Virus record (IMG/VR): IMGVR_UViG_3300025390_000009
Span: 1-58,381 of that record
Reading direction: 5' to 3' (one strand)
Source: a virus
Lineage: Duplodnaviria; Caudoviricetes
DNA: 58,381 nt
Both the position numbers and the translations under genes were made by a program. Numbering within the stretch: the first letter of the stretch is position 1; each line of letters starts with the position of its first letter. Under the pieces are notes generated by a model. The model saw only the letters and a program-made list of their open reading frames with translations. It searched no databases and was not told where the DNA came from. Positions 1-58,381 of this stretch are shown here, piece by piece.

Positions 1-127
1 GAGGAAATAGGCGACTTTACACACCGCATGGTTTTGTGTTGTCAGGTTCACCCAAGTTCGGCAGACATCAATGTTCTTGGACTTAAGTTTATTGTTGAGG
101 ACATACTAAGAAAGGCACAAGAGAAAT
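1..127 (+). repeat. 127-bp exact direct repeat of 56449-56575 (3' end of a cassette ORF, EEIGDF...ILRKAQEK)
   Basis: Base-by-base identity; the copies diverge at 128 (g) versus 56576 (a). Confidence 0.93.
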
Positions 128-353
128 GACATATATATTTGCACAACCTTATAAATGCCCAACTTGTAAAACAATTACAGAATGGAGTCCGCATATTGAG
201 CAAACAATACCAACAACATCTAAAGGAAAACCAATTTGCCCTGTTTGTTGGGATAAGTTTTTATCTACTTTAAATGCGGAAATAGAATGTACTGTTGATT
301 TTGGAAACGGAAGTAACTATGAAAATAGATATGGAAAGGCACAAGAGAAATGA
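126..353 (+). CDS. Cassette protein, putative Zn ribbon
   Basis: CPTC and CPVC motifs; starts and ends in junction repeats; ends KAQEK. Confidence 0.8.
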   Translation: MTYIFAQPYKCPTCKTITEWSPHIEQTIPTTSKGKPICPVCWDKFLSTLNAEIECTVDFGNGSNYENRYGKAQEK

Positions 354-625
354 AAAATGAACCAGTAGGACATTTTTACCCCGAAGGTGAAGGTGTAACA
401 ATCTACGACATTAAGTTTGCGTGGAAAGTTACAGGAACAACAGAGCCTATCCCCCTCTATACCCATCCAGCAAATGAATTAGCTGAAGATTTAGAAGGAG
501 CTAAGTTAGTAATTTTAAGACTACAAGCTGAAATAGAAGCGTTGAAAGCAGAAAAAATTAGGGCTTATGACAATGGATATGAAGATGGTAGAAAGCCTAA
601 TACAAATAAGGAACAAGAGAAATGA
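350..625 (+). CDS. Cassette protein, mosaic (EPV, IPLYTHP, ANELAE, LQAEIEALK blocks)
   Basis: ORF track; bounded by repeats. Confidence 0.8.
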   Translation: MKNEPVGHFYPEGEGVTIYDIKFAWKVTGTTEPIPLYTHPANELAEDLEGAKLVILRLQAEIEALKAEKIRAYDNGYEDGRKPNTNKEQEK

Positions 626-888
626 ACAATGAACCAATAGCGTGGATGTGTAAAGATGATGATGTTATTACAGATAAATTTAAGAAATCAGGTAAAGGTG
701 GTGATTGTTCTGATTACAACATTCCACTCTACACCCATCCAGCAAAGACACTAACAGATGAGGAAAAGATAAAGTTAATTGGGACTTTAAAGTGGGCAGA
801 AGATTTATTGCGTTCATCATGTAACGATGAGGCGGTAAATGATGTGCAAGATTGCCTAATGATACTAAGAAAGGCACAAGAGAAATGA
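622..888 (+). CDS. Cassette protein, mosaic (EPIAW, IPLYTHP, LTDEE, ILRKAQEK); paralogue of 56197-56577
   Basis: First ~125 nt are nearly identical to those from 56197. Confidence 0.85.
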   Translation: MNNEPIAWMCKDDDVITDKFKKSGKGGDCSDYNIPLYTHPAKTLTDEEKIKLIGTLKWAEDLLRSSCNDEAVNDVQDCLMILRKAQEK

Positions 889-1196
889 ACGTACAAAGGT
901 TAATAGAAACATACAACACCTATGAAGAACCACAAGACTGGGCAGAACAAGCTAAAGAGGCGTTGGGGCAATTACAAAATGCTTTAGAACAAGAAACCAC
1001 CATGCTACGCCAGCAACAAGCTGAAATTGAAGGGTGGAAAGAAAGAGTTTCAATTGCATATTGGCACGATACTTTTGTAGAAGTAAAAAAGCCTAACAGC
1101 GATTTAATTTATCGCTTTAGATTAGATGATGTTTGTAAGCATGGAGTAGATGATGGTGCTTGTAAAGAATGTTATGCGGAGGCACAAGAGAAATGA
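885..1196 (+). CDS. Cassette protein (MNVQRLIET...), paralogue of 55806-56012, with a Cys-containing C-terminus
   Basis: Start reassigned to the ATG inside the repeat at 885; contains the TMLRQQQAEIE block. Confidence 0.85.
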   Translation: MNVQRLIETYNTYEEPQDWAEQAKEALGQLQNALEQETTMLRQQQAEIEGWKERVSIAYWHDTFVEVKKPNSDLIYRFRLDDVCKHGVDDGACKECYAEAQEK

Positions 1197-1267
1197 TTAC
1201 TTTAGCGGTTTGGTTTATTTTATCTTTTTGTTTTGGGTACTTACTAAGAAAGGCGCAAGGGAAATGA
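1193..1267 (+). CDS. 24-aa hydrophobic cassette micropeptide MITLAVWFILSFCFGYLLRKAQGK
   Basis: Translated by hand; fills the gap between two repeats exactly and in frame. Confidence 0.7.
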   Translation: MITLAVWFILSFCFGYLLRKAQGK

Positions 1268-1422
1268 AATTAACTACTGAAGAAATACACAATATTTATT
1301 TACATCAAGGCGGTATAGCGGAAGGTTTATTAAGAGCAGGTTCTGATGCAGACTTTCCTGTAATGTTTGCAGAGGCAATCATAGAATTTTATGAAGGTAA
1401 AAGAAAGGCACAAGAGAAATGA
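1264..1422 (+). CDS. Cassette protein (MKLTTEEI...KRKAQEK)
   Basis: Start reassigned to the ATG in the repeat at 1264; LTTEEI variant block. Confidence 0.8.
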   Translation: MKLTTEEIHNIYLHQGGIAEGLLRAGSDADFPVMFAEAIIEFYEGKRKAQEK

Positions 1423-1508
1423 ACTTTATAAACTGGGTATTTGATGGCAGTTTTAAATGGTGGTTACTTGGTGCAGTTATTGTTTATATCATTGCTAGAT
1501 TTAGTTAA
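1419..1508 (+). CDS. 29-aa hydrophobic cassette micropeptide MNFINWVFDGSFKWWLLGAVIVYIIARFS
   Basis: Translated by hand from the repeat ATG; one TM-like stretch; stops just before the next repeat. Confidence 0.65.
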   Translation: MNFINWVFDGSFKWWLLGAVIVYIIARFS

Positions 1509-1524
1509 GAAAGGCACAAGAGAA

Positions 1525-1728
1525 ATGAGCCTAACTGAAATGCGTGAAGATTTATGCACCCAAAAACGAGTTAGTAGGTCAAGAGTTACCTACGATATTA
1601 ACTATGACCAAGAAGTTATTTACGTTCAAGAAGGTTGGAATGATGGTCAAACTACAGTTTGGGATAACGAAATGGATATTGTGTTAATAGATGCTATGAC
1701 CAAACAAAGAAAGGCACAAGAGAAATGA
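1525..1728 (+). CDS. Cassette protein (MSLTEMRED...QRKAQEK)
   Basis: Start reassigned to the repeat ATG at 1525. Confidence 0.8.
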   Translation: MSLTEMREDLCTQKRVSRSRVTYDINYDQEVIYVQEGWNDGQTTVWDNEMDIVLIDAMTKQRKAQEK

Positions 1729-2681
1729 GCCAATCAATCATTCCTACCCACACTCTTGACCGCAAGGTCATCAGGTGGGAGGATCATCTAAGAGACTTAA
1801 CTCCCGTAGAGAACCACAAAGGCATGTGGTTCAAGCGGGAGGACTACTTCAATACGCTCGGTTACGGTGGACCGAACGGGAGTAAGTTGCGCCAGTTAAT
1901 TTATTACATGACAAAGAACCGAAAAGGTAAGACGCACGTACTCACTGGTGCGTCAATTCAAAGTCCGCAACTTTCAATGTCCGCTATTGTGGGCGCGCAC
2001 CTTGGTTTACCTTCCCGCATGGTTGTTTATTCAAAACCTGATACCGTACTGCGGCATGACAACCCGCGTATTGCGGGCGGCTTCGGGACTCACTTTGAGT
2101 ATGCCGCCGCGCCGTATAACCCAGTGTTGCAGCGCATGGTTGGTGACTTGACCCGCCCTGACTCCCTAGTAGTCAACTATGGTATTACTGTTGACCATGA
2201 AAAGCATCCTGAGGAACTTTATGGCTTTCATGACGTCGGGGCTAATCAGACGAGGAACATTCCCGCTGAGGTCAAGACTTTGATTGTGCCCGCTGGCTCA
2301 TGCAATTCCCTCTGCAGTATACTACTCGGGCTTTCAAAGGATGCGCACAACATTGAAACTTTGTTTACCGTAGGTATTGGACCCAGTAAAGCCCAATGGA
2401 TTCGGGAACGCGCAGAGATTATGGGTATCAATCTTGATGCTTTACCGTTTAGATGGAAGCATTTTTCCTTACATGACACTGGCTACTCAAAGTATACTGA
2501 CAAATTTAACGGCGAGACCTATGACGGTATAGACTTTCATCCTACGTACGAGGCAAAAGTATGGCGCTATTTAAACCAGCAGGGAATGGATTTTGATGAC
2601 AGCGCACTCTTTTGGATTATAGGGTCGGAGCCGAAGTTAAGCGTAATTACACCTCATTTTACGCATCCTTTTTCTAACTAA
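1725..2681 (+). CDS. PLP-dependent enzyme (fold type II, ACC-deaminase-like); probable decarboxylase for hypermodified thymidine
   Basis: KREDY...GGPNGSKLRQ (PLP lysine), VPAGSCNS, GIDFHPTYEAK; co-occurs with 5-hmdU hypermodification genes. Confidence 0.8.
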   Translation: MSQSIIPTHTLDRKVIRWEDHLRDLTPVENHKGMWFKREDYFNTLGYGGPNGSKLRQLIYYMTKNRKGKTHVLTGASIQSPQLSMSAIVGAHLGLPSRMVVYSKPDTVLRHDNPRIAGGFGTHFEYAAAPYNPVLQRMVGDLTRPDSLVVNYGITVDHEKHPEELYGFHDVGANQTRNIPAEVKTLIVPAGSCNSLCSILLGLSKDAHNIETLFTVGIGPSKAQWIRERAEIMGINLDALPFRWKHFSLHDTGYSKYTDKFNGETYDGIDFHPTYEAKVWRYLNQQGMDFDDSALFWIIGSEPKLSVITPHFTHPFSN

Positions 2682-2704
2682 GGGTTTTCACTCAAAAATA
2701 ATTG

Positions 2705-2733
2705 TTGCCTTTTGTAAATTTCTACGCTATAGT
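2705..2733 (+). promoter_or_regulatory. Sigma70-like promoter
   Basis: TTGCCT-17 nt-TATAGT, intergenic, upstream of a strong RBS. Confidence 0.6.
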
Positions 2734-2788
2734 TTTTTACATAGCTTCACAGGATAGTAAATTAATAACCCAAATAAAGGAAATACAA

Positions 2789-3388
2789 ATGACTTCACGT
2801 TTATTCCACATTGGTCCTGAAATTGAAAATCCAGTTGCTTATGGAGAGGCAATTTCTAGAAATATTATTACCAACGCTAAAAAGACTTTCAGCCGTAATT
2901 ATCCTGACTATGCTGAAATTGAAGCGTTCTTGTCTCAAGGTTATGAGATTGATGCTCACGAGCGTAAGATTTATAAAGACGGCTTTGTTGGTTCAGTTGC
3001 CTCTGCGTATGACACATACGGTAAATTAACCGAGAAGCAAGTGGCAGCAGTTCGTAAGTGCATCATCCAGCGCGATGCCCGCAAGGCAGAGTGGGCTGAT
3101 AAGCAGGCAGCTATCGACGCTGCTCGTGAGTATGTTGGCATCATCGGTGATAAAATTGTTTTAACTTTGGTCTTGAAGAAAGTAATCAACATTGATACTA
3201 ACTTCGGTCCAATCGGTATCTTTATTTTTGAAGACGCCAACAAAAACGTAATCATTTACAAAGGTGGTTGCGATGCAGTATGGAACCTTGCAGAGGGTGA
3301 AACAGTAACTCTCAAGGCGACAGTGAAGGAGCATGGTACTCGTAATGGTGTAAAACAAACTTTGATTCAAAGACCAAAAGCAGTTTAA
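2789..3388 (+). CDS. Early protein with probable C-terminal OB-fold
   Basis: Start placed after the AATAAAGGAAATA RBS; beta-rich C-terminus ending KATVKEH...GVKQTLIQRP. Confidence 0.65.
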   Translation: MTSRLFHIGPEIENPVAYGEAISRNIITNAKKTFSRNYPDYAEIEAFLSQGYEIDAHERKIYKDGFVGSVASAYDTYGKLTEKQVAAVRKCIIQRDARKAEWADKQAAIDAAREYVGIIGDKIVLTLVLKKVINIDTNFGPIGIFIFEDANKNVIIYKGGCDAVWNLAEGETVTLKATVKEHGTRNGVKQTLIQRPKAV

Positions 3389-3411
3389 TAACTCAAATAA
3401 AGGAAATACAA

Positions 3412-3726
3412 ATGAACCATATCTCTACCAAATTAGTTAATCAAGCACTCAGCCAATCTGCTCAGATGCAGGATCTTGACCGCCTTGGCTTATTGCAGGC
3501 TCAGGCAGCTGAACTCAATGAACAGATTGAGCAGCTCAAAGACGTATTCAAGAACGCTGGTGAGGGCACTTATGAGGGTGACCTTTATAAAGCTACGGTG
3601 ACCCTGTCTCAGCGTTCTACGTATGATTATAAACAGATGGTTGCTGACCTCGGTATTACTACTGAGCAATTGCAAAAGTATTACAAGTCCACTGCTTCAA
3701 TCGCCATTCGTGTAACCGCTAGATAA
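3412..3726 (+). CDS. Hypothetical phage protein (coiled-coil N-terminus)
   Basis: ORF with strong RBS. Confidence 0.75.
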   Translation: MNHISTKLVNQALSQSAQMQDLDRLGLLQAQAAELNEQIEQLKDVFKNAGEGTYEGDLYKATVTLSQRSTYDYKQMVADLGITTEQLQKYYKSTASIAIRVTAR

Positions 3727-3734
3727 GAAAGGAT

Positions 3735-3748
3735 GCCCCTTCGGGGGC
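3735..3748 (+). terminator. GC hairpin GCCCC-TTCG-GGGGC (terminator or RNA-stability hairpin)
   Basis: Perfect stem with UUCG tetraloop after a stop codon; no U-tract. Confidence 0.4.
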
Positions 3749-3753
3749 ACATT

Positions 3754-3939
3754 ATGAAATACGCAGGTCAAGGTAAAAAAGAATACATCGTAATCAAGTT
3801 TGATGACTATCTCAACGACTGGAGAGCCTTTACAAAGCCAGTTACTATTAATCAGGCGGCTTGGATCATTCGTGACGCGCCCGCCCTCAAGTTGGACGTA
3901 GTGCGCATCAAAAGTTGGAACGGAGAAATCCCCGCGTGA
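3754..3939 (+). CDS. Hypothetical protein
   Basis: ORF track; start probably MKYAGQ, after the hairpin. Confidence 0.6.
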   Translation: MKYAGQGKKEYIVIKFDDYLNDWRAFTKPVTINQAAWIIRDAPALKLDVVRIKSWNGEIPA

Positions 3940-3947
3940 AATTAATC

Positions 3948-3976
3948 TTTACACTTTTATTTTTTCCAGCTATACT
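3948..3976 (+). promoter_or_regulatory. Sigma70-like promoter
   Basis: TTTACA-17 nt-TATACT in an intergenic gap. Confidence 0.65.
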
Positions 3977-4051
3977 TTGGTTTTACGCAGTCGTATTTAT
4001 CAGCATCCCGTCTTACGTTTTATTTTTGATAACTAAATAAAGGAAATAACA

Positions 4052-4273
4052 ATGGCTAAAGCATCTAACTTTTTAATGTCTATGTATTGCGGTGATACGT
4101 TGCTAGACGTATACGGCTACGTTGACAAAGATGAACCCAGCGTAGGTCACGTAGGCGGAATTGATATTGAAGACGTCTGCATCGCTGACACAGAAATCAG
4201 CGTATGGGAAATGATTCATGCGCTAGACTTTGACAAATTTGATAAACAAGCTCAAGAATCTTGGAGGGGATAA
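4052..4273 (+). CDS. Hypothetical acidic protein
   Basis: ORF with strong RBS. Confidence 0.75.
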   Translation: MAKASNFLMSMYCGDTLLDVYGYVDKDEPSVGHVGGIDIEDVCIADTEISVWEMIHALDFDKFDKQAQESWRG

Positions 4274-4275
4274 AC

Positions 4276-4530
4276 ATGAAAGCGTTTCCAAGCAAACAAC
4301 AAGCCGAATTAGAATATTTAGGAATTGTTGATGGTGAACCAAAATTTGTAGAAACAGAATTAGGCAAAGAAAATTTAGGCATGGATTTGCGTGACTACTT
4401 TGCGGCTAAAGCTATGCAAGCATTTATCGTAAAAGGAATTACTCCAGCAGAAGGATTAAATCGAAAACAAGCTATTGTTAGTATGGCTTATGAAACTGCT
4501 GACGCAATGATGAAAGTGAGAGAAGAATGA
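4276..4530 (+). CDS. Conserved phage protein of the GMxLRDYFAAKAMQ family
   Basis: GMDLRDYFAAKAMQ...AYETADAM motif. Confidence 0.8.
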   Translation: MKAFPSKQQAELEYLGIVDGEPKFVETELGKENLGMDLRDYFAAKAMQAFIVKGITPAEGLNRKQAIVSMAYETADAMMKVREE

Positions 4531-4790
4531 AAAAGATGACTTTAGAAAGATTAGCGGACTTTAAGAACTATATTCCTAAGCCGCATCCTATGCAGCATCG
4601 CATTGACGAGTTCCGCTCTATTCCTTCGTTGTATAGATTGCAGGTGGCAGACTTTAAGATTAAGCTAGAAGGCGAATATGATCCTGACGTTGAGGACCTA
4701 GATGAATATGAAGAACCCGTATCAAAAGTAGAAGAGGAAGTAGAACCAGACCGCGACTTAATCATGGAGAAAATATATGACAAACTCTAA
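4527..4790 (+). CDS. Hypothetical protein with acidic C-terminus
   Basis: ORF track; ATGA overlap with the previous gene. Confidence 0.65.
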   Translation: MKKMTLERLADFKNYIPKPHPMQHRIDEFRSIPSLYRLQVADFKIKLEGEYDPDVEDLDEYEEPVSKVEEEVEPDRDLIMEKIYDKL

Positions 4791-4975
4791 ATGGGAATGG
4801 ATTGGCGTCATCATCCTCGGCATAATACTAGGTTGCATGTTCGGCTGGGGGTTTTGATGCGAAACAAATATCTTGACCTGCCGAGTAAGTGGCAGGTGAT
4901 TGGCGCGATTTGCATAGGTATTGTGGGCTTGAGTTTTATTTACGTTGTGTTTAAAATTACTATAGGAATAATATT

Positions 4976-5194
4976 ATGTCTGATAAGTCTATTATGAATT
5001 GGGAACAGTCTTATGACGATTGGGTCAAGCTACTTGAACGAGCCGATGCAAAAGATATGCTCAATGACCCAAAAGCCTGTTTTGATGAAGGATGGCGTCA
5101 AGCAGCTATGATCGCCGCTTCAATCGTGCAACATAATCAACACGCAACACCACTTGAAATCGCAGTATTTATTGAGCGAAAATTATTAAGATGA
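4976..5194 (+). CDS. Hypothetical protein
   Basis: ORF track; RBS present. Confidence 0.65.
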   Translation: MSDKSIMNWEQSYDDWVKLLERADAKDMLNDPKACFDEGWRQAAMIAASIVQHNQHATPLEIAVFIERKLLR

Positions 5195-5247
5195 ACTATC
5201 AAAAAATCTACACTTATTTAATTATCAATAAAATTTAGGAGAATTAC

Positions 5248-5514
5248 ATGTCAGAACAATCTGATTTTCAGAAAAGTTTCTTTGCTAAAGGTACTGGAGG
5301 AACGCTTTTTACGCAACGCGAGTTTGATGACGCACTAGCCGAAGCAAAAGCTGAACTCATTGTTCATGCAATCGAGGCTACAAAATACGCCGTAGTTATT
5401 GAGCGTGAAGAGTGCGCAAAGATTTGTGATAAGTGGTCTATTGACCTCATGGACGGTAACTTCAACACTGTTGCTGAGGAGATCCGTAACCGCATACCGA
5501 GCCAACATATCTAG
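5248..5514 (+). CDS. Hypothetical phage protein (EREECAKIC motif)
   Basis: EREECAKIC...AEEIRNR, a common phage motif. Confidence 0.7.
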   Translation: MSEQSDFQKSFFAKGTGGTLFTQREFDDALAEAKAELIVHAIEATKYAVVIEREECAKICDKWSIDLMDGNFNTVAEEIRNRIPSQHI

Positions 5515-5522
5515 GAGCAGCT

Positions 5523-5768
5523 ATGAAGCTAAAACCAGAATCAATTCGTAGGCGTATGGACTTTAATGATTTAATGGATAAATACGCGCTACGAATTCAA
5601 TTGAAGGTGGACCAGAAATTTGAAGACAGGAATCCAGAAGAAATACCGATTGCCGCATGGGTTTATGTTTTTAGTGATAGGGACGTGGAGAACTTTATGG
5701 ATCATATTGTAGAGTTTACTTACGATGAAACTTTCAAAATGATAAAGAGAAACGTAGAGGCATTATGA
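5523..5768 (+). CDS. Hypothetical protein
   Basis: ORF track; AGGAG RBS. Confidence 0.65.
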   Translation: MKLKPESIRRRMDFNDLMDKYALRIQLKVDQKFEDRNPEEIPIAAWVYVFSDRDVENFMDHIVEFTYDETFKMIKRNVEAL

Positions 5769-6049
5769 AGAACTTTTTATTTATGATAATCTTTTTTACG
5801 ATTGGTTATCTCTCAGGTAATTCAAGCTGCTACGCTCAGAACAATGTTCAAGGAGCGATGCAGTATCTGAATCAGTTCGGTCAGCCAGTGGGTTCAGTTA
5901 TGCCTATCGGTAACTCTCAGGTCGTTCTGAACCAGTATGGGCAACCCGTTGGATTTATTATTTTCAGCGTGCCTATGCCTGCTCCGTTACCTATGCCTAC
6001 CGCTTTACCCACTTTACCTTTAATGCCAGTCCTAGGAGCTATTAAATGA
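5765..6049 (+). CDS. Putative exported or membrane protein with internal repeat and Pro-rich tail
   Basis: Signal-like N-terminus; LNQ(F/Y)GQPVG occurs twice. Confidence 0.65.
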   Translation: MKNFLFMIIFFTIGYLSGNSSCYAQNNVQGAMQYLNQFGQPVGSVMPIGNSQVVLNQYGQPVGFIIFSVPMPAPLPMPTALPTLPLMPVLGAIK

Positions 6050-6597
6050 TTTACTTAATTTATATTCTACTCGTGCCGATTAGCCTAGTGCTAACTTTAA
6101 TTGCCTACGTAATTGCACCAATCCTACCTGTATTTGCAGTTCAAATGGACGGATGGTTACTCAATCATTCAGTCTGGGGAATTGGTCCGCGCCTGCCTAC
6201 TTGGCTCAATTGGTTTATGACTCCTGACAACAGTCTTGACGGAGACCAGACGTTTCAAGAGATCAATGGTCGTAGTTATTGGTCTAAAGTAAAGTGGCTC
6301 TGGCGTAATCCCGCATATTCTTTTGCGCTGCGTTATGTAAACACTCCGTACTACACAAAGGTTCGCGGCGATAAAACAATCAAGGACAATGACAATGCAA
6401 AAGAAGGTTGGTGCCTCGTTAACGCGAACGGACTATTTCAATTTCGTTATGTTAAGCGTATTGGTTCTACCTCTCGCTGTATTTATGTTAATTTTGGCTG
6501 GAATGTTATGGGTCTTGTGGATGATAATATGCCTATCAAACCTGATAGCTGGCAAGCAACATTTGTGTTCTCACCTAGGATTTCAGGATTCAGATGA
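6046..6597 (+). CDS. Conserved phage membrane-anchored protein
   Basis: N-terminal TM segment; WFMTPDNSLDGD and WLWRNPAY motifs. Confidence 0.75.
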   Translation: MIYLIYILLVPISLVLTLIAYVIAPILPVFAVQMDGWLLNHSVWGIGPRLPTWLNWFMTPDNSLDGDQTFQEINGRSYWSKVKWLWRNPAYSFALRYVNTPYYTKVRGDKTIKDNDNAKEGWCLVNANGLFQFRYVKRIGSTSRCIYVNFGWNVMGLVDDNMPIKPDSWQATFVFSPRISGFR

Positions 6598-6664
6598 TAC
6601 AGCCGATTAGACCAGTATCTCCTATTTACCCTACGCATAATAAACAGCCGCCTAAGGATAGAAA

Positions 6665-6838
6665 ATGAGTGACAATCACGGAAGAAAAAGCGACAATCCG
6701 CGCCCATTCAGTATTGACTTAGAGAAGTTTGATAAGCAATTTGAATCTATATTTGGTAAAAAAGAAGTTCGTAAGTACTGCACAACTTGCGGTAAGTCTG
6801 ACAGTTGGTGCACCTGCAAAAAGGAAAATCATGACTGA
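6665..6838 (+). CDS. 57-aa protein with CTTC...CTC (Zn-binding?)
   Basis: Translated by hand (MSDNHGRK...KENHD); not in the ORF track. Confidence 0.6.
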   Translation: MSDNHGRKSDNPRPFSIDLEKFDKQFESIFGKKEVRKYCTTCGKSDSWCTCKKENHD

Positions 6839-7826
6839 TTACCGCCTACCTGAGAACCGCCTTGAATACTTTAAGGCGTTGTACGCTATGAACCTTGATT
6901 ACAAAGCACATCCAGGATTGGTGTATCTCTACATGCCTGCGCTCAAAAAGTATTATGGCTGGACGGATGAGCAGGCTCTTTGGTTTGCAACTATTAATGG
7001 GCACACTCAAAACCCAATTACTAGTTTAAAGATCATGGAGTTTATTCCTGAGATTCCTGAAAGTGATGTTGAGTGGAGAGCCGCGCATGCTCGCTTTAAC
7101 AATGATTGGACTACTTTGAGTTTTGATTCTGATCGTAATAAGCAGAAGAAAGACACAATGAAAGGTCTCTATTCATATGCGCAACTCGTCAAGCAGCATG
7201 GCTCTCAAGTCAAGCTCTGGAGCGATGCTAACTATGAATCGCTATGGGCTAAGGCTAATAGCATTGTCAGCTTTGGACGACTGTCTACTTTCTCTTATCT
7301 TGAGTACATAAAAATTAACGGATACGGCTCTGATTGCACTACTTTGATGTTTAATGACTTTGACGGCTCGCGCTCTCATCGTAACGGCATGCTGTTTTTA
7401 CTCGGAGCAGATGAGTATGTATTTGATAAGCGTCAGCCTAATTCACATTCAGGTAAGTATGATGCATTTGAAGATATGTGCGCACACTTAGAAAAAGAAG
7501 CAAGTTCAATATTGAGCAGCCTGCCTAAGCATAAAGACCTAGGACGCTTTACTTTTGAGTCTTGCCTATGCCAATTCAAGAATGGATTCTTCAGCCGTCG
7601 GTACCCAGGAGTATATGCAGATCTTGGCTTTCAAAGAATAGAATGGTATGATAAAAGAAATCTGAGTCAATATACTGAACCTTTTAAAGAAATAAGGGAA
7701 AATTATTTACCTGAATGGTTGAGAGAAGAGTGTGAAAAAGATAGAATACCGTTTAAAATAAAGGCTGAGATGTTTGCTAAAACAGGCGTGCCATTCCGCG
7801 CTGAACATATACTGGAAAACAAATGA
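6831..7826 (+). CDS. Amino acid:DNA transferase (aGPT-Pplase2 / AADT family)
   Basis: YRLPENR...HPGLVY...WFATINGHTQNP, FGRLSTFSYLE, SHRNG and FESCLCQFK motifs; start after AAGGAAA. Confidence 0.8.
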   Translation: MTDYRLPENRLEYFKALYAMNLDYKAHPGLVYLYMPALKKYYGWTDEQALWFATINGHTQNPITSLKIMEFIPEIPESDVEWRAAHARFNNDWTTLSFDSDRNKQKKDTMKGLYSYAQLVKQHGSQVKLWSDANYESLWAKANSIVSFGRLSTFSYLEYIKINGYGSDCTTLMFNDFDGSRSHRNGMLFLLGADEYVFDKRQPNSHSGKYDAFEDMCAHLEKEASSILSSLPKHKDLGRFTFESCLCQFKNGFFSRRYPGVYADLGFQRIEWYDKRNLSQYTEPFKEIRENYLPEWLREECEKDRIPFKIKAEMFAKTGVPFRAEHILENK

Positions 7827-8026
7827 AATCAAATAAAAAGAATATCAGTCAACAATCATTAGAATCCTTAGTGATTGCCCTCATGCAATGTAAAGATGAA
7901 GACGGATTATTGCTTAACATTAGTCCCGCTACAGCTTTTCAAGATTGGCTCTTAAATGAATATCCTGAAACAATACGTAACATGTGGAAAAGACAACACG
8001 CATTTGAAGTGCCCGCAAAATATTGA
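7823..8026 (+). CDS. Hypothetical protein
   Basis: ORF track; ATGA overlap. Confidence 0.6.
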   Translation: MKSNKKNISQQSLESLVIALMQCKDEDGLLLNISPATAFQDWLLNEYPETIRNMWKRQHAFEVPAKY

Positions 8027-8040
8027 GCTATAATTTCAAC
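8025..8040 (+). promoter_or_regulatory. Conserved phage promoter motif GAGCTATAATTTCAAC
   Basis: Identical 16-mer at 12580 and 54729; contains TATAAT. Confidence 0.75.
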
Positions 8041-8064
8041 TCAATAACCGAATAAAGGAAACAC

Positions 8065-8658
8065 ATGAACGTAATTCTATCACTCCGCGGAACTAGCGGT
8101 TCTGGAAAAACTACTGTAGCCCGTAAGTTCTTGACGGATTACCCCTGCTCAGCAATAATAGACCCCAACGGTAAAAAGAAACATTGGGGGTATCATGTTG
8201 ATTTGTCAAGTCAAGGAATCTCTCAGCCGCTTTATGTGATTGGTAGTTATCAAAATACTTGCGGAGGTACAGATGGTATCAGTACTCAAGAGGAAATTGC
8301 AGAACGAGCCTTGGCTGCTCATCCTAGGGGTCATGTTCTGCTTGAAGGTTTGTTACTCTCAAAAGTGGGTCCAGGAGCAATCACAACACAGATGCTTAAA
8401 CCAACAGGTGCGTACGTCGCGGCTATCCTCGATACGCCCCTCGCAACTTGCCTACAGAGAGTGCAAGCGCGTAGAGATGCCCGTGGGGAAACAAAGCCGT
8501 TCAATCCAGCGAATACTGTAAGCGCACATAAATCTACTTATGACGCTTGCGTTAATTTGCATAATGCAGGTGGAGTAAAAATTATTACAATAGATCACAC
8601 CGATGCCTTTAATGACACTCTAGAAGTTATCAGAAAGGCAGAGAATGGCACTCTTTGA
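8065..8658 (+). CDS. P-loop kinase, probable kinase subunit of 5-hmdU DNA kinase
   Basis: Walker A GTSGSGKT, VLLEG and R..AR lid; overlaps the helical-domain gene. Confidence 0.75.
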   Translation: MNVILSLRGTSGSGKTTVARKFLTDYPCSAIIDPNGKKKHWGYHVDLSSQGISQPLYVIGSYQNTCGGTDGISTQEEIAERALAAHPRGHVLLEGLLLSKVGPGAITTQMLKPTGAYVAAILDTPLATCLQRVQARRDARGETKPFNPANTVSAHKSTYDACVNLHNAGGVKIITIDHTDAFNDTLEVIRKAENGTL

Positions 8659-9508
8659 TGAATTAGTTGAGTTCGTTAATGAGCGAGAGCAAGTGCGCCT
8701 GAATAAGGATTCAGGATTCCTTCAGCCATATACGCTTGACCCAATACTTGCTAAGTATCGGTTCTGCAATGTGCGCCGTAGGGATGATAGGGTAAGTAAG
8801 TGGTTACTAACTTATTACTATAAGAATCCTCAAGGTGACGTATGGTTCCGCGCCCTTTTAGCGCGTTTGATCAATTGGCCACCGACTCTGCTTTACTTAA
8901 TGGATAACCTTGTTATACCGCACCGCGCTGAAGATTTCAATGCTTATCTTTTTATAGAGGCGATGAAGGAACTAGAAGCTAAAAAAGAGAAAGTATACAG
9001 CTCGGCTTATATTGTTTACCCTACAATGGTAAAAGGTAATACAAAGTCAGTGAACCTTTGTGAGTATATTATAAAACCTACAATACACATGGCTAGTCAA
9101 ATGCGGGGTGCTGTTGCTTCAAATTCAATTAAGTATACTACTGAAACACTGGCTACTGCGTTTGGAATTCAGAGTTTCATTGCGGGGCAAGTGAGTGCAG
9201 ACTTAACGTATTTACGCAATCAGTTAGACAGTGCTATTGATCTCTACTCATGGGCACCCATGGGTCCAGGAAGTCAACGCGGTCTAAATAGGTTATATCA
9301 ACGCACTATTAATAAAAAGTTTACTGAGGAAAGATTCAATCAGGAATTAACAGAGATCCGTTCAATCTTGATTGATTCAAATAATAAATTAAAAGATTTA
9401 ACCCTGCATGATTGTCAAAACATCATGTGTGAGTTCGATAAGTATCAAAGAGTAAAAACAGGAGAGGGTAAACCTCGTCAGAATTACAAACCAACAACAG
9501 AATTTTAA
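8645..9508 (+). CDS. 5-hmdU DNA kinase helical domain (aGPT-Pplase1 family)
   Basis: ERE...DPILAKYRFCNVRRRDDR, GPGSQRGL and CEFDKY motifs. Confidence 0.85.
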   Translation: MALFDELVEFVNEREQVRLNKDSGFLQPYTLDPILAKYRFCNVRRRDDRVSKWLLTYYYKNPQGDVWFRALLARLINWPPTLLYLMDNLVIPHRAEDFNAYLFIEAMKELEAKKEKVYSSAYIVYPTMVKGNTKSVNLCEYIIKPTIHMASQMRGAVASNSIKYTTETLATAFGIQSFIAGQVSADLTYLRNQLDSAIDLYSWAPMGPGSQRGLNRLYQRTINKKFTEERFNQELTEIRSILIDSNNKLKDLTLHDCQNIMCEFDKYQRVKTGEGKPRQNYKPTTEF

Positions 9509-9521
9509 TAAAGGAAATAAC

Positions 9522-10502
9522 ATGGAAATACGTTCTATCAACGTAAATGAATTGTTCACGGATATGCTCTGGCGCTTCAAGACGTCAGGCATCAAAGTGC
9601 AAACTCGTAACGGACCAGCAATCCGTATTGATGAACCAGTGCTAACTACAATCATAGAGCCGACTGAGCGCGTATTGTTCTTTGCTGAACGAGACGCGAA
9701 TCCAATCTTTCACTTAATGGAATCAATCTGGATGCTCGCGGGACGTGATGACGTAGAGTTCCTGAAGCAGTTTAATTCTACCATTGGGCAATTTAGTGAT
9801 GACGGCGTAAGATTCAACGCGGCGTATGGACACAGGATGCGTAAGCACTTTGGATTTGACCAACTCAAAGAGGTTATCAAGCACCTCAAGACTGATTCTA
9901 ATTCCCGTCAGGCGGTTATTCAACTCTGGGATGCATCTGACTTCAACAAAAGCACAAAGGATAAAGCCTGTAATACGCAGTTAGTATTTGCTGTTGTGAA
10001 CGGATGTGTTGATTTGACAATCTTCAACAGGAGTAATGATTTCTGGTGGGGATACTGCGGGGCGAATCCAGTTCACTTCAGTATGATTCAAGAGTTTGTA
10101 GCAATCGCACTTGAGCTGCCAGTGGGTCAATACTTTACGGTGAGTAATAATTTGCACTTGTACACGCAACTTTACAACGCGCAGCCGTATGTAGAAAATC
10201 CGCCGAGCAGTGAAGTATTTGATGCGTATTCAAACGGAGTAGTCAAGCCTAGTGTTTTGTATCAAGGTGATTGGGAACTATTCCTAACTGAGTGCGAGGC
10301 ATTCTGCAACGACCCATTCAAGAAAAGTGGATTCGTTAATCCCTTCTTTGAATTTATAGCGCAGCCAATGGCTATGGTAGCGTATGAGCGTAAGCATAAG
10401 ATTAGCGATGGCTCATATTGGGCAGATAAGATTTCAGCCTCTGACTGGAAGTTAGCTACTCAGATTTATATTATGAACAGAGAGAAGAAAAATGCTAGCT
10501 AA
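9522..10502 (+). CDS. Thymidylate-synthase-fold dUMP hydroxymethylase
   Basis: SRQAVIQLW, catalytic Cys in DKACN, RSND...GAN (Asn indicates a uracil substrate), NLHLY; gene context. Confidence 0.85.
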   Translation: MEIRSINVNELFTDMLWRFKTSGIKVQTRNGPAIRIDEPVLTTIIEPTERVLFFAERDANPIFHLMESIWMLAGRDDVEFLKQFNSTIGQFSDDGVRFNAAYGHRMRKHFGFDQLKEVIKHLKTDSNSRQAVIQLWDASDFNKSTKDKACNTQLVFAVVNGCVDLTIFNRSNDFWWGYCGANPVHFSMIQEFVAIALELPVGQYFTVSNNLHLYTQLYNAQPYVENPPSSEVFDAYSNGVVKPSVLYQGDWELFLTECEAFCNDPFKKSGFVNPFFEFIAQPMAMVAYERKHKISDGSYWADKISASDWKLATQIYIMNREKKNAS

Positions 10503-10818
10503 GACTCATTCAGAATGGATTGATAGTTTAGAAGATATTCGTAAAACTTATAAGGAAATCATGAGCGCAAATAATAAGCAGGTAGGTGGTAAGCATTATA
10601 AAGTTGACGGGGAGCAGCACTGGGATAGAATCTATCGTCTATACGGTAGAGGTTATTTTGTAGGTTGCGCTACTAAGTATCTTGAGCGGTTTCACCTCAA
10701 GAACGGACGGGAAGACTTAGAGAAAGCAATTCACTTTATTGAAAAGCTAAAAGAGTTAGAGTATCCCGTGCAGGCTCTTGACGGCGGTCCAACAGAACGC
10801 TATGTGAATCAGGACTAA
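10492..10818 (+). CDS. DUF3310-family protein (predicted nucleotide kinase-like)
   Basis: QVGGKHY...KYLER...KNGREDLEKAIHF; start may be 10561. Confidence 0.8.
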   Translation: MLAKTHSEWIDSLEDIRKTYKEIMSANNKQVGGKHYKVDGEQHWDRIYRLYGRGYFVGCATKYLERFHLKNGREDLEKAIHFIEKLKELEYPVQALDGGPTERYVNQD

Positions 10819-12581
10819 TGGCAACAATTGTTTTTGACACAGAAATTGCCCCGAATATGTTTCTATTGATGGGTAAGATTCTTGAGAGCGGGGAGTACTT
10901 CGGCATCTGGGGAGATGAGGAGGATGCTCGTGAGCGCATCAAGTCTCTTTTCAAATCAAAAAACACATTCATTAGCTTCAACGGGGCGCGGTTTGATATG
11001 CCCGTCATCAGTTACTTTTTGTCTGGGCATTCTACGTCTGAAACAAAAGGCTTCGGGGACATCATTATTCACCAGAACTTGATGCCGTGGGATGCTGAAA
11101 AGCAATTCAGGTTCAAGATCCCTATGATTGACCACATTGATTTGATTGAGGTCGCGCCCAGCTTTGTGAGCCTAAAGACTTACGGCGCACGTATGCACAT
11201 GCCGCTCATTCAAGACCTGCCGTTTCATCATTCGCAGGAGATTGATGAGTCTGCCCGACCAATGGTTTGGGATTACTGCAAGAACGACTTAGATACTACA
11301 GAGACGCTTTATAACAAGCTGCAAGGGCAACTCCAGCTTAGAGTTGAAATTAGTAAGGAGTATGGTTTTGATGCTCGTTCTAAATCTGACTCTCAAGTAG
11401 CTGAGCAGATGTTTATCAAGCGGCTCAAGTTAAAGCGTTCAAATGCAAAAATTCCTGAGAGCGTGCGGTATATAGTTCCACATTTTATTAACTTTAAACG
11501 CGCTGACCTTATTGAATTAACAAAAAGGATGTCAGAGCACGTATATGAAGTTAAGCAGTCAACGGGGCACGTAGAGTTACCTGCCTTTCTGAAGGAAGAC
11601 CTCGTAACGATAAACAATGGTATATATCAGATGGGCGTTGGAGGTCTTCATTCACAACACGATAGAAAGGTTTGCCATGTTACTGATGATGATTATCAAA
11701 TTGTTGATTATGATGTTTCTAGTTATTATCCTTCTATTCTGCTTAATTGCAATCTCATACCTGTTAACACTGGTACAACCTTTATTGATGAGTATCGCAA
11801 AGTGTTCGAGAGACGATTAGAAGGTAAACGTCAAAAGAACATGGTAATTGCAGATTCATTACGTATTGCATTGAACGGAACATTCGGTAAAACAGCTAGT
11901 AAGTATTCAGCACTGTATTCTCCCGACGTTATGATTAATATTACTCTGACGGGTCAGCTTACTCTTTTAAACTTAATTGAGACTTTAGAGGACAATGGTA
12001 TTCAAGTTGTTTCAGCCAATACCGACGGAATCATGCTTAGGCATAGACGTAATGAAGTCACAAAGGTTCACAACATTGTAAAAGAGTTTAGTGAACTCAC
12101 AGGCTTTATATTTGAGGATACACCGTATAGAGTAGTAGCATTGAAGGACGTGAACAATTACTTTGCAGTCAAGCAGGATAGATCAGTCAAGATTAAAGGT
12201 ATCTACAGCGCACCGACTCTAAGTAAGAACCCAACCGCGCCCGTAGTCTCTAAAGCAGTGGGTCTCTGGCTGGCATACGGTACAAAGTTCAAGGACACTG
12301 TTATGAATTCACCTTTGACTGACTTCATTAGTGTTCGCTCAGTCACTGGCGGCGGAGTTCAGGGTGATAAATACCTCGGACGAACTGTGCGCTGGTATCA
12401 AACACGGGAACAGTTACCGCCGCTAACCTATGCCTCAAACGGAAACAAAGTAGCAAAGACCGACGGAGCTAGAGAATGTATGACTATGCCTAAGGAATTT
12501 CCCGCAGACCTAGACTACGATTGGTATTACAAAGAGATCATGAAAGTGATTAAAGATATTGGAGCGGAAAGATTTTTATGA
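10818..12581 (+). CDS. DNA polymerase, family B-type with 3'-5' exonuclease
   Basis: ExoI FDTE, ExoII FNGARFD, ExoIII YCKND; DVSSYYP, RIALNGTFG and NTDG polymerase motifs. Confidence 0.9.
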   Translation: MATIVFDTEIAPNMFLLMGKILESGEYFGIWGDEEDARERIKSLFKSKNTFISFNGARFDMPVISYFLSGHSTSETKGFGDIIIHQNLMPWDAEKQFRFKIPMIDHIDLIEVAPSFVSLKTYGARMHMPLIQDLPFHHSQEIDESARPMVWDYCKNDLDTTETLYNKLQGQLQLRVEISKEYGFDARSKSDSQVAEQMFIKRLKLKRSNAKIPESVRYIVPHFINFKRADLIELTKRMSEHVYEVKQSTGHVELPAFLKEDLVTINNGIYQMGVGGLHSQHDRKVCHVTDDDYQIVDYDVSSYYPSILLNCNLIPVNTGTTFIDEYRKVFERRLEGKRQKNMVIADSLRIALNGTFGKTASKYSALYSPDVMINITLTGQLTLLNLIETLEDNGIQVVSANTDGIMLRHRRNEVTKVHNIVKEFSELTGFIFEDTPYRVVALKDVNNYFAVKQDRSVKIKGIYSAPTLSKNPTAPVVSKAVGLWLAYGTKFKDTVMNSPLTDFISVRSVTGGGVQGDKYLGRTVRWYQTREQLPPLTYASNGNKVAKTDGARECMTMPKEFPADLDYDWYYKEIMKVIKDIGAERFL

Positions 12582-12595
12582 GCTATAATTTCAAC
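12580..12595 (+). promoter_or_regulatory. Conserved phage promoter motif GAGCTATAATTTCAAC
   Basis: Identical to the copies at 8025 and 54729. Confidence 0.75.
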
Positions 12596-12622
12596 ATAAA
12601 CGAAATAACAGGAAAGGGAAAA

Positions 12623-12940
12623 ATGCAAGATGAATTAAATCTAGAGCCAGAAGTAGTTTGGGTAGTGGACAACACCCAGCGTAAAACTATCAAGGACGCA
12701 GCACGCTTCGGAGAAATTGAACATGTCTTTACTGACGTTCAGTACGATGACCCCGTTGCTCATGCCCGCGAGGTTTTAAAAGATTTCCGAGAAGGTGATT
12801 ATTTATGCATGATTGGAGATCCAAAGTTGTCAGCAGTGTGCGTCGGAGTATTGGCGCAAAACAATCCTGGGAATGAGATTAAGTTGTTGCAGTTTGACAG
12901 CCGAACCTTTCAGTATTTCCCAGTATATTTAAACTTTTAA
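12623..12940 (+). CDS. Conserved hypothetical protein of the replication module
   Basis: Start placed after the promoter and purine-rich RBS. Confidence 0.7.
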   Translation: MQDELNLEPEVVWVVDNTQRKTIKDAARFGEIEHVFTDVQYDDPVAHAREVLKDFREGDYLCMIGDPKLSAVCVGVLAQNNPGNEIKLLQFDSRTFQYFPVYLNF

Positions 12941-12954
12941 TAAAGGAAATAAAC

Positions 12955-13692
12955 ATGAGCTTTATGGATTCCCTCGTGAAGGGAAAGCAGGAACTACCTC
13001 CCCGAATTTGTATTTACGGAAATCATGGTATCGGTAAGAGCACAATCGCGGCTCAATTCCCCGCACCAATTTTTGTTAATACTGAGGACGGTATCGATTC
13101 ATTGGATGTAACTTCATTCCCTCGTGCCTCTGAAATTGGCGACGTAGTAGGAGCTATCAAGACGTTGCTCAAAGAGGATCACAAGTTTAAAACACTAGTG
13201 ATTGACTCTGTTGATTGGCTTGTTGAGCCGTTAATCTCTAAGAATGTTGAGTCATCGTATGACGCAAAAGACTTAGGATACGGTAAGAATCAAGTTTACG
13301 TAGCTGAAGAGTTCCGTGAGATTCTTCAGGGTCTTGATGCACTACGCCGCAAAAAGGGTATGAATATCGTCTTACTCGCGCATGCCTCAGTGGTTCGTTA
13401 TGAGAACCCTTTGACTGAGCCGTATGACCGCTTTGTACCTAAGTTGCCTAACCGCTGCAATGCATTGTTGCAGGAGTGGTGCGACGTAGTAGCGTATGCT
13501 GGGTTCAAAGTGATTGTCAAAAAAGCAGACGTCGGCTTCAATAACACTGTAAACCGTGGAATCACTACTGGAGAGAGATTGTTGCATGTGACTGAAAGTC
13601 CAGCGTACATTGCAAAAAACCGTTATGCCTGTCCTGATTCTTTTGAGATGACCATTGAGGAAATCTCTAAAAATATACCTGTAGTATCTTAA
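12955..13692 (+). CDS. AAA_24 / Sak4-like ATPase recombinase
   Basis: YGNHGIGKST, TLVIDSVD, LLAH and AKNR motifs; adjacent to an SSB gene. Confidence 0.85.
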   Translation: MSFMDSLVKGKQELPPRICIYGNHGIGKSTIAAQFPAPIFVNTEDGIDSLDVTSFPRASEIGDVVGAIKTLLKEDHKFKTLVIDSVDWLVEPLISKNVESSYDAKDLGYGKNQVYVAEEFREILQGLDALRRKKGMNIVLLAHASVVRYENPLTEPYDRFVPKLPNRCNALLQEWCDVVAYAGFKVIVKKADVGFNNTVNRGITTGERLLHVTESPAYIAKNRYACPDSFEMTIEEISKNIPVVS

Positions 13693-13713
13693 TAACCTAA
13701 AGGAGTAATAAAT

Positions 13714-14235
13714 ATGTCTAGTAAATTTGGATTTGATTTAAATGAGTATGAATCAGAAGAACGTAGCTACGAGCCATTACCAAAAGGTGAGTATGAACTC
13801 AAATGCACAGAAGCTGAAGAGAAAACAACTCAAAAGGGCGGAACTATGATTGCTGCAACTTTTGAAGTAGTCTCAGGTAAGTATGCTAACCGTAAAATTT
13901 GGAACAACTACAACATTCACAACGATTCAGAAAAAGCGCAACGCATCGGTCGTGAGCAGGTTTCAGCATGGGCACGTGCCTGCGGTAAGCCAAACGCTAC
14001 CTCTGTTGATGAATTGCTTGAGCGTAGTTTTACGGCGGTTCTTGATATTGAAAAAGGCACAAATGGCTACTCTGACCGTAACCGTATTGTAGGCTACGTA
14101 GGTAAGGATTCAGCCCCAGCAGTAAAATCTAAAGCTAAAGAGCCATCATTATTAGACTTAGAAGATGACAATCTTTCAACAGCTAAGGTAAAACCAGAAG
14201 CAAAAGAAGGTAAAAAGAAAAATCCTTGGGATTAA
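13714..14235 (+). CDS. DUF669-family ssDNA-binding protein
   Basis: EPLPKGEY...GKYANRKIW; C-terminal PWD. Confidence 0.8.
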   Translation: MSSKFGFDLNEYESEERSYEPLPKGEYELKCTEAEEKTTQKGGTMIAATFEVVSGKYANRKIWNNYNIHNDSEKAQRIGREQVSAWARACGKPNATSVDELLERSFTAVLDIEKGTNGYSDRNRIVGYVGKDSAPAVKSKAKEPSLLDLEDDNLSTAKVKPEAKEGKKKNPWD

Positions 14236-14326
14236 TGTTTTACGGGGGTACACAGCTGAAGGTCGTAGTACTTAAATAAGTATCCTAAATACTGCCCCGC
14301 CTCTAATAACGCAATAAAGGAAATAC

Positions 14327-15187
14327 ATGGCAACTAAAAAACCAGCACCAATCTTGATTCCTGCAGCTGAGGATGAAATGATTGGGCAAATTTACGCAGC
14401 TATAAAGCAGCGTCAATCGCGCCCAATGAGGTTGTCTAGGCTCGGTGCGTCAGGCATCGGAGAGGAGTGCCTCAGGAAGATTTGGATGGATTGGCGTGGC
14501 TACGGCTCAGTTGAATTTGATGGTCGCATGTTACGTCTATTTGAGACTGGCCACTTGCAGGAAGACCGAATCGTTTCTGACCTCAAAGCTGCGGGGTACA
14601 CAGTTTACGAAAAGGACTCAAACGGAGAGCAATTTACGTTTACGGACAAAACTGGGCATTTTGTAGTCAAACTAGACGGAGTTATAAAGGGTATACCTTC
14701 AGCTGAAAACACACCACACGTACTTGAAGCAAAGACGCATAACAAGAAGTCTTTTGATGAGTTGGAAAAGAAAGGCGTTGTCATTTCTAAGCCGATGCAT
14801 TATTATCAAGTTCAGGCGGGAATGCTATTCAGTGGCATTGAACGAGGACTATATTTTGCCCTCGGGAAGGATAACGAGGCTATTTACGTTCGGCGTATCA
14901 AGCCAGACACGCACACTCAAAATGACATACTCAAACGAATTGACATATTAGTTAATGCAGAAATACGTCCAGCGCGTATTGGTGAGAGTGATGAGGCTTA
15001 CCCCTGCCGATGGTGCGACTTTAAAGAGGTGTGCTTTGACAAGAAGCCGCCCCTCAAAAATTGTCGTACTTGCGAGTTCTCAAGACCAGTTGAAGAAGGT
15101 AAATGGTGGTGTGATCATAACGATTTTAATTTACCTATGGAACTGCAACTTGAAGGCTGTGAATCTTACGTTCAGAAAGGTAAATGA
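14327..15187 (+). CDS. Cas4-like PD-(D/E)xK exonuclease
   Basis: CLRKIW, GH..E, LDG, LEAK, QVQ and CRWC...C (Fe-S-like), plus CRTC. Confidence 0.85.
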   Translation: MATKKPAPILIPAAEDEMIGQIYAAIKQRQSRPMRLSRLGASGIGEECLRKIWMDWRGYGSVEFDGRMLRLFETGHLQEDRIVSDLKAAGYTVYEKDSNGEQFTFTDKTGHFVVKLDGVIKGIPSAENTPHVLEAKTHNKKSFDELEKKGVVISKPMHYYQVQAGMLFSGIERGLYFALGKDNEAIYVRRIKPDTHTQNDILKRIDILVNAEIRPARIGESDEAYPCRWCDFKEVCFDKKPPLKNCRTCEFSRPVEEGKWWCDHNDFNLPMELQLEGCESYVQKGK

Positions 15188-15331
15188 TGGCTTATTTTAG
15201 TAGAAAAGAAGCATTAGATTATGCTATTGTTTATTGTGAGAAAATAGCTGAGGCTAAATTTCAAACTCCTACGGACTTTGTAGCAGTAGCGGAAATAATT
15301 TATGAATTTCTAAATAAAGATGGAGATATGA

Positions 15332-15526
15332 ATGTCAAATGTACAATCAGAACATGAAGACAACGGATTTGATGCGTATTGGGAACAGTTCAATAACGTA
15401 GATGTCTTGAAAGCATTAGCAAAAGAGATCTGGGACGACGCATTCAAAGCAGGTGGAAAGAAGCCTTGGTTTAGTCTAACTAAGGAACAAATGAAGGCGA
15501 TTAAGGAAATGGAGTTTGGTGAATAA
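15332..15526 (+). CDS. Hypothetical protein
   Basis: ORF track. Confidence 0.6.
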   Translation: MSNVQSEHEDNGFDAYWEQFNNVDVLKALAKEIWDDAFKAGGKKPWFSLTKEQMKAIKEMEFGE

Positions 15527-15527
15527 T

Positions 15528-16019
15528 ATGGCAGATTTTTATTTAGGTATTGATCCAGGAACTTACGGCGCGTTAGCAGTGCTTGACAAAGGCGGCTCTA
15601 TTGTTGACATATATGACATGCCGACTCTTGAGTATGTATCAGGCAAGTCCAAAAAGCAGCGTGTAAACCCGCAGGCAATTTGTGCTGAACTACGCTTATT
15701 TAAAACGCAATCAGTAGAAGGTATGATTGAGCAGGTAAACGCGATGCCAGGACAAGGCGTAACGAGCATGTTCTCATTCGGTCGTGCGCTCGGTATTTTA
15801 GAAGGCACACTGGCAGGTCTTGATATCCCCTATACCCTCGTCACACCGCAAGTGTGGAAAAAGGCTATGGGTGCAAACGCATCAAAAGACGGTGCTCGGG
15901 AAATGGCAATGCGACTCTGGCCATCAAAGTCTGAATTGTTTAAGCGTAAAAAAGACGATGGTAGGGCTGAAGCCGCGCTATTAGCTCTTTATTTGCTCAG
16001 GACTAGGAATGGAAGATAA
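15528..16019 (+). CDS. ruvC: RuvC-like Holliday junction resolvase
   Basis: LGIDPG, IEQV...QGVTSMFSFG, PQVWKK and DGRAEA motifs. Confidence 0.85.
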   Translation: MADFYLGIDPGTYGALAVLDKGGSIVDIYDMPTLEYVSGKSKKQRVNPQAICAELRLFKTQSVEGMIEQVNAMPGQGVTSMFSFGRALGILEGTLAGLDIPYTLVTPQVWKKAMGANASKDGAREMAMRLWPSKSELFKRKKDDGRAEAALLALYLLRTRNGR

Positions 16020-16191
16020 ACTCAAAGACGCTCACACTGCAATCATGGCTAGCGGAGTTTGGATTTGTTTTGAAAAACAACCTACAATCAAAGAAGTTGA
16101 TGATGCTCGTAGATTGTTGAATCAATTAACTGATGAATTAATAAAGGAGAGGCTAGATGCTAACTCGGAAATTAATCCCTCGCAGGAATAG
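16009..16191 (+). CDS. Hypothetical protein
   Basis: ORF track. Confidence 0.55.
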   Translation: MEDKLKDAHTAIMASGVWICFEKQPTIKEVDDARRLLNQLTDELIKERLDANSEINPSQE

Positions 16192-16348
16192 AAGTCCGCT
16201 TGAGACTAGGCGACGACAGTCTCGGCATGAAGTGTTAAATAGATTTAACTTTTTGCGGGCTACTATTTCAATGGGTAGATATAAACCTTGGAGATGGTGG
16301 CAAAAGAAAAAACCAGCTTACAGAATATGGGAGTATAGAAATGACTGA
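16157..16348 (+). CDS. Hypothetical basic protein
   Basis: ORF track; AAGGAG RBS. Confidence 0.55.
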   Translation: MLTRKLIPRRNRSPLETRRRQSRHEVLNRFNFLRATISMGRYKPWRWWQKKKPAYRIWEYRND

Positions 16349-16856
16349 AATAAAAAGATCAGTGCATTCAACTTTGAATGTAAGTTGCAGAAATGCAGAT
16401 TATGCTGAAGGTGTAAAAGATGGGGTTATTTACACTTTGAGCAATTTATTGCATGAATGTGACGTGGTAATTAGAGTTATGCCTTACGTTGAACATTATG
16501 AATCTGACGAAAATTATGATTATCGAGTTAGGGCTAGATTTAGTGTCCGTGAAAAACGACAAGGTACAGAACGCGGAAGATGGATAAAAGATTTCAGCGC
16601 GTATTACGAAGAACCCATTCATAAAGAACCGTATGAGGAAGAAGTAGGACTAACGCTTGAAGGCGTAGCCGTTACAGTAAGCACTTCTGGCACCACATTT
16701 AAAGTTGAGCCTGCAAAAATATTCAAAAAATGGATAGATAATCCTTTGTTGACTGATAACGGGCAAACTGTTGGACAAAGGCAAAGAGCATGGTTACACG
16801 AGAAGTTAGATTCTTTTATTGATTCAAAATTGGAGAAAGCAGACAATGGCAACTAA
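16341..16856 (+). CDS. Hypothetical protein
   Basis: ORF track. Confidence 0.65.
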   Translation: MTEIKRSVHSTLNVSCRNADYAEGVKDGVIYTLSNLLHECDVVIRVMPYVEHYESDENYDYRVRARFSVREKRQGTERGRWIKDFSAYYEEPIHKEPYEEEVGLTLEGVAVTVSTSGTTFKVEPAKIFKKWIDNPLLTDNGQTVGQRQRAWLHEKLDSFIDSKLEKADNGN

Positions 16857-17226
16857 AAAGCAACCCGCAGTAAAAGTAGAAGCACCAAAGGTTGAAGAAC
16901 CTAAAGAGGAAGTAGTGGAAGTTGTTAAGGCGGAAAAGCCTAAGCAGACTGAAGCTGAGATCCGTAAAGAGATTGAAGACTTAACTATGCAGGGTCGTGA
17001 TGCACCAATGACTGACCAGATTTACGGTATAGTGAAACCAGTGCCAAAGGATCCAACAGATATTCTACCTGAACCTAATGGGTTACTGCAGGGAGTAACC
17101 GATCCTCTACAACGCTTTATCAATATGTACCAGCCAGGAGAGTTTGTAATGCGTCAGAACTTCCGTAAACACCTGCTTCAAGTTTTAGAAGACTGGAAAG
17201 AAAATGGATCATCAGAAAGTTTATGA
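16846..17226 (+). CDS. Hypothetical protein (MATKKQP...)
   Basis: Start after GGAG. Confidence 0.7.
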   Translation: MATKKQPAVKVEAPKVEEPKEEVVEVVKAEKPKQTEAEIRKEIEDLTMQGRDAPMTDQIYGIVKPVPKDPTDILPEPNGLLQGVTDPLQRFINMYQPGEFVMRQNFRKHLLQVLEDWKENGSSESL

Positions 17227-17791
17227 TCATCTAATTCAAAAAGCTGTTTTACGTGAAAATATGAACGGCTATTTTGAGCGGCACCATATTATACCGAAAT
17301 GCTTAGGGGGTTCTGATGATAAAAATAATCTAGTAAAATTAACAGCTAGAGAGCATTTTATTGCTCATTGTTTATTAGCTCGCATTCATGGAGGAGTTTT
17401 ATGGCATGCTATTATTCAATTTAAAGATTCAAATAGGTATTTTAGTTCTAGATTATATGAAAACGCTAGAAAGAAACATGCTATTGAAATTTCAAAGAGA
17501 TTAAAGAATATTCCTAGACCAGCTCAATCAATTAGGCAAAAAGGAGTTAAACGACCTGATGTATCAATCCAGATGCGTGGTAATACTTACGGAAATAATT
17601 TAAAAGGTTACAAACATTCACCTGAATTTGGCAAAGCTATTTCAATTAGACAAAAAGGTAAAAATAATCCAATGTTTGGCAAAAAGCTCACGCCAGAACA
17701 TAAACTTAAAATAGCCGCTAGTATAGCTAAAAATAGATTTGATAGAAAATGCATTGCTATTAATACATTGATAAACAGTATTTTTATTTAA
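17204..17791 (+). mobile_element. Free-standing HNH homing endonuclease with NUMOD3-like C-terminus
   Basis: ERHHIIPKCLGGSDDKNNLVKLTAREHFIAH; GKNNPMFGKKLTPEHK; AT-rich. Confidence 0.85.
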
Positions 17792-17803
17792 AAGGAACTA
17801 ATT

Positions 17804-18010
17804 ATGAATTCAAATTTTGTTTGGACTGCTGCAGGTACTGACATTACAATCCGCTGGAAAATGAATGGTTGGATTCCGCCGTCAGAACTTCAAGAGTATA
17901 GAGACAAGTGGAAGTATTATCAAGAACTTCCACTCCGCTCGTTGGATGCCAACGCTAAGGAACAATACGAATTAGTTCTAAAGCGAGCTAAAGTAGCACG
18001 CATCAGATAA
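17804..18010 (+). CDS. Hypothetical protein, last gene of the + arm
   Basis: ORF with RBS; stop abuts a convergent gene. Confidence 0.7.
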   Translation: MNSNFVWTAAGTDITIRWKMNGWIPPSELQEYRDKWKYYQELPLRSLDANAKEQYELVLKRAKVARIR

Positions 18011-19312
18011 TTATTGCCAATAGCCTTTAGCTTTTCCAGCTTCATAAGCTAGAGGTGCTCCAATAGCCAACCCCGTACCTATAGCTTTTGCAGGTGGGTA
18101 TGGGGTTAGGCTAGCGAGACCACCTAATCCACCTATAGTGTGCGCAACACCTGCAGCTGTACGACCTTCTGGAAAGTCTTTTGCAGCCTCATATAAATCA
18201 TATGCTCCAGCTCCACCTGTAATTGGACCAGCTAACTTTCCACCAACCCATTTTGCACCGTTCCAGACTTTACCCATATTAGTGAGTTCAGGCAGGGCGG
18301 CAGACTCTTGAAGTAGTCGCGCTTTGTCAGCTAGGCGCGCTGCCATTTCTTTATTGCGAGTTACTTCGGTAGGAGTGCTAGATTTTAATTGGTTTAGAGC
18401 ATCTTCTAAAGATAAAAACTCAGATTTAGCCTGTTGATGCGCTTTTGTCGCTTGAGCTAATTTGTCTCGCGCTGCTTCGGCAATACTACGGTCAACTTTT
18501 TCTACACCGCGCGCTGAACTCGCATGAGTGGGTAGCATGATATTTGAGCGTTCGGGTACCATGGCATATCCAGGACCAATTTTAGCTTCTGCATTTTTGA
18601 CCTGCTTCATAATGTCCCAGACACCTTCTTCATTTTTAGTAGTATCTATTGCGCGAGCAGCGTCAAAATCAGTTAATCCATATGACTTACCGTAGTTCTC
18701 AGTAGCAACTCCTCCTAGGGGCTTTACGACGTTTTTACCTTGTGCTGGGGGCAAACCTTCATCCATAGCTATTAGTTTGCCTAAATCCGTTTTCTGAGTA
18801 GATGGAGTGTATATTCCATGTTTAGCTGCTTCAGCTTGAGCTAACTTCAATTCAGCTTCTGCATCTTTTAATACATTTGAAGCAGCTTGATGCTGTTGAT
18901 GCGTGTCTAAAATATTATTAGCATGGCTTTGAGTTGAGCGTTCAAATGCATTATTAGCTACGTCAGCATTCACCTTAGCCGTATTAAGCGCAGAACCAGT
19001 AACTGGAGGTTTGATGACTTCTTCAGTCATAGGTTGATTAAACACCTTACCAGCACCCGCACCTGCTAATGCTGAACCAACGTCCCCTACATCAAAACTA
19101 GAAGGAGCAGAAGAAACCGTAACCGAACCTTCAGGAGCAGAACCCGCTTGACCTTGAGTGAGATTATATAATTCAGGATGAGCCTGCTGAAGAAATTGAG
19201 CACCCGCATCAGGTTGAGACTGAGTATGAGTTGAACCTTCTTGAGTTAAACTATATAACTCAGGGTGTTGCTGTTGCAACAATTGTGCTCCACTGTCAAT
19301 TGAGTCAGCCAT
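18011..19312 (-). CDS. Putative ejection (internal virion) protein
   Basis: Last gene of the virion operon; N-terminal repeat GAQxLQQxHPELYxLTQ twice; Gly/Ala-rich hydrophobic C-terminus. Confidence 0.6.
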   Translation of the reverse strand: MADSIDSGAQLLQQQHPELYSLTQEGSTHTQSQPDAGAQFLQQAHPELYNLTQGQAGSAPEGSVTVSSAPSSFDVGDVGSALAGAGAGKVFNQPMTEEVIKPPVTGSALNTAKVNADVANNAFERSTQSHANNILDTHQQHQAASNVLKDAEAELKLAQAEAAKHGIYTPSTQKTDLGKLIAMDEGLPPAQGKNVVKPLGGVATENYGKSYGLTDFDAARAIDTTKNEEGVWDIMKQVKNAEAKIGPGYAMVPERSNIMLPTHASSARGVEKVDRSIAEAARDKLAQATKAHQQAKSEFLSLEDALNQLKSSTPTEVTRNKEMAARLADKARLLQESAALPELTNMGKVWNGAKWVGGKLAGPITGGAGAYDLYEAAKDFPEGRTAAGVAHTIGGLGGLASLTPYPPAKAIGTGLAIGAPLAYEAGKAKGYWQ

Positions 19313-19321
19313 GATTAATCC

Positions 19322-21115
19322 TTATTGTTGCGGTTTGTACTTATAGTTATTACTAAGGTAACTATATGCGCTGGCATATTGCTCAGGTACTTTACGGAAT
19401 GGAGATTCTTTTGAATTAAAGAATTCATTCAAATGAGTATTAGCATAATTCTCACCTTTTTCTCTTACCCAATCAGAATACGCATCTTTTACTGCTAATC
19501 CTTTAGAGTTTTCTAATTTACGTTGAGCAGCCCACTTGTCAATAAATTGAGGAATATTATTCATATTCGTATTCAAGGCTTGCATTTGTTGATCTTCATA
19601 GTTTGTCAAGCGCGCACCGAATGCAGTCTGGCGATTCATTTTTAGGTTGTTAATCACCTGTTGAGACATGATCATAGCTGCCTCACTAGCTGCCGCTTTC
19701 TGCTCAGTCTTCAAAGTTGAATTACGTACTATATTGTCAAACCCAGTTCTGAGATGCCCGATATCGCCTATGGTTACGCCTTCATCAGTTGCACTCATAC
19801 CGATTTTTGCAAGTTTCTTGATGAATGAATCCTCATCACCTGCCTGCAGTACGCCAAATATTTGATTAGCATCTTTGCGAGTAGCTAAATTATGAAGGCG
19901 ATCAAGCTGAGCATTAGAAGATATAAAGGCATCGGGTGTTTCACTGGTTAACGCGTCACGCATGGTGTTGTACTGCTTATTACCTGCAACGGCTTGTTCT
20001 TTCAATACGGCTTGTTGACCTGCAATACCTAAACCTGAAGATTCCGCGCCTGCCGTTGGTTTTTGTGCATTTTGAGGAGCTGAACCTTTTTGAAACAATA
20101 ATGAAGGATCAATAGGCTTTCCGTTTTTATCAAGAATACCAAATTCAACATGAGGTCCAGTAGACTTACCAGTAGAACCTACAGTACCTACAGGTTGCCC
20201 TTGAGTTAGATCATCACCTGTTTTGACATTAACATCATTCAAATGCGCGTAATATGAGGTTGTTCCATTAGGGTGCTCAATAATAACTCGATTTCCATAT
20301 CCATCAGGAGACTTCTCAATTGATGATACTTTTCCTGGTAATACAGCCTGCACTGGAGAATTAAGAGGAGCAGCAAAATCAATACCGTTATGTGACTCAA
20401 TTTTAGAATTATCAAATGGATTTTTACGCTCTCCAAATGGGCTAGAGATTGTAGCTTTTTCAACGGGATAATTAAGTCCAAAACCTTGTTGGGCTGCAGG
20501 AGATTGAGCCGTAGAAGGTTGAGGCGTAGAAGGTTGAGTTACATTAGGCAATGCTCCTGGGAATTCAGCATTTAAACGAGCAGTGGCTACGTTAGCATTA
20601 GATGCCTCTGCTCCTGCTTTTGTTGCCTCATTTGTGAAGCCAATCATATTCTTTAAAATTTCACCACGAGCTGGAGATAAAGAAGCTACCAATGGGTAGA
20701 TAGCCTGCAACTTTGCAGATTGAGAAGCATCAATATTGCCTGAACTTAAAGTATTAGGCACTTCAGAGGGGGATACTCCTAGGGTTTGACCCATTAATCC
20801 AAGGGCTTTTGCATCATTCTGCATAGTGTACTTTTGACCAGCAATTTGGGCGCGCATCATCGCTAGACTAGGGGCTATATCTTTTTCATGCTCTATATCT
20901 TTACCCATAGCTCCCGCAGCATTACCTAGGGATTCTCCAAATGAGCCTGTCTTTGTAGGTGAGAGGAACCCCTGAGCTACATTAAACCAGTTTGTACCTC
21001 CACGGTTCTGCAGGGAATCTGCAACCTTGGTTAATGCATCAACATACGCCTGTTGAGCCTCTGGATCTGTACCGATTCCAGCCGGAGCAGCTGGTAATGC
21101 ACCTATAGTTGCCAT
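19322..21115 (-). CDS. Internal virion / ejection protein with M23 peptidase domain
   Basis: ISSPFGER...HNGIDF...YAHL...GKSTGPHVEF. Confidence 0.8.
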   Translation of the reverse strand: MATIGALPAAPAGIGTDPEAQQAYVDALTKVADSLQNRGGTNWFNVAQGFLSPTKTGSFGESLGNAAGAMGKDIEHEKDIAPSLAMMRAQIAGQKYTMQNDAKALGLMGQTLGVSPSEVPNTLSSGNIDASQSAKLQAIYPLVASLSPARGEILKNMIGFTNEATKAGAEASNANVATARLNAEFPGALPNVTQPSTPQPSTAQSPAAQQGFGLNYPVEKATISSPFGERKNPFDNSKIESHNGIDFAAPLNSPVQAVLPGKVSSIEKSPDGYGNRVIIEHPNGTTSYYAHLNDVNVKTGDDLTQGQPVGTVGSTGKSTGPHVEFGILDKNGKPIDPSLLFQKGSAPQNAQKPTAGAESSGLGIAGQQAVLKEQAVAGNKQYNTMRDALTSETPDAFISSNAQLDRLHNLATRKDANQIFGVLQAGDEDSFIKKLAKIGMSATDEGVTIGDIGHLRTGFDNIVRNSTLKTEQKAAASEAAMIMSQQVINNLKMNRQTAFGARLTNYEDQQMQALNTNMNNIPQFIDKWAAQRKLENSKGLAVKDAYSDWVREKGENYANTHLNEFFNSKESPFRKVPEQYASAYSYLSNNYKYKPQQ

Positions 21116-21118
21116 AAT

Positions 21119-22597
21119 TTATCCTCCTCCGTTGTTTTGAGCATCTAGCGCAGCTTGAGCGTCAGCTTGTTGTTGAGCATAAGCTGCCGCTTGGGCATCA
21201 GCCTGCTGTTGGGCTGCCGCTTGGGCATCAGCCTGCTGTTGAGTATAAGCAGTCGTAGCAGGGTTACCAAATTGATCAACAGGTGTACCGCTTGAATTAA
21301 CATAAGTCGGCATACCTGTACTTGGGTCTGTTCCTGATACGCTAACTCCAGTTGGAAGACCACTTCCACCGTTGCTCGTACTAGAACCGCCATTGGCAAT
21401 CCAGTTAGCTGCACTACTTAATCCAGAATTAACGGCAGTTAAACCACTTCCAACCAAGCCAGAAGTAGCAGGTGTCTGCCCATTAGTCGATGCAGGTGAA
21501 CCAAACAATGTTTGACCCAAGCCAGTTCCAGCCAATGCCGAACCAATACCCGAAATCTGCGCGAGAGGAGAAGTATTGTAAGCACCAGGAATCGGACCAG
21601 TATAAGTTGAACTCGTAGCGGTAGGAATTGTAGCACCTTTAAGCAGGTTGGATTCTGCCGTGAGTTGAGTCATTGGATAATTCTGAGCATTTTGACCAAT
21701 AGTTTGCTGCTGAGCACCAAGGGTAGACAGCGCGTTAACGTCACCTAGACCGAGGTTCTGAGTAGTTGTACCTAGGTTTTGAGCAGCTATACCTGTATTT
21801 AGAGCACCTTGTTGAGTTGCAGTTGCAAGATTACCCTGTAGCTGACCAGCATTAAGCTGATTTGCCATTTGAGCATTAGTTAGGTTACCTGCCGTTTGTC
21901 CTAATTGACCATAAAGAGCTGCTTGCTGCCCAGCCGCTGTAAGAGCATTTTGATAACCAGACTGTAATGCAGAAGCCTGCTGACCAGTAATACCTAAACC
22001 TGCATTAGAAAGGACTTCCCCGAGAGCCTGCTGTCCGCGTTTAGAACCGAATCCACCCGCGCCTACAATACCAGCGGTCGCTTGAGGAGCAAGGTTTTGA
22101 GCAATATTAGCTTGACCGAGATTACCGATAGAGTTAACAACGTCATTAGTATATGGAGACATATACTGTTGAACAGTTTGTGAAGTAGGAACAGCTGCCG
22201 CATTTAAATAAGGTTGAGCCGCATTAACCGCATTATTACCCATAGCTGTATTAATAGTACCAGCAGCAGCAGCTGAAGGGTTAATACTACCTGCGTAATT
22301 TATATTAGAAGAAGCTGTATTTAAAGCAGGTTGATAATTACCAACATTCTGCCCAACTTGACCAAAGGCTTGCTGCTGTAATGGAGCTGCTCCAACATAT
22401 TGAGAATTTTGAGCAGCTGCTTGACCTTGAGTAGATAACTGATTCAAATAATCAGTATAGAACTGCGGAGTGGCAGTAGCTTGAGCTTGAGTAGTAGTAA
22501 TATTAGGTAAAGCTGTACCCTGAGTAATAGAACCCGATCCAGGAGCTGAACCTGCTGTTACACCGAGGTTTGGAGGTAATGCACCGACAGCAGCCAT
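21119..22597 (-). CDS. Putative DNA-transfer / ejection protein
   Basis: Q/A/G-rich; YMSPYT and GGFGSKR motifs; position in the operon. Confidence 0.7.
   Translation of the reverse strand: MAAVGALPPNLGVTAGSAPGSGSITQGTALPNITTTQAQATATPQFYTDYLNQLSTQGQAAAQNSQYVGAAPLQQQAFGQVGQNVGNYQPALNTASSNINYAGSINPSAAAAGTINTAMGNNAVNAAQPYLNAAAVPTSQTVQQYMSPYTNDVVNSIGNLGQANIAQNLAPQATAGIVGAGGFGSKRGQQALGEVLSNAGLGITGQQASALQSGYQNALTAAGQQAALYGQLGQTAGNLTNAQMANQLNAGQLQGNLATATQQGALNTGIAAQNLGTTTQNLGLGDVNALSTLGAQQQTIGQNAQNYPMTQLTAESNLLKGATIPTATSSTYTGPIPGAYNTSPLAQISGIGSALAGTGLGQTLFGSPASTNGQTPATSGLVGSGLTAVNSGLSSAANWIANGGSSTSNGGSGLPTGVSVSGTDPSTGMPTYVNSSGTPVDQFGNPATTAYTQQQADAQAAAQQQADAQAAAYAQQQADAQAALDAQNNGGG
21183..21241 (-). 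repeat. 30-bp tandem repeat encoding QQQADAQAAA
   Basis: Two near-exact copies plus a degenerate third downstream. Confidence 0.85.
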
Positions 22598-22598
22598 A

Positions 22599-24365
22599 TT
22601 ATGAGTTCCTTGTTTTCTTGATTGCTTCTTTTACATATTGTAACGGAGAAGCCTTTGGGGGGATCTTATCAACTGGCGCAGCTCGTTTGTGTGCGCGTAC
22701 AGATTTACGGAAGTTATCTAAGAATCTTGCACCAGCCTCAGATGAACCATCACCGAGTGCCGCTACAGTGTCAGCATCAAATACATATTCGTCATTAGCG
22801 AGCATTGCAGGGATTTCATCGCTTTGACCAGTACCGCGCCCTTTGACGTGATGACCTGTTTTTCCTGTTACAAATTCAGGTACATGCTCAGCATGACCAC
22901 CGTTAGCATAACCCACAACTCCACCGTTCTTATAAGTCTGAGTTGTTGAACTACCCATAAGAGACGCTAAAATACGCGGATCAACAACACCTAATTGAGG
23001 ATGCATTTGAATTAACTGTTCTAATTGAGGGTTAGAAGTAGTAGATGAAGGTAGATTACTAGAGGTCATAACCCCTGGAGTCAAGTTAGCAGGTAAACCA
23101 TTATTATTTAAACCTGAACTTGGCGCGGAATTACTAGCAGTTCCAGTGTTAAAGTTTACACTAGAGCCAGTAGGAATACCCGCTTGAGAACCAGCTAATT
23201 CAAGGTTAGAAAGACCACCACTAGTGGTACCTGCCATTGTAGGTGCACCAGTTTGACTTTGAATAGAAGCAGAGTTTTGAGATTGAATAGCTGCAGTTGG
23301 TATACCAGTTGAAGTTGATTTCAGAGTTCCACTAGCTTGAGTAGTAGGGGAATTTACAGAATTAATAGCCGTATTAGCTCCATAACTCGCAGCACTACCC
23401 AGAACTTGACCTAATAATGAACTATTAGCATTTTCTCCAGTAGCTGCATTTTGGGCAGCTGTTCCGAGTTGATTCGCGGCAGAAGAAACGCCACCGATAA
23501 TACCACCTGTTAATGCGCCCGTACCAATGCTTCCGTTATTTACGGCAGCCATTGTACCACCTCGTATGGCTCCATTTAAAGCGCCTTGACTAGTAGGGTC
23601 TAAACCTAAATTTTGACCTACAGTATTTGCTACTCCAGAGGCAGCCCCACCCGCTCCACCAATTAGAGCACCAGTGCCGATATTACCACCATTTAATGCC
23701 GCACTTGTGGCACCGCTAACTGCACCAGTTAAAGGACTAGCTAGTAATGAAGGTGCTCCAGCTTGAGCTAAACCATTACCTAGACCACCTGAAACTGCTC
23801 CCGTAACACCCGCGTTAAGAACCTTATTAGGGTCAATCGAGCCTGTATTTACGAGTTGCCCAAGACTATTCATTCCAGCACTTTTTAAAGCACCTTGACC
23901 AGCAGCTTGAAGCGCAGAGTCTGCACTGGCACTGCCTGTAACACTTGCAGCGTCAGCAGCCGTAGTCCCAGCCGTAGCAGCCGTATCACCCGCTACAGTA
24001 GCCGCATTTGCAGCAGCTACATCCGCACCTGTAGCGACAGCGGTATCGGCTGCAGCGGTTCCCGCAGCTGCTTCAGTTCCAGTAGTGATAGCGGCGTCAG
24101 CAGCGGCAGAAGTAACGGCATCTGCAGTAGCAACTTCACCCGCTGCAATAGCTCCGTCCGCGGCAACAGCCCCGCCGTCAATAGCAGCTTCAGCCGCGAG
24201 CGAAGCACCGTCAGTAGCAACAGCTAGGGCAACAGTAGCAACTACGGCAACCACTGCCATAATACCACCGCCCCCGCCACCGCCTTCTAAAGTAGCAGGA
24301 CCATATCCGCCTAATCGTTTTTGGAATGCCCGCTCAGGGAGCATTGAATCTAATGTATATCTCAT
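22599..24365 (-). CDS. Putative ejection / internal virion protein
   Basis: Ala/Gly-rich; C-terminal GTGQSDEIPAMLANDEYVFDADTV...LGDGSS motif. Confidence 0.7.
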   Translation of the reverse strand: MRYTLDSMLPERAFQKRLGGYGPATLEGGGGGGGIMAVVAVVATVALAVATDGASLAAEAAIDGGAVAADGAIAAGEVATADAVTSAAADAAITTGTEAAAGTAAADTAVATGADVAAANAATVAGDTAATAGTTAADAASVTGSASADSALQAAGQGALKSAGMNSLGQLVNTGSIDPNKVLNAGVTGAVSGGLGNGLAQAGAPSLLASPLTGAVSGATSAALNGGNIGTGALIGGAGGAASGVANTVGQNLGLDPTSQGALNGAIRGGTMAAVNNGSIGTGALTGGIIGGVSSAANQLGTAAQNAATGENANSSLLGQVLGSAASYGANTAINSVNSPTTQASGTLKSTSTGIPTAAIQSQNSASIQSQTGAPTMAGTTSGGLSNLELAGSQAGIPTGSSVNFNTGTASNSAPSSGLNNNGLPANLTPGVMTSSNLPSSTTSNPQLEQLIQMHPQLGVVDPRILASLMGSSTTQTYKNGGVVGYANGGHAEHVPEFVTGKTGHHVKGRGTGQSDEIPAMLANDEYVFDADTVAALGDGSSEAGARFLDNFRKSVRAHKRAAPVDKIPPKASPLQYVKEAIKKTRNS

Positions 24366-24736
24366 AAACGTATCATCCAGTTATAATTTGGCTTATCTGG
24401 ATCTTGAATCTCTGTGCCTTCTTTATCTGCTAGCTTCTTTAAAAGGTTAATAATCTGAGGATTATCAGCATTTCCGTAGATAGCTTTGATATTGAGTTTT
24501 TCAATATCGTGAAAAATAGATATCATAGCTTGAGCTAATTTTAGCGGAGAGTCTTCAGTAAATAAATGAGTTTCATACTCATTATCGCCGATCTTTGCTA
24601 ATAACAAAACAGAATTTCCTTTAGTTAGCAGGAATCCTAATTTGTGTGTTAGAATGTATTGAATGCTGACTAGGACTTTAGTTGAATCTAGTCCGTGTTT
24701 TTCAGCCTCTTTTTTGATAATCTCTGAAGGTCTCAT
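24362..24736 (-). CDS. Hypothetical virion-module protein
   Basis: Start probably MRPSEII, overlapping the upstream stop. Confidence 0.65.
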   Translation of the reverse strand: MRPSEIIKKEAEKHGLDSTKVLVSIQYILTHKLGFLLTKGNSVLLLAKIGDNEYETHLFTEDSPLKLAQAMISIFHDIEKLNIKAIYGNADNPQIINLLKKLADKEGTEIQDPDKPNYNWMIRL

Positions 24737-24972
24737 TTGTGTTTCCGTATCGTCATAATACCTACTAATTGTTCTGCCCACTGTTGCCAATCATCAAACA
24801 ACCTTGGGTCTGGAGTTCCTGAATTAACAAAATATCCAATTCCCTGCATGCCGCTAGCCCAATCACGCCATTTGTCCTCAGGCACTGTACCGAGCTGATT
24901 CGCAGCAAATAACTCTGCCATCAAGGCGCACCACTTGTCCCAACTCATTCCGCGAGGGTCGTAGGTTATCAT
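24733..24972 (-). CDS. Small Trp-rich virion-module protein
   Basis: ORF track; overlaps its neighbours. Confidence 0.7.
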   Translation of the reverse strand: MITYDPRGMSWDKWCALMAELFAANQLGTVPEDKWRDWASGMQGIGYFVNSGTPDPRLFDDWQQWAEQLVGIMTIRKHK

Positions 24973-26987
24973 GGATTACCCGTTCCGCGCTCATCACCAA
25001 TGTCAGCACTGACTAATACGTTACCCATTTGATAATTTCCACCTGCGATATTACTTACAAATTTTAACCGCATTTCACGTCTTTGTTCACGCATATCAAT
25101 CTTTAAAGTCGTAGGGTCAAATACGTATGGGTCTGAAACTTCATTGTCATCATCAGCGTATGATTTACCAGTGACAATAATACTCATTTCACCCTGTTGA
25201 ACAAAGTCAGGTTCAATACGCTCAACGCGAATCCAGCGATTTAAACCTTTAATTTGTTTTGTTCCTGGACCACCGTTCACCCAGCCGAGGCTATTAGTCT
25301 CAAAAGAAGACTCAATAGCGTTTACATTGTTAAGATAAACCTCATCAACACCAATTTCATGTTGCCAGACAGTATATTGGCCTAATACATTAGGTTCATT
25401 ACCAGCCCAAACAGGATAGCGGAACACCTCAGAGAATGCGCCTGATGAACGGTTAGCACCGAGTGCTTGACCTGCATCATACCATTTCTTTTCACGAGTG
25501 TTGTAGATGATGGCATCATTACATTCAACAGAATCACCTTTAGGGTAGAACCACCAGATTTCACCCCAACGAGGAATCTTACTAACCCATACTTTTTGTC
25601 TTTGAACGTAATTCAAGTTGTCAAAGAAGTAATTCATGTTCATATCATTCGGTACTTCTTGAACAACTCCGTTATACGCTAGGAATCGGTCAACGCCACA
25701 CCAGAAGTAAATACCGTCATACTCAATAACGCATTGAGATGAAAGTATTGAAGTCTGATTAGTTACAATGTCATACGTCCAGTAGATTGTTGATGTGCCG
25801 ACGTTAGTTGGGTTATACACTACGCGAATCAAAGAATCTAATGACCAAAATAAACCCGCAGGTGCAGTAGTACCGCCGCGTACGGGTAAGCCTTTAACAA
25901 TCTTTGTAGCTGCTACGTTATTCTCGTTTGAATCTGCTCCCACCCAGTTTTGCAGGTCTCCCGCTGAATTGTTTTTAAGTAAACCATTATTACCATAAAC
26001 AAACAGGTAAGGGTAAAGCATTACGCATCCGCCTGAAACAGCAACATTATTATCAAACGTAAATGAGGTTGGACTGCCAGTAACCGCATTATTAATTGTT
26101 ACAGTGGTTAATGGGGTAGGGGAACTAGTAACGACAACCGCAGTTACGACTGTGTTAGCAGCTATTCCGAGCCCAGTTACTGTTTGACCGACTGCGATTA
26201 GAAAATTTTCACTAGGTATGGAAATAGTCGTGCTGGAGGCTGTTCCAGTTGCAGTAAACACTCCAACTTTAGACATTCCTCCACCAGGAAATGCTCCGTA
26301 CAAAACAGGAGTATTTACAGTGCTGTCAATATCTTCTAAGTTTTGTCCTGGATGAGCAATGATTGTCAATTCACCAGAGCCGCTTGAATCATAAGAAATA
26401 TCAAATTGCCAAAGATTATTGCTATTCGCGGTAAATGCGCTCAATACGGTAATACCGAGTTGAAATCCTGAACCTGTTCCTCCGATTGATGAAGGAGCCG
26501 CGCTCAATATGTCAGTAGACAAATAACCAGATCCCGCATAGGCGATTGTGACCGAAGTTACTTTATTACTTGAAACAGTGATATTAGCAAGAGCTCCTGT
26601 GCCTGAACCGCCAGTTAAAGCCACATTGGTGTAAGTGCCATTAGTGTAGGCACTACCTTGATTGGCTATTGTGGAAGTTGCAATTGAACCGTAGAAACCA
26701 ATTGGATAAGGTCCTGAACCTACTCCGTCATCATTGTCAGTCTGCCAATACTGCAGTGAATCAGAATATCCGCCATAAACGTAGTTTTCTCCGTTTTGTG
26801 ATTGCATAATCATCCCACGAGTGACACCAGGAGCATTCAGAAATATACCTTTGTAACCCCAGATCTTACGAGGGCGACCGCGCTGAAAGCGCACCCATAC
26901 GCCATCAACGTAGCAGGGAGCATCAAAGAGAGTTCCGTCTCTTTGAATCCCAGGAGCTACCGATAGGTTATATACGTCAGTGGTCAA
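24969..26987 (-). CDS. Tail tubular / nozzle (DNA stabilisation) protein
   Basis: PGIQRDGT, VRFQRGRPRK and EIWWFYP motifs; size and position. Confidence 0.7.
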   Translation of the reverse strand: MTTDVYNLSVAPGIQRDGTLFDAPCYVDGVWVRFQRGRPRKIWGYKGIFLNAPGVTRGMIMQSQNGENYVYGGYSDSLQYWQTDNDDGVGSGPYPIGFYGSIATSTIANQGSAYTNGTYTNVALTGGSGTGALANITVSSNKVTSVTIAYAGSGYLSTDILSAAPSSIGGTGSGFQLGITVLSAFTANSNNLWQFDISYDSSGSGELTIIAHPGQNLEDIDSTVNTPVLYGAFPGGGMSKVGVFTATGTASSTTISIPSENFLIAVGQTVTGLGIAANTVVTAVVVTSSPTPLTTVTINNAVTGSPTSFTFDNNVAVSGGCVMLYPYLFVYGNNGLLKNNSAGDLQNWVGADSNENNVAATKIVKGLPVRGGTTAPAGLFWSLDSLIRVVYNPTNVGTSTIYWTYDIVTNQTSILSSQCVIEYDGIYFWCGVDRFLAYNGVVQEVPNDMNMNYFFDNLNYVQRQKVWVSKIPRWGEIWWFYPKGDSVECNDAIIYNTREKKWYDAGQALGANRSSGAFSEVFRYPVWAGNEPNVLGQYTVWQHEIGVDEVYLNNVNAIESSFETNSLGWVNGGPGTKQIKGLNRWIRVERIEPDFVQQGEMSIIVTGKSYADDDNEVSDPYVFDPTTLKIDMREQRREMRLKFVSNIAGGNYQMGNVLVSADIGDERGTGNP

Positions 26988-28201
26988 AAGCTACCTCCAC
27001 CAATTCCGTTAGGTACAGCTAAACCTGTTGAACTAAAAGTAGCAGCGAGCGCATTGGCAACCACAACACTGAGGTTACTAGACGCGGGTAAATATAAACC
27101 AGTATTAGCATCGCCAGTGAACTTGAGAGATGGAGTAGAAAGAGACCCATTACCGAGAGTTAATGACGTAATAGAACTAGATGAACCAGAGGCAGCGTTA
27201 TATACATTGGTTCCGTCACAAATTAAAAGCAATGACGTCCCTTGAGGCACATTTACGACCGCTGCACCTATGGCTGAAGTCTTAACTGTAAAACTAAATG
27301 AACCTAAAGTGTTATTAGTTACAGTATACAGTTGAACCGTAGGGGGAACAATGATGATTTGATTTGAAGTTAAAGTGCCAGTGAACTCTTGAATGAGGTT
27401 AGATGCTTGAGAGGCAGTCTCGGTTAAAGTTCCACCAGTGACCACAACGGATAATTGAGTAAAAGCAAATTGAGTAGCCTGACCGTATCCAAATGTATTC
27501 CATCCGCTACCGTTAGAAACTACTACAAAAGACTCAGTAATTTGTAATTGGTCGCTCACGTTACCGTCAATAGTGTCAGAACCGACTGGGGCAATGGTAA
27601 GGATACCTGAACCGTTGTTACGGAACATGCAGAACCAATTCGCACCTACGCTTGAGGCAGAAGGTAGAGTTAAAGTTCCCGCACCACCTTGCCATACTGC
27701 AAATTGGGCACGAGCCGTAGCAGTTAAAGCTGAACTAGCGTAGTAATTAGTAACTGAGTAAGACTGATTCAAAGTAGGACCAATCGCGGTCAAACCGTAA
27801 CCCGCGAGGGTAGCGGCATCGGCAGCTGAAGTTCCCGCGCCGAATGTGACGTTAGACCAAGTTCCGTTAATAGTTGAATTGTCAGTCAAATAAAGGTAAA
27901 AAGCTACTCCAGAGTTTACTGAAAGCAGTGTATCACCGCCATTGTCAGTAACAGTAAAAGGGTTTGAACCAATGTTACGAATGATTACCGCTTGACCTAC
28001 TGAGACTTGCGCCGCAGGTGGCATAATCAAGTCTAAGCCGACAGTAGCCGCAGTTACTTCAATAATATTCGCAGCTACGTCAACAGTGTCATTACCGTTG
28101 ATTGGCCATTCTAAATACGTATTGGCAGAAATGGTAAGGTCAATGTACCCGACTTGAGAAGGGGAGATTGTCGCGCCTGTAAAAGGTGAGGTGTATTCCA
28201 T
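26984..28201 (-). CDS. Tail / fibre-base structural protein
   Basis: Beta-rich, Thr/Ser-rich; TLTLPSA..VGANW and CDGTN motifs. Confidence 0.65.
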   Translation of the reverse strand: MEYTSPFTGATISPSQVGYIDLTISANTYLEWPINGNDTVDVAANIIEVTAATVGLDLIMPPAAQVSVGQAVIIRNIGSNPFTVTDNGGDTLLSVNSGVAFYLYLTDNSTINGTWSNVTFGAGTSAADAATLAGYGLTAIGPTLNQSYSVTNYYASSALTATARAQFAVWQGGAGTLTLPSASSVGANWFCMFRNNGSGILTIAPVGSDTIDGNVSDQLQITESFVVVSNGSGWNTFGYGQATQFAFTQLSVVVTGGTLTETASQASNLIQEFTGTLTSNQIIIVPPTVQLYTVTNNTLGSFSFTVKTSAIGAAVVNVPQGTSLLLICDGTNVYNAASGSSSSITSLTLGNGSLSTPSLKFTGDANTGLYLPASSNLSVVVANALAATFSSTGLAVPNGIGGGSF

Positions 28202-28203
28202 GA

Positions 28204-28839
28204 TTAAGAGTCCTGAGCAATAGCTTGTCTATCGGCGATACGTAATTTATCTTCATTGGTCAATGCAGTGATTGCTTCGGTGTACTTTTGTTGAAAGATT
28301 ACACGCTGATCGTTCTTAAGAAACGGCATAGCCTGAAGCAGTGTTCCATAAAGCATAGCATTAGGTGCATTGCGTGTAAGCCAATTTGTTTGATTTTCTG
28401 AAGATAACGGTTGAATTCGTTCATAATACAATACCTCAAAAGCATAATTTTGATCTGGGGTGGGTGCTACCAGCCAATTGTCATAATCATAATCAGCGTA
28501 ATAAAGTGGAGTGCTCTCGCTAGTACTACTCGGAGCATAGTTAATTAGGTATTCATACTTACGCAGGAAAATAGGCTGCTTCTTACCATTTACGGTAATG
28601 TTGAATGAAGTTGTTTTGCGCCATCTTGCAGGCTTCGGGATAACAGGATTTCCAGCCATCATAACGGATTCGGCAACTTGTTGCTGTCCTAATGACTTCA
28701 TCATCTCCGCGATTTCAAATTCAGCGAGCATGATGAAGTTAGGAATCTGCTCAACAACGGATGCATCTTTACGCTCTAAGTACTGAAGTACGTTAGAGGT
28801 CAAATTGTCATACGTCATTGCGTAGGCTGGAGTGCTCAT
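28204..28839 (-). CDS. Head-tail adaptor / tail tubular protein A-like
   Basis: IPNFIMLAE, APTPDQNY and TNWL...LYGTL motifs. Confidence 0.7.
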   Translation of the reverse strand: MSTPAYAMTYDNLTSNVLQYLERKDASVVEQIPNFIMLAEFEIAEMMKSLGQQQVAESVMMAGNPVIPKPARWRKTTSFNITVNGKKQPIFLRKYEYLINYAPSSTSESTPLYYADYDYDNWLVAPTPDQNYAFEVLYYERIQPLSSENQTNWLTRNAPNAMLYGTLLQAMPFLKNDQRVIFQQKYTEAITALTNEDKLRIADRQAIAQDS

Positions 28840-28842
28840 ATA

Positions 28843-29355
28843 TTATCCTAATAACCGACTAGCATTACCGCGTACAGTGTCAATGCGGGCGAGCCAACCT
28901 TTACCGAACGTAGGGAAGGTTGGTAATGATTCATAGAACTCTTTTTTAGCTTTTGAGAATCGAGTGATTAAATCATTTTTGTCCATGACTTCAATATTCT
29001 GAAGTGTGACTGGACCAATTGCACCGTCCTCAGGTACGCCGATAGCCTTTTGGAGCGTCTTTATCGCCCTGCCAGGACCAGCGTTTACCGCAAAATCAAA
29101 CATGAGGTAATCGATGCCTGAAGGTAGGTCGTCACACTTGCATGCGTCCCAGTATTTCTTCTCATACAACGGAGCTACGTCATCTTTGTCAAGATTACGC
29201 ATTTCTTTTTCGCTTGTAGCACGCCCTTTGAACTGTGCCCAAGTAGCGGCAGTGACTCCGAGGTTAGTCATTCCACCTGGATCTTTTGGGTTGTTTACAA
29301 ATCCACCCTCAGATTCAAGCAGCATGTCTAAAGACTTTTCAAAGTTTTGAATCAT
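28843..29355 (-). CDS. Endolysin, glycoside hydrolase family 108 with peptidoglycan-binding domain
   Basis: EGGFVNNPKDPGGMTNLGVT, FDFAVNAG and FGKGWLAR. Confidence 0.9.
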   Translation of the reverse strand: MIQNFEKSLDMLLESEGGFVNNPKDPGGMTNLGVTAATWAQFKGRATSEKEMRNLDKDDVAPLYEKKYWDACKCDDLPSGIDYLMFDFAVNAGPGRAIKTLQKAIGVPEDGAIGPVTLQNIEVMDKNDLITRFSKAKKEFYESLPTFPTFGKGWLARIDTVRGNASRLLG

Positions 29356-29747
29356 AGACCTGACTGTTCCTTAATCCAATCTTGCAGGCTTACTACTTGC
29401 TGCGTGGTAATGGCGCAATCAAGTTTAAGGTCGGAGGAGCTAACATTAGTTCCGCTGGAGGAGAGGGAAAGGCTGGACATTGGACTGCCACTGGAGTTGC
29501 GCATCCCGTCATAATAAGTGTGAATAGCAGATAACTTAGCCTCGTATGCATTTGATATTCCTTTATTGATTAGCGCTTGTTCTTTAACTTTTGATTCATT
29601 CTGCGCGATTTGTTTTTCTGCAATTGCTTTAATCTCTGACTTATACTCCTCAAAACGAGAATGCTCAATATAACCATAAGCACACCCGCATAGAAGTAAA
29701 CTAACCACGACAATTTTGACATAGGTAACAATCGAGAGAGGAAACAT
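29352..29747 (-). CDS. Rz-like spanin
   Basis: N-terminal TM, coiled coil, C-terminal C...LQDWI; lies in the lysis cassette. Confidence 0.6.
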   Translation of the reverse strand: MFPLSIVTYVKIVVVSLLLCGCAYGYIEHSRFEEYKSEIKAIAEKQIAQNESKVKEQALINKGISNAYEAKLSAIHTYYDGMRNSSGSPMSSLSLSSSGTNVSSSDLKLDCAITTQQVVSLQDWIKEQSGL

Positions 29748-29968
29748 TATTGAGGCTCCGCATCTTTTTTCATCATTACACTTGCTCCGCCAGCACCCGA
29801 GATGATACCTAATGATTCAGCTAATTCTCTAAGACTTACAGCAGTGTGAAATACTTGATAAAAAGCCAAAGCAATGACGGCAAGAATACCAAAAAGCCAA
29901 GTAACCCGACCAATATCATAAGTGGCATTATCTTTCCCTGTCAATAAGTGCTTAAAGAAATCATTCAT
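29747..29968 (-). CDS. Putative holin
   Basis: 73 aa with two hydrophobic segments, next to the endolysin. Confidence 0.6.
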   Translation of the reverse strand: MNDFFKHLLTGKDNATYDIGRVTWLFGILAVIALAFYQVFHTAVSLRELAESLGIISGAGGASVMMKKDAEPQ

Positions 29969-30219
29969 TTATCAGCCTTATTGTCAATTTTATCTTCAAT
30001 ACGGTCTAATTTTAAAAACAGACTAGAGATTGTTCTTTGAAACTCTTCTCGAGTTACGTAGCTACCCGCGACCATTACTTCAATTTTAGCGACTTTATCA
30101 ATTAAGGCAGAATCAGCAATTTTTAATTCATAAATAGAATCCCAGAGCACTTTTAAAATCCAACCGCCTAGTGCTCCGCATAATAGGACAATATAGTTTA
30201 TTAGTGTCTGGGCTTCCAT
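29965..30219 (-). CDS. Membrane-anchored coiled-coil protein (holin/antiholin-like)
   Basis: N-terminal TM; YVTREEF...LDRIEDKID. Confidence 0.6.
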   Translation of the reverse strand: MEAQTLINYIVLLCGALGGWILKVLWDSIYELKIADSALIDKVAKIEVMVAGSYVTREEFQRTISSLFLKLDRIEDKIDNKADK

Positions 30220-30222
30220 TTG

Positions 30223-30522
30223 TTACTCTGCTTTTGCTGGCTCTTCAGTTTCTGCAGGTGCTTCTTCTACGGCTTCTACTGGAGCTGGCTCTTCAACTTC
30301 TGGTGCTACTTCTGCTTCAACTGGTGCGGCTTCTGCAACGGCTGGAACTTCTTGACCGATTGTCAATTCACCATTAGGAGCGATTGGAGCAGGAGGAGGC
30401 ACAACAGCCGCTGTAGGCTCGCTATATTTGCTTTTGACAAATGCGATGAACAATGCGATGTCTGCTTTAGCTTTGCTCTCAAAAGAGCTTAAATGTGTTT
30501 CGAGTTCGTTCAAGAAGTTCAT
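30223..30522 (-). CDS. Hypothetical protein with Glu/Pro/Ala-rich tail
   Basis: ORF with AAGGA RBS. Confidence 0.7.
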   Translation of the reverse strand: MNFLNELETHLSSFESKAKADIALFIAFVKSKYSEPTAAVVPPPAPIAPNGELTIGQEVPAVAEAAPVEAEVAPEVEEPAPVEAVEEAPAETEEPAKAE

Positions 30523-30531
30523 AATGTTTCC

Positions 30532-30705
30532 TTATGCAGCTGGGGTTTCTGGAGTTGGTTCAGCTGGAGCGGCAGGTGTTGCACCTTGAGCAGCAGCTTG
30601 GGTTTGAATACCGTTAATCAATGCAGCAACTTCTACAAATGGGCGTGAGCCGAGGTATTGAAGAATACCGTTTACTAAGTCGGTTGATAGAGTAAGTTTG
30701 TCCAT
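30532..30705 (-). CDS. 57-aa conserved phage protein (MDKLTLS...LGSRPFVEVAALI)
   Basis: Translated by hand; AGGA RBS; fills the gap. Confidence 0.7.
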   Translation of the reverse strand: MDKLTLSTDLVNGILQYLGSRPFVEVAALINGIQTQAAAQGATPAAPAEPTPETPAA

Positions 30706-30757
30706 TTTTTAAGTCCTAAAAAATTTGCCAGCAAGGTGGGCTGCTGGTTTGCCCTAA

Positions 30758-30976
30758 TTACTTAATAGCGTTTTCAAATGGCGTTAAATCATGCTCGCCA
30801 TAAAACTCTGCACCTTTAGCAATTTGAATTTCCAAGTGAGCTACATTACGCTTAACTGTATCAAGCCACTCAGTTTCTTCCATGTCAGTTGGTTTCCCAG
30901 CGTTAAGTAGGTTTACGCTATCAAGTGCTGCGGAATAACTGCGTTGTACTTCTTGTTCAGGTGTTAGTTCTAACAT
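30758..30976 (-). CDS. Small protein following the tail fibre (assembly chaperone-like)
   Basis: ORF track; position. Confidence 0.6.
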   Translation of the reverse strand: MLELTPEQEVQRSYSAALDSVNLLNAGKPTDMEETEWLDTVKRNVAHLEIQIAKGAEFYGEHDLTPFENAIK

Positions 30977-30977
30977 A

Positions 30978-32537
30978 TTATGCCTTTGTGAGTGCGGTTA
31001 CTTGTGCTTGTAGGGATACTACTGTTGCGTTGAGTTCTTGGATTGCTTTAATCATTGCTGGTACTAAAGCTGAAGTATCTACTTGCCAAGTTTTTTTAAT
31101 TTCTTGTTCGTTGTCACCCTGTACTACACACTCAGGCGCAACATCAATTAGTTCTTGTGCAATTACTCCAAAATCTGAATGACTGTCAGTTTCTTTCCAA
31201 TCAAAACTTCGAATTTTTACAGAATTAATTTTTGCTAATGCTGAAGGTGCATCAACAATATTTTCTTTAAGTCTTTTGTCAGATGTTGTTCCATATGCAG
31301 TTAAATTAGCCGTTCTATTATAGGAAATAGCACCTTTTACAGTTGCTGATGTTTCTGTAAAAAAGTTAATAAATATTGAATTACCTGCAGTTTCTTGTGC
31401 CCATACATCCAAAACATTGTAAGTTCCTGAAGTTACTGGGTTATTTCTAAATGAAGCACAAACTGCATCAGTAGAAGCTGGCGAAGAAAAATTTGCAAAT
31501 CTAACCGCACTTACAAGTTGTGTTGTAGTTCCTACAAAAAATTGACCACTACTATTAAAAAATCCTCTAGGATTACCAGAACCATCAGATAACACAATGT
31601 AGTTACTTGCTGTACGGATGTCTAGACCGCCTTGGTTGCCTGAAAATGCACCGAGAATAGTGTTGTTAGAACCTGTTGTTACATAGTATCCACATGGAGC
31701 GTTTGCACCACCACTAGCACCAACAAATGTATTACTTGTCCCAGTCGTTAAAGAATACCCAGCTGCTTGACCTACAATAGTATTATAAGAACCGTTAGAA
31801 GTATACCCAGCTTGTCCCCCAACAAACACATTTGAAGAAGCAGTACTATTTGTATATCCAGCTTGAAAACCTAAATATGTTCCATTTAATGCGGTTGTTC
31901 CACTATACCCAGCTTGATAACCTACTGCGGTGTTGTTAGATGCGGTGGTGTTTGAATAAAGGGCTGATGCACCAATACCTACATTTGAACCGCCAGTAGT
32001 ATTTGAATACAAAGAGCTGCTGCCTAATGAGCTATTTGAACTTCCTGTAGTAAGACCAATTCCAGAATATTTACCAATACTAGTATTATCTGTTCCGCTT
32101 GTTATGTTCCAAAGTGCATTAGCACCAACTGCTGTATTTGAAGTTCCTGTTACACCTGCACTATTAGCTCCCAATGCAGCAGAACCCAACGCTGTATTTG
32201 TATTTATACTACCGCTACCCTTACCAACAGTAAGACCTGAAATAGAGGCATCATTAGCTGTAGTAAGTGTTGTGCCGTTAAATGTTAGGTTTGCGCTACC
32301 TACTACTAAGCCACTAGAGTTATATAAGACTTGAGTGGTTGTAGACGAGCCTACACCACCTTTAGTGCCAATAACTTGCACTATTCCGCTAGAATCTTTG
32401 TAAAAAAGCTTACCGTCAGCAATATTGATTGCTAGCTCTGCACCTTGAGTGCTATTTGTCAAATTCCCAGCCGTCGGCACATTCGTGGTCGTCGAGCTAG
32501 AGTAAATTTGTAGGGGTGTAAATCCGCTTTGTGGCAT
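30978..32537 (-). CDS. Tail fibre/spike with C-terminal intramolecular chaperone (peptidase S74-like)
   Basis: GELAIN..DGKLFYK-type N-terminus; NTAxG beta-helix repeats; SDKRLKENI...GVIAQEL. Confidence 0.85.
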   Translation of the reverse strand: MPQSGFTPLQIYSSSTTTNVPTAGNLTNSTQGAELAINIADGKLFYKDSSGIVQVIGTKGGVGSSTTTQVLYNSSGLVVGSANLTFNGTTLTTANDASISGLTVGKGSGSINTNTALGSAALGANSAGVTGTSNTAVGANALWNITSGTDNTSIGKYSGIGLTTGSSNSSLGSSSLYSNTTGGSNVGIGASALYSNTTASNNTAVGYQAGYSGTTALNGTYLGFQAGYTNSTASSNVFVGGQAGYTSNGSYNTIVGQAAGYSLTTGTSNTFVGASGGANAPCGYYVTTGSNNTILGAFSGNQGGLDIRTASNYIVLSDGSGNPRGFFNSSGQFFVGTTTQLVSAVRFANFSSPASTDAVCASFRNNPVTSGTYNVLDVWAQETAGNSIFINFFTETSATVKGAISYNRTANLTAYGTTSDKRLKENIVDAPSALAKINSVKIRSFDWKETDSHSDFGVIAQELIDVAPECVVQGDNEQEIKKTWQVDTSALVPAMIKAIQELNATVVSLQAQVTALTKA

Positions 32538-32550
32538 AATTAAATCCTTT

Positions 32551-32564
32551 GTGAAATTATAGCT
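32551..32564 (-). promoter_or_regulatory. Promoter motif AGCTATAATTTCAC
   Basis: Variant of the GAGCTATAATTTCAAC motif upstream of the tail spike gene. Confidence 0.65.
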
Positions 32565-32578
32565 TCAAATCAATATAA

Positions 32579-34882
32579 TTAAAAATTTCCACCGCCAACG
32601 CCAGTGGTGAATGTTCCGCTACCCGTTACAGTAAGAGCAGAACCGCTAAATTGCAAATTTGAACTTGACGCAAATGCGCTCGTTCCGTTACCGTAAGGTA
32701 TGTAACCCGATGTTAAAGTGGTTAGACCCGTACCGCCGTTAGGCACTCCTAAAGTGCCGAGAAGAGTAAGTAATTGGGCATTTGTAGCTACTGTGTGGGC
32801 TGAAGTGCCGTTTCCGTATAAAATACCTGTTAGAGTTCCCGCTTCACCCGTACCACCGTTAACCGCGTTTAAAACACCCGCTAGGGTAATAGCTCCGCTA
32901 GTCGCGGTAGAAGGTGTTAAGCCCGTCGTACCACCACTGAACGTAGTAACCGCTACGCCACTCAAAGTAGACCATTGCGGAGCAGTTCCAGTAGAGGTCA
33001 AAATCTGATTGGCTGAACCAATTGCTAGCGTGTTATACGCAGAAGTACCATTTCCGTAAACTAACGAGCCAGCAGTCAAGCTGGTCAAACCTGTGCCGCC
33101 GTTAGCTACTGGAGTTGTGCCGAGTAATGACAAAAGTTGAGCAGTAGTAGCTGCGGTAGCGTATCCAGTGGTATTGTTAGCATAAACAAAGCCAGTCAAT
33201 CCGCCGACTTGTAGGTTAGTAGTAATTAGATTTGTAAATGATTCAGTGGTTGAGCCAGGAATTTTCTGCCATGCACCGTTACTGAATATTGCCCAGTCAC
33301 CAATGTTCCAGCCTGATACGCCGTTCAAAGTAGTGTTACCAGCAGTCGTTACAACGTAGTAATAACCAGACGTACCCACGCTAGAAGTCAAAGTAGGACT
33401 ATTGGTATTAGCGTTCCATGTGCCTTGATAAGCAGGCGCATTACTAGCTTGAGTGCTGATTGATGTGATTTGACCTTGAGTGTTGACAGTAAGTACAGGA
33501 ACCACAGATGAAGATCCGTATGTACCTGCCGTTACGCCAGTGGTGGCAATAGCTATAGTAACTGGAGCCGACCCGTTAAAACTAGTGCCAGACAGTCCAG
33601 TGCCGATTGTTAGAGCACTGGTTGTGGTAGCAGTAATCGTTCCACTAGCACCGAGGGCTACGGTAACACCGTTATAAGTAACTGAACTATTTGTCAATCC
33701 AGTATTAGGGATTGTAGCGTTGATCTGGCTAGGTGCAATACTGATATTTACGTTAGCGGCGAGGGTTAATTGACCCTGAGGATTAACTGTAAAAGTCGGT
33801 ACAGCACCCGCGCTACCGTATGAACCAGCGGAGACGGCAGTGTTAGCAATTGCGATTGTTCCAGTAGAAGTAATTGGACCACCAGTTAAACCAGTGCCAG
33901 TCGCTACTGAGGTAACACCAGTACCCGTAGTAATTGAACCCCAAGCACCGTTAGCGTAACCTTCAAAGGTCGCGGTATCAGTGTTGTAACGCAGTGTGCC
34001 GTTACCTAATCCAGGTCTTTGAGCAGTAGTACCGATAGGTACGACTACGCCGCCCACACCAGGAAGTGTAGGATTGTTTACAATACTTACCGTTGGAGTG
34101 GTAGTATTGTTTACTACGTTAATTTGATTTGCTGTACCGTTGACTTGAGTTACAGTTCCGCTACCAGTACCGAGTATTTGCCATACGCCACCCTCATAAA
34201 ACTCAAAAGCGGAAAGAGTAGTATTGTAACGAATCTGACCCGCGTTAGGGGCAATAGGTCTTTGTGACGTAGTTCCGTTCGGTACAGTAATACCGCCAGT
34301 ACCAGGAAACACCGCATCATTAGCGAATGAAATTGTAGGATTACCACTAACTCCGTTGCCGCTGGCTACGTTAATCTGATTTGTGGTTCCAGCAATGCTC
34401 AGAGGACTGAGAGTGCTTCCGTTTGAAAATAATAAGCCAGTGCCACCGAGGTTAGCGAGGGAGTAGAGAAGCCCCGTAACGGCAAGTGTAGGGTTACCAC
34501 TCACACCGTTACCGTTTGTTACTGAGAGTCCTGCTCCGCTAACTGAAAGCACTCGAGCAGCTACTGTGCCAGCCGCTGTTTTTGCAACTAAGCCGTAACC
34601 CGCGTTCTCAAGTGAACCAGATGTGCCATTCAGAAATAATGAATACTTACCTTGAGCACCGCCATCAGTGAACCCAAGACCAAGACCAGTTCCGATATAA
34701 CGACTATTAGGCAGGGTCGGCTCATTGTTTACTGTCAGGAATGTTTGAGTTTGTGAAGGACTAGAAACTAATTGATTAACCGTCGCTTGAACAGTCTCAC
34801 CATTTTGAACAATAGGTACTAATTCAGCACCAGTGATTGCTGATGAAGCTGTTGGTAGCTGACTGATTCGTATGTTTGCCAT
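32579..34882 (-). CDS. Long tail fibre protein
   Basis: RISQLP N-terminus, GTTxQRP...RYN, GTYGSS..VP and GGTG repeats. Confidence 0.8.
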   Translation of the reverse strand: MANIRISQLPTASSAITGAELVPIVQNGETVQATVNQLVSSPSQTQTFLTVNNEPTLPNSRYIGTGLGLGFTDGGAQGKYSLFLNGTSGSLENAGYGLVAKTAAGTVAARVLSVSGAGLSVTNGNGVSGNPTLAVTGLLYSLANLGGTGLLFSNGSTLSPLSIAGTTNQINVASGNGVSGNPTISFANDAVFPGTGGITVPNGTTSQRPIAPNAGQIRYNTTLSAFEFYEGGVWQILGTGSGTVTQVNGTANQINVVNNTTTPTVSIVNNPTLPGVGGVVVPIGTTAQRPGLGNGTLRYNTDTATFEGYANGAWGSITTGTGVTSVATGTGLTGGPITSTGTIAIANTAVSAGSYGSAGAVPTFTVNPQGQLTLAANVNISIAPSQINATIPNTGLTNSSVTYNGVTVALGASGTITATTTSALTIGTGLSGTSFNGSAPVTIAIATTGVTAGTYGSSSVVPVLTVNTQGQITSISTQASNAPAYQGTWNANTNSPTLTSSVGTSGYYYVVTTAGNTTLNGVSGWNIGDWAIFSNGAWQKIPGSTTESFTNLITTNLQVGGLTGFVYANNTTGYATAATTAQLLSLLGTTPVANGGTGLTSLTAGSLVYGNGTSAYNTLAIGSANQILTSTGTAPQWSTLSGVAVTTFSGGTTGLTPSTATSGAITLAGVLNAVNGGTGEAGTLTGILYGNGTSAHTVATNAQLLTLLGTLGVPNGGTGLTTLTSGYIPYGNGTSAFASSSNLQFSGSALTVTGSGTFTTGVGGGNF

Positions 34883-34894
34883 AATTAATCTTTA

Positions 34895-35263
34895 CTAAGG
34901 TGCAAGGTTATCGAGGTTTCCATCAATATCATCCTCTGAGGTTTCAGGAGCAATACCCCATTCACCAGCAGTGCCTTGCGTTACGTTGTTTGGTGAATTT
35001 ACGACGTTAGGATCCGTCGTAATAGCGTCATTATACTGTGCAACGTCAGCATCTGGGCGCGGAAACCGAATTGTGATTTTTTCAGGCTGACGTGCAGGTA
35101 GGCGATAAGGATCAAACTGGTCAGAACAACCATTTTGACACACTCTTAAAGCAGGAATATTGCCGTCAGGAATAATATCTGAATACGCACGCTTCATTTT
35201 GCAGCGATCGCATATTGCAATACTGAGCGTATTATTACCTAACGTATCAAGCCATTTAGGCAT
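34895..35263 (-). CDS. Conserved virion-module protein with CDRC...C..C
   Basis: AICDRC...LRVC...D.DP...PRPD. Confidence 0.7.
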   Translation of the reverse strand: MPKWLDTLGNNTLSIAICDRCKMKRAYSDIIPDGNIPALRVCQNGCSDQFDPYRLPARQPEKITIRFPRPDADVAQYNDAITTDPNVVNSPNNVTQGTAGEWGIAPETSEDDIDGNLDNLAP

Positions 35264-35849
35264 TTGAATCTTTCTTTTTAGCCCAAACCTGCCTTAACTT
35301 TTCTTTTTGCTCTTCTGACATTCGCCTACCTTTATGCGCTTCTGATATTTTACGTTTTGTTTCCGCGCTAAGTGTTTTACCTAAGTTTACTTCTCTCATC
35401 TTTTGAATTTGTTCAAAAGATTTAGGTTTTCCTGACAGTGCTAATTTTATTTTAGCTTTATGTTCTTCAGTTTTAAGAACACCTTTACCAGCTAGGCTCA
35501 TTTTTAAACGAGTTTCATCTGAAAAAGAAGTTTTTCTTCTGTTAACCCATGCTTTTTTCATTTTATTACTAATCGCTTCATCTATAGCGACCATTGGCCA
35601 TGCTGAACGATTGTAACAAGTTTCTTTTTCTTTAAGTAGTTGAATGATAATCTGGCGTTCTAACTTAGCGCAATCATTCAAAAAACCTTTAGCGATTATT
35701 TGGCGAGTAAAGTCCTGAGGTTTTTCTTTGTATTCTTTAAGCATAGGTTCAGACGAGCAAATATACCCATCATTTTCAAAACCTTTATGAACCCCTACAT
35801 ATACTTTAGAGGTTTTATGGTCTGACCAAGAATATACAAAAGAATCCAT
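35256..35849 (-). mobile_element. Free-standing GIY-YIG-like homing endonuclease with NUMOD3 repeats
   Basis: FVY...VYVG..KG...GYICSS; SDETRLKMS, TEEHKAKI and SAETKRKIS repeats. Confidence 0.8.
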
Positions 35850-35851
35850 AT

Positions 35852-36910
35852 TTATTTTGTGTAATAACTTATATTCGGGCTAAAGTAAACAGGACTTTTA
35901 TCTCTATTTTCATTTTGCGCCATCAATAAATGTTTTTCATATTGTTGTTCAAGGTAAATTATACGCTGTGGATCTACTTGAGGCAATTCTTGAGCCATTT
36001 GCCATGCTAATCCATTTTGAATTGCAAACAGCATGTATTGCGGAATCTCAATTTCACCATTCAAATCACCTACGTCTTGAATATAGCGATTAAGCCAGAG
36101 TTCAATCTGAGGTTGAATGGAGTTAGGTACTGGCCAGACTTCCATGTTAGGTTGGTTAATAGTTCTATTAAACCAATATTGCAGTGGGCGTAACGCTTGA
36201 AATTGACGATTAGGCAGGTTTGAGTAATCATCCCTGTTCATACGTGCCATTGGGATTGCCACAGGCATTGTACCGAATTGAACTTGACGCATGCCCATGT
36301 CAATACCAGCAACCTGCTGAATTCTCCAATACGGCAGCGTAGCCGTAGCTTCTAAATCATAATAGAGCCATTGACCAGAAACCCAATTTACAGCTCCAGG
36401 AGCTTCAATAGTTTCCCATGTAACTCCGTCGCTTGAGGCTTGAATCTCAATAGTTACTGAACCAGTTACCGCAGAGAGAATACCAACAGTGTTAATATAA
36501 AGCGGATTACCAGAGCCGCCATTAATACCAATAGCGCCAGTGTTATTGGTGAGTTGGCAGACGTTTTGTCCTGTACCGTCAAATGCATTAGCAGTAACGC
36601 CAGATGTACTATATGAGCCAGTAGTGATATTGCTAGTTGTACGATAGTTAGCGTTCAATACGTCAACAGTACCGAGGGGTAAATAGTAATAAGTTTGATC
36701 AGGAATCAAACCAATGACCACTTTGTTAATCGCCCAGTAGTTAATACCCCAGTTAGCGAGGCTAGACAAGAGGTAATATAAACTAGTCTTTGCAGCGCTA
36801 ACTTGTTCTACTGTGAGTTCCTCAGCCAACTTACCCGCGCGACGAGCACCATGATCAATCAGATCTTGAACTGATACGACTGTTTGACTTACAGTTCCAG
36901 AAGTGGACAT
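35852..36910 (-). CDS. Head-tail connector / tail structural protein
   Basis: WANxG-like LANWGINYW; DYSNLPN...P.QYWF; position. Confidence 0.65.
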   Translation of the reverse strand: MSTSGTVSQTVVSVQDLIDHGARRAGKLAEELTVEQVSAAKTSLYYLLSSLANWGINYWAINKVVIGLIPDQTYYYLPLGTVDVLNANYRTTSNITTGSYSTSGVTANAFDGTGQNVCQLTNNTGAIGINGGSGNPLYINTVGILSAVTGSVTIEIQASSDGVTWETIEAPGAVNWVSGQWLYYDLEATATLPYWRIQQVAGIDMGMRQVQFGTMPVAIPMARMNRDDYSNLPNRQFQALRPLQYWFNRTINQPNMEVWPVPNSIQPQIELWLNRYIQDVGDLNGEIEIPQYMLFAIQNGLAWQMAQELPQVDPQRIIYLEQQYEKHLLMAQNENRDKSPVYFSPNISYYTK

Positions 36911-37279
36911 TTACCACCCCGCAATCTTCTTGACTTTTCCGCCAGTCTTTTTAGCAAGTATTTTATTCGCCTTAGCATCAATTTTAGCTTCACTTGATTT
37001 AGACAATTTTCTAGCTTTAACTTCTTGACTTGCTCTAGCTTTTGCATTACCCGCATGAGCGCGATCAGGCATTGGATATTTACGCTCTCCTGGTAAACCA
37101 AATTCAGATTTAGGCAATGATTTACGAGTTTTTGTAGTTAATACTCCGCCCGTCTTTTTCGCTGCACGTTTCTCTGAGTAAGCAATTGCCACTGCTTGTT
37201 TCTGCGGTTTACCCGCTTTAATTTCAGTAGCAACATTCTTACCAAATGCAACTTTAGATTTTGATTTGATTAATGGCAT
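36911..37279 (-). CDS. Small basic head-associated protein
   Basis: MPLIK...[13 protein letters not shown]; [11 protein letters not shown]; KKTGG twice. Confidence 0.7.
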
Positions 37280-37281
37280 GA

Positions 37282-38031
37282 TTATGGAGTTACGTTAGCA
37301 GCTACATCAGATTGAATTAAGTAACCTTCTACACCGAGGTTGATTGCAGCAGTACTTGCGCTAGTTACAAATAAAAACTGAAGGTCAGTCTTACCTGAGA
37401 ACTTACGAGGCATAACCCTATCAACATTGTAAGCAGTTACAAACGGAGCATTCTGACTAACGATATTTACGCCGTTAAAAGTGCTCAAATTTTGGTAAGT
37501 GATATAGTTAGCATTATTACCGTTAAATGACGAATTGGCGCTTACACGCTCTAAATAAAAGTCAAATCCGTTAGGTACGGTATAAATAGACATCAAGCTA
37601 CGACCGAATCCTACGTTAATTTGAGCGTAAGTGGTTCCGCTATTCTTTGCAGTAACGATACCAGTCGCATTACCAGAAGTAGTAATTAACGCATTAATAC
37701 GTAAATACAAACCTGTTGTAGTAGAAGTTCCAGACGCATTCAATGTCACTATTTCAGACAATGAATTGTAATTTGCATCAAGACCTTGAATTAGAATCTT
37801 AACACCTGCATCCGTAGCGCCAGCGGCACTAGCTATGGTCATTGCCGCAGCAGAGCTAGAAAAAGTATATGCGGTAGCATTTTCCCAAAGAGGAATCTTT
37901 GTAGTGGTAACGGATGATTGATATCCGTAAATGTTTACAGTGCTGTGACCATAAATCTGACCACGAGCAACTTGTACGTTAAACGGCTCATACGCACCTT
38001 TAACGGTTGCTGACGAAACTGTTGCAGTCAT
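37282..38031 (-). CDS. Virion structural protein
   Basis: QVARGQI.GH; IQGLDANY. Confidence 0.65.
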
Positions 38032-38050
38032 ATCTCATTCTCCAAAATTT

Positions 38051-38074
38051 AAGAAGGCGGGGGCGAACCCCCGC
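38051..38074 (-). terminator. Rho-independent terminator-like hairpin
   Basis: GCGGGGG-TTCG-CCCCCGC followed by CTTCTT, after a stop codon. Confidence 0.6.
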
Positions 38075-38080
38075 GCAATC

Positions 38081-39043
38081 TTAGTAATTACACTTCTTAG
38101 CTTTACCACCAGTAGCCTTATGAGCCTTGCCACCGTGCGCCATGTGTTCCTTGTGGGAAACATGTCCACCGTGGGCGTGGTGTTTAGCGGCATGTTCATG
38201 CATGGATTTGTGTCCAGCATGTTCGTGTTTGCTTTTGGAGTGATGAGCAACATGTCCACCGTGTTTATAACCCGCTGGACCTTCTTTGATAGAACCTGTG
38301 CCTGATTTCTTTGTAGGTATTTTGGATCCATCATTGATCTTAGAAATATACTCTTTAGCAGTAGCCAAGCCACCTTTAGCAAATTTCTTCAAAGCGCCAC
38401 CGTGCCTGTAACCTTTGCCTTCAAGACCTTCAGTTTTGGTATTAAAAGACTTAACCTGCTTCGCTTGATGCACTTTGTCTTTGATATCAATCTTTGGCTT
38501 CAAAGTTGTTTTGGTTTCAAAACGGTCAATAGCCGCGCCACCGTCTTTCATTTTACCGCCTGAGCACATAGCTTTGTGGTGCTCATGCATCTTTTTATGA
38601 TGCGCAGAACCACCTTCTTTGTGCTTAGCAGCGTGGTGCTTAGCCATAGCTTTGTGATGCTCATGTGAACCAACAGGATGACCAGATACATGATGAACCT
38701 TACCGCCTTTTTTGTATCCAGGACCTTCTACACCTTCGGTCATACGCTTAGAATCACGACGAGTAGCTTCAATCCCACCAGCTAGACCGCCCATTACGTT
38801 CGGACCAGCCTTTGGAGCGCGACCACCAGCTTTTAAACCATGATGAGCTTTAGAAGCCTTTTCATGTTCATGATGCTTGAGTTCTTTTTCAACGCGCTTG
38901 ATTTCAGCTTCTTCGTTACGAATATGACCGCCTTTGGCATGCTTTTTAGCATGACCACCGCGCTTCATACCGTCGCCAACTTCATCAACTGAAGGCTCGG
39001 TTGTGAACATTTTTGGTTCACGGATAAATTTACTAGTTGCCAT
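38081..39043 (-). CDS. His/Lys-rich basic protein with about 13 xxxGG motifs
   Basis: ORF track; GGAG RBS. Confidence 0.8.
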   Translation of the reverse strand: MATSKFIREPKMFTTEPSVDEVGDGMKRGGHAKKHAKGGHIRNEEAEIKRVEKELKHHEHEKASKAHHGLKAGGRAPKAGPNVMGGLAGGIEATRRDSKRMTEGVEGPGYKKGGKVHHVSGHPVGSHEHHKAMAKHHAAKHKEGGSAHHKKMHEHHKAMCSGGKMKDGGAAIDRFETKTTLKPKIDIKDKVHQAKQVKSFNTKTEGLEGKGYRHGGALKKFAKGGLATAKEYISKINDGSKIPTKKSGTGSIKEGPAGYKHGGHVAHHSKSKHEHAGHKSMHEHAAKHHAHGGHVSHKEHMAHGGKAHKATGGKAKKCNY

Positions 39044-39059
39044 GGTGTTTTATCTCCTA

Positions 39060-40043
39060 TTAGGCTTGGTTTACACCGAGTGCACCGAGGCGAGTAGCGT
39101 TTGGACCAACCGCAATCGCAGGTACAGCCAATGAACATACTAAACGACGAACACCGTTAGTCGCGCTTGAAGGAGTGTAAGTTCCACGAACGTCACCAGT
39201 AGTCGAAGTAGCTGGGTTAGTCATATCAGCAACAGTTGCAGTTCCAGTATCTTCAGCTAATGCGCTAGCCCAACCTGCGCTGATGATGTAACCAACGTCA
39301 GTAAAGCGAATAGGGCAACCGAGTACATCAGTAGTACCTACTGACACAGCAACGGTAGTACCAGCGCTAACGGAGATAGAAGAAATCTGATAGAATGCTT
39401 TTTTACCAGGAGTGGTTGTAGAAGCAACAGTGCCAGACGCGATAACTTCAGTCATAGCTTGACCATAGTAGTCATAACCAGACACGGTGAAGTTTGCACT
39501 AGCTGGGCTACCTGAACCAGTAGTTACGCTTACGGCACGTGGGCAATCCAATTGGATTACAGTTGTACCGTCAGTACGTACTACAGATTGAGTGCTTGTA
39601 CCAGCTGCTAAAGTAGCAGAACCAGCGGCAGCATAAATAACAGCTGCAGAAATGTTTGCAACTTGTTTAGCTTCAGGAATAACGTCCCAGATATAAATAC
39701 GACCGAGAGGACCAACGCCGAGGGACATTGGAGCTGGATCGCCAAGCAGGTAGTTACCAGAAGCAGTTACAGTAATAGAACCAGTAGCAGATGAAGAAGC
39801 ACTCAAATTGTAAGTGCCAGTTGTACCTGAACCAGTCGCGAAAGAGGTAATATAAGAACCAGAAGTAATACCAGTACCAGTAACATATTGACCAACGGTC
39901 AATGGGTCACCAGATTGCAACGCGGTTACAGTCAACACTGTACCAGTTACAGAACCAGTAACTACAGAAGCGGTTGCATTTTTTGCAGTGCCCATAAAGG
40001 TGGGCGCGGAACCTAGAAATAGGTCATCACTAAATTGTGGCAT
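39060..40043 (-). CDS. Virion structural protein (decoration / minor capsid-like)
   Basis: Follows the MCP; Thr/Ser-rich; TTGDVRGTY motif. Confidence 0.65.
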
Positions 40044-40080
40044 GTGTCTTTCTCCTTGAAAAGCTTAGACATATTACATT

Positions 40081-40114
40081 AAGAAAAAGGGGCTAGGCTT
40101 TTGACCCAGCCCCT
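40081..40114 (-). terminator. Rho-independent terminator after the MCP gene
   Basis: AGGGGCTGGGT-CAAAA-GCCTAGCCCCT followed by TTTTCTT. Confidence 0.8.
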
Positions 40115-40122
40115 GTATTACA

Positions 40123-41037
40123 TTAGACTCCAGGTGTGCCGTACATAGCACGTGGGTCTGTCCAGCTTGGCCAATAACGCTCGGTTGCCTTGTAACGCAT
40201 GGAGTCGGTTTCGAAATCGCCTTCCATGGTTTTCTCAAGAGCACGACGCATCATCAACTTCATACCTTCTGGGGCATCAGTTTGAACCCACCAGTTAGTC
40301 GCAGAAGTCAAACGGCTAATTACTGAAGCACCTTCTGGCAACAATCCAATTGATTTGATTGGGTTGATGTCATTGTTTGCTGTACCAGTACGTAGCACTG
40401 ACTTCAACAACACTTCGGCTTGGAACACGTTGCCAGGAGCCACAACCAATTTCAATGGTTGTAGGCGGATCTTCTTACCGTTGTTGTCAACGGCTTGACG
40501 AACCTGAATCAACATTTGCTCAAGTGAAGTCTGGGACAAGTTAGCAGCAGTACCTAGCAAGTTGCTAAATGTGCCGTTAACGATTGGGTGAGCAGAAGAA
40601 CTCAATGCAACGCCGTCACCACCAGTGTATGAACTATTGAACGCGCGGTTCAAAATGTTCGCACAGAGGAGTTCCTTAGTTTCAACGAGTGACTGGGCTA
40701 AGTGCTTAGCATATACTTGACCAATACGGATGTGGTCTCCGTCTTCAACTAAAACCTTAGTCAAAGCGAATGCCAAACCAAATACTTGGTAAACATAGCG
40801 TTGCAAGAATAACACACCACCTTGTTGATAGGTTACTGGGCTGCCATCAGGTAACTGAGGAGCTGCACCAAAACCGTACAATACTGGTTCTTCGTGGTAG
40901 TTACGTGGAATGCCTGCTTGTTCACGGAAAACTGTGGACCATTCATCGGCACGTTGATCATAAACTCCGTCAAATGCTTCGTTGAGGATTGGCTCAACTA
41001 TTGAACGGAAGTCCGTACTGCGCATCGGGGCTGCCAT
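40123..41037 (-). CDS. Major capsid protein (Mu gpT-like HK97 fold)
   Basis: GFGAAP, DGVAL...HP, ANNDIN and RYKATERY...DPRA.YG.PG; strong RBS and terminator. Confidence 0.85.
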   Translation of the reverse strand: MAAPMRSTDFRSIVEPILNEAFDGVYDQRADEWSTVFREQAGIPRNYHEEPVLYGFGAAPQLPDGSPVTYQQGGVLFLQRYVYQVFGLAFALTKVLVEDGDHIRIGQVYAKHLAQSLVETKELLCANILNRAFNSSYTGGDGVALSSSAHPIVNGTFSNLLGTAANLSQTSLEQMLIQVRQAVDNNGKKIRLQPLKLVVAPGNVFQAEVLLKSVLRTGTANNDINPIKSIGLLPEGASVISRLTSATNWWVQTDAPEGMKLMMRRALEKTMEGDFETDSMRYKATERYWPSWTDPRAMYGTPGV

Positions 41038-41051
41038 AGTTCAGTCCTCCT

Positions 41052-41630
41052 TTAGATAGCGTTAGAAACAGCGATAAACTGAGGTTTAGAGATTTGTATA
41101 CGAACGATTGTATACGCATCACCCCAAGCATTATCAACATAGGGAGCCAAATCAACAACACGCATTTGGCCATTGTTACCTGAGCCTACTGCAGAAGCAG
41201 AGCCAAGGGTACATTGGGACAAACCAGTAGTTGTAGAACCAGCGGTGAGATTGGTAAAGTTATACTCATTACCAACTGAGGTCTGAGCCATAGAGCCATC
41301 AGCTTGAATTTCATAAACGATTTGTTGGTCGTTGTAGAAGTAAGCGATGATGCTACCTGCAATAGCGGTAGTGCTTGCTGGCCAATAGTTAGAAACACGA
41401 CGGCGACCAGTTGTATCTGTCCACTCAACACCTTGGAATGAACCAGAGAATGCTTCGGTAGAAGTTACAGGCTGAATAACACCATTGTTTGCGTAATACT
41501 CGACGGGTTGACCCTTCAAAATGTTTGAAGCGTAGCCCGATGGGATACCATTTGCTAATGCCTGTGCACGTTCCAAGCCTGTTGGAAAGAATGCAGGGCG
41601 CAAGCCAAATGGAGCGGAAATAGCTGACAT
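41052..41630 (-). CDS. Capsid-associated (cement/decoration) protein
   Basis: APFGLRP N-terminus; start after AAGGAG; precedes the MCP. Confidence 0.7.
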   Translation of the reverse strand: MSAISAPFGLRPAFFPTGLERAQALANGIPSGYASNILKGQPVEYYANNGVIQPVTSTEAFSGSFQGVEWTDTTGRRRVSNYWPASTTAIAGSIIAYFYNDQQIVYEIQADGSMAQTSVGNEYNFTNLTAGSTTTGLSQCTLGSASAVGSGNNGQMRVVDLAPYVDNAWGDAYTIVRIQISKPQFIAVSNAI

Positions 41631-41774
41631 AGTTTGCTCCTTAAAGCGGTTAATAGGATTTTGGTTTTTAGCTTTGTTCAAAGCCGACTTGGCAAAATCA
41701 CATTTAGCGCGATTTTAAGGGTGCCTCTACTTCTAATTTAGACTAAGCTGCGTGAAGCAACTTGAATTTGAAAG

Positions 41775-41785
41775 AATTATAGCTC
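41775..41785 (-). promoter_or_regulatory. Promoter motif GAGCTATAATT
   Basis: Intergenic, upstream of the capsid genes. Confidence 0.7.
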
Positions 41786-41836
41786 AATTTTGGAATAGTT
41801 AAAATTTTATTTTTAACTACCCCAAAATCTACTCAA

Positions 41837-42373
41837 TTACTCAAATAATGGAGCTTGACGGCTGAGGTCAAATTCCATACCATCTCCTTCAATTTGACCA
41901 AGGCGTTTTCCGTTGGAATCCTTAGCGTTGAGGAGTTGTTCCTGTTGAACTTTGATCTTTGTTTGCTCATCCATTGGGGCATCATGGTGCATTTCACGCA
42001 TAATGTCTTGATAAACCTCAAGAGGAATCTTATAAGCAAGCATTTCATTAACAGCGATAAAGCCTTCATGCTCACCAGACTTGATTTTCAAATGATCGTA
42101 ACCTGAAGGCAAGTCATCCAGAGTAACTGGAGTGTAACCCATTCTCAAACGCTTATGAATTGGGTCATACTGGTTAGTAGTTGAAAGCCAGCATGTGTGA
42201 AATCCAGGAATCTCAGGGAGCGTCGGTAACGCTTCTTGAAACCACTCAGAACGGAACATACGGCGACGTTCTTCTGAAGATGCCATAGAATCAGCAGGGT
42301 TAGCACGTGTATCATCACCACCGCGACTCTCACGACCTGCGGTTGTATTCTTTTTTAAACGATTGTCAGTCAT
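41837..42373 (-). CDS. Conserved head-module protein
   Basis: P..PGFHTCWL...RLRMGYTPV. Confidence 0.7.
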   Translation of the reverse strand: MTDNRLKKNTTAGRESRGGDDTRANPADSMASSEERRRMFRSEWFQEALPTLPEIPGFHTCWLSTTNQYDPIHKRLRMGYTPVTLDDLPSGYDHLKIKSGEHEGFIAVNEMLAYKIPLEVYQDIMREMHHDAPMDEQTKIKVQQEQLLNAKDSNGKRLGQIEGDGMEFDLSRQAPLFE

Positions 42374-42375
42374 AA

Positions 42376-43332
42376 TTAACCTCTATTCTTTTGTTGACGG
42401 TCATAATCAGCAAAACGCTTGATCATTTTTTGGCGAGCCTCAGGATTATCCCAAGCACCTGCCTCTTTCATTGCTGCAACACGCTCTGGACTAATCCTGA
42501 ATTCATTGGATTTTGTAGTCGCAGTAGACTCCCTGCCTGAACTAGTCATTACTGAACGTGGACGTGCAGTTTGCTTTGCAGCTTGACTTTGTTTAGGAAC
42601 GTAACGAGCCATACGGTCACTTAATTCATCCCAGTAATCTTCAGTTGAAGGGTCATATCCTTCATCTGTCAATTTTTTGTCAATGATTTGAGCCATTTGG
42701 GATTCTTCGTTATTACCGTGTGGGTCGTACCATGGATTATCTTCCATCCAATCAGCTGCCATTTTTTGCACCATAGGGTCAGGTACTTGAATGTTCTGCT
42801 GCTGGGGTTGAGTCATCTGACGAGTAGCATTTGCCTTTACGTTTTCTAGGGATTCTAGTTTGCGCTTGGCTTCATACCACAGTTCTTGAGCACGTGTTAC
42901 GCCTTGACCGTCATTTTGACCGACTGCCTCGGTAAGTTTCATTTTTGCGTACTCTACTTGAACTCCTGCGTCATCAATCGCTTTATCAATCCGCGCTAAT
43001 TCTGCTCCTGAAGTCTTCTTTTCAACAGCCGCAAGGCGATTGGCGAGGGCTTCATTCTGCTTTTTTAGTGCATTAATCAGAGAGCTGGATTCTTTTGCTT
43101 TTTCCCTGTGAAGTTGCTTCTTTAGACGACGTTCTTCCCGACGGGCTTCACGAATTTTCTCTCGTTCTTCAGCATCGGCAGAATTATCGCCATCATTAGC
43201 GTCATCATTTTGATGATCATCCGCTTTTACGTCTTGCGGATTGTCTTCTCCTTCAGGTAGCAATACCGCTGCGCCACCGTCTTGTAATTCTTCTACCGCT
43301 AATTGCGCTTCCATCTTATCAGTTGGATTCAT
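42376..43332 (-). CDS. Putative scaffolding protein
   Basis: Charged coiled coil, W..DNPWY; lies between portal and MCP. Confidence 0.65.
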   Translation of the reverse strand: MNPTDKMEAQLAVEELQDGGAAVLLPEGEDNPQDVKADDHQNDDANDGDNSADAEEREKIREARREERRLKKQLHREKAKESSSLINALKKQNEALANRLAAVEKKTSGAELARIDKAIDDAGVQVEYAKMKLTEAVGQNDGQGVTRAQELWYEAKRKLESLENVKANATRQMTQPQQQNIQVPDPMVQKMAADWMEDNPWYDPHGNNEESQMAQIIDKKLTDEGYDPSTEDYWDELSDRMARYVPKQSQAAKQTARPRSVMTSSGRESTATTKSNEFRISPERVAAMKEAGAWDNPEARQKMIKRFADYDRQQKNRG

Positions 43333-43352
43333 ACTAGTTTTCCTTTCAAAAC

Positions 43353-43775
43353 TTAAATGAAGGCTTTGATAGCTCGGGGATCTCCCGTTATCTTGCCGAT
43401 TAGTTCATGATCATTAAAGAACGTAAACAGTGCTTTACCCTTTAGACCATTTTCATCCGTGTAGTCTACTTCCCATCTGTCCCCGCCCCACTTAATAACA
43501 CGGACATAATCACCGACTTCGCACCATGCACCTTCTGGCCAGTCTTCATTACTGTCGCGTTTTTTAAATGCGATTGGTCCCACGGCTAATACCTTGCCGA
43601 CTTGGGTGTTCCACTTTTCAGTTTCTTTGGTTTCTTCAGGCAGGAGGATTCCAGCACTGGACATTTTCTCTTTGACGGCGCGTAATTGAACTAATATACG
43701 TGCCCCTAGAGGTTTGATCATGGGATCAACTTGAGGGAATGCTTCATCTAACGTCTGCTCTACATCAAAAGTCAT
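43353..43775 (-). CDS. groES: GroES-like co-chaperonin
   Basis: IKPLGARILV...AGILLP...GKVLAVGP...VGDYV. Confidence 0.85.
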   Translation of the reverse strand: MTFDVEQTLDEAFPQVDPMIKPLGARILVQLRAVKEKMSSAGILLPEETKETEKWNTQVGKVLAVGPIAFKKRDSNEDWPEGAWCEVGDYVRVIKWGGDRWEVDYTDENGLKGKALFTFFNDHELIGKITGDPRAIKAFI

Positions 43776-43815
43776 GCGACTCTCCTATTAAAAGCGCCAT
43801 ACGGCGCGGGTTGTA

Positions 43816-44004
43816 CTACAAATCCTTTTCTGATTCTTGCATTAGTTGATCGATCATAATCAAGACTTCACCAAGTCCCATATTCTGACCAACTAAACGA
43901 TGATAGCTTTCTATATTGATTGCTCCACCATCAGCAAGAGAAAGGGCGATTTCAAGTCGCCGATTCTTTATCAAGCCGATTAAGTCTCCGATATTAACGC
44001 CCAC
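43816..44004 (-). CDS. Conserved small head-module protein
   Basis: Y..LVG...GL motif; position. Confidence 0.65.
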   Translation of the reverse strand: MGVNIGDLIGLIKNRRLEIALSLADGGAINIESYHRLVGQNMGLGEVLIMIDQLMQESEKDL

Positions 44005-44218
44005 GTGCTGCGCCGCCTTTTTTCATTGTAGCGATGCGCGGCTTACCCGTCAACATGTTTGGTTTGAGCGGGCTACCTTTAGCTGGCAGGTTTGCCACTT
44101 TAGATTCAGCTACCGCGCCACCATTAGCGTACTTCTTTACTTTACCGCCTTTTTTCATTACGTTACCTTCGGTAACTCCCATTGCCATTTTCTTATGGGC
44201 GTTGATTGCTTCAGACAT
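43994..44218 (-). CDS. Small basic protein with MKKGG / YANGG motifs
   Basis: ORF with AAGGAG RBS. Confidence 0.7.
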   Translation of the reverse strand: MSEAINAHKKMAMGVTEGNVMKKGGKVKKYANGGAVAESKVANLPAKGSPLKPNMLTGKPRIATMKKGGAARGR

Positions 44219-46817
44219 TTGATTCTCCTTGAGGTTGTTGAGTTACTGCTTGCTGTTGGATTGCTGCTTGTTGAGCTTGTTGCTCTGCCTGCTGCATAGC
44301 TTGCAGGTGTTCTTGATTCGCTAATTGGGCTTCATGCGCACGTTCGGCTTCGGCTTGCTTAGCTTCGAATTGTTTTTCAATAGTCATTGTCGCTGCGTCG
44401 TTAGTTAGCTTAGCAGTTTCAATTTGCTGAGTGCTTACGATGCTAGCTTCCTTCTCTTGAGCGTCTTGATTCTGCTTTTGCGCTTTCAATTCTAAATCAG
44501 CTTTGTCGTAAGCAGCCTTGCGTTGAGTTTCCGCCATTGCTGCATCGCCCATAACCTTGACCTGCGCCATGACGTTCGGGTCGGTAGGCATTTGAGGTTG
44601 CTGTTGTAAGCCTTTGAGCATCTGAAGCATCTGTTGAATACCATTAGCTACGTCCGAAAGCTGCTGTTTAGAGTCTGCATGAACGTGCTCAGTAGAAGCC
44701 GCGAGTAGTTTCTGCGCCTCAGCCATGATTGGTTGCACTTTGAGAACGTCAAAATGCTTACCGAGTGCCGCGCTAGTGTAACCATCGCACTGCTTGAGGT
44801 ACCAGAGAGTTAAATGCTGCTTCAAATGTTCAAGACATGCAGGGATGAACGTAGGTGCGACAATCGGGTTAGAACCAAAGATTGGGTCTTGAGCGTAATT
44901 CAAATGAGACAGGAAGTGAGCGATGTGATCCTGCGCGGGGAATGCGCCGACAGGCTTACCGAGCGTCATAGATACGTTCTCCAACGCTGGGTTCATATCT
45001 TCTACTTCATGTGGATCTGGCAGTACGCCGTTGACGTCAGGAATCTTGATCTGTTTGAGGATGCGCTTCTCAACTTCTAAGCGATTGTACAGGTCAGGAT
45101 TAGACTGAGCACGAGCTGCGAGGGTTTGAATCTGCGCATAGCGTTGTGACTCAGCAAAAATATGCGGGTCAGAAACAGGAATGATATCCGTGTTACGCTC
45201 AAAATCATCTTTAGTGACTCCGAGTTCTTGAGCCATGTCATTCTTGGAATACTCATCCATGTACCAGCGGTTAAGACGAGCGAGTATCATCAAAACTTTT
45301 TTCTGTGATTCGTGCAGTCTAGCATGTACCGAGCTAAACACTACTGAACCTTGCTCAATCAGGGCTTGGGCAGTACCGACAGGCATAGTATTACTTGCGT
45401 CAGCAATTTTTTCTTCACTCGTGGAGACTACACCTTTTGCAGCGGCATCTAACCAACCCAATAATTGGAACAAAACAGGACTAGGTTGATTGAAAGGCAC
45501 AGGCATTGCAATCTTACGAATGTCATCTACTCCTGGAGCACCTTCAATCTCAGAAACCTGAGTAGGCTCTATGGTCGTTGATTGACCTGAGATTTTTGCT
45601 CCCTTGAGTTTGAGCATTGTGGGGGCGGTGTTAATGTGCGCGGAGTCGAGCAGAGCGCGTAATGCACCAGTAAGAGCAGCAGATAACCCACCAATAAGAT
45701 GAGGTAAGCCAATAGCATAAGCACCACGCCAAGGTATGAATTTAAACTCAATAATCCAGTCCAGCTTACTGAGGGTATCATCACCATCCTCCCAATTTCG
45801 ATAGAGTCCAACTACAGTACGCTCGTTCTCATCAATCATCATGATGTACGGAGCACGTTCACCTTTAGAGAAGTCATCAGCTTCTAATTCTAACCATGTC
45901 GCAATATGGTAAACACGACGGATACCGTCAATGTTGTCAGCTTGAGACTTACGACCTTCAATCTTATTGTTTGCTTTTTCAGCTTTGCTTTCTTCTGGCT
46001 CTTGAGAGGCACGGAAGATGTCTGTGTCAATGTAAAGACCAGATGAAACACGTAACTCATATTCCTCTTGAGTTATGTCTTGCACCTCGGTTACGCGTTG
46101 GGCAGTGTAAAAGTTACCAGCGGCGAACGGAAGATAAATATTATCAATCGGGACGAACTCAGCGCGTGGGCGTTTCTGCTGCGCATCATGCCACATCTTG
46201 AGGTACTGACTACCCCCGAGTGGGAGTTGTGAGGTTAATTGTTCTTCCTCATCTCTAAACTCAGGAATCTGCTCAGTAAGTTGCCAATTCATATAATCAC
46301 GCTTACGCTCTGCTTTAGAGACTTTTTGCTCGCTAGCTTCGCCAATAATCTTTGTACGTACTGGTCCGTCAGGTGGGAATAATTCCTTAATCGCCCGAGC
46401 CGAGAAGTCAACACAGGACTCCGCCATGACTGGGTGAACGACCTTACTAGCACCTTGAAACTGAGCACCACCAGGAGCATCATGCCCTAAGCCTGTTCTA
46501 CGCAAGCCTTCTTCATACTGTTTGTCTCTGTCCTCGCGAGCTTCTTTATCTTTCTCGATTAAGTCAAGATACTTTAATCCTAAGCTCGCAGTGTCCCATG
46601 AGTCAAGAGTGTCTGCTAGGTTCTCATAGAAGTCTGGGGACTCATCTGGTCCTTTAGTAGTCAAGCGTACAATAGCTGAGCCGTCTTCCTGCTCTTCTAC
46701 CTCGGACTCTTCTTCTGGAATGTCAAATATAGAATCCTCATCATCTTGAGAAGCAGGCTCACCGTTTAAAGGGGCGATGTGGCGATCGTATTCTTGTTCG
46801 ATTGGCATTTCAGGCAT
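44211..46817 (-). CDS. Portal protein
   Basis: FQGASKVVHP, LPLGGS, YAIGL.HLIGGL and PVSDP; long helical C-terminus (P22-like barrel). Confidence 0.85.
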   Translation of the reverse strand: MPEMPIEQEYDRHIAPLNGEPASQDDEDSIFDIPEEESEVEEQEDGSAIVRLTTKGPDESPDFYENLADTLDSWDTASLGLKYLDLIEKDKEAREDRDKQYEEGLRRTGLGHDAPGGAQFQGASKVVHPVMAESCVDFSARAIKELFPPDGPVRTKIIGEASEQKVSKAERKRDYMNWQLTEQIPEFRDEEEQLTSQLPLGGSQYLKMWHDAQQKRPRAEFVPIDNIYLPFAAGNFYTAQRVTEVQDITQEEYELRVSSGLYIDTDIFRASQEPEESKAEKANNKIEGRKSQADNIDGIRRVYHIATWLELEADDFSKGERAPYIMMIDENERTVVGLYRNWEDGDDTLSKLDWIIEFKFIPWRGAYAIGLPHLIGGLSAALTGALRALLDSAHINTAPTMLKLKGAKISGQSTTIEPTQVSEIEGAPGVDDIRKIAMPVPFNQPSPVLFQLLGWLDAAAKGVVSTSEEKIADASNTMPVGTAQALIEQGSVVFSSVHARLHESQKKVLMILARLNRWYMDEYSKNDMAQELGVTKDDFERNTDIIPVSDPHIFAESQRYAQIQTLAARAQSNPDLYNRLEVEKRILKQIKIPDVNGVLPDPHEVEDMNPALENVSMTLGKPVGAFPAQDHIAHFLSHLNYAQDPIFGSNPIVAPTFIPACLEHLKQHLTLWYLKQCDGYTSAALGKHFDVLKVQPIMAEAQKLLAASTEHVHADSKQQLSDVANGIQQMLQMLKGLQQQPQMPTDPNVMAQVKVMGDAAMAETQRKAAYDKADLELKAQKQNQDAQEKEASIVSTQQIETAKLTNDAATMTIEKQFEAKQAEAERAHEAQLANQEHLQAMQQAEQQAQQAAIQQQAVTQQPQGESNV

Positions 46818-49627
46818 TATTTATTCCTAAGTATTGTGAGGCGCATTTCGTCTATTGACGGAATTTTAACTGATCCACCGTTTTTGTAAACTGGATTTTT
46901 TGCGCTAATTTCATTTTTGAGTAGCCCGTCACCTCCAAAGCCGCCCCCGCCGCCTCCTGCTCCACTGCCGACTCTAGCAGGGTTACTTCTGAAGGTTGCA
47001 GGGTTTTCAGTTTGAAAAGCATGCTGTCTTAATTGTTCACGATTCATATCAACTTTGGGTTGACGCATTGGGTCTTGCTTATTTAAAAACTCTTGAACGC
47101 GAATTTCTTCATTTGTAGGAGCAACGTATTCAGGTTTAGGTTCTAATGATTCATTATATCTGTCTTGATATGACATGTGATCTCCCCAATGTTCAGGCAC
47201 AGGATTTAATCGTGCGTTGTGAAGATAATCAGCTTGATTTTTTGTGATGCGATTTTCATCTAAACCTTTTTGAATGTCTTCAGGATAAATTGGGTCAGGA
47301 GTTCCACCTTCAGCAAACTTTTGAATGCGTCCACCGTTCTTATGACCTTCTGGCGGTAGCCTACCTTGATCCCGCATGCGTTGTTGCAGTGTGCGTGGCT
47401 CATTAGCTTTACGCTCTGCCTCGTTAGCTCGGCTCTTCTCGAATAACTCATTGCGCATTTGCTCAGGAGTTTTTGCGAATGGCTTTTCTGGGCGCGTCAT
47501 GATGTGTTTGATTTCTTCATCAGAGGCAAACCGCTTTAACTCACCTGAATTCAGAGCTTTAACAATTTTTGGGTCTAAATTCTCAGGACGTATTACGCCA
47601 TTTTTAAGGTCAATGACGCCGATGTTGTCTAAGTCATTAGCGCTATAAACTTTATCTGCTTCTTTATTGAGCCAGTCTTTGATGTAGGTGCGATATTTAT
47701 CGGAGACTGCTTTGTTGCCTTTACCTTTAATCTGCTCGATGTTGAGCATGGGGTTATTCTTGAAGTACTTCTCACCTTCTTGAATCTGTACGCCAGTGTA
47801 ATGATGAAGCCAACCCATAGAGTCTTTTGGGTAACCTGCTTTGACTGTTTCGTCATGAGCCTTTTTATCAATCTGCGCTTTGACGTCATCAGGAATCAAC
47901 GCAGGATTGTACGTCTGCCGACTCGGAGTCGCTTCTACAGTGGCATGTGCCCCGCCTTTCTCATCACGTAGTGAGAAGATGCGGGACTCACCCGATGCCA
48001 CGGAGTCAGTATAACCTCCGACGCAGTGACCCATTTGTTCACCTTCATTTTTGAGAGCCTTGTCTAGCTTATTACGTGCTAAATTTGAGTTATATTTATA
48101 TATAAGATTTTCTGGCGTTTTAGCGTATGGTGAGTGCATTATCTCAGTACCATCTTGGGTTCCAATTCCAAGTAACCCATCTCCAGCGTCAATTACTTTT
48201 AATCCGTGGGGTAATTCTAAAGGAGCATCTGGCATCTTGAGTTCATGAATGTTATATCCGTTACCACTTTCATGTACAATTGGGAAGTCTTTGAGACTAT
48301 CCTTTGCAGCCTTGGACATTTGGTCTGCTCGCCACTTATTGATCTTTGCTACATGCTTGACGGCATGCGGCACGGTCATCTTGTCAAGTGTTTCGGGCTT
48401 CAAGCGTAAATGCTCAGGTAGGTCAGAGTTGTGACTGATTGAATTCTTAAGTTCATCGGTCAAGTGCTCAAACCCGAGGCGACGGGAATTAGTATTCAAT
48501 TCATGCACGATGGCATCAGGATTACGAGCTGCAAGCTCTCCGAGGTCACTGCTATAATTATTTTTACCAGGAGTTATGAATTGCGCGGGAGTATTGTTGA
48601 TTGCTTGATCAGCTCGGTTCTCCCAGTCTTTTGCCTCGGGCGATTTTGCGAATCCTGACTCAGGCATACCCGCCTTTTGTCTTTGCTCTTTGAGCCAGAA
48701 GATCGGTTCAAAATCTTGAGTGCCAATGTCAGGTATGTGGCTGATGCCTTGTTCATGTAGTGCCAGAACTGGATCAGTCGGTGTCCCCATCTCATTACGA
48801 GTGTAGTTCTTAAGTTTTGTGTCTACCCACTTGTTGATTGCAATCTCATTCATGACTTCTTTGACCTGCTCAGGTGAGTAACCGACTTTTTCAAGTTCAG
48901 CAATGTGCTCGGCTACCTTCGCTGGATTGGTGTTGTCACGAATGAAATCAAACTTACTACTTCCGGCGTTTTGAATAGGATATTTTAGGGCGTCAAGACG
49001 ATTGACTGAGTTCTGCGCCCAGTTACCGCCTTTGTTCTTGACGGCAGACATGATCTGCGGATTTACGAGGTCAGCGGGAACTCCTGGGATCAAACTTTGA
49101 CCCGCCATAATACGCTCACCAGCAGCATTGCCGAGCATGCGACCAGCGGGCGCGAGGGCAGGCACGCCCATCGCCGCGATTGAAACAGGCTCGCCAGATT
49201 CATAACCTCGGTTATACGCCATACCCGCAGGAGTAAATAAGGAGTTCGGGTTCTGAGCGGGCAAGCCAGTAGCGGAAGCTGCAAAACCTGTTTGCTCCGG
49301 TAATGGGTTCTTACCCGTTAGCATCTCTGTGAATGCGGCGGGATTTGTCAACAGGCGTTGCGCTTGAGCGGGAAGGTTAGCGAGGTAATTAGCAGCCTCA
49401 TCAAGAGTCGGTAATGAATCCAAAACCGAAGGGCTGGGCGCGGGAGTAGGGTAACTGGTTTGATACTGAGGAGAAGCTACTTGAGTAGCGTATTGCATCT
49501 CATCAACGCTAGGGGCTTGAGTACCCAATCCGCTTTGACCACCTAGCAAGCCAGCCTGCTGCATGGCTGCGAGCTGGGCGCCAGTTATGCCTGTGACGTT
49601 TACTGATGAGGACGGATCATTATCCAT
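46817..49627 (-). CDS. Large protein with PcfJ-like domain
   Basis: LKNEGEQMGHCVGGY...IFSLRD...HATVE...EQIKGKGN. Confidence 0.7.
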   Translation of the reverse strand: MDNDPSSSVNVTGITGAQLAAMQQAGLLGGQSGLGTQAPSVDEMQYATQVASPQYQTSYPTPAPSPSVLDSLPTLDEAANYLANLPAQAQRLLTNPAAFTEMLTGKNPLPEQTGFAASATGLPAQNPNSLFTPAGMAYNRGYESGEPVSIAAMGVPALAPAGRMLGNAAGERIMAGQSLIPGVPADLVNPQIMSAVKNKGGNWAQNSVNRLDALKYPIQNAGSSKFDFIRDNTNPAKVAEHIAELEKVGYSPEQVKEVMNEIAINKWVDTKLKNYTRNEMGTPTDPVLALHEQGISHIPDIGTQDFEPIFWLKEQRQKAGMPESGFAKSPEAKDWENRADQAINNTPAQFITPGKNNYSSDLGELAARNPDAIVHELNTNSRRLGFEHLTDELKNSISHNSDLPEHLRLKPETLDKMTVPHAVKHVAKINKWRADQMSKAAKDSLKDFPIVHESGNGYNIHELKMPDAPLELPHGLKVIDAGDGLLGIGTQDGTEIMHSPYAKTPENLIYKYNSNLARNKLDKALKNEGEQMGHCVGGYTDSVASGESRIFSLRDEKGGAHATVEATPSRQTYNPALIPDDVKAQIDKKAHDETVKAGYPKDSMGWLHHYTGVQIQEGEKYFKNNPMLNIEQIKGKGNKAVSDKYRTYIKDWLNKEADKVYSANDLDNIGVIDLKNGVIRPENLDPKIVKALNSGELKRFASDEEIKHIMTRPEKPFAKTPEQMRNELFEKSRANEAERKANEPRTLQQRMRDQGRLPPEGHKNGGRIQKFAEGGTPDPIYPEDIQKGLDENRITKNQADYLHNARLNPVPEHWGDHMSYQDRYNESLEPKPEYVAPTNEEIRVQEFLNKQDPMRQPKVDMNREQLRQHAFQTENPATFRSNPARVGSGAGGGGGGFGGDGLLKNEISAKNPVYKNGGSVKIPSIDEMRLTILRNK

Positions 49628-49652
49628 GAGATTGACCTAAAGGGATTTCTGC

Positions 49653-49664
49653 AAATTATAGCTC
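49653..49664 (-). promoter_or_regulatory. Promoter motif GAGCTATAATTT
   Basis: Lies between terL and the PcfJ-like gene. Confidence 0.7.
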
Positions 49665-49665
49665 A

Positions 49666-51093
49666 TCAAACGGCATACGGGTTGATTCTGCGCGGTTGGG
49701 TCTCATCAACGTACATATCTGAGTTGTCAGGTACGTAGTCAGTAGTGAGGAAGCCCGCATCCCTCAAGTAGCGCAGAGCCTGCGACGTAGCGTCAACGAG
49801 GTCATCATGCCTTACCTCTGGGAATGCGCAGAGTTGATTGACGAGTGGATCACACCAAGTCCTATGCACCTTCGCCTTTGTTTCACTCTCGGGCAGGTAG
49901 ACCAATCCACGAGCAATGATTGGCGAGACGATGTTGAGTCGCTGAGTCTTGTCGGCATGTCCAGGATTGTAAGCACGGACGGGCAGCCCAGCGCGTTGTA
50001 AGTCTTGAATGAGTGAGATGCCTGCGGACTTGTCCTCGATCAAAACTAGATCCACCTTCTTCCCGTTACCCCACTCGTCGTCATCTCCGTAGATTGAGCC
50101 GTACTCCTCAACGACTCTCGGTCTCAAGTCGGGATACTGCATGTGCTCGGTCCAGCAATCAATGACCATGGCGGACATCGGCTTATCTGGGCTGGGCTTA
50201 AAGATGCCGAGTACTACGCAGGCAGTCGGGTCGTTCGCGGTCTTGTCGCTCGTTGCGCAGTCGTAGCTTTGCACCACGTACTGAAACTGAGGCAATGGGC
50301 GGTCAGCTGGCCAGAGTTTGAACCACTGACGTTTGATGATGCCTGACTCCTCAGGGTCAATCAACTCGGCGTATAGCTCTTGACGCCCAAGGGTTGTTCC
50401 TTCGTATTGGAGGATCTGCTTCTTGAACGTCGGGGCGAGGTTATCGATGTTGTCATACGTAGAGGCTGACACGTAAGCAACGTCATCACCGTCACGCGCG
50501 ACGAGGTCAACGATCAATGGCTTTGGCTTTGGAGTAGTCGTGCAGATCAACTTAGGATGTTGTCCTAGGCGCATACCGAACTGAATCATGTCCCATGACT
50601 CGTCAAGGTAGTCCCATGCTGCTAACTCGTCCAGCCATCCGTGATGAAACTGCGGACCACGGAAGCGTCCAGGCTCACTGGCGGGAATACCTTTGATGAG
50701 CGAGCCGTTGATGAGGGTCAACTCGTTGAGCGATGACTTATAACCGTTGGGCGCGATGATCTCATGCGGTATGACGTTCAGGATTCCCGACTCACCCTCA
50801 AAGCACGTATCCCTAACGTCGGCAGACGTGGGCGCGGAGACGAGGTAACGAATGTTCGGCTGATCCCATGCTGTCCACCAGCACTCCTCAGCTGCGGTTC
50901 GGGTCTTCCCTGCGCCGCGCCCCGCGAGTAGCAACCAGATTGACCACCAATCCCCTGCGGGTTCTATTTGATGGTTACCTGCCACAGCGAGCCACTGCAT
51001 CCGTTTGAGCATCGCTGCTCTGTGCGGTGCGGGCAGGGCATCTAGCGGGTTGGGTTTTGACAACTCCCGCTTTACAATCTCAGCAATGTTCAT
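49666..51093 (-). CDS. terL: Terminase large subunit
   Basis: AGRGAGKT, RGPQFH..WLDE, TTTP, SYDCA, IEDKSAG and HDDLVDA. Confidence 0.95.
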   Translation of the reverse strand: MNIAEIVKRELSKPNPLDALPAPHRAAMLKRMQWLAVAGNHQIEPAGDWWSIWLLLAGRGAGKTRTAAEECWWTAWDQPNIRYLVSAPTSADVRDTCFEGESGILNVIPHEIIAPNGYKSSLNELTLINGSLIKGIPASEPGRFRGPQFHHGWLDELAAWDYLDESWDMIQFGMRLGQHPKLICTTTPKPKPLIVDLVARDGDDVAYVSASTYDNIDNLAPTFKKQILQYEGTTLGRQELYAELIDPEESGIIKRQWFKLWPADRPLPQFQYVVQSYDCATSDKTANDPTACVVLGIFKPSPDKPMSAMVIDCWTEHMQYPDLRPRVVEEYGSIYGDDDEWGNGKKVDLVLIEDKSAGISLIQDLQRAGLPVRAYNPGHADKTQRLNIVSPIIARGLVYLPESETKAKVHRTWCDPLVNQLCAFPEVRHDDLVDATSQALRYLRDAGFLTTDYVPDNSDMYVDETQPRRINPYAV

Positions 51094-51329
51094 CCTATGC
51101 CGTGGAACTTCTCAATCTTACGTACGAACTCCAGAACCTTTACCGCGTTGTAGTCTCCGTCAATCGTTGAGAGCGGTATGCCGAACAGTTCTTGAATATC
51201 AGCAAAGGACATCGGACGCATCGGGTCTCGGGCGCGTTCAGGCTTTACGCAGTGGCAAAACGGAAGCGTCACTCCCGTCATCAAACCTTGAATGGGGATT
51301 AAACCCCCGCAGTTAGTACATGTGCTCAT
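51090..51329 (-). CDS. Small protein (CTNC, CHC; ends KIEKFHGIG)
   Basis: ORF track; ATGA overlaps. Confidence 0.7.
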   Translation of the reverse strand: MSTCTNCGGLIPIQGLMTGVTLPFCHCVKPERARDPMRPMSFADIQELFGIPLSTIDGDYNAVKVLEFVRKIEKFHGIG

Positions 51330-51592
51330 GATATTCCGTGGAACCGCTCAACAGCGCGGATTGCAGCAAAAGTCAATCCCTGATTCGCGGCAATCAATTC
51401 TTCTGCCTCAGTGAACGACATTGGCTTAGTCTTGATTGTCTTTTCTTCTTTCAAATCATGCATGAACGCCAACCCACGCTCAAGCGCGGCGATGTCCTCT
51501 ATCAATTTGTTCTTCGGCATAGTGTTAAATCCGTCAACTGAAGCATTCTGCATCGGGACAAACCCATCTGGGTGATAATTATCATTGCTCAA
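51326..51592 (-). CDS. Small protein (ends RAVERFHGIS)
   Basis: ORF track; C-terminus paralogous to its neighbour. Confidence 0.65.
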   Translation of the reverse strand: MSNDNYHPDGFVPMQNASVDGFNTMPKNKLIEDIAALERGLAFMHDLKEEKTIKTKPMSFTEAEELIAANQGLTFAAIRAVERFHGIS

Positions 51593-51918
51593 TTGTCTGC
51601 CTCTTTCTGTTTAGCCTCGAGGATTTTTGCCATAAGCTCTTTAGCGAATGTACCTGCTTGTTCTACTTGAATTGGGTCTCCGTCAGGACCGCTCATCTCA
51701 ATACTTTGAGTCGGCGTTCCGTCTAGGCGGGAGGCTAGCTCCTTGATTGCAGCCATGTCTCCTTCCTCCGCTAATTTGAACAAAGCCTCAGCAATGCGTT
51801 CTAATTTCTTAGGATCTTGAACTAGCTTCCTCCGCAGGAGCGCTACAAAAGCTCCCCTTTTTACGCCGTTTTCATTGCCCTTCATACTCTCTGCAATCTT
51901 TTGATTTTTCGTAGCCAT
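51589..51918 (-). CDS. Putative terminase small subunit
   Basis: A..GD..AIKEL..RLDG.P.Q..E.SGPDG.PI; upstream of terL. Confidence 0.65.
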   Translation of the reverse strand: MATKNQKIAESMKGNENGVKRGAFVALLRRKLVQDPKKLERIAEALFKLAEEGDMAAIKELASRLDGTPTQSIEMSGPDGDPIQVEQAGTFAKELMAKILEAKQKEADN

Positions 51919-51949
51919 ATACAGTTCCTACCCGATTGATTTCTGAGAA

Positions 51950-52174
51950 TTATCCCTCATTTTTACGTAAAGGCAAAATTCGCTCAATAATGATCTGTTC
52001 ATCCTTCATTTCTACCCGCGCTTTTCCCTCAGCAATGTCACGCAAAACACCAGTCGTCATCACCAGCATTATTACGGACTTCCTGACCTCAAACTGACAC
52101 CATACCGCAAAAGCCGAGGCAGAAATTGCCCAAGCCAGTAGAAACAACTCAGCAATACTCAAACTAATTTCCAT
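51950..52174 (-). CDS. Small membrane protein
   Basis: N-terminal TM; GGAG RBS. Confidence 0.65.
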   Translation of the reverse strand: MEISLSIAELFLLAWAISASAFAVWCQFEVRKSVIMLVMTTGVLRDIAEGKARVEMKDEQIIIERILPLRKNEG

Positions 52175-52197
52175 TATTTAATTCTCCAATTTAAAGT

Positions 52198-52427
52198 ACT
52201 CGCCTGATCTCTAGAACAACAGGCAGGCAGGCGAGTTAGAACCCAACAGATACATGCCTCACCACTGGAACGCATGAATGCGATTCCAGGGGAGTTCCTG
52301 AATGGTAATTGCGCTGTGGTTTTTACTTCAGGTAAGTAAAACCCAAAAGTAGCAACAAAACTATAACCCATTAGGTTTAGAACTCGCCTGAAGCAGTTCA
52401 GGTAAGTGCAGGCAGGTTCAGGCAAGT
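52198..52427. repeat. Cluster of CAGGYRRGT repeats in both orientations (candidate origin or pac region)
   Basis: Copies at 52198 (-), 52228, 52327, 52382 (-), 52397, 52409 and 52417. Confidence 0.7.
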
Positions 52428-52432
52428 TAAGT

Positions 52433-54511
52433 TTAATCATGGTAAGCCCAGTTACCAAGGGTTCTGACCAATCTGGCGTTTCTATGTATACCAAATTCCT
52501 TACATTGTTCAGGAGTCGGCACAATTCTTTCTACCATTCCGCGGTCAATCATGGTTAAAAATATATGTGGAATATTACTCTTGTCTCCCGCCACTTTTGA
52601 GTCTGTTATTTCCCCGTAAGTGCATCGTCCTAGGTCTTGAATCTGAGTGTTGATGAACTTGATTATTCGGCGAGCTGCATCGTCCGCTTTATTCTCAGCA
52701 TTAACTACTTCGCGCTCCTTCTTACTGGAACTGACTAACTCAACTGAATAGTATGGAGATGACTCGTTAATATCCCCATAACGGTTCTTTGATTGCGTGG
52801 TGTGGTGGCGTAATACGGCTCGCACTTCCTGAATCGTCTCGCTGAATCTTTTCTTTTTTGTAGCGAGTATGCGTCCCTCAATATTCTCGTCTTCAAATAT
52901 AAAGGCTGTACCCGTAGCGTTACCGCCCCAAGCCGACGCGCCCCTCGCACTCAATTCCTCTACCGCACTGGTCCTACTCAAAGTCTTTGATGTATGCCCA
53001 CTAATCCAGACTGGCATATAGTTACGGTAAAAGAACTCATTGTTAATTACGCTCATCAGGCGGCTGGCTTCGCTATTGTCGTTTTCATTCTCAAGCACGA
53101 ACGTAGCGGACGCAGTATCAAATACTGTAAGCGGTGGAATCTCCCGTCCGTCAATATTCACCGTAAAGTCTTTTGCGTATTCCGCAGTGAACTTAATTTC
53201 ATCGTCATTCATACGGAAGGCAGGGATAATCTTTATCCAATACTCCCAATCATCGCGCCCCAACTTTGAATAATGTGAACGCATACCGTAACAAATGCGG
53301 TCGGCTTGCGCATGGTCTTCAGTAATGTAAAGAACGCGCCTACGATGTTTTACCGTCAATCCCGTTGGTTCGGTTAGGTGTGCTACTTGTAACGCGAGGG
53401 GGAGCAATAGGGATGATTTACCTTTACCTTCCGCACCCGCAATAAAGGTTACGCCTTCCCCAATAAATCCGTCAATAACCCAGTCAGGTTCAGGCAGGTA
53501 ATCATAACTCAGCGGTACTGGTTTGAACTTCTCAAGAAATTGATCCTTCTTTTTATTTACTCCTAGTTCTTTTACTAGGTTTTCTCCTACCTCGGTTGAT
53601 GAATATTCAGGATTCCTAGACGCATAATGATACAAAGTTCCGAGTGTTATCTCGCCACGAGAGTTAGCATACACGTCATTCCATTGATCCTCAATGTCTG
53701 CGTCACTCGCTACGGAATGCTTTGCACCTGATGAACGCTTAGACCATTCGTAAAATAATCTATAACCATCAGGTATGCGCGCAAGTGAGAAACATATCTG
53801 CAACCATTCATCACGAGGGCAATCTGGGTCAATAAAACGCAATGCGCGTTCAATATCTTCTAATTGCTCAGGTCCAATAATGAGTTGTCCCAGAGAACCT
53901 TTGCGCTCTGCGGATTCATCTGATATATCTTTGTCTATTTTTCTTTTGATGAACGGCTTCAGATCAACAATCTCACCGTCTTTAAACATGTTACCAGTGA
54001 AGGTAAAAAACTTAGCACGGGAGTAATATTCCCATCCTAACTCACCTGAACGATTCTTACCGCGGAAGTATTCACCGTAACCAATGGCATGCACCCCGTT
54101 GCCACTCGGACTCATTTCTACGTATCCTGGTAGGCTTTGCGCTAATGAATCATTCTTGTGCTCTGTAATATTGTCTAGGTCAATCCCTTGCCAGTATCCC
54201 TCACCATCTTTACCGAGCGCAAAACCAAGACCAGTAAAGTTACCTTCACCTAATATCTCTACTGCTTTGTCATAAGTTACTAGGCGTTCTAAATCATCAG
54301 GGGTGTCAAGAGTACCACGGCGGAATGTCCCGTCAGCATAATACGGAACTTTTCTGGACTTGTTGCTGTTACTTTTATCTTTCTCACTGCGCCAGAGTAA
54401 CCATCGCCGAGCATGCCGCATCTTTTCAGGGACGATATCCTTGAAGCCATCATTACTTTTAATTTCCTCAGTATTGTAGTCACCGAGGTTAAATCCAAAT
54501 CTGTTAGCCAT
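52433..54511 (-). CDS. Primase-helicase (AEP primase, PriCT-2, AAA_25 helicase)
   Basis: KVPY, GIDLD, EMSPSGNGVH; RDEWLQI...EWSK; GAEGKGKS; ARGASA. Confidence 0.88.
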   Translation of the reverse strand: MANRFGFNLGDYNTEEIKSNDGFKDIVPEKMRHARRWLLWRSEKDKSNSNKSRKVPYYADGTFRRGTLDTPDDLERLVTYDKAVEILGEGNFTGLGFALGKDGEGYWQGIDLDNITEHKNDSLAQSLPGYVEMSPSGNGVHAIGYGEYFRGKNRSGELGWEYYSRAKFFTFTGNMFKDGEIVDLKPFIKRKIDKDISDESAERKGSLGQLIIGPEQLEDIERALRFIDPDCPRDEWLQICFSLARIPDGYRLFYEWSKRSSGAKHSVASDADIEDQWNDVYANSRGEITLGTLYHYASRNPEYSSTEVGENLVKELGVNKKKDQFLEKFKPVPLSYDYLPEPDWVIDGFIGEGVTFIAGAEGKGKSSLLLPLALQVAHLTEPTGLTVKHRRRVLYITEDHAQADRICYGMRSHYSKLGRDDWEYWIKIIPAFRMNDDEIKFTAEYAKDFTVNIDGREIPPLTVFDTASATFVLENENDNSEASRLMSVINNEFFYRNYMPVWISGHTSKTLSRTSAVEELSARGASAWGGNATGTAFIFEDENIEGRILATKKKRFSETIQEVRAVLRHHTTQSKNRYGDINESSPYYSVELVSSSKKEREVVNAENKADDAARRIIKFINTQIQDLGRCTYGEITDSKVAGDKSNIPHIFLTMIDRGMVERIVPTPEQCKEFGIHRNARLVRTLGNWAYHD

Positions 54512-54552
54512 TAATTGATCCGCTTTTGTTGTTCGTTTAACAATGAGTTCAT
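54511..54552 (-). CDS. Putative 13-aa leader peptide MNSLLNEQQKRIN coupled to the primase gene
   Basis: GAGGA SD upstream; its TAA overlaps the primase ATG (TAATG). Confidence 0.5.
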   Translation of the reverse strand: MNSLLNEQQKRIN

Positions 54553-54646
54553 TTTAGGTTCCTCACCAATAGCCGATTGGTTGCGTGGCCAAGCGGATGA
54601 CTCGTGAAGGAGCTGGCGTATTGATGAGGAAGCTAAAATGAACTCA
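54544..54646 (-). promoter_or_regulatory. Inverted repeat of about 30 bp in the primase 5' leader
   Basis: Arms at 54544-54574 and 54615-54646, with two mismatches and one bulge. Confidence 0.75.
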
Positions 54647-54658
54647 ACCACGCACCTT

Positions 54659-54670
54659 GAATTATAGTTC
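54659..54670 (-). promoter_or_regulatory. Leftward promoter motif GAACTATAATTC
   Basis: Variant of the conserved motif; divergent from the copy at 54729. Confidence 0.6.
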
Positions 54671-54708
54671 ATTTTACACGCCACGGGTTTCCCCTCACAA
54701 AATATCCC

Positions 54709-54744
54709 TTGCCTCCCTGAAGCAATCCGAGCTATAATTTCAAC
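54709..54744 (+). promoter_or_regulatory. Rightward promoter driving DUF932 gene and cassette array
   Basis: TTGCCT-18 nt-TATAAT, within GAGCTATAATTTCAAC. Confidence 0.75.
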
Positions 54745-54781
54745 TGCTTCACCTTATAAACGCTTAAATAAAGGAAATACT

Positions 54782-55528
54782 ATGACATTTGAATTGCCCG
54801 CTGCCGCCGTCTCTCCTTTGCAATCCGAGGGTCTCTCGCAGAAATACCAGATCATTCACACCACCGACGTAGTGGACATCATGACCGAGCATGACTTCAT
54901 CGTTACGCAGGTACATTCGATGAAGCCTAGAGTCCGTGATCCCCGTGTTGTAGAACATTTTATTAGATTGCGGCACAAAGACTTTTCTCACGAAATTAAC
55001 GGCACAATCCCTGAAGTGTTAGTAGTCAATTCTAACGATGGTTCAACTTCATTACGCATGGACGCTGCGCTGTTCCGCTTGATTTGCGGGAATGGTTTAA
55101 TCGTCAAGTCAGCTGATATCTATAGGTCTCGGCTGCGCCATGTGGACGTGACTGAGCAGTCAGTTATTGAGGAGTCAAAGAAGGTTATCAACGCCGCAAT
55201 AGAGGCAGCAAAACGTATTGAAAAGTTTCAAAAGAAAATACTAATGGGTTATGCAGTATATGAGTTTGCATGCGAGGCTAGTGAATTAGCCCTCAAAATT
55301 GTAGGTTCAAATATTAAACCAGGAGACCTATTAGTTTCTAGGCGAGATGAGGATTCAGGCGGTGCACTTTGGAACGTCCTGAACCGAGTTCAAGAGAACC
55401 TAGTCAAAGGCGGAATCACTTATCGCACTCGCAAGGGTCGGCAAATGACTTCACGAGGCATCACTGGAGCCACGCCGTTAATTCAAATGAACGAACGCTT
55501 ATGGTCATTAGCGGAGGACTATCTATGA
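54782..55528 (+). CDS. DUF932/DUF945-family protein
   Basis: H..RLR, PE...VNSNDGS, FRLICGNGL and LWNVLNRVQEN..KGG. Confidence 0.85.
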   Translation: MTFELPAAAVSPLQSEGLSQKYQIIHTTDVVDIMTEHDFIVTQVHSMKPRVRDPRVVEHFIRLRHKDFSHEINGTIPEVLVVNSNDGSTSLRMDAALFRLICGNGLIVKSADIYRSRLRHVDVTEQSVIEESKKVINAAIEAAKRIEKFQKKILMGYAVYEFACEASELALKIVGSNIKPGDLLVSRRDEDSGGALWNVLNRVQENLVKGGITYRTRKGRQMTSRGITGATPLIQMNERLWSLAEDYL

Positions 55529-55809
55529 ACGCAAATGAACTAGCTGATGAGTTGGATAGCATTTCTTATGATTGCTCTCTTGAAGAATGGAGGGCATCGC
55601 CTATAGGTAATGCCGCCACTATGCTACGCCAGCAACAAGCTGAAATAGAGGCGTTGAAAGAACCAAAGATACCCTTACTTGAGCAAGAAATTAAATTCAT
55701 ACTTGGTAATGGTCAATGCTGGCAAGGTGAAGATTGTAGTATGCCGAACCTAATGTACATTATTCGTGCAGTAGAGGTGGCACATGGAATAGGAGTTAAA
55801 CAAAAATGA
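55525..55809 (+). CDS. First cassette protein (MNANELADEL...TMLRQQQAEIEALK...RAVEVAHGIG)
   Basis: Start reassigned to the ATGA overlap with the DUF932 stop. Confidence 0.8.
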   Translation: MNANELADELDSISYDCSLEEWRASPIGNAATMLRQQQAEIEALKEPKIPLLEQEIKFILGNGQCWQGEDCSMPNLMYIIRAVEVAHGIGVKQK

Positions 55810-56012
55810 ACATACAAAGATTAATAGAAACACACAACACCCATGAAGAACCACATGACTGGTCGGAACAAGCTAAAGAGGCGTTGGGGCAATTACAAAA
55901 TGCTTTAGAACAAGAAACCACCATGCTACGTCAGCAACAAGCTGAAATAGAGGACTTAAAATACCAATTAAAAATTACAAGAATGGTTCTTAATAGGGAG
56001 CAAGAAAAATGA
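55806..56012 (+). CDS. Cassette protein, paralogue of 885-1196
   Basis: Near-identical first 49 aa; ends REQEK. Confidence 0.85.
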   Translation: MNIQRLIETHNTHEEPHDWSEQAKEALGQLQNALEQETTMLRQQQAEIEDLKYQLKITRMVLNREQEK

Positions 56013-56200
56013 TTACAGGCTTTATGAATCCTGTTGTTGCTGCGGCTCGCCTGCAAGCAACCCAAGCAAGTGCCTATAGGCTTTTTCAAAAGTTAGATGG
56101 AACAACAGTGTTGCAAGGTGCTTTTCTTTGGACTGAAGGCTCTAATGGTGGGCATGAATGGAAAGATATTCCAACAATTATTGAGGCACAAGAGAAATGA
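56009..56200 (+). CDS. Cassette protein
   Basis: Bounded by repeats; ends EAQEK. Confidence 0.8.
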   Translation: MITGFMNPVVAAARLQATQASAYRLFQKLDGTTVLQGAFLWTEGSNGGHEWKDIPTIIEAQEK

Positions 56201-56577
56201 ACAATGAACCAGTAGCGTGGATGTGTAAAGATGATGATGTTATTACAGATAAATTTAAGAAATCAGGTAAAGGTGGTGATTGTTCTGATTACAACATTCC
56301 ACTCTACACCCATCCAGCAAAAGAACTACACCTATCACTTCAAAAAAGTAAAGAAACAGGTGAACTATTAGCCGTTACTTATACAGATGACGAGCATAGG
56401 ATTGTGGAAGTGTTATGGAAAAAACCACCAGAAAAGGCACTAACAGATGAGGAAATAGGCGACTTTACACACCGCATGGTTTTGTGTTGTCAGGTTCACC
56501 CAAGTTCGGCAGACATCAATGTTCTTGGACTTAAGTTTATTGTTGAGGACATACTAAGAAAGGCACAAGAGAAATAA
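56197..56577 (+). CDS. Cassette protein, mosaic (EPVAW, IPLYTHP, insert, LTDEEI, ILRKAQEK)
   Basis: Shares its 5' part with 622-888 and its 3' part with 1-127. Confidence 0.85.
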   Translation: MNNEPVAWMCKDDDVITDKFKKSGKGGDCSDYNIPLYTHPAKELHLSLQKSKETGELLAVTYTDDEHRIVEVLWKKPPEKALTDEEIGDFTHRMVLCCQVHPSSADINVLGLKFIVEDILRKAQEK

Positions 56578-56729
56578 TGGCTACGATAATTCCAGCAAAA
56601 GATGTCGGCAGAGTATTGCTTGATGCTATCAATGAAGCATTGGCAGAAATACCTGATGACAAAACAAAACAGGCGGTGTTAGAAGCATTTAGTAAGCAGA
56701 TGTTTTATGGAAAGGCACAAGAGAAATGA
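56577..56729 (+). CDS. 50-aa cassette protein (MATIIPAK...YGKAQEK)
   Basis: Translated by hand; TAATG overlap; ends in the repeat. Confidence 0.8.
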   Translation: MATIIPAKDVGRVLLDAINEALAEIPDDKTKQAVLEAFSKQMFYGKAQEK

Positions 56730-56896
56730 ACATAGTTTCTAAATGCCGATGTGGGGCTTTACTTGATGTAACTGCTAGCGACATCCCTGCAAGATTTTCA
56801 TTTATAGAGTGGTTGAAACTACATGAAGAATGCCCACAAAAAATGTTTTCATCACATATTGCTTTTAAATATTTAATAAGAAAGGCACAAGAATGA
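56726..56896 (+). CDS. 56-aa cassette protein (CRCG...HEEC; ends IRKAQE)
   Basis: Translated by hand; repeat-to-repeat in frame. Confidence 0.8.
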   Translation: MNIVSKCRCGALLDVTASDIPARFSFIEWLKLHEECPQKMFSSHIAFKYLIRKAQE

Positions 56897-57597
56897 ACGC
56901 AAATGATACAAACAAACTAATTTCAAACATTCAATCCTTTGCTGACAGACTTAGGAATGACGATAGGTCATCCATCATGTTTGAAGCAGACTGGGATACT
57001 TTGATGGAATCCAAAACCATGCTACGCCAACAACAAGTTGAAATAGAATTTCTTAAAAAAGAAATACTCGCAAAGCATGAAGATTGGAAACATGAAGGAC
57101 AGCAAGCCGCTAATGCAAAAGCTGAAAACGAAGCGTTGAAACTAGCTAAAAAAGTAATTCTCAGATACGCAGAACAAGATATTGCAAAATATAGGGCTGA
57201 AGTAGAGAAGTTGAAACAGCAAGTTGGTATATGGGAAAAAGAAGCCATGAACGCAAGAATTAAAATGTCTCTTTATCAAGCTGAAATAGAAGCGTTGAAA
57301 AAACAATTAGCCTTATGGAGATTGTCTAAATCATCTGAGGAGATTGAGCAATCAAACCCTACATCTGTGGGGGGTTTAGATGAACCAGTAGCGTGGATGC
57401 GTAAAGAAGATAAAGATACATTCTTTAGTGCTATTGACCACTCATTAAATAGTAAATGGATTCCGCTTTTTATTCATCCAGCAGACTTAACAGATGAGGA
57501 AATAGCAGAGGTTTATGAGAAATGCGAATGGGCTAGTGGATATGTTTACTGGAAAGAATTTGCTAGAGCAATACTAAGAAAGGCACAAGAGAAATGA
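56893..57597 (+). CDS. Large mosaic cassette protein with coiled coil
   Basis: Contains all shared blocks; ends ILRKAQEK. Confidence 0.85.
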   Translation: MNANDTNKLISNIQSFADRLRNDDRSSIMFEADWDTLMESKTMLRQQQVEIEFLKKEILAKHEDWKHEGQQAANAKAENEALKLAKKVILRYAEQDIAKYRAEVEKLKQQVGIWEKEAMNARIKMSLYQAEIEALKKQLALWRLSKSSEEIEQSNPTSVGGLDEPVAWMRKEDKDTFFSAIDHSLNSKWIPLFIHPADLTDEEIAEVYEKCEWASGYVYWKEFARAILRKAQEK

Positions 57598-57698
57598 TTA
57601 TTTTATTAGCAATAGCTCTATCCATATTCCTAGCTGGATTGTTTCATTACGGAGCAATCATCCATCAAAAAGATATGGAAAAAAGGAGAAGGAAATGA
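57594..57698 (+). CDS. 34-aa hydrophobic cassette micropeptide (MIILLAIALSIFLAGLF...KRRRK)
   Basis: Translated by hand; ATGA overlaps at both ends. Confidence 0.7.
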   Translation: MIILLAIALSIFLAGLFHYGAIIHQKDMEKRRRK

Positions 57699-58276
57699 AT
57701 GCAAATGAACTAGCTGATGAATTGGATAAATTAGAAATAGTTTGTAGACGCCCTTCCGAATTGATAGGAAACGAAACACATGAACAAGCGGCTTTAAGAT
57801 GTAATCCAAATTTAACAATAAAAAAAGAAGCAGCCACCATGCTACGCCAGCAACAAGCTGAAATAGAAGAATTAAAAGCTAAAATGTCGCTCAATAGCTA
57901 CGATGATGTTAAAAATGTCGCTAATCAGCTATTACAAGCTGAAATAGCAAAATTGAAAAAGCAATTAGCTTTATGGAGATTGTCTAAATCATCTAAAAAG
58001 ATTGAACAAGTACCAACAAACCCTACACTTATGGGGGGTTTAGCTGAACCAGTAGCGTGGATAGATAAAAACACAGGCAAGCCAAGAATGGAAGGTTTTA
58101 TTAAAACTGACTACGATATTCCACTCTACACCCATCCCAGCAAAGACTTAACAGATGAGGAAATAGAGGCGTTTGCTTACGCTTTTGAATTGTGGCAGAT
58201 GAACAATCCTGACAAAGTATTAGAAGGCATTATTGATTTTGCTAAAGCAATACTAAAAAAGGCACAAGAGAAATGA
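57695..58276 (+). CDS. Large mosaic cassette protein
   Basis: Contains all shared blocks; ends ILKKAQEK. Confidence 0.85.
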   Translation: MNANELADELDKLEIVCRRPSELIGNETHEQAALRCNPNLTIKKEAATMLRQQQAEIEELKAKMSLNSYDDVKNVANQLLQAEIAKLKKQLALWRLSKSSKKIEQVPTNPTLMGGLAEPVAWIDKNTGKPRMEGFIKTDYDIPLYTHPSKDLTDEEIEAFAYAFELWQMNNPDKVLEGIIDFAKAILKKAQEK

Positions 58277-58381
58277 ATATTCAAATACAAATAGTCAAAG
58301 AACATAAAGATGGGTCAGCAGACGCATTAGTGCATTTTGACGCTGAAGGTCTAGGAGTATTAGTTGAGGCTGGAATTTTAG
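58273..58381 (+). CDS. Partial cassette ORF (MNIQIQIVKEHKDGSADA...), runs off the window
   Basis: Starts at the repeat ATG; open to the window end. Confidence 0.75.
   Translation, partial: MNIQIQIVKEHKDGSADALVHFDAEGLGVLVEAGIL

Follow-up and report, generated by a model that had tools for sequence, protein, structure and literature searches.

What does a single short sequence do at nearly every junction between the small genes of a phage array, and why does it recur in the same orientation in many other phages? The question is raised by a 58,381-nt phage record, analysed over its whole length and called here the window. The motif is probably a portable translation-restart signal that doubles as a short-homology recombination linker within a hypervariable early-gene array, a reading that rests on sequence comparison. 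The array itself, which lies directly behind a likely early promoter and a DUF932 gene, is likely to be a hypervariable stretch of early genes in the genome of an uncultured freshwater phage.

A scan of the whole record that allowed up to 3 mismatches found the 19-mer AAAGGCACAAGAGAAATGA 14 times, on the + strand only, against a chance expectation of 0.01; none of 100 shuffles reached 14. Nine of these matches are perfect, a single one differs at 1 position and another four differ at 2. All are confined to the two ends of the record, with 9 at 111-1728 and 5 at 56182-58276 (Table 1). An independent repeat search recovered 13 copies (family D1). The preliminary description had counted 16 copies, and this number is reached when the shorter copy at 56881 and the degenerate copy at 55994 are added to the 14.

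The array runs from the DUF932 gene, across the ends of the record, to a conserved 318-aa gene for which a Pfam search gave no family. The record ends fall within it, with positions 1-127 being 100% identical to 56449-56575 (family D7); thus, the 19 visible ORFs set a lower bound and the real number of cassettes is at least 19. In the ORF tables these span 24-234 aa, as first described. The 19 junctions comprise 17 ATGA overlaps of 4 nt, one TAATG overlap of 1 nt (56577) and one 16-nt gap, at which the intact repeat at 1510 does indeed lie outside the translation of the upstream ORF, as had been claimed. Three of the ATGA overlaps lack the motif (55525, where the DUF932 stop overlaps the ATG of the first cassette, 55806 and 57695), so the motif is dispensable for chaining. 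The statement that the ORFs are otherwise unrelated needs qualification, since several are mosaic paralogues that share blocks (EPVAW, PLYTHP, MLRQQQAEIE) and a longer common tail (..ILRKAQEK); the block-sharing repeat families are D2, D4-D8 and D10-D12. For seven ORFs of the array, five of them from the right-hand part, neither Pfam nor PHROGs had a match above threshold, and the ESM Atlas placed cassettes in viral hypothetical clusters, with sub-0.9 leads to the Ead/Ea22-like and phiTE_015 families.

Table 1. Coordinates of the array, its junctions and other features of the window
Feature	Position	Strand	Detail
Array, left-hand part	1..1728	+	9 chained ORFs
Left ORFs, first five	..1-129 (tail only), 126-353 (75 aa, CxxC..CxxC), 350-625 (91), 622-888 (88), 885-1196 (103)	+	
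Left ORFs, last four	1193-1267 (24 aa), 1264-1422 (52), 1419-1508 (29), 1525-1728 (67)	+	
Junction motif	111..129	+	exact
Junction motif	335..353	+	exact
Junction motif	607..625	+	2 mismatches; tail KEQEK
Junction motif	870..888	+	exact
Junction motif	1178..1196	+	2 mismatches, 5' end; tail EAQEK
Junction motif	1249..1267	+	2 mismatches; tail KAQGK
Junction motif	1404..1422	+	exact
Junction motif	1510..1528	+	exact, not translated; upstream ORF stops at TAA 1506-1508
Junction motif	1710..1728	+	exact; provides ATG of conserved 318-aa gene
Conserved 318-aa gene, right anchor of array	1725..2681	+	phrog_3650, unknown function
Candidate recombination module	12955..15187	+	PHROGs matches; putative role at motif
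Sak4-like ssDNA-annealing protein	12955-13692	+	phrog_124 E=4.8e-45
SSB	13714-14235	+	phrog_6015/378
Cas4-domain exonuclease	14327-15187	+	phrog_1990 E=1.1e-88
Best sigma-70-like promoter candidate	54709..54738	+	TTGCCT-18-TATAAT, 10/12; consensus match only
DUF932 gene, left anchor of array	54782..55528	+	Pfam PF06067 E=5.5e-20
Array, right-hand part	55525..58381	+	10 chained ORFs
Right ORFs, first five	55525-55809 (94 aa), 55806-56012 (68), 56009-56200 (63), 56197-56577 (126), 56577-56729 (50)	+	
Right ORFs, last five	56726-56896 (56 aa), 56893-57597 (234), 57594-57698 (34), 57695-58276 (193), 58273-58381 (leaves record)	+	
Degenerate junction	55994..56012	+	5 mismatches; tail REQEK-stop; ATGA overlap
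Junction motif	56182..56200	+	2 mismatches, 5' end
Junction motif	56559..56577	+	TAA stop; next ATG from 56577 (TAATG)
Junction motif	56711..56729	+	exact
Junction motif, 3 nt shorter	56881..56896	+	tail RKAQE-stop; ATGA overlap
Junction motif	57579..57597	+	exact; long conserved tail (EFARAILRKAQEK)
Junction motif	58258..58276	+	exact

Transcription of the array may depend on the best promoter candidate, which lies upstream of DUF932 and the array and is partly repeated at 8025-8056 (family D13). A consensus scan of the + strand of the array found no promoter-like site comparable to this one and no terminator-like site; inside the array there are weak 9-of-12 promoter-like sites only, fewer than in shuffles, and no promoter-like site overlaps a motif copy. 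Rfam gave no family at gathering score over the whole window, and no tRNA genes were found in the record. Promoters read by a phage RNA polymerase were considered and are less favoured: the ten largest minus-strand ORFs gave no PHROGs match to RNA polymerase families, and all that a 936-aa minus-strand ORF matched there, weakly (E about 1e-6) and along 34 residues, was two families without known function.

The motif is shared widely. The exact 19-mer is present in at least 120 IMG/VR contigs, and in the 120 loci the 16-mer core occurs 237 times when up to 2 mismatches are allowed, never on the minor strand. The spacing of neighbouring copies leaves a remainder of 2 on division by three in 84 of 117 intervals, as expected if each interval holds one ATGA-chained ORF. 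The 251 motif-led ORFs form 215 nucleotide clusters, and a non-array protein of the window was found in only 33 of the 120 loci. All 24 listed sequencing runs, available as contigs, are freshwater, lake or freshwater-sediment metagenomes. INPHARED yielded no real relative of either half of the array and no cultured phage with the motif; a 48-nt query (E up to 10) found the long tail plus motif only in the uncultured record MW202753, whose genes are annotated ‘hypothetical protein’, the other 10 matches being weak, partial and in unrelated genes. The exact 19-mer also occurs in 20 MAG contigs, which were rejected as host evidence, their labels spanning Burkholderiales, Polynucleobacter and archaea; they were read as mis-binned phage DNA.

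The anatomy of the motif suggests how it may act in expression. Each cassette is an ORF with a 3' tail whose core is 16-19 nt, (A)AGGCACAAGAGAAATGA; in roughly 40% of copies the conserved stretch is longer, about 40 nt. This tail supplies the final codons of the ORF, usually (K)AQEK, a Shine-Dalgarno-like AAAGG tract, the stop codon and the overlapping next ATG. AAAGG sits 10 nt before the ATG at the motif, against 7 nt for the AAAGGA of the phage's other genes, and it fits the phage's own ribosome-site consensus, AATAAAGGAAATA (8 occurrences versus 0.26 expected). The motif ATG opens a downstream ORF in all 227 of 227 copies, with none shorter than 20 codons and a 5th percentile of 31 codons, and across the 120-locus set sequence conservation drops sharply past ATGA. 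In bacterial and phage operons, genes coupled by ATGA overlap by 4 nt, and the ribosome-binding tract lies within the last part of the upstream gene. The array junctions share this arrangement, a stop codon that overlaps the next start behind a Shine-Dalgarno-like tract, and translation of the downstream gene may thus be driven by the motif or coupled through it. Coupled junctions of the ordinary kind each have their own sequence, whereas here one sequence is reused, identical at the nucleotide level, for unrelated gene pairs in many genomes. The same genome has a second conserved start-associated motif, ahead of conserved syntenic genes (family D9).

Comparison of related genomes shows what happens between the two anchors of the array. 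In L155 the 318-aa gene directly follows DUF932; 1, 5 and about 9 cassettes separate the two genes in L153, L150 and L152, and at least 19 do so in the window. This series is seen among phages whose DUF932 proteins are 80-99% identical in amino-acid sequence (L149-L156). Cassette order deviates in L150, and L152 lacks exactly the 29-aa cassette that lies between two motif copies. Integron-like exchange of cassettes at the repeat had been proposed for this array; the differences in cassette content and order support the exchange, with ‘integron-like’ applying to the architecture alone.

The breakpoints of this variation coincide with the repeat, as the proposal required. In alignments, shared cassettes are 75-100% identical within and unlike outside, with their edges at the motif. 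Among 45 cross-locus pairs of the same cassette, 39 have at least one unlike flank (18 both, 21 one) and 6 are alike on both sides; cassettes of the window that have unlike flanks elsewhere are those of 24 aa (in L105), 52 aa (L018), 29 aa (L043) and 126 aa (L125). When alignments with 85% identity or more were examined, 77 of their 351 interior endpoints fell in motif windows, and these windows make up 0.87% of the sequence. There are 0.31 breakpoints per motif versus 0.026 per other ORF start, a 12-fold contrast that is an upper bound because the control includes spurious ORFs.

Recombination at the motif would account for these breakpoints. A cassette that enters the operon would carry what its downstream neighbour needs to restart translation, and its insertion should thus be non-polar. 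The recurrence of one sequence, always in the same orientation, at almost all junctions and in many phages would provide short homology on which homologous or annealing-based recombination could act, to delete, duplicate, insert or exchange entire cassettes, both within a genome and between co-infecting genomes. To judge from the breakpoints, each product would be in frame and coupled. A length of 16-19 nt is short for RecA-type recombination. The phage itself encodes candidates for the enzymes involved, namely its Sak4-like annealase, SSB and exonuclease (Table 1); host RecA is another. The accessible text of PMC5928155 describes annealing of single strands by Sak4 and its stimulation by the cognate SSB, and that of PMC5499656 describes recombination of diverged substrates by annealing proteins of such type. 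Variant motifs are not clustered within loci (1 pair versus 0.31 expected, p=0.27), and so give no sign of within-genome homogenisation.

Could the motif instead be an expression element and nothing more, a class-specific translation-initiation or operator sequence of immediate-early genes that is kept for the binding of the ribosome or of a host or phage factor? Breakpoints would then fall at the motif because phage mosaic joints favour gene boundaries anyway, and the motif would be akin to a RegA-type operator or to the sequences associated with start codons in Cluster K mycobacteriophages. Such a role is in keeping with an ATG that always opens a downstream ORF, a dispensable upstream frame, the fit of AAAGG to the ribosome-site consensus and the second start-associated motif of the genome. 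The motif region is also poorly structured (folding energy -6.0 versus -10.3 kcal/mol for cassette interiors) and its 3' half (GAGAAATGA) is the most conserved part. Other phages have the motif ahead of core replication genes too, its ATG starting genes for DNA polymerase A, a YqaJ exonuclease, an amino-acid:DNA transferase, a radical-SAM enzyme, a methyltransferase and a Toprim protein. The mycobacteriophage sequences, according to the accessible part of PMC3203893, share with the motif their asymmetry, their single orientation and their link to start codons, and have no known function either. However, a role in expression alone leaves unexplained the freezing of 10 nt beyond the Shine-Dalgarno pairing across many contigs, the roughly 12-fold excess of breakpoints per motif over other ORF starts, and the range from 0 to at least 19 cassettes at one site among near-identical backbones; nor was a candidate binding factor found. 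It is an unlikely explanation when taken alone, but it is compatible with the combined restart signal and linker, which includes a role in initiation.

The possibility that the motif is conserved for its peptide, with KAQEK (ILRKAQEK) as a C-terminal tag of tandem paralogues whose DNA identity reflects recent duplication, is largely refuted and very improbable. Several ORFs of the window are indeed mosaic paralogues, relatives of the 126-aa and 193-aa ORFs occur in 13 loci, and a longer conserved tail (..FARAILRKAQEK), homologous and common to a protein family, is found in 100 of 236 copies (about 42%). Alignments end at ATGA in 2037 of 5720 cases and start within -40..0 of the ATG in 431 of 5837, including 135 at -20..-16; much of the pile-up of ends at ATGA is due to this long tail being shared by a protein family. 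In 108 of the 236 copies, however, the upstream sequence is unrelated, and the ORFs on either side range from micropeptides and a CxxC protein to enzymes that belong to unrelated families. Synonymous positions, described at the outset as almost invariant, are frozen: KAQEK-stop sites carry the canonical codons in 194 of 207 cases, and in 74 of 87 when the copy that selected the locus is removed, against 1.65% expected from cassette codon usage. As the loci were picked for the exact 19-mer, these figures are biased upward, and the free-copy control corrects for this in part. Conservation at the nucleic-acid level, suspected from the copy at 1510, extends beyond it, since a stop no more than 15 codons upstream closes the KAQEK frame of 19 copies out of 215, so that the motif is kept there without being translated as KAQEK. 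Identity also stops at the motif edge without decay.

A dedicated recombinase or nuclease, encoded by phage or host and using the motif as its target in an integron/attC-like or homing-type manner, would suit the exact breakpoints and the single orientation of the motif, and many ORFs of the window are of unknown function. The record, however, encodes no recognisable recombinase of the tyrosine or serine type: PF00589 had no match in the whole record and matched 14 of 14 control genomes, and PF00239 also had none, in agreement with the earlier statement that there is no integrase. No inverted repeat (0 of 5 pairs in the array) touches a motif copy, there is no hairpin and folding is weak, and the DNA fetched around the motif-bearing loci contains no protein common to all of them. 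Site-specific recombination is thus a highly doubtful explanation.

The prospect that the differing neighbours are chimeric metagenome joins made at the repeat is extremely slight: contigs often end in or beside arrays (L149, L151, L154, L156), the window forks at the 127-nt repeat (D7) and Logan contigs break at shared blocks (freshwater runs X1, X4, X13 and X15), but the 19-40-nt motif is far below read length and the usual final k-mers, so that each junction is spanned by reads, identical arrangements recur in separate records (L036/L110, L021/L086, L042/L097), the 0- and 1-cassette forms (L155, L153) have their own diverged flanks, and contigs of X1 and X4, runs that may be the source sample, reproduce the window junctions without differences. 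Any one contig may nevertheless be chimeric at a repeat. With sides of 22-27 nt, the motif-to-motif joints 125>332, 129>863 and 889>1400 fall short of the 30-nt limit of reliability and count neither for nor against recombination at the motif.

If the motif combines restart and linkage, the array becomes a concrete example of linker-mediated gene exchange, its one sequence lying at the majority of the array's joints and being present in at least 120 environmental phage contigs. A design rule is suggested: an insertion should have no polar effect, wherever in an operon it falls, as long as the inserted gene brings a restart signal for its downstream neighbour. The array also draws attention to a large reservoir of functionally uncharacterised early phage genes, in the region where host-takeover and anti-defence genes are expected, and explains why assemblies of such phages break here. 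More tentatively, and with somewhat less than even confidence, the motif could be a community-wide ‘standard plug’, a selected, integrase-free means by which freshwater phages trade early accessory genes via short homology. Its dual-coding stop/Shine-Dalgarno/start would then keep insertions non-polar and in frame, and the genes traded might be ones for host takeover or anti-defence; this too is offered as a conjecture. If true, the plug would be a natural case of the linker model of modular evolution that is translational rather than transcriptional.

Several known systems share features with the array. In Cluster K mycobacteriophages, start-associated sequences (SAS/ESAS; Pope et al. 2011, PMC3203893) are found 3-7 bp upstream of start codons, at scattered places in the right arm. 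Like the motif, as far as the accessible part of that report goes, they are asymmetric, have one orientation, occur at the starts of non-structural genes of different families and combine a Shine-Dalgarno core with conserved non-pairing bases, sometimes including the upstream stop. They do not form a chained array, and that part of the report does not mention cassette shuffling at them. The 13-bp SAS consensus has no match at up to 2 mismatches in the window, the likeness being functional and positional only. With integrons the array shares one-oriented, mostly small accessory cassettes, in numbers that vary at one site among relatives; as in integrons, the cassettes may be promoterless and expressed from one upstream promoter. 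In contrast to integrons, it has no IntI and no attC hairpin, its joints are coding and translationally chained, and exchange is presumably by homology and not site-specific.

The linkers or ‘boundary sequences’ of the modular theory, reportedly due to Susskind and Botstein in 1978 and Clark et al. in 2001, are said to be short conserved sequences at module junctions through which general recombination joins unrelated genes. The motif resembles them: the same short sequence lies between unrelated modules in different phages, and mosaic breakpoints are found there, which is consistent with a linker. It differs in being a single exact sequence at most array junctions, dual-coding and recurrent in many phages. 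At phage mosaic joints conserved linkers are usually absent and shuffling is mostly credited to rare illegitimate recombination, according to the available portion of PMC3029335.

Short conserved recombination linkers are an old idea, of which PeSLs and the ‘boundary sequences’ of lambdoid phages are known cases, and the closest known system is that of the PeSL cassettes of T4-type phages. Searches of a collection of open-access papers yielded no description of a coding stop/start junction reused as a phage shuffling point. The accessible sections of Arbiol et al. 2010 (PMC2839356) and Comeau et al. 2014 (PMC4122927) describe PeSLs in hyperplastic regions as intergenic elements of about 100 bp, with a sigma-70 promoter and a stem-loop terminator that make each gene its own transcription unit, and mini-circles were shown. 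As there described, PeSLs and the array have in common that early genes, small and mostly ORFans, are separated by copies of a short conserved expression signal. In both, close relatives differ by insertions, deletions and replacements bounded by the repeats, and the mechanism proposed is homologous recombination between repeats in which every product can be expressed. However, the repeat of the array is only 16-40 nt long and lies in coding sequence at a stop/start overlap, whereas PeSLs are intergenic; it has neither promoter nor hairpin and thus would act at the level of translation within one operon; and it is found in at least 120 environmental contigs, where the PeSL of these reports is known from one phage pair.

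Cassette content at a single genomic site varies widely between close relatives of the window phage. Phages found through the DUF932 gene keep both genes that flank the array, DUF932 and the conserved 318-aa gene, at 74-93% nucleotide identity, and differ sharply in what lies between. L155 (DUF932 80% identical in amino acids) has no cassette, its DUF932 gene being joined directly through an ATGA to the homologue of the 318-aa gene; L153 (99%) has one, L150 (99%) has five, with window cassettes in another order, and L152 (98%) has about nine and is without exactly the 29-aa cassette that lies between two motif copies, against at least 19 in the window. Several relatives' contigs stop just inside the array. 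Identical order and content, the first finding that would have spoken against the preliminary description of the repeat as a universal crossover point, is therefore not seen.

The cassettes are joined to one plan (see the table). The 19-mer, which codes for KAQEK and a stop and overlaps the next ATG, occurs 14 times in the window with up to three mismatches, on the + strand only, where 0.01 copies are expected by chance; with two variant junctions, these make up the 16 copies originally counted. Nineteen chained ORFs of 24-234 aa can be reconstructed in the array. ATGA overlaps are found at 17 of the 19 junctions and TAATG at one, and at one an intact motif (1510-1528) is untranslated, the upstream ORF stopping at 1508, as had been noticed. 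Three ATGA junctions lack the motif.

Features of the array and of its flanks in the window
Feature	Position	Strand	Remarks
Best sigma-70-like site	54709-54738	+	candidate promoter by consensus match; upstream of array
Left anchor, DUF932 gene	54782-55528	+	
Right anchor, conserved 318-aa gene	1725-2681	+	
19-mer copies	nine at 111-1728, five at 56182-58276	+	up to three mismatches
Degenerate junction variant	55994-56012	+	
Variant junction	56881-56896	+	3 nt shorter
Spacer within junction motif			CACAAGAG, apart from AAAGG
AATAAAGGAAATA start-associated motif	2773-2785, 3396-3408, 4036-4048, 8051-8063, 9507-9519, 12939-12951, 14313-14325, 54767-54779	+	TAA stop, AAGGA, spacer before ATG

Outside the window, the exact 19-mer is present in at least 120 IMG/VR contigs of 4-80 kb, with about 107 distinct record-number prefixes, and in 20 MAG contigs whose taxonomic labels are scattered; among GenBank phage records it is found in one uncultured genome only (MW202753). 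The 120 listed loci hold 237 copies of the 16-mer core (up to two mismatches), always on one strand within a locus, with a median spacing of 212 nt between neighbours. Of 117 intervals, 84 have a spacing that gives a remainder of 2 when divided by 3, as expected if each interval holds one ATGA-chained ORF. Only 33 of the 120 loci have one or more non-array proteins (at least 100 aa) in common with the window, up to 15 kb being compared per locus. When contig depth is summed in four freshwater runs, the shared blocks 721-810 and 991-1080 exceed the window's unique cassettes by a factor of 10 to more than 100, so these blocks are present in many more genomes than the window phage. Some arrays carry a sister junction, K-A-S-E-K (GGCAAGTGAGAAATGA and relatives), as in L152 (6203-6265, 6446-6568) and the motif-bearing contig L119; its commonest form has five copies in the 120 listed loci.

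Breakpoints between arrays fall at the repeat. The 251 motif-led ORFs form 215 nucleotide clusters, of which cluster 1 is found in four different neighbour contexts and clusters 6, 9 and 11 in two each. Identity above about 90% in shared cassettes begins at the core and stops at the next ATGA. Both flanks are unlike in 18 of the 45 cross-locus cassette pairs with measurable flanks, only the upstream flank in 16, only the downstream flank in five, and both are alike in six. Motif windows, 0.87% of the sequence, contain 77 of 351 distinct interior alignment endpoints (alignments with 85% identity or more over at least 150 bp). This corresponds to 0.31 endpoints per motif; other + strand ORF starts, taken as a crude control, have 0.026 each. 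In looser alignments, 2037 of 5720 ends pile up at the ATGA, while 431 of 5837 starts lie in the region from -40 to 0 before the ATG, including 135 at -20 to -16, an asymmetry due in part to homology of the long tail.

The cassettes had been described as otherwise unrelated ORFs, which holds in part; several are mosaic paralogues sharing the repeat families D2, D4-D8 and D10-D12. The array proteins (55525-58276 and 350-1060) are mosaics of short near-identical DNA blocks, coding for MNANELADEL, MLRQQQAEIE, EPVAW and IPLYTHPA, and longer paralogous stretches pair 878-1030 with 55799-55951 (93%) and 609-753 with 56184-56328 (97%). The homology of L152 and of L151, another DUF932 relative, to the window stops within the AEIEALK block (near 55658), which suggests that crossovers occur within genes too. 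Positions 1-127 duplicate 56449-56575 exactly (family D7), and beyond the duplicate each copy leads to a different cassette. A fork in the assembly is probable at this duplicate, with the genome closing through the array, so that the cassette count is provisional.

Conservation of the motif ends sharply after the ATGA and decays gradually upstream, where it is bimodal: a tail of roughly 40 nt (..FARAILRKAQEK) is present in 100 of 236 copies, and 108 are unrelated up to the core. The motif ATG opens an ORF in all 227 of 227 copies, each of at least 20 codons, with 31 codons as the 5th percentile. In 19 of 215 copies the KAQEK frame is already closed no more than 15 codons upstream, and the upstream ORF there often ends at the TAA of TTAAGAAAGG. 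Since no motif lies between DUF932 and the first cassette, the last motif leads into the 318-aa gene and the single cassette of L153 ends in a motif-like tail, the unit is an 'ORF plus 3′ tail'. Genes fed by the tail in other phages include those for DNA polymerase A, YqaJ exonuclease, amino-acid:DNA transferase, radical-SAM, methyltransferase and Toprim proteins. Arrays elsewhere often adjoin recombination-exonuclease genes (YqaJ exonuclease in contigs L023, L028, L073 and L078) and lie near antirestriction-type genes, as with DUF932 in the window; in MW202753 (L163) the array is next to a gene annotated 'exonuclease', and an 'antirestriction protein' gene lies upstream.

Synonymous sites of the motif do not vary freely. 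A search for KAQEK-stop allowing any codons finds the canonical codons at 194 of 207 sites, with none on the opposite strand; leaving out the copy that selected each locus, 74 of 87 are canonical, against 1.65% predicted by cassette codon usage. No clustering of variant motifs within loci is found. AAAGG, which lies 10 nt ahead of the ATG, fits the phage's own ribosome-site consensus, AATAAAGGAAATA, of which the window has eight occurrences, on the + strand only, against 0.26 expected. These precede conserved early/middle genes, for example DUF932, the Sak4-like gene, the exonuclease and the thymidylate-synthase-like gene, and two extend to 31 nt with 97% identity (2762-2792 and 3385-3415). 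Predicted folding is weaker at the motif region than in cassette interiors (-6.0 versus -10.3 kcal/mol), and no inverted repeat in the array touches a motif copy.

The window spans a complete IMG/VR virus record (58,381 b) that is classed as 'linear' and given as 100% complete by CheckV. Its genes include those for a primase-helicase, DNA polymerase A, a thymidylate-synthase-like enzyme, terminase, portal and tail proteins; no tRNA genes and no matches to Rfam families were found in it. All 24 of 24 listed sequencing runs with this phage are freshwater, lake or freshwater-sediment metagenomes, and freshwater Burkholderiales are weakly suggested as hosts. The + strand genes all lie in the stretch that begins at 54782, crosses the ends of the record and reaches about 17.8 kb, so that a single long block of rightward genes opens with the array. 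Consensus scans of the array gave no promoter-like site comparable to that upstream of it and no + strand terminator-like site. A 32-nt repeat (8025-8056 and 54729-54760, 81% identity) includes the TATAAT of the site before DUF932, and the other copy, ahead of the P-loop gene at 8065, may represent this candidate promoter a second time.

No integrase or resolvase gene was found in the window, in agreement with the preliminary description, and no hairpin at the motif; the window does encode a Sak4-like annealase, an SSB and a Cas4-type exonuclease. For these reasons an exchange at the tail that relies on homology or annealing is favoured, and the tail would double as a portable translational restart signal. 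Sak4 is described as annealing single strands, an activity that its SSB stimulates (PMC5928155), and annealing proteins of this kind as recombining diverged substrates (PMC5499656). The observation first made on this array is thus confirmed, and its interpretation is supported by the tests set for it on cassette content, breakpoints and synonymous sites, while the mechanism itself is inferred.

The defining features of integrons are missing from the motif array. The start-associated sequences of Cluster K mycobacteriophages resemble the motif in position and orientation and are unlike it in sequence, and we found no description in the open-access literature of a coding stop/start joint reused in such a manner. 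Of the systems described, the PeSL (promoter-early stem-loop) cassettes of T4-type phages come closest, and the shuffling logic is alike (PMC2839356, PMC4122927); PeSLs, unlike the motif, lie between genes and combine a promoter with a terminator in about 100 bp (PMC2839356). Mini-circles have been shown for PeSLs. The motif array is an instance of the 'boundary sequence' idea; according to PMC3029335, no such sequence is to be found at most mosaic joints.
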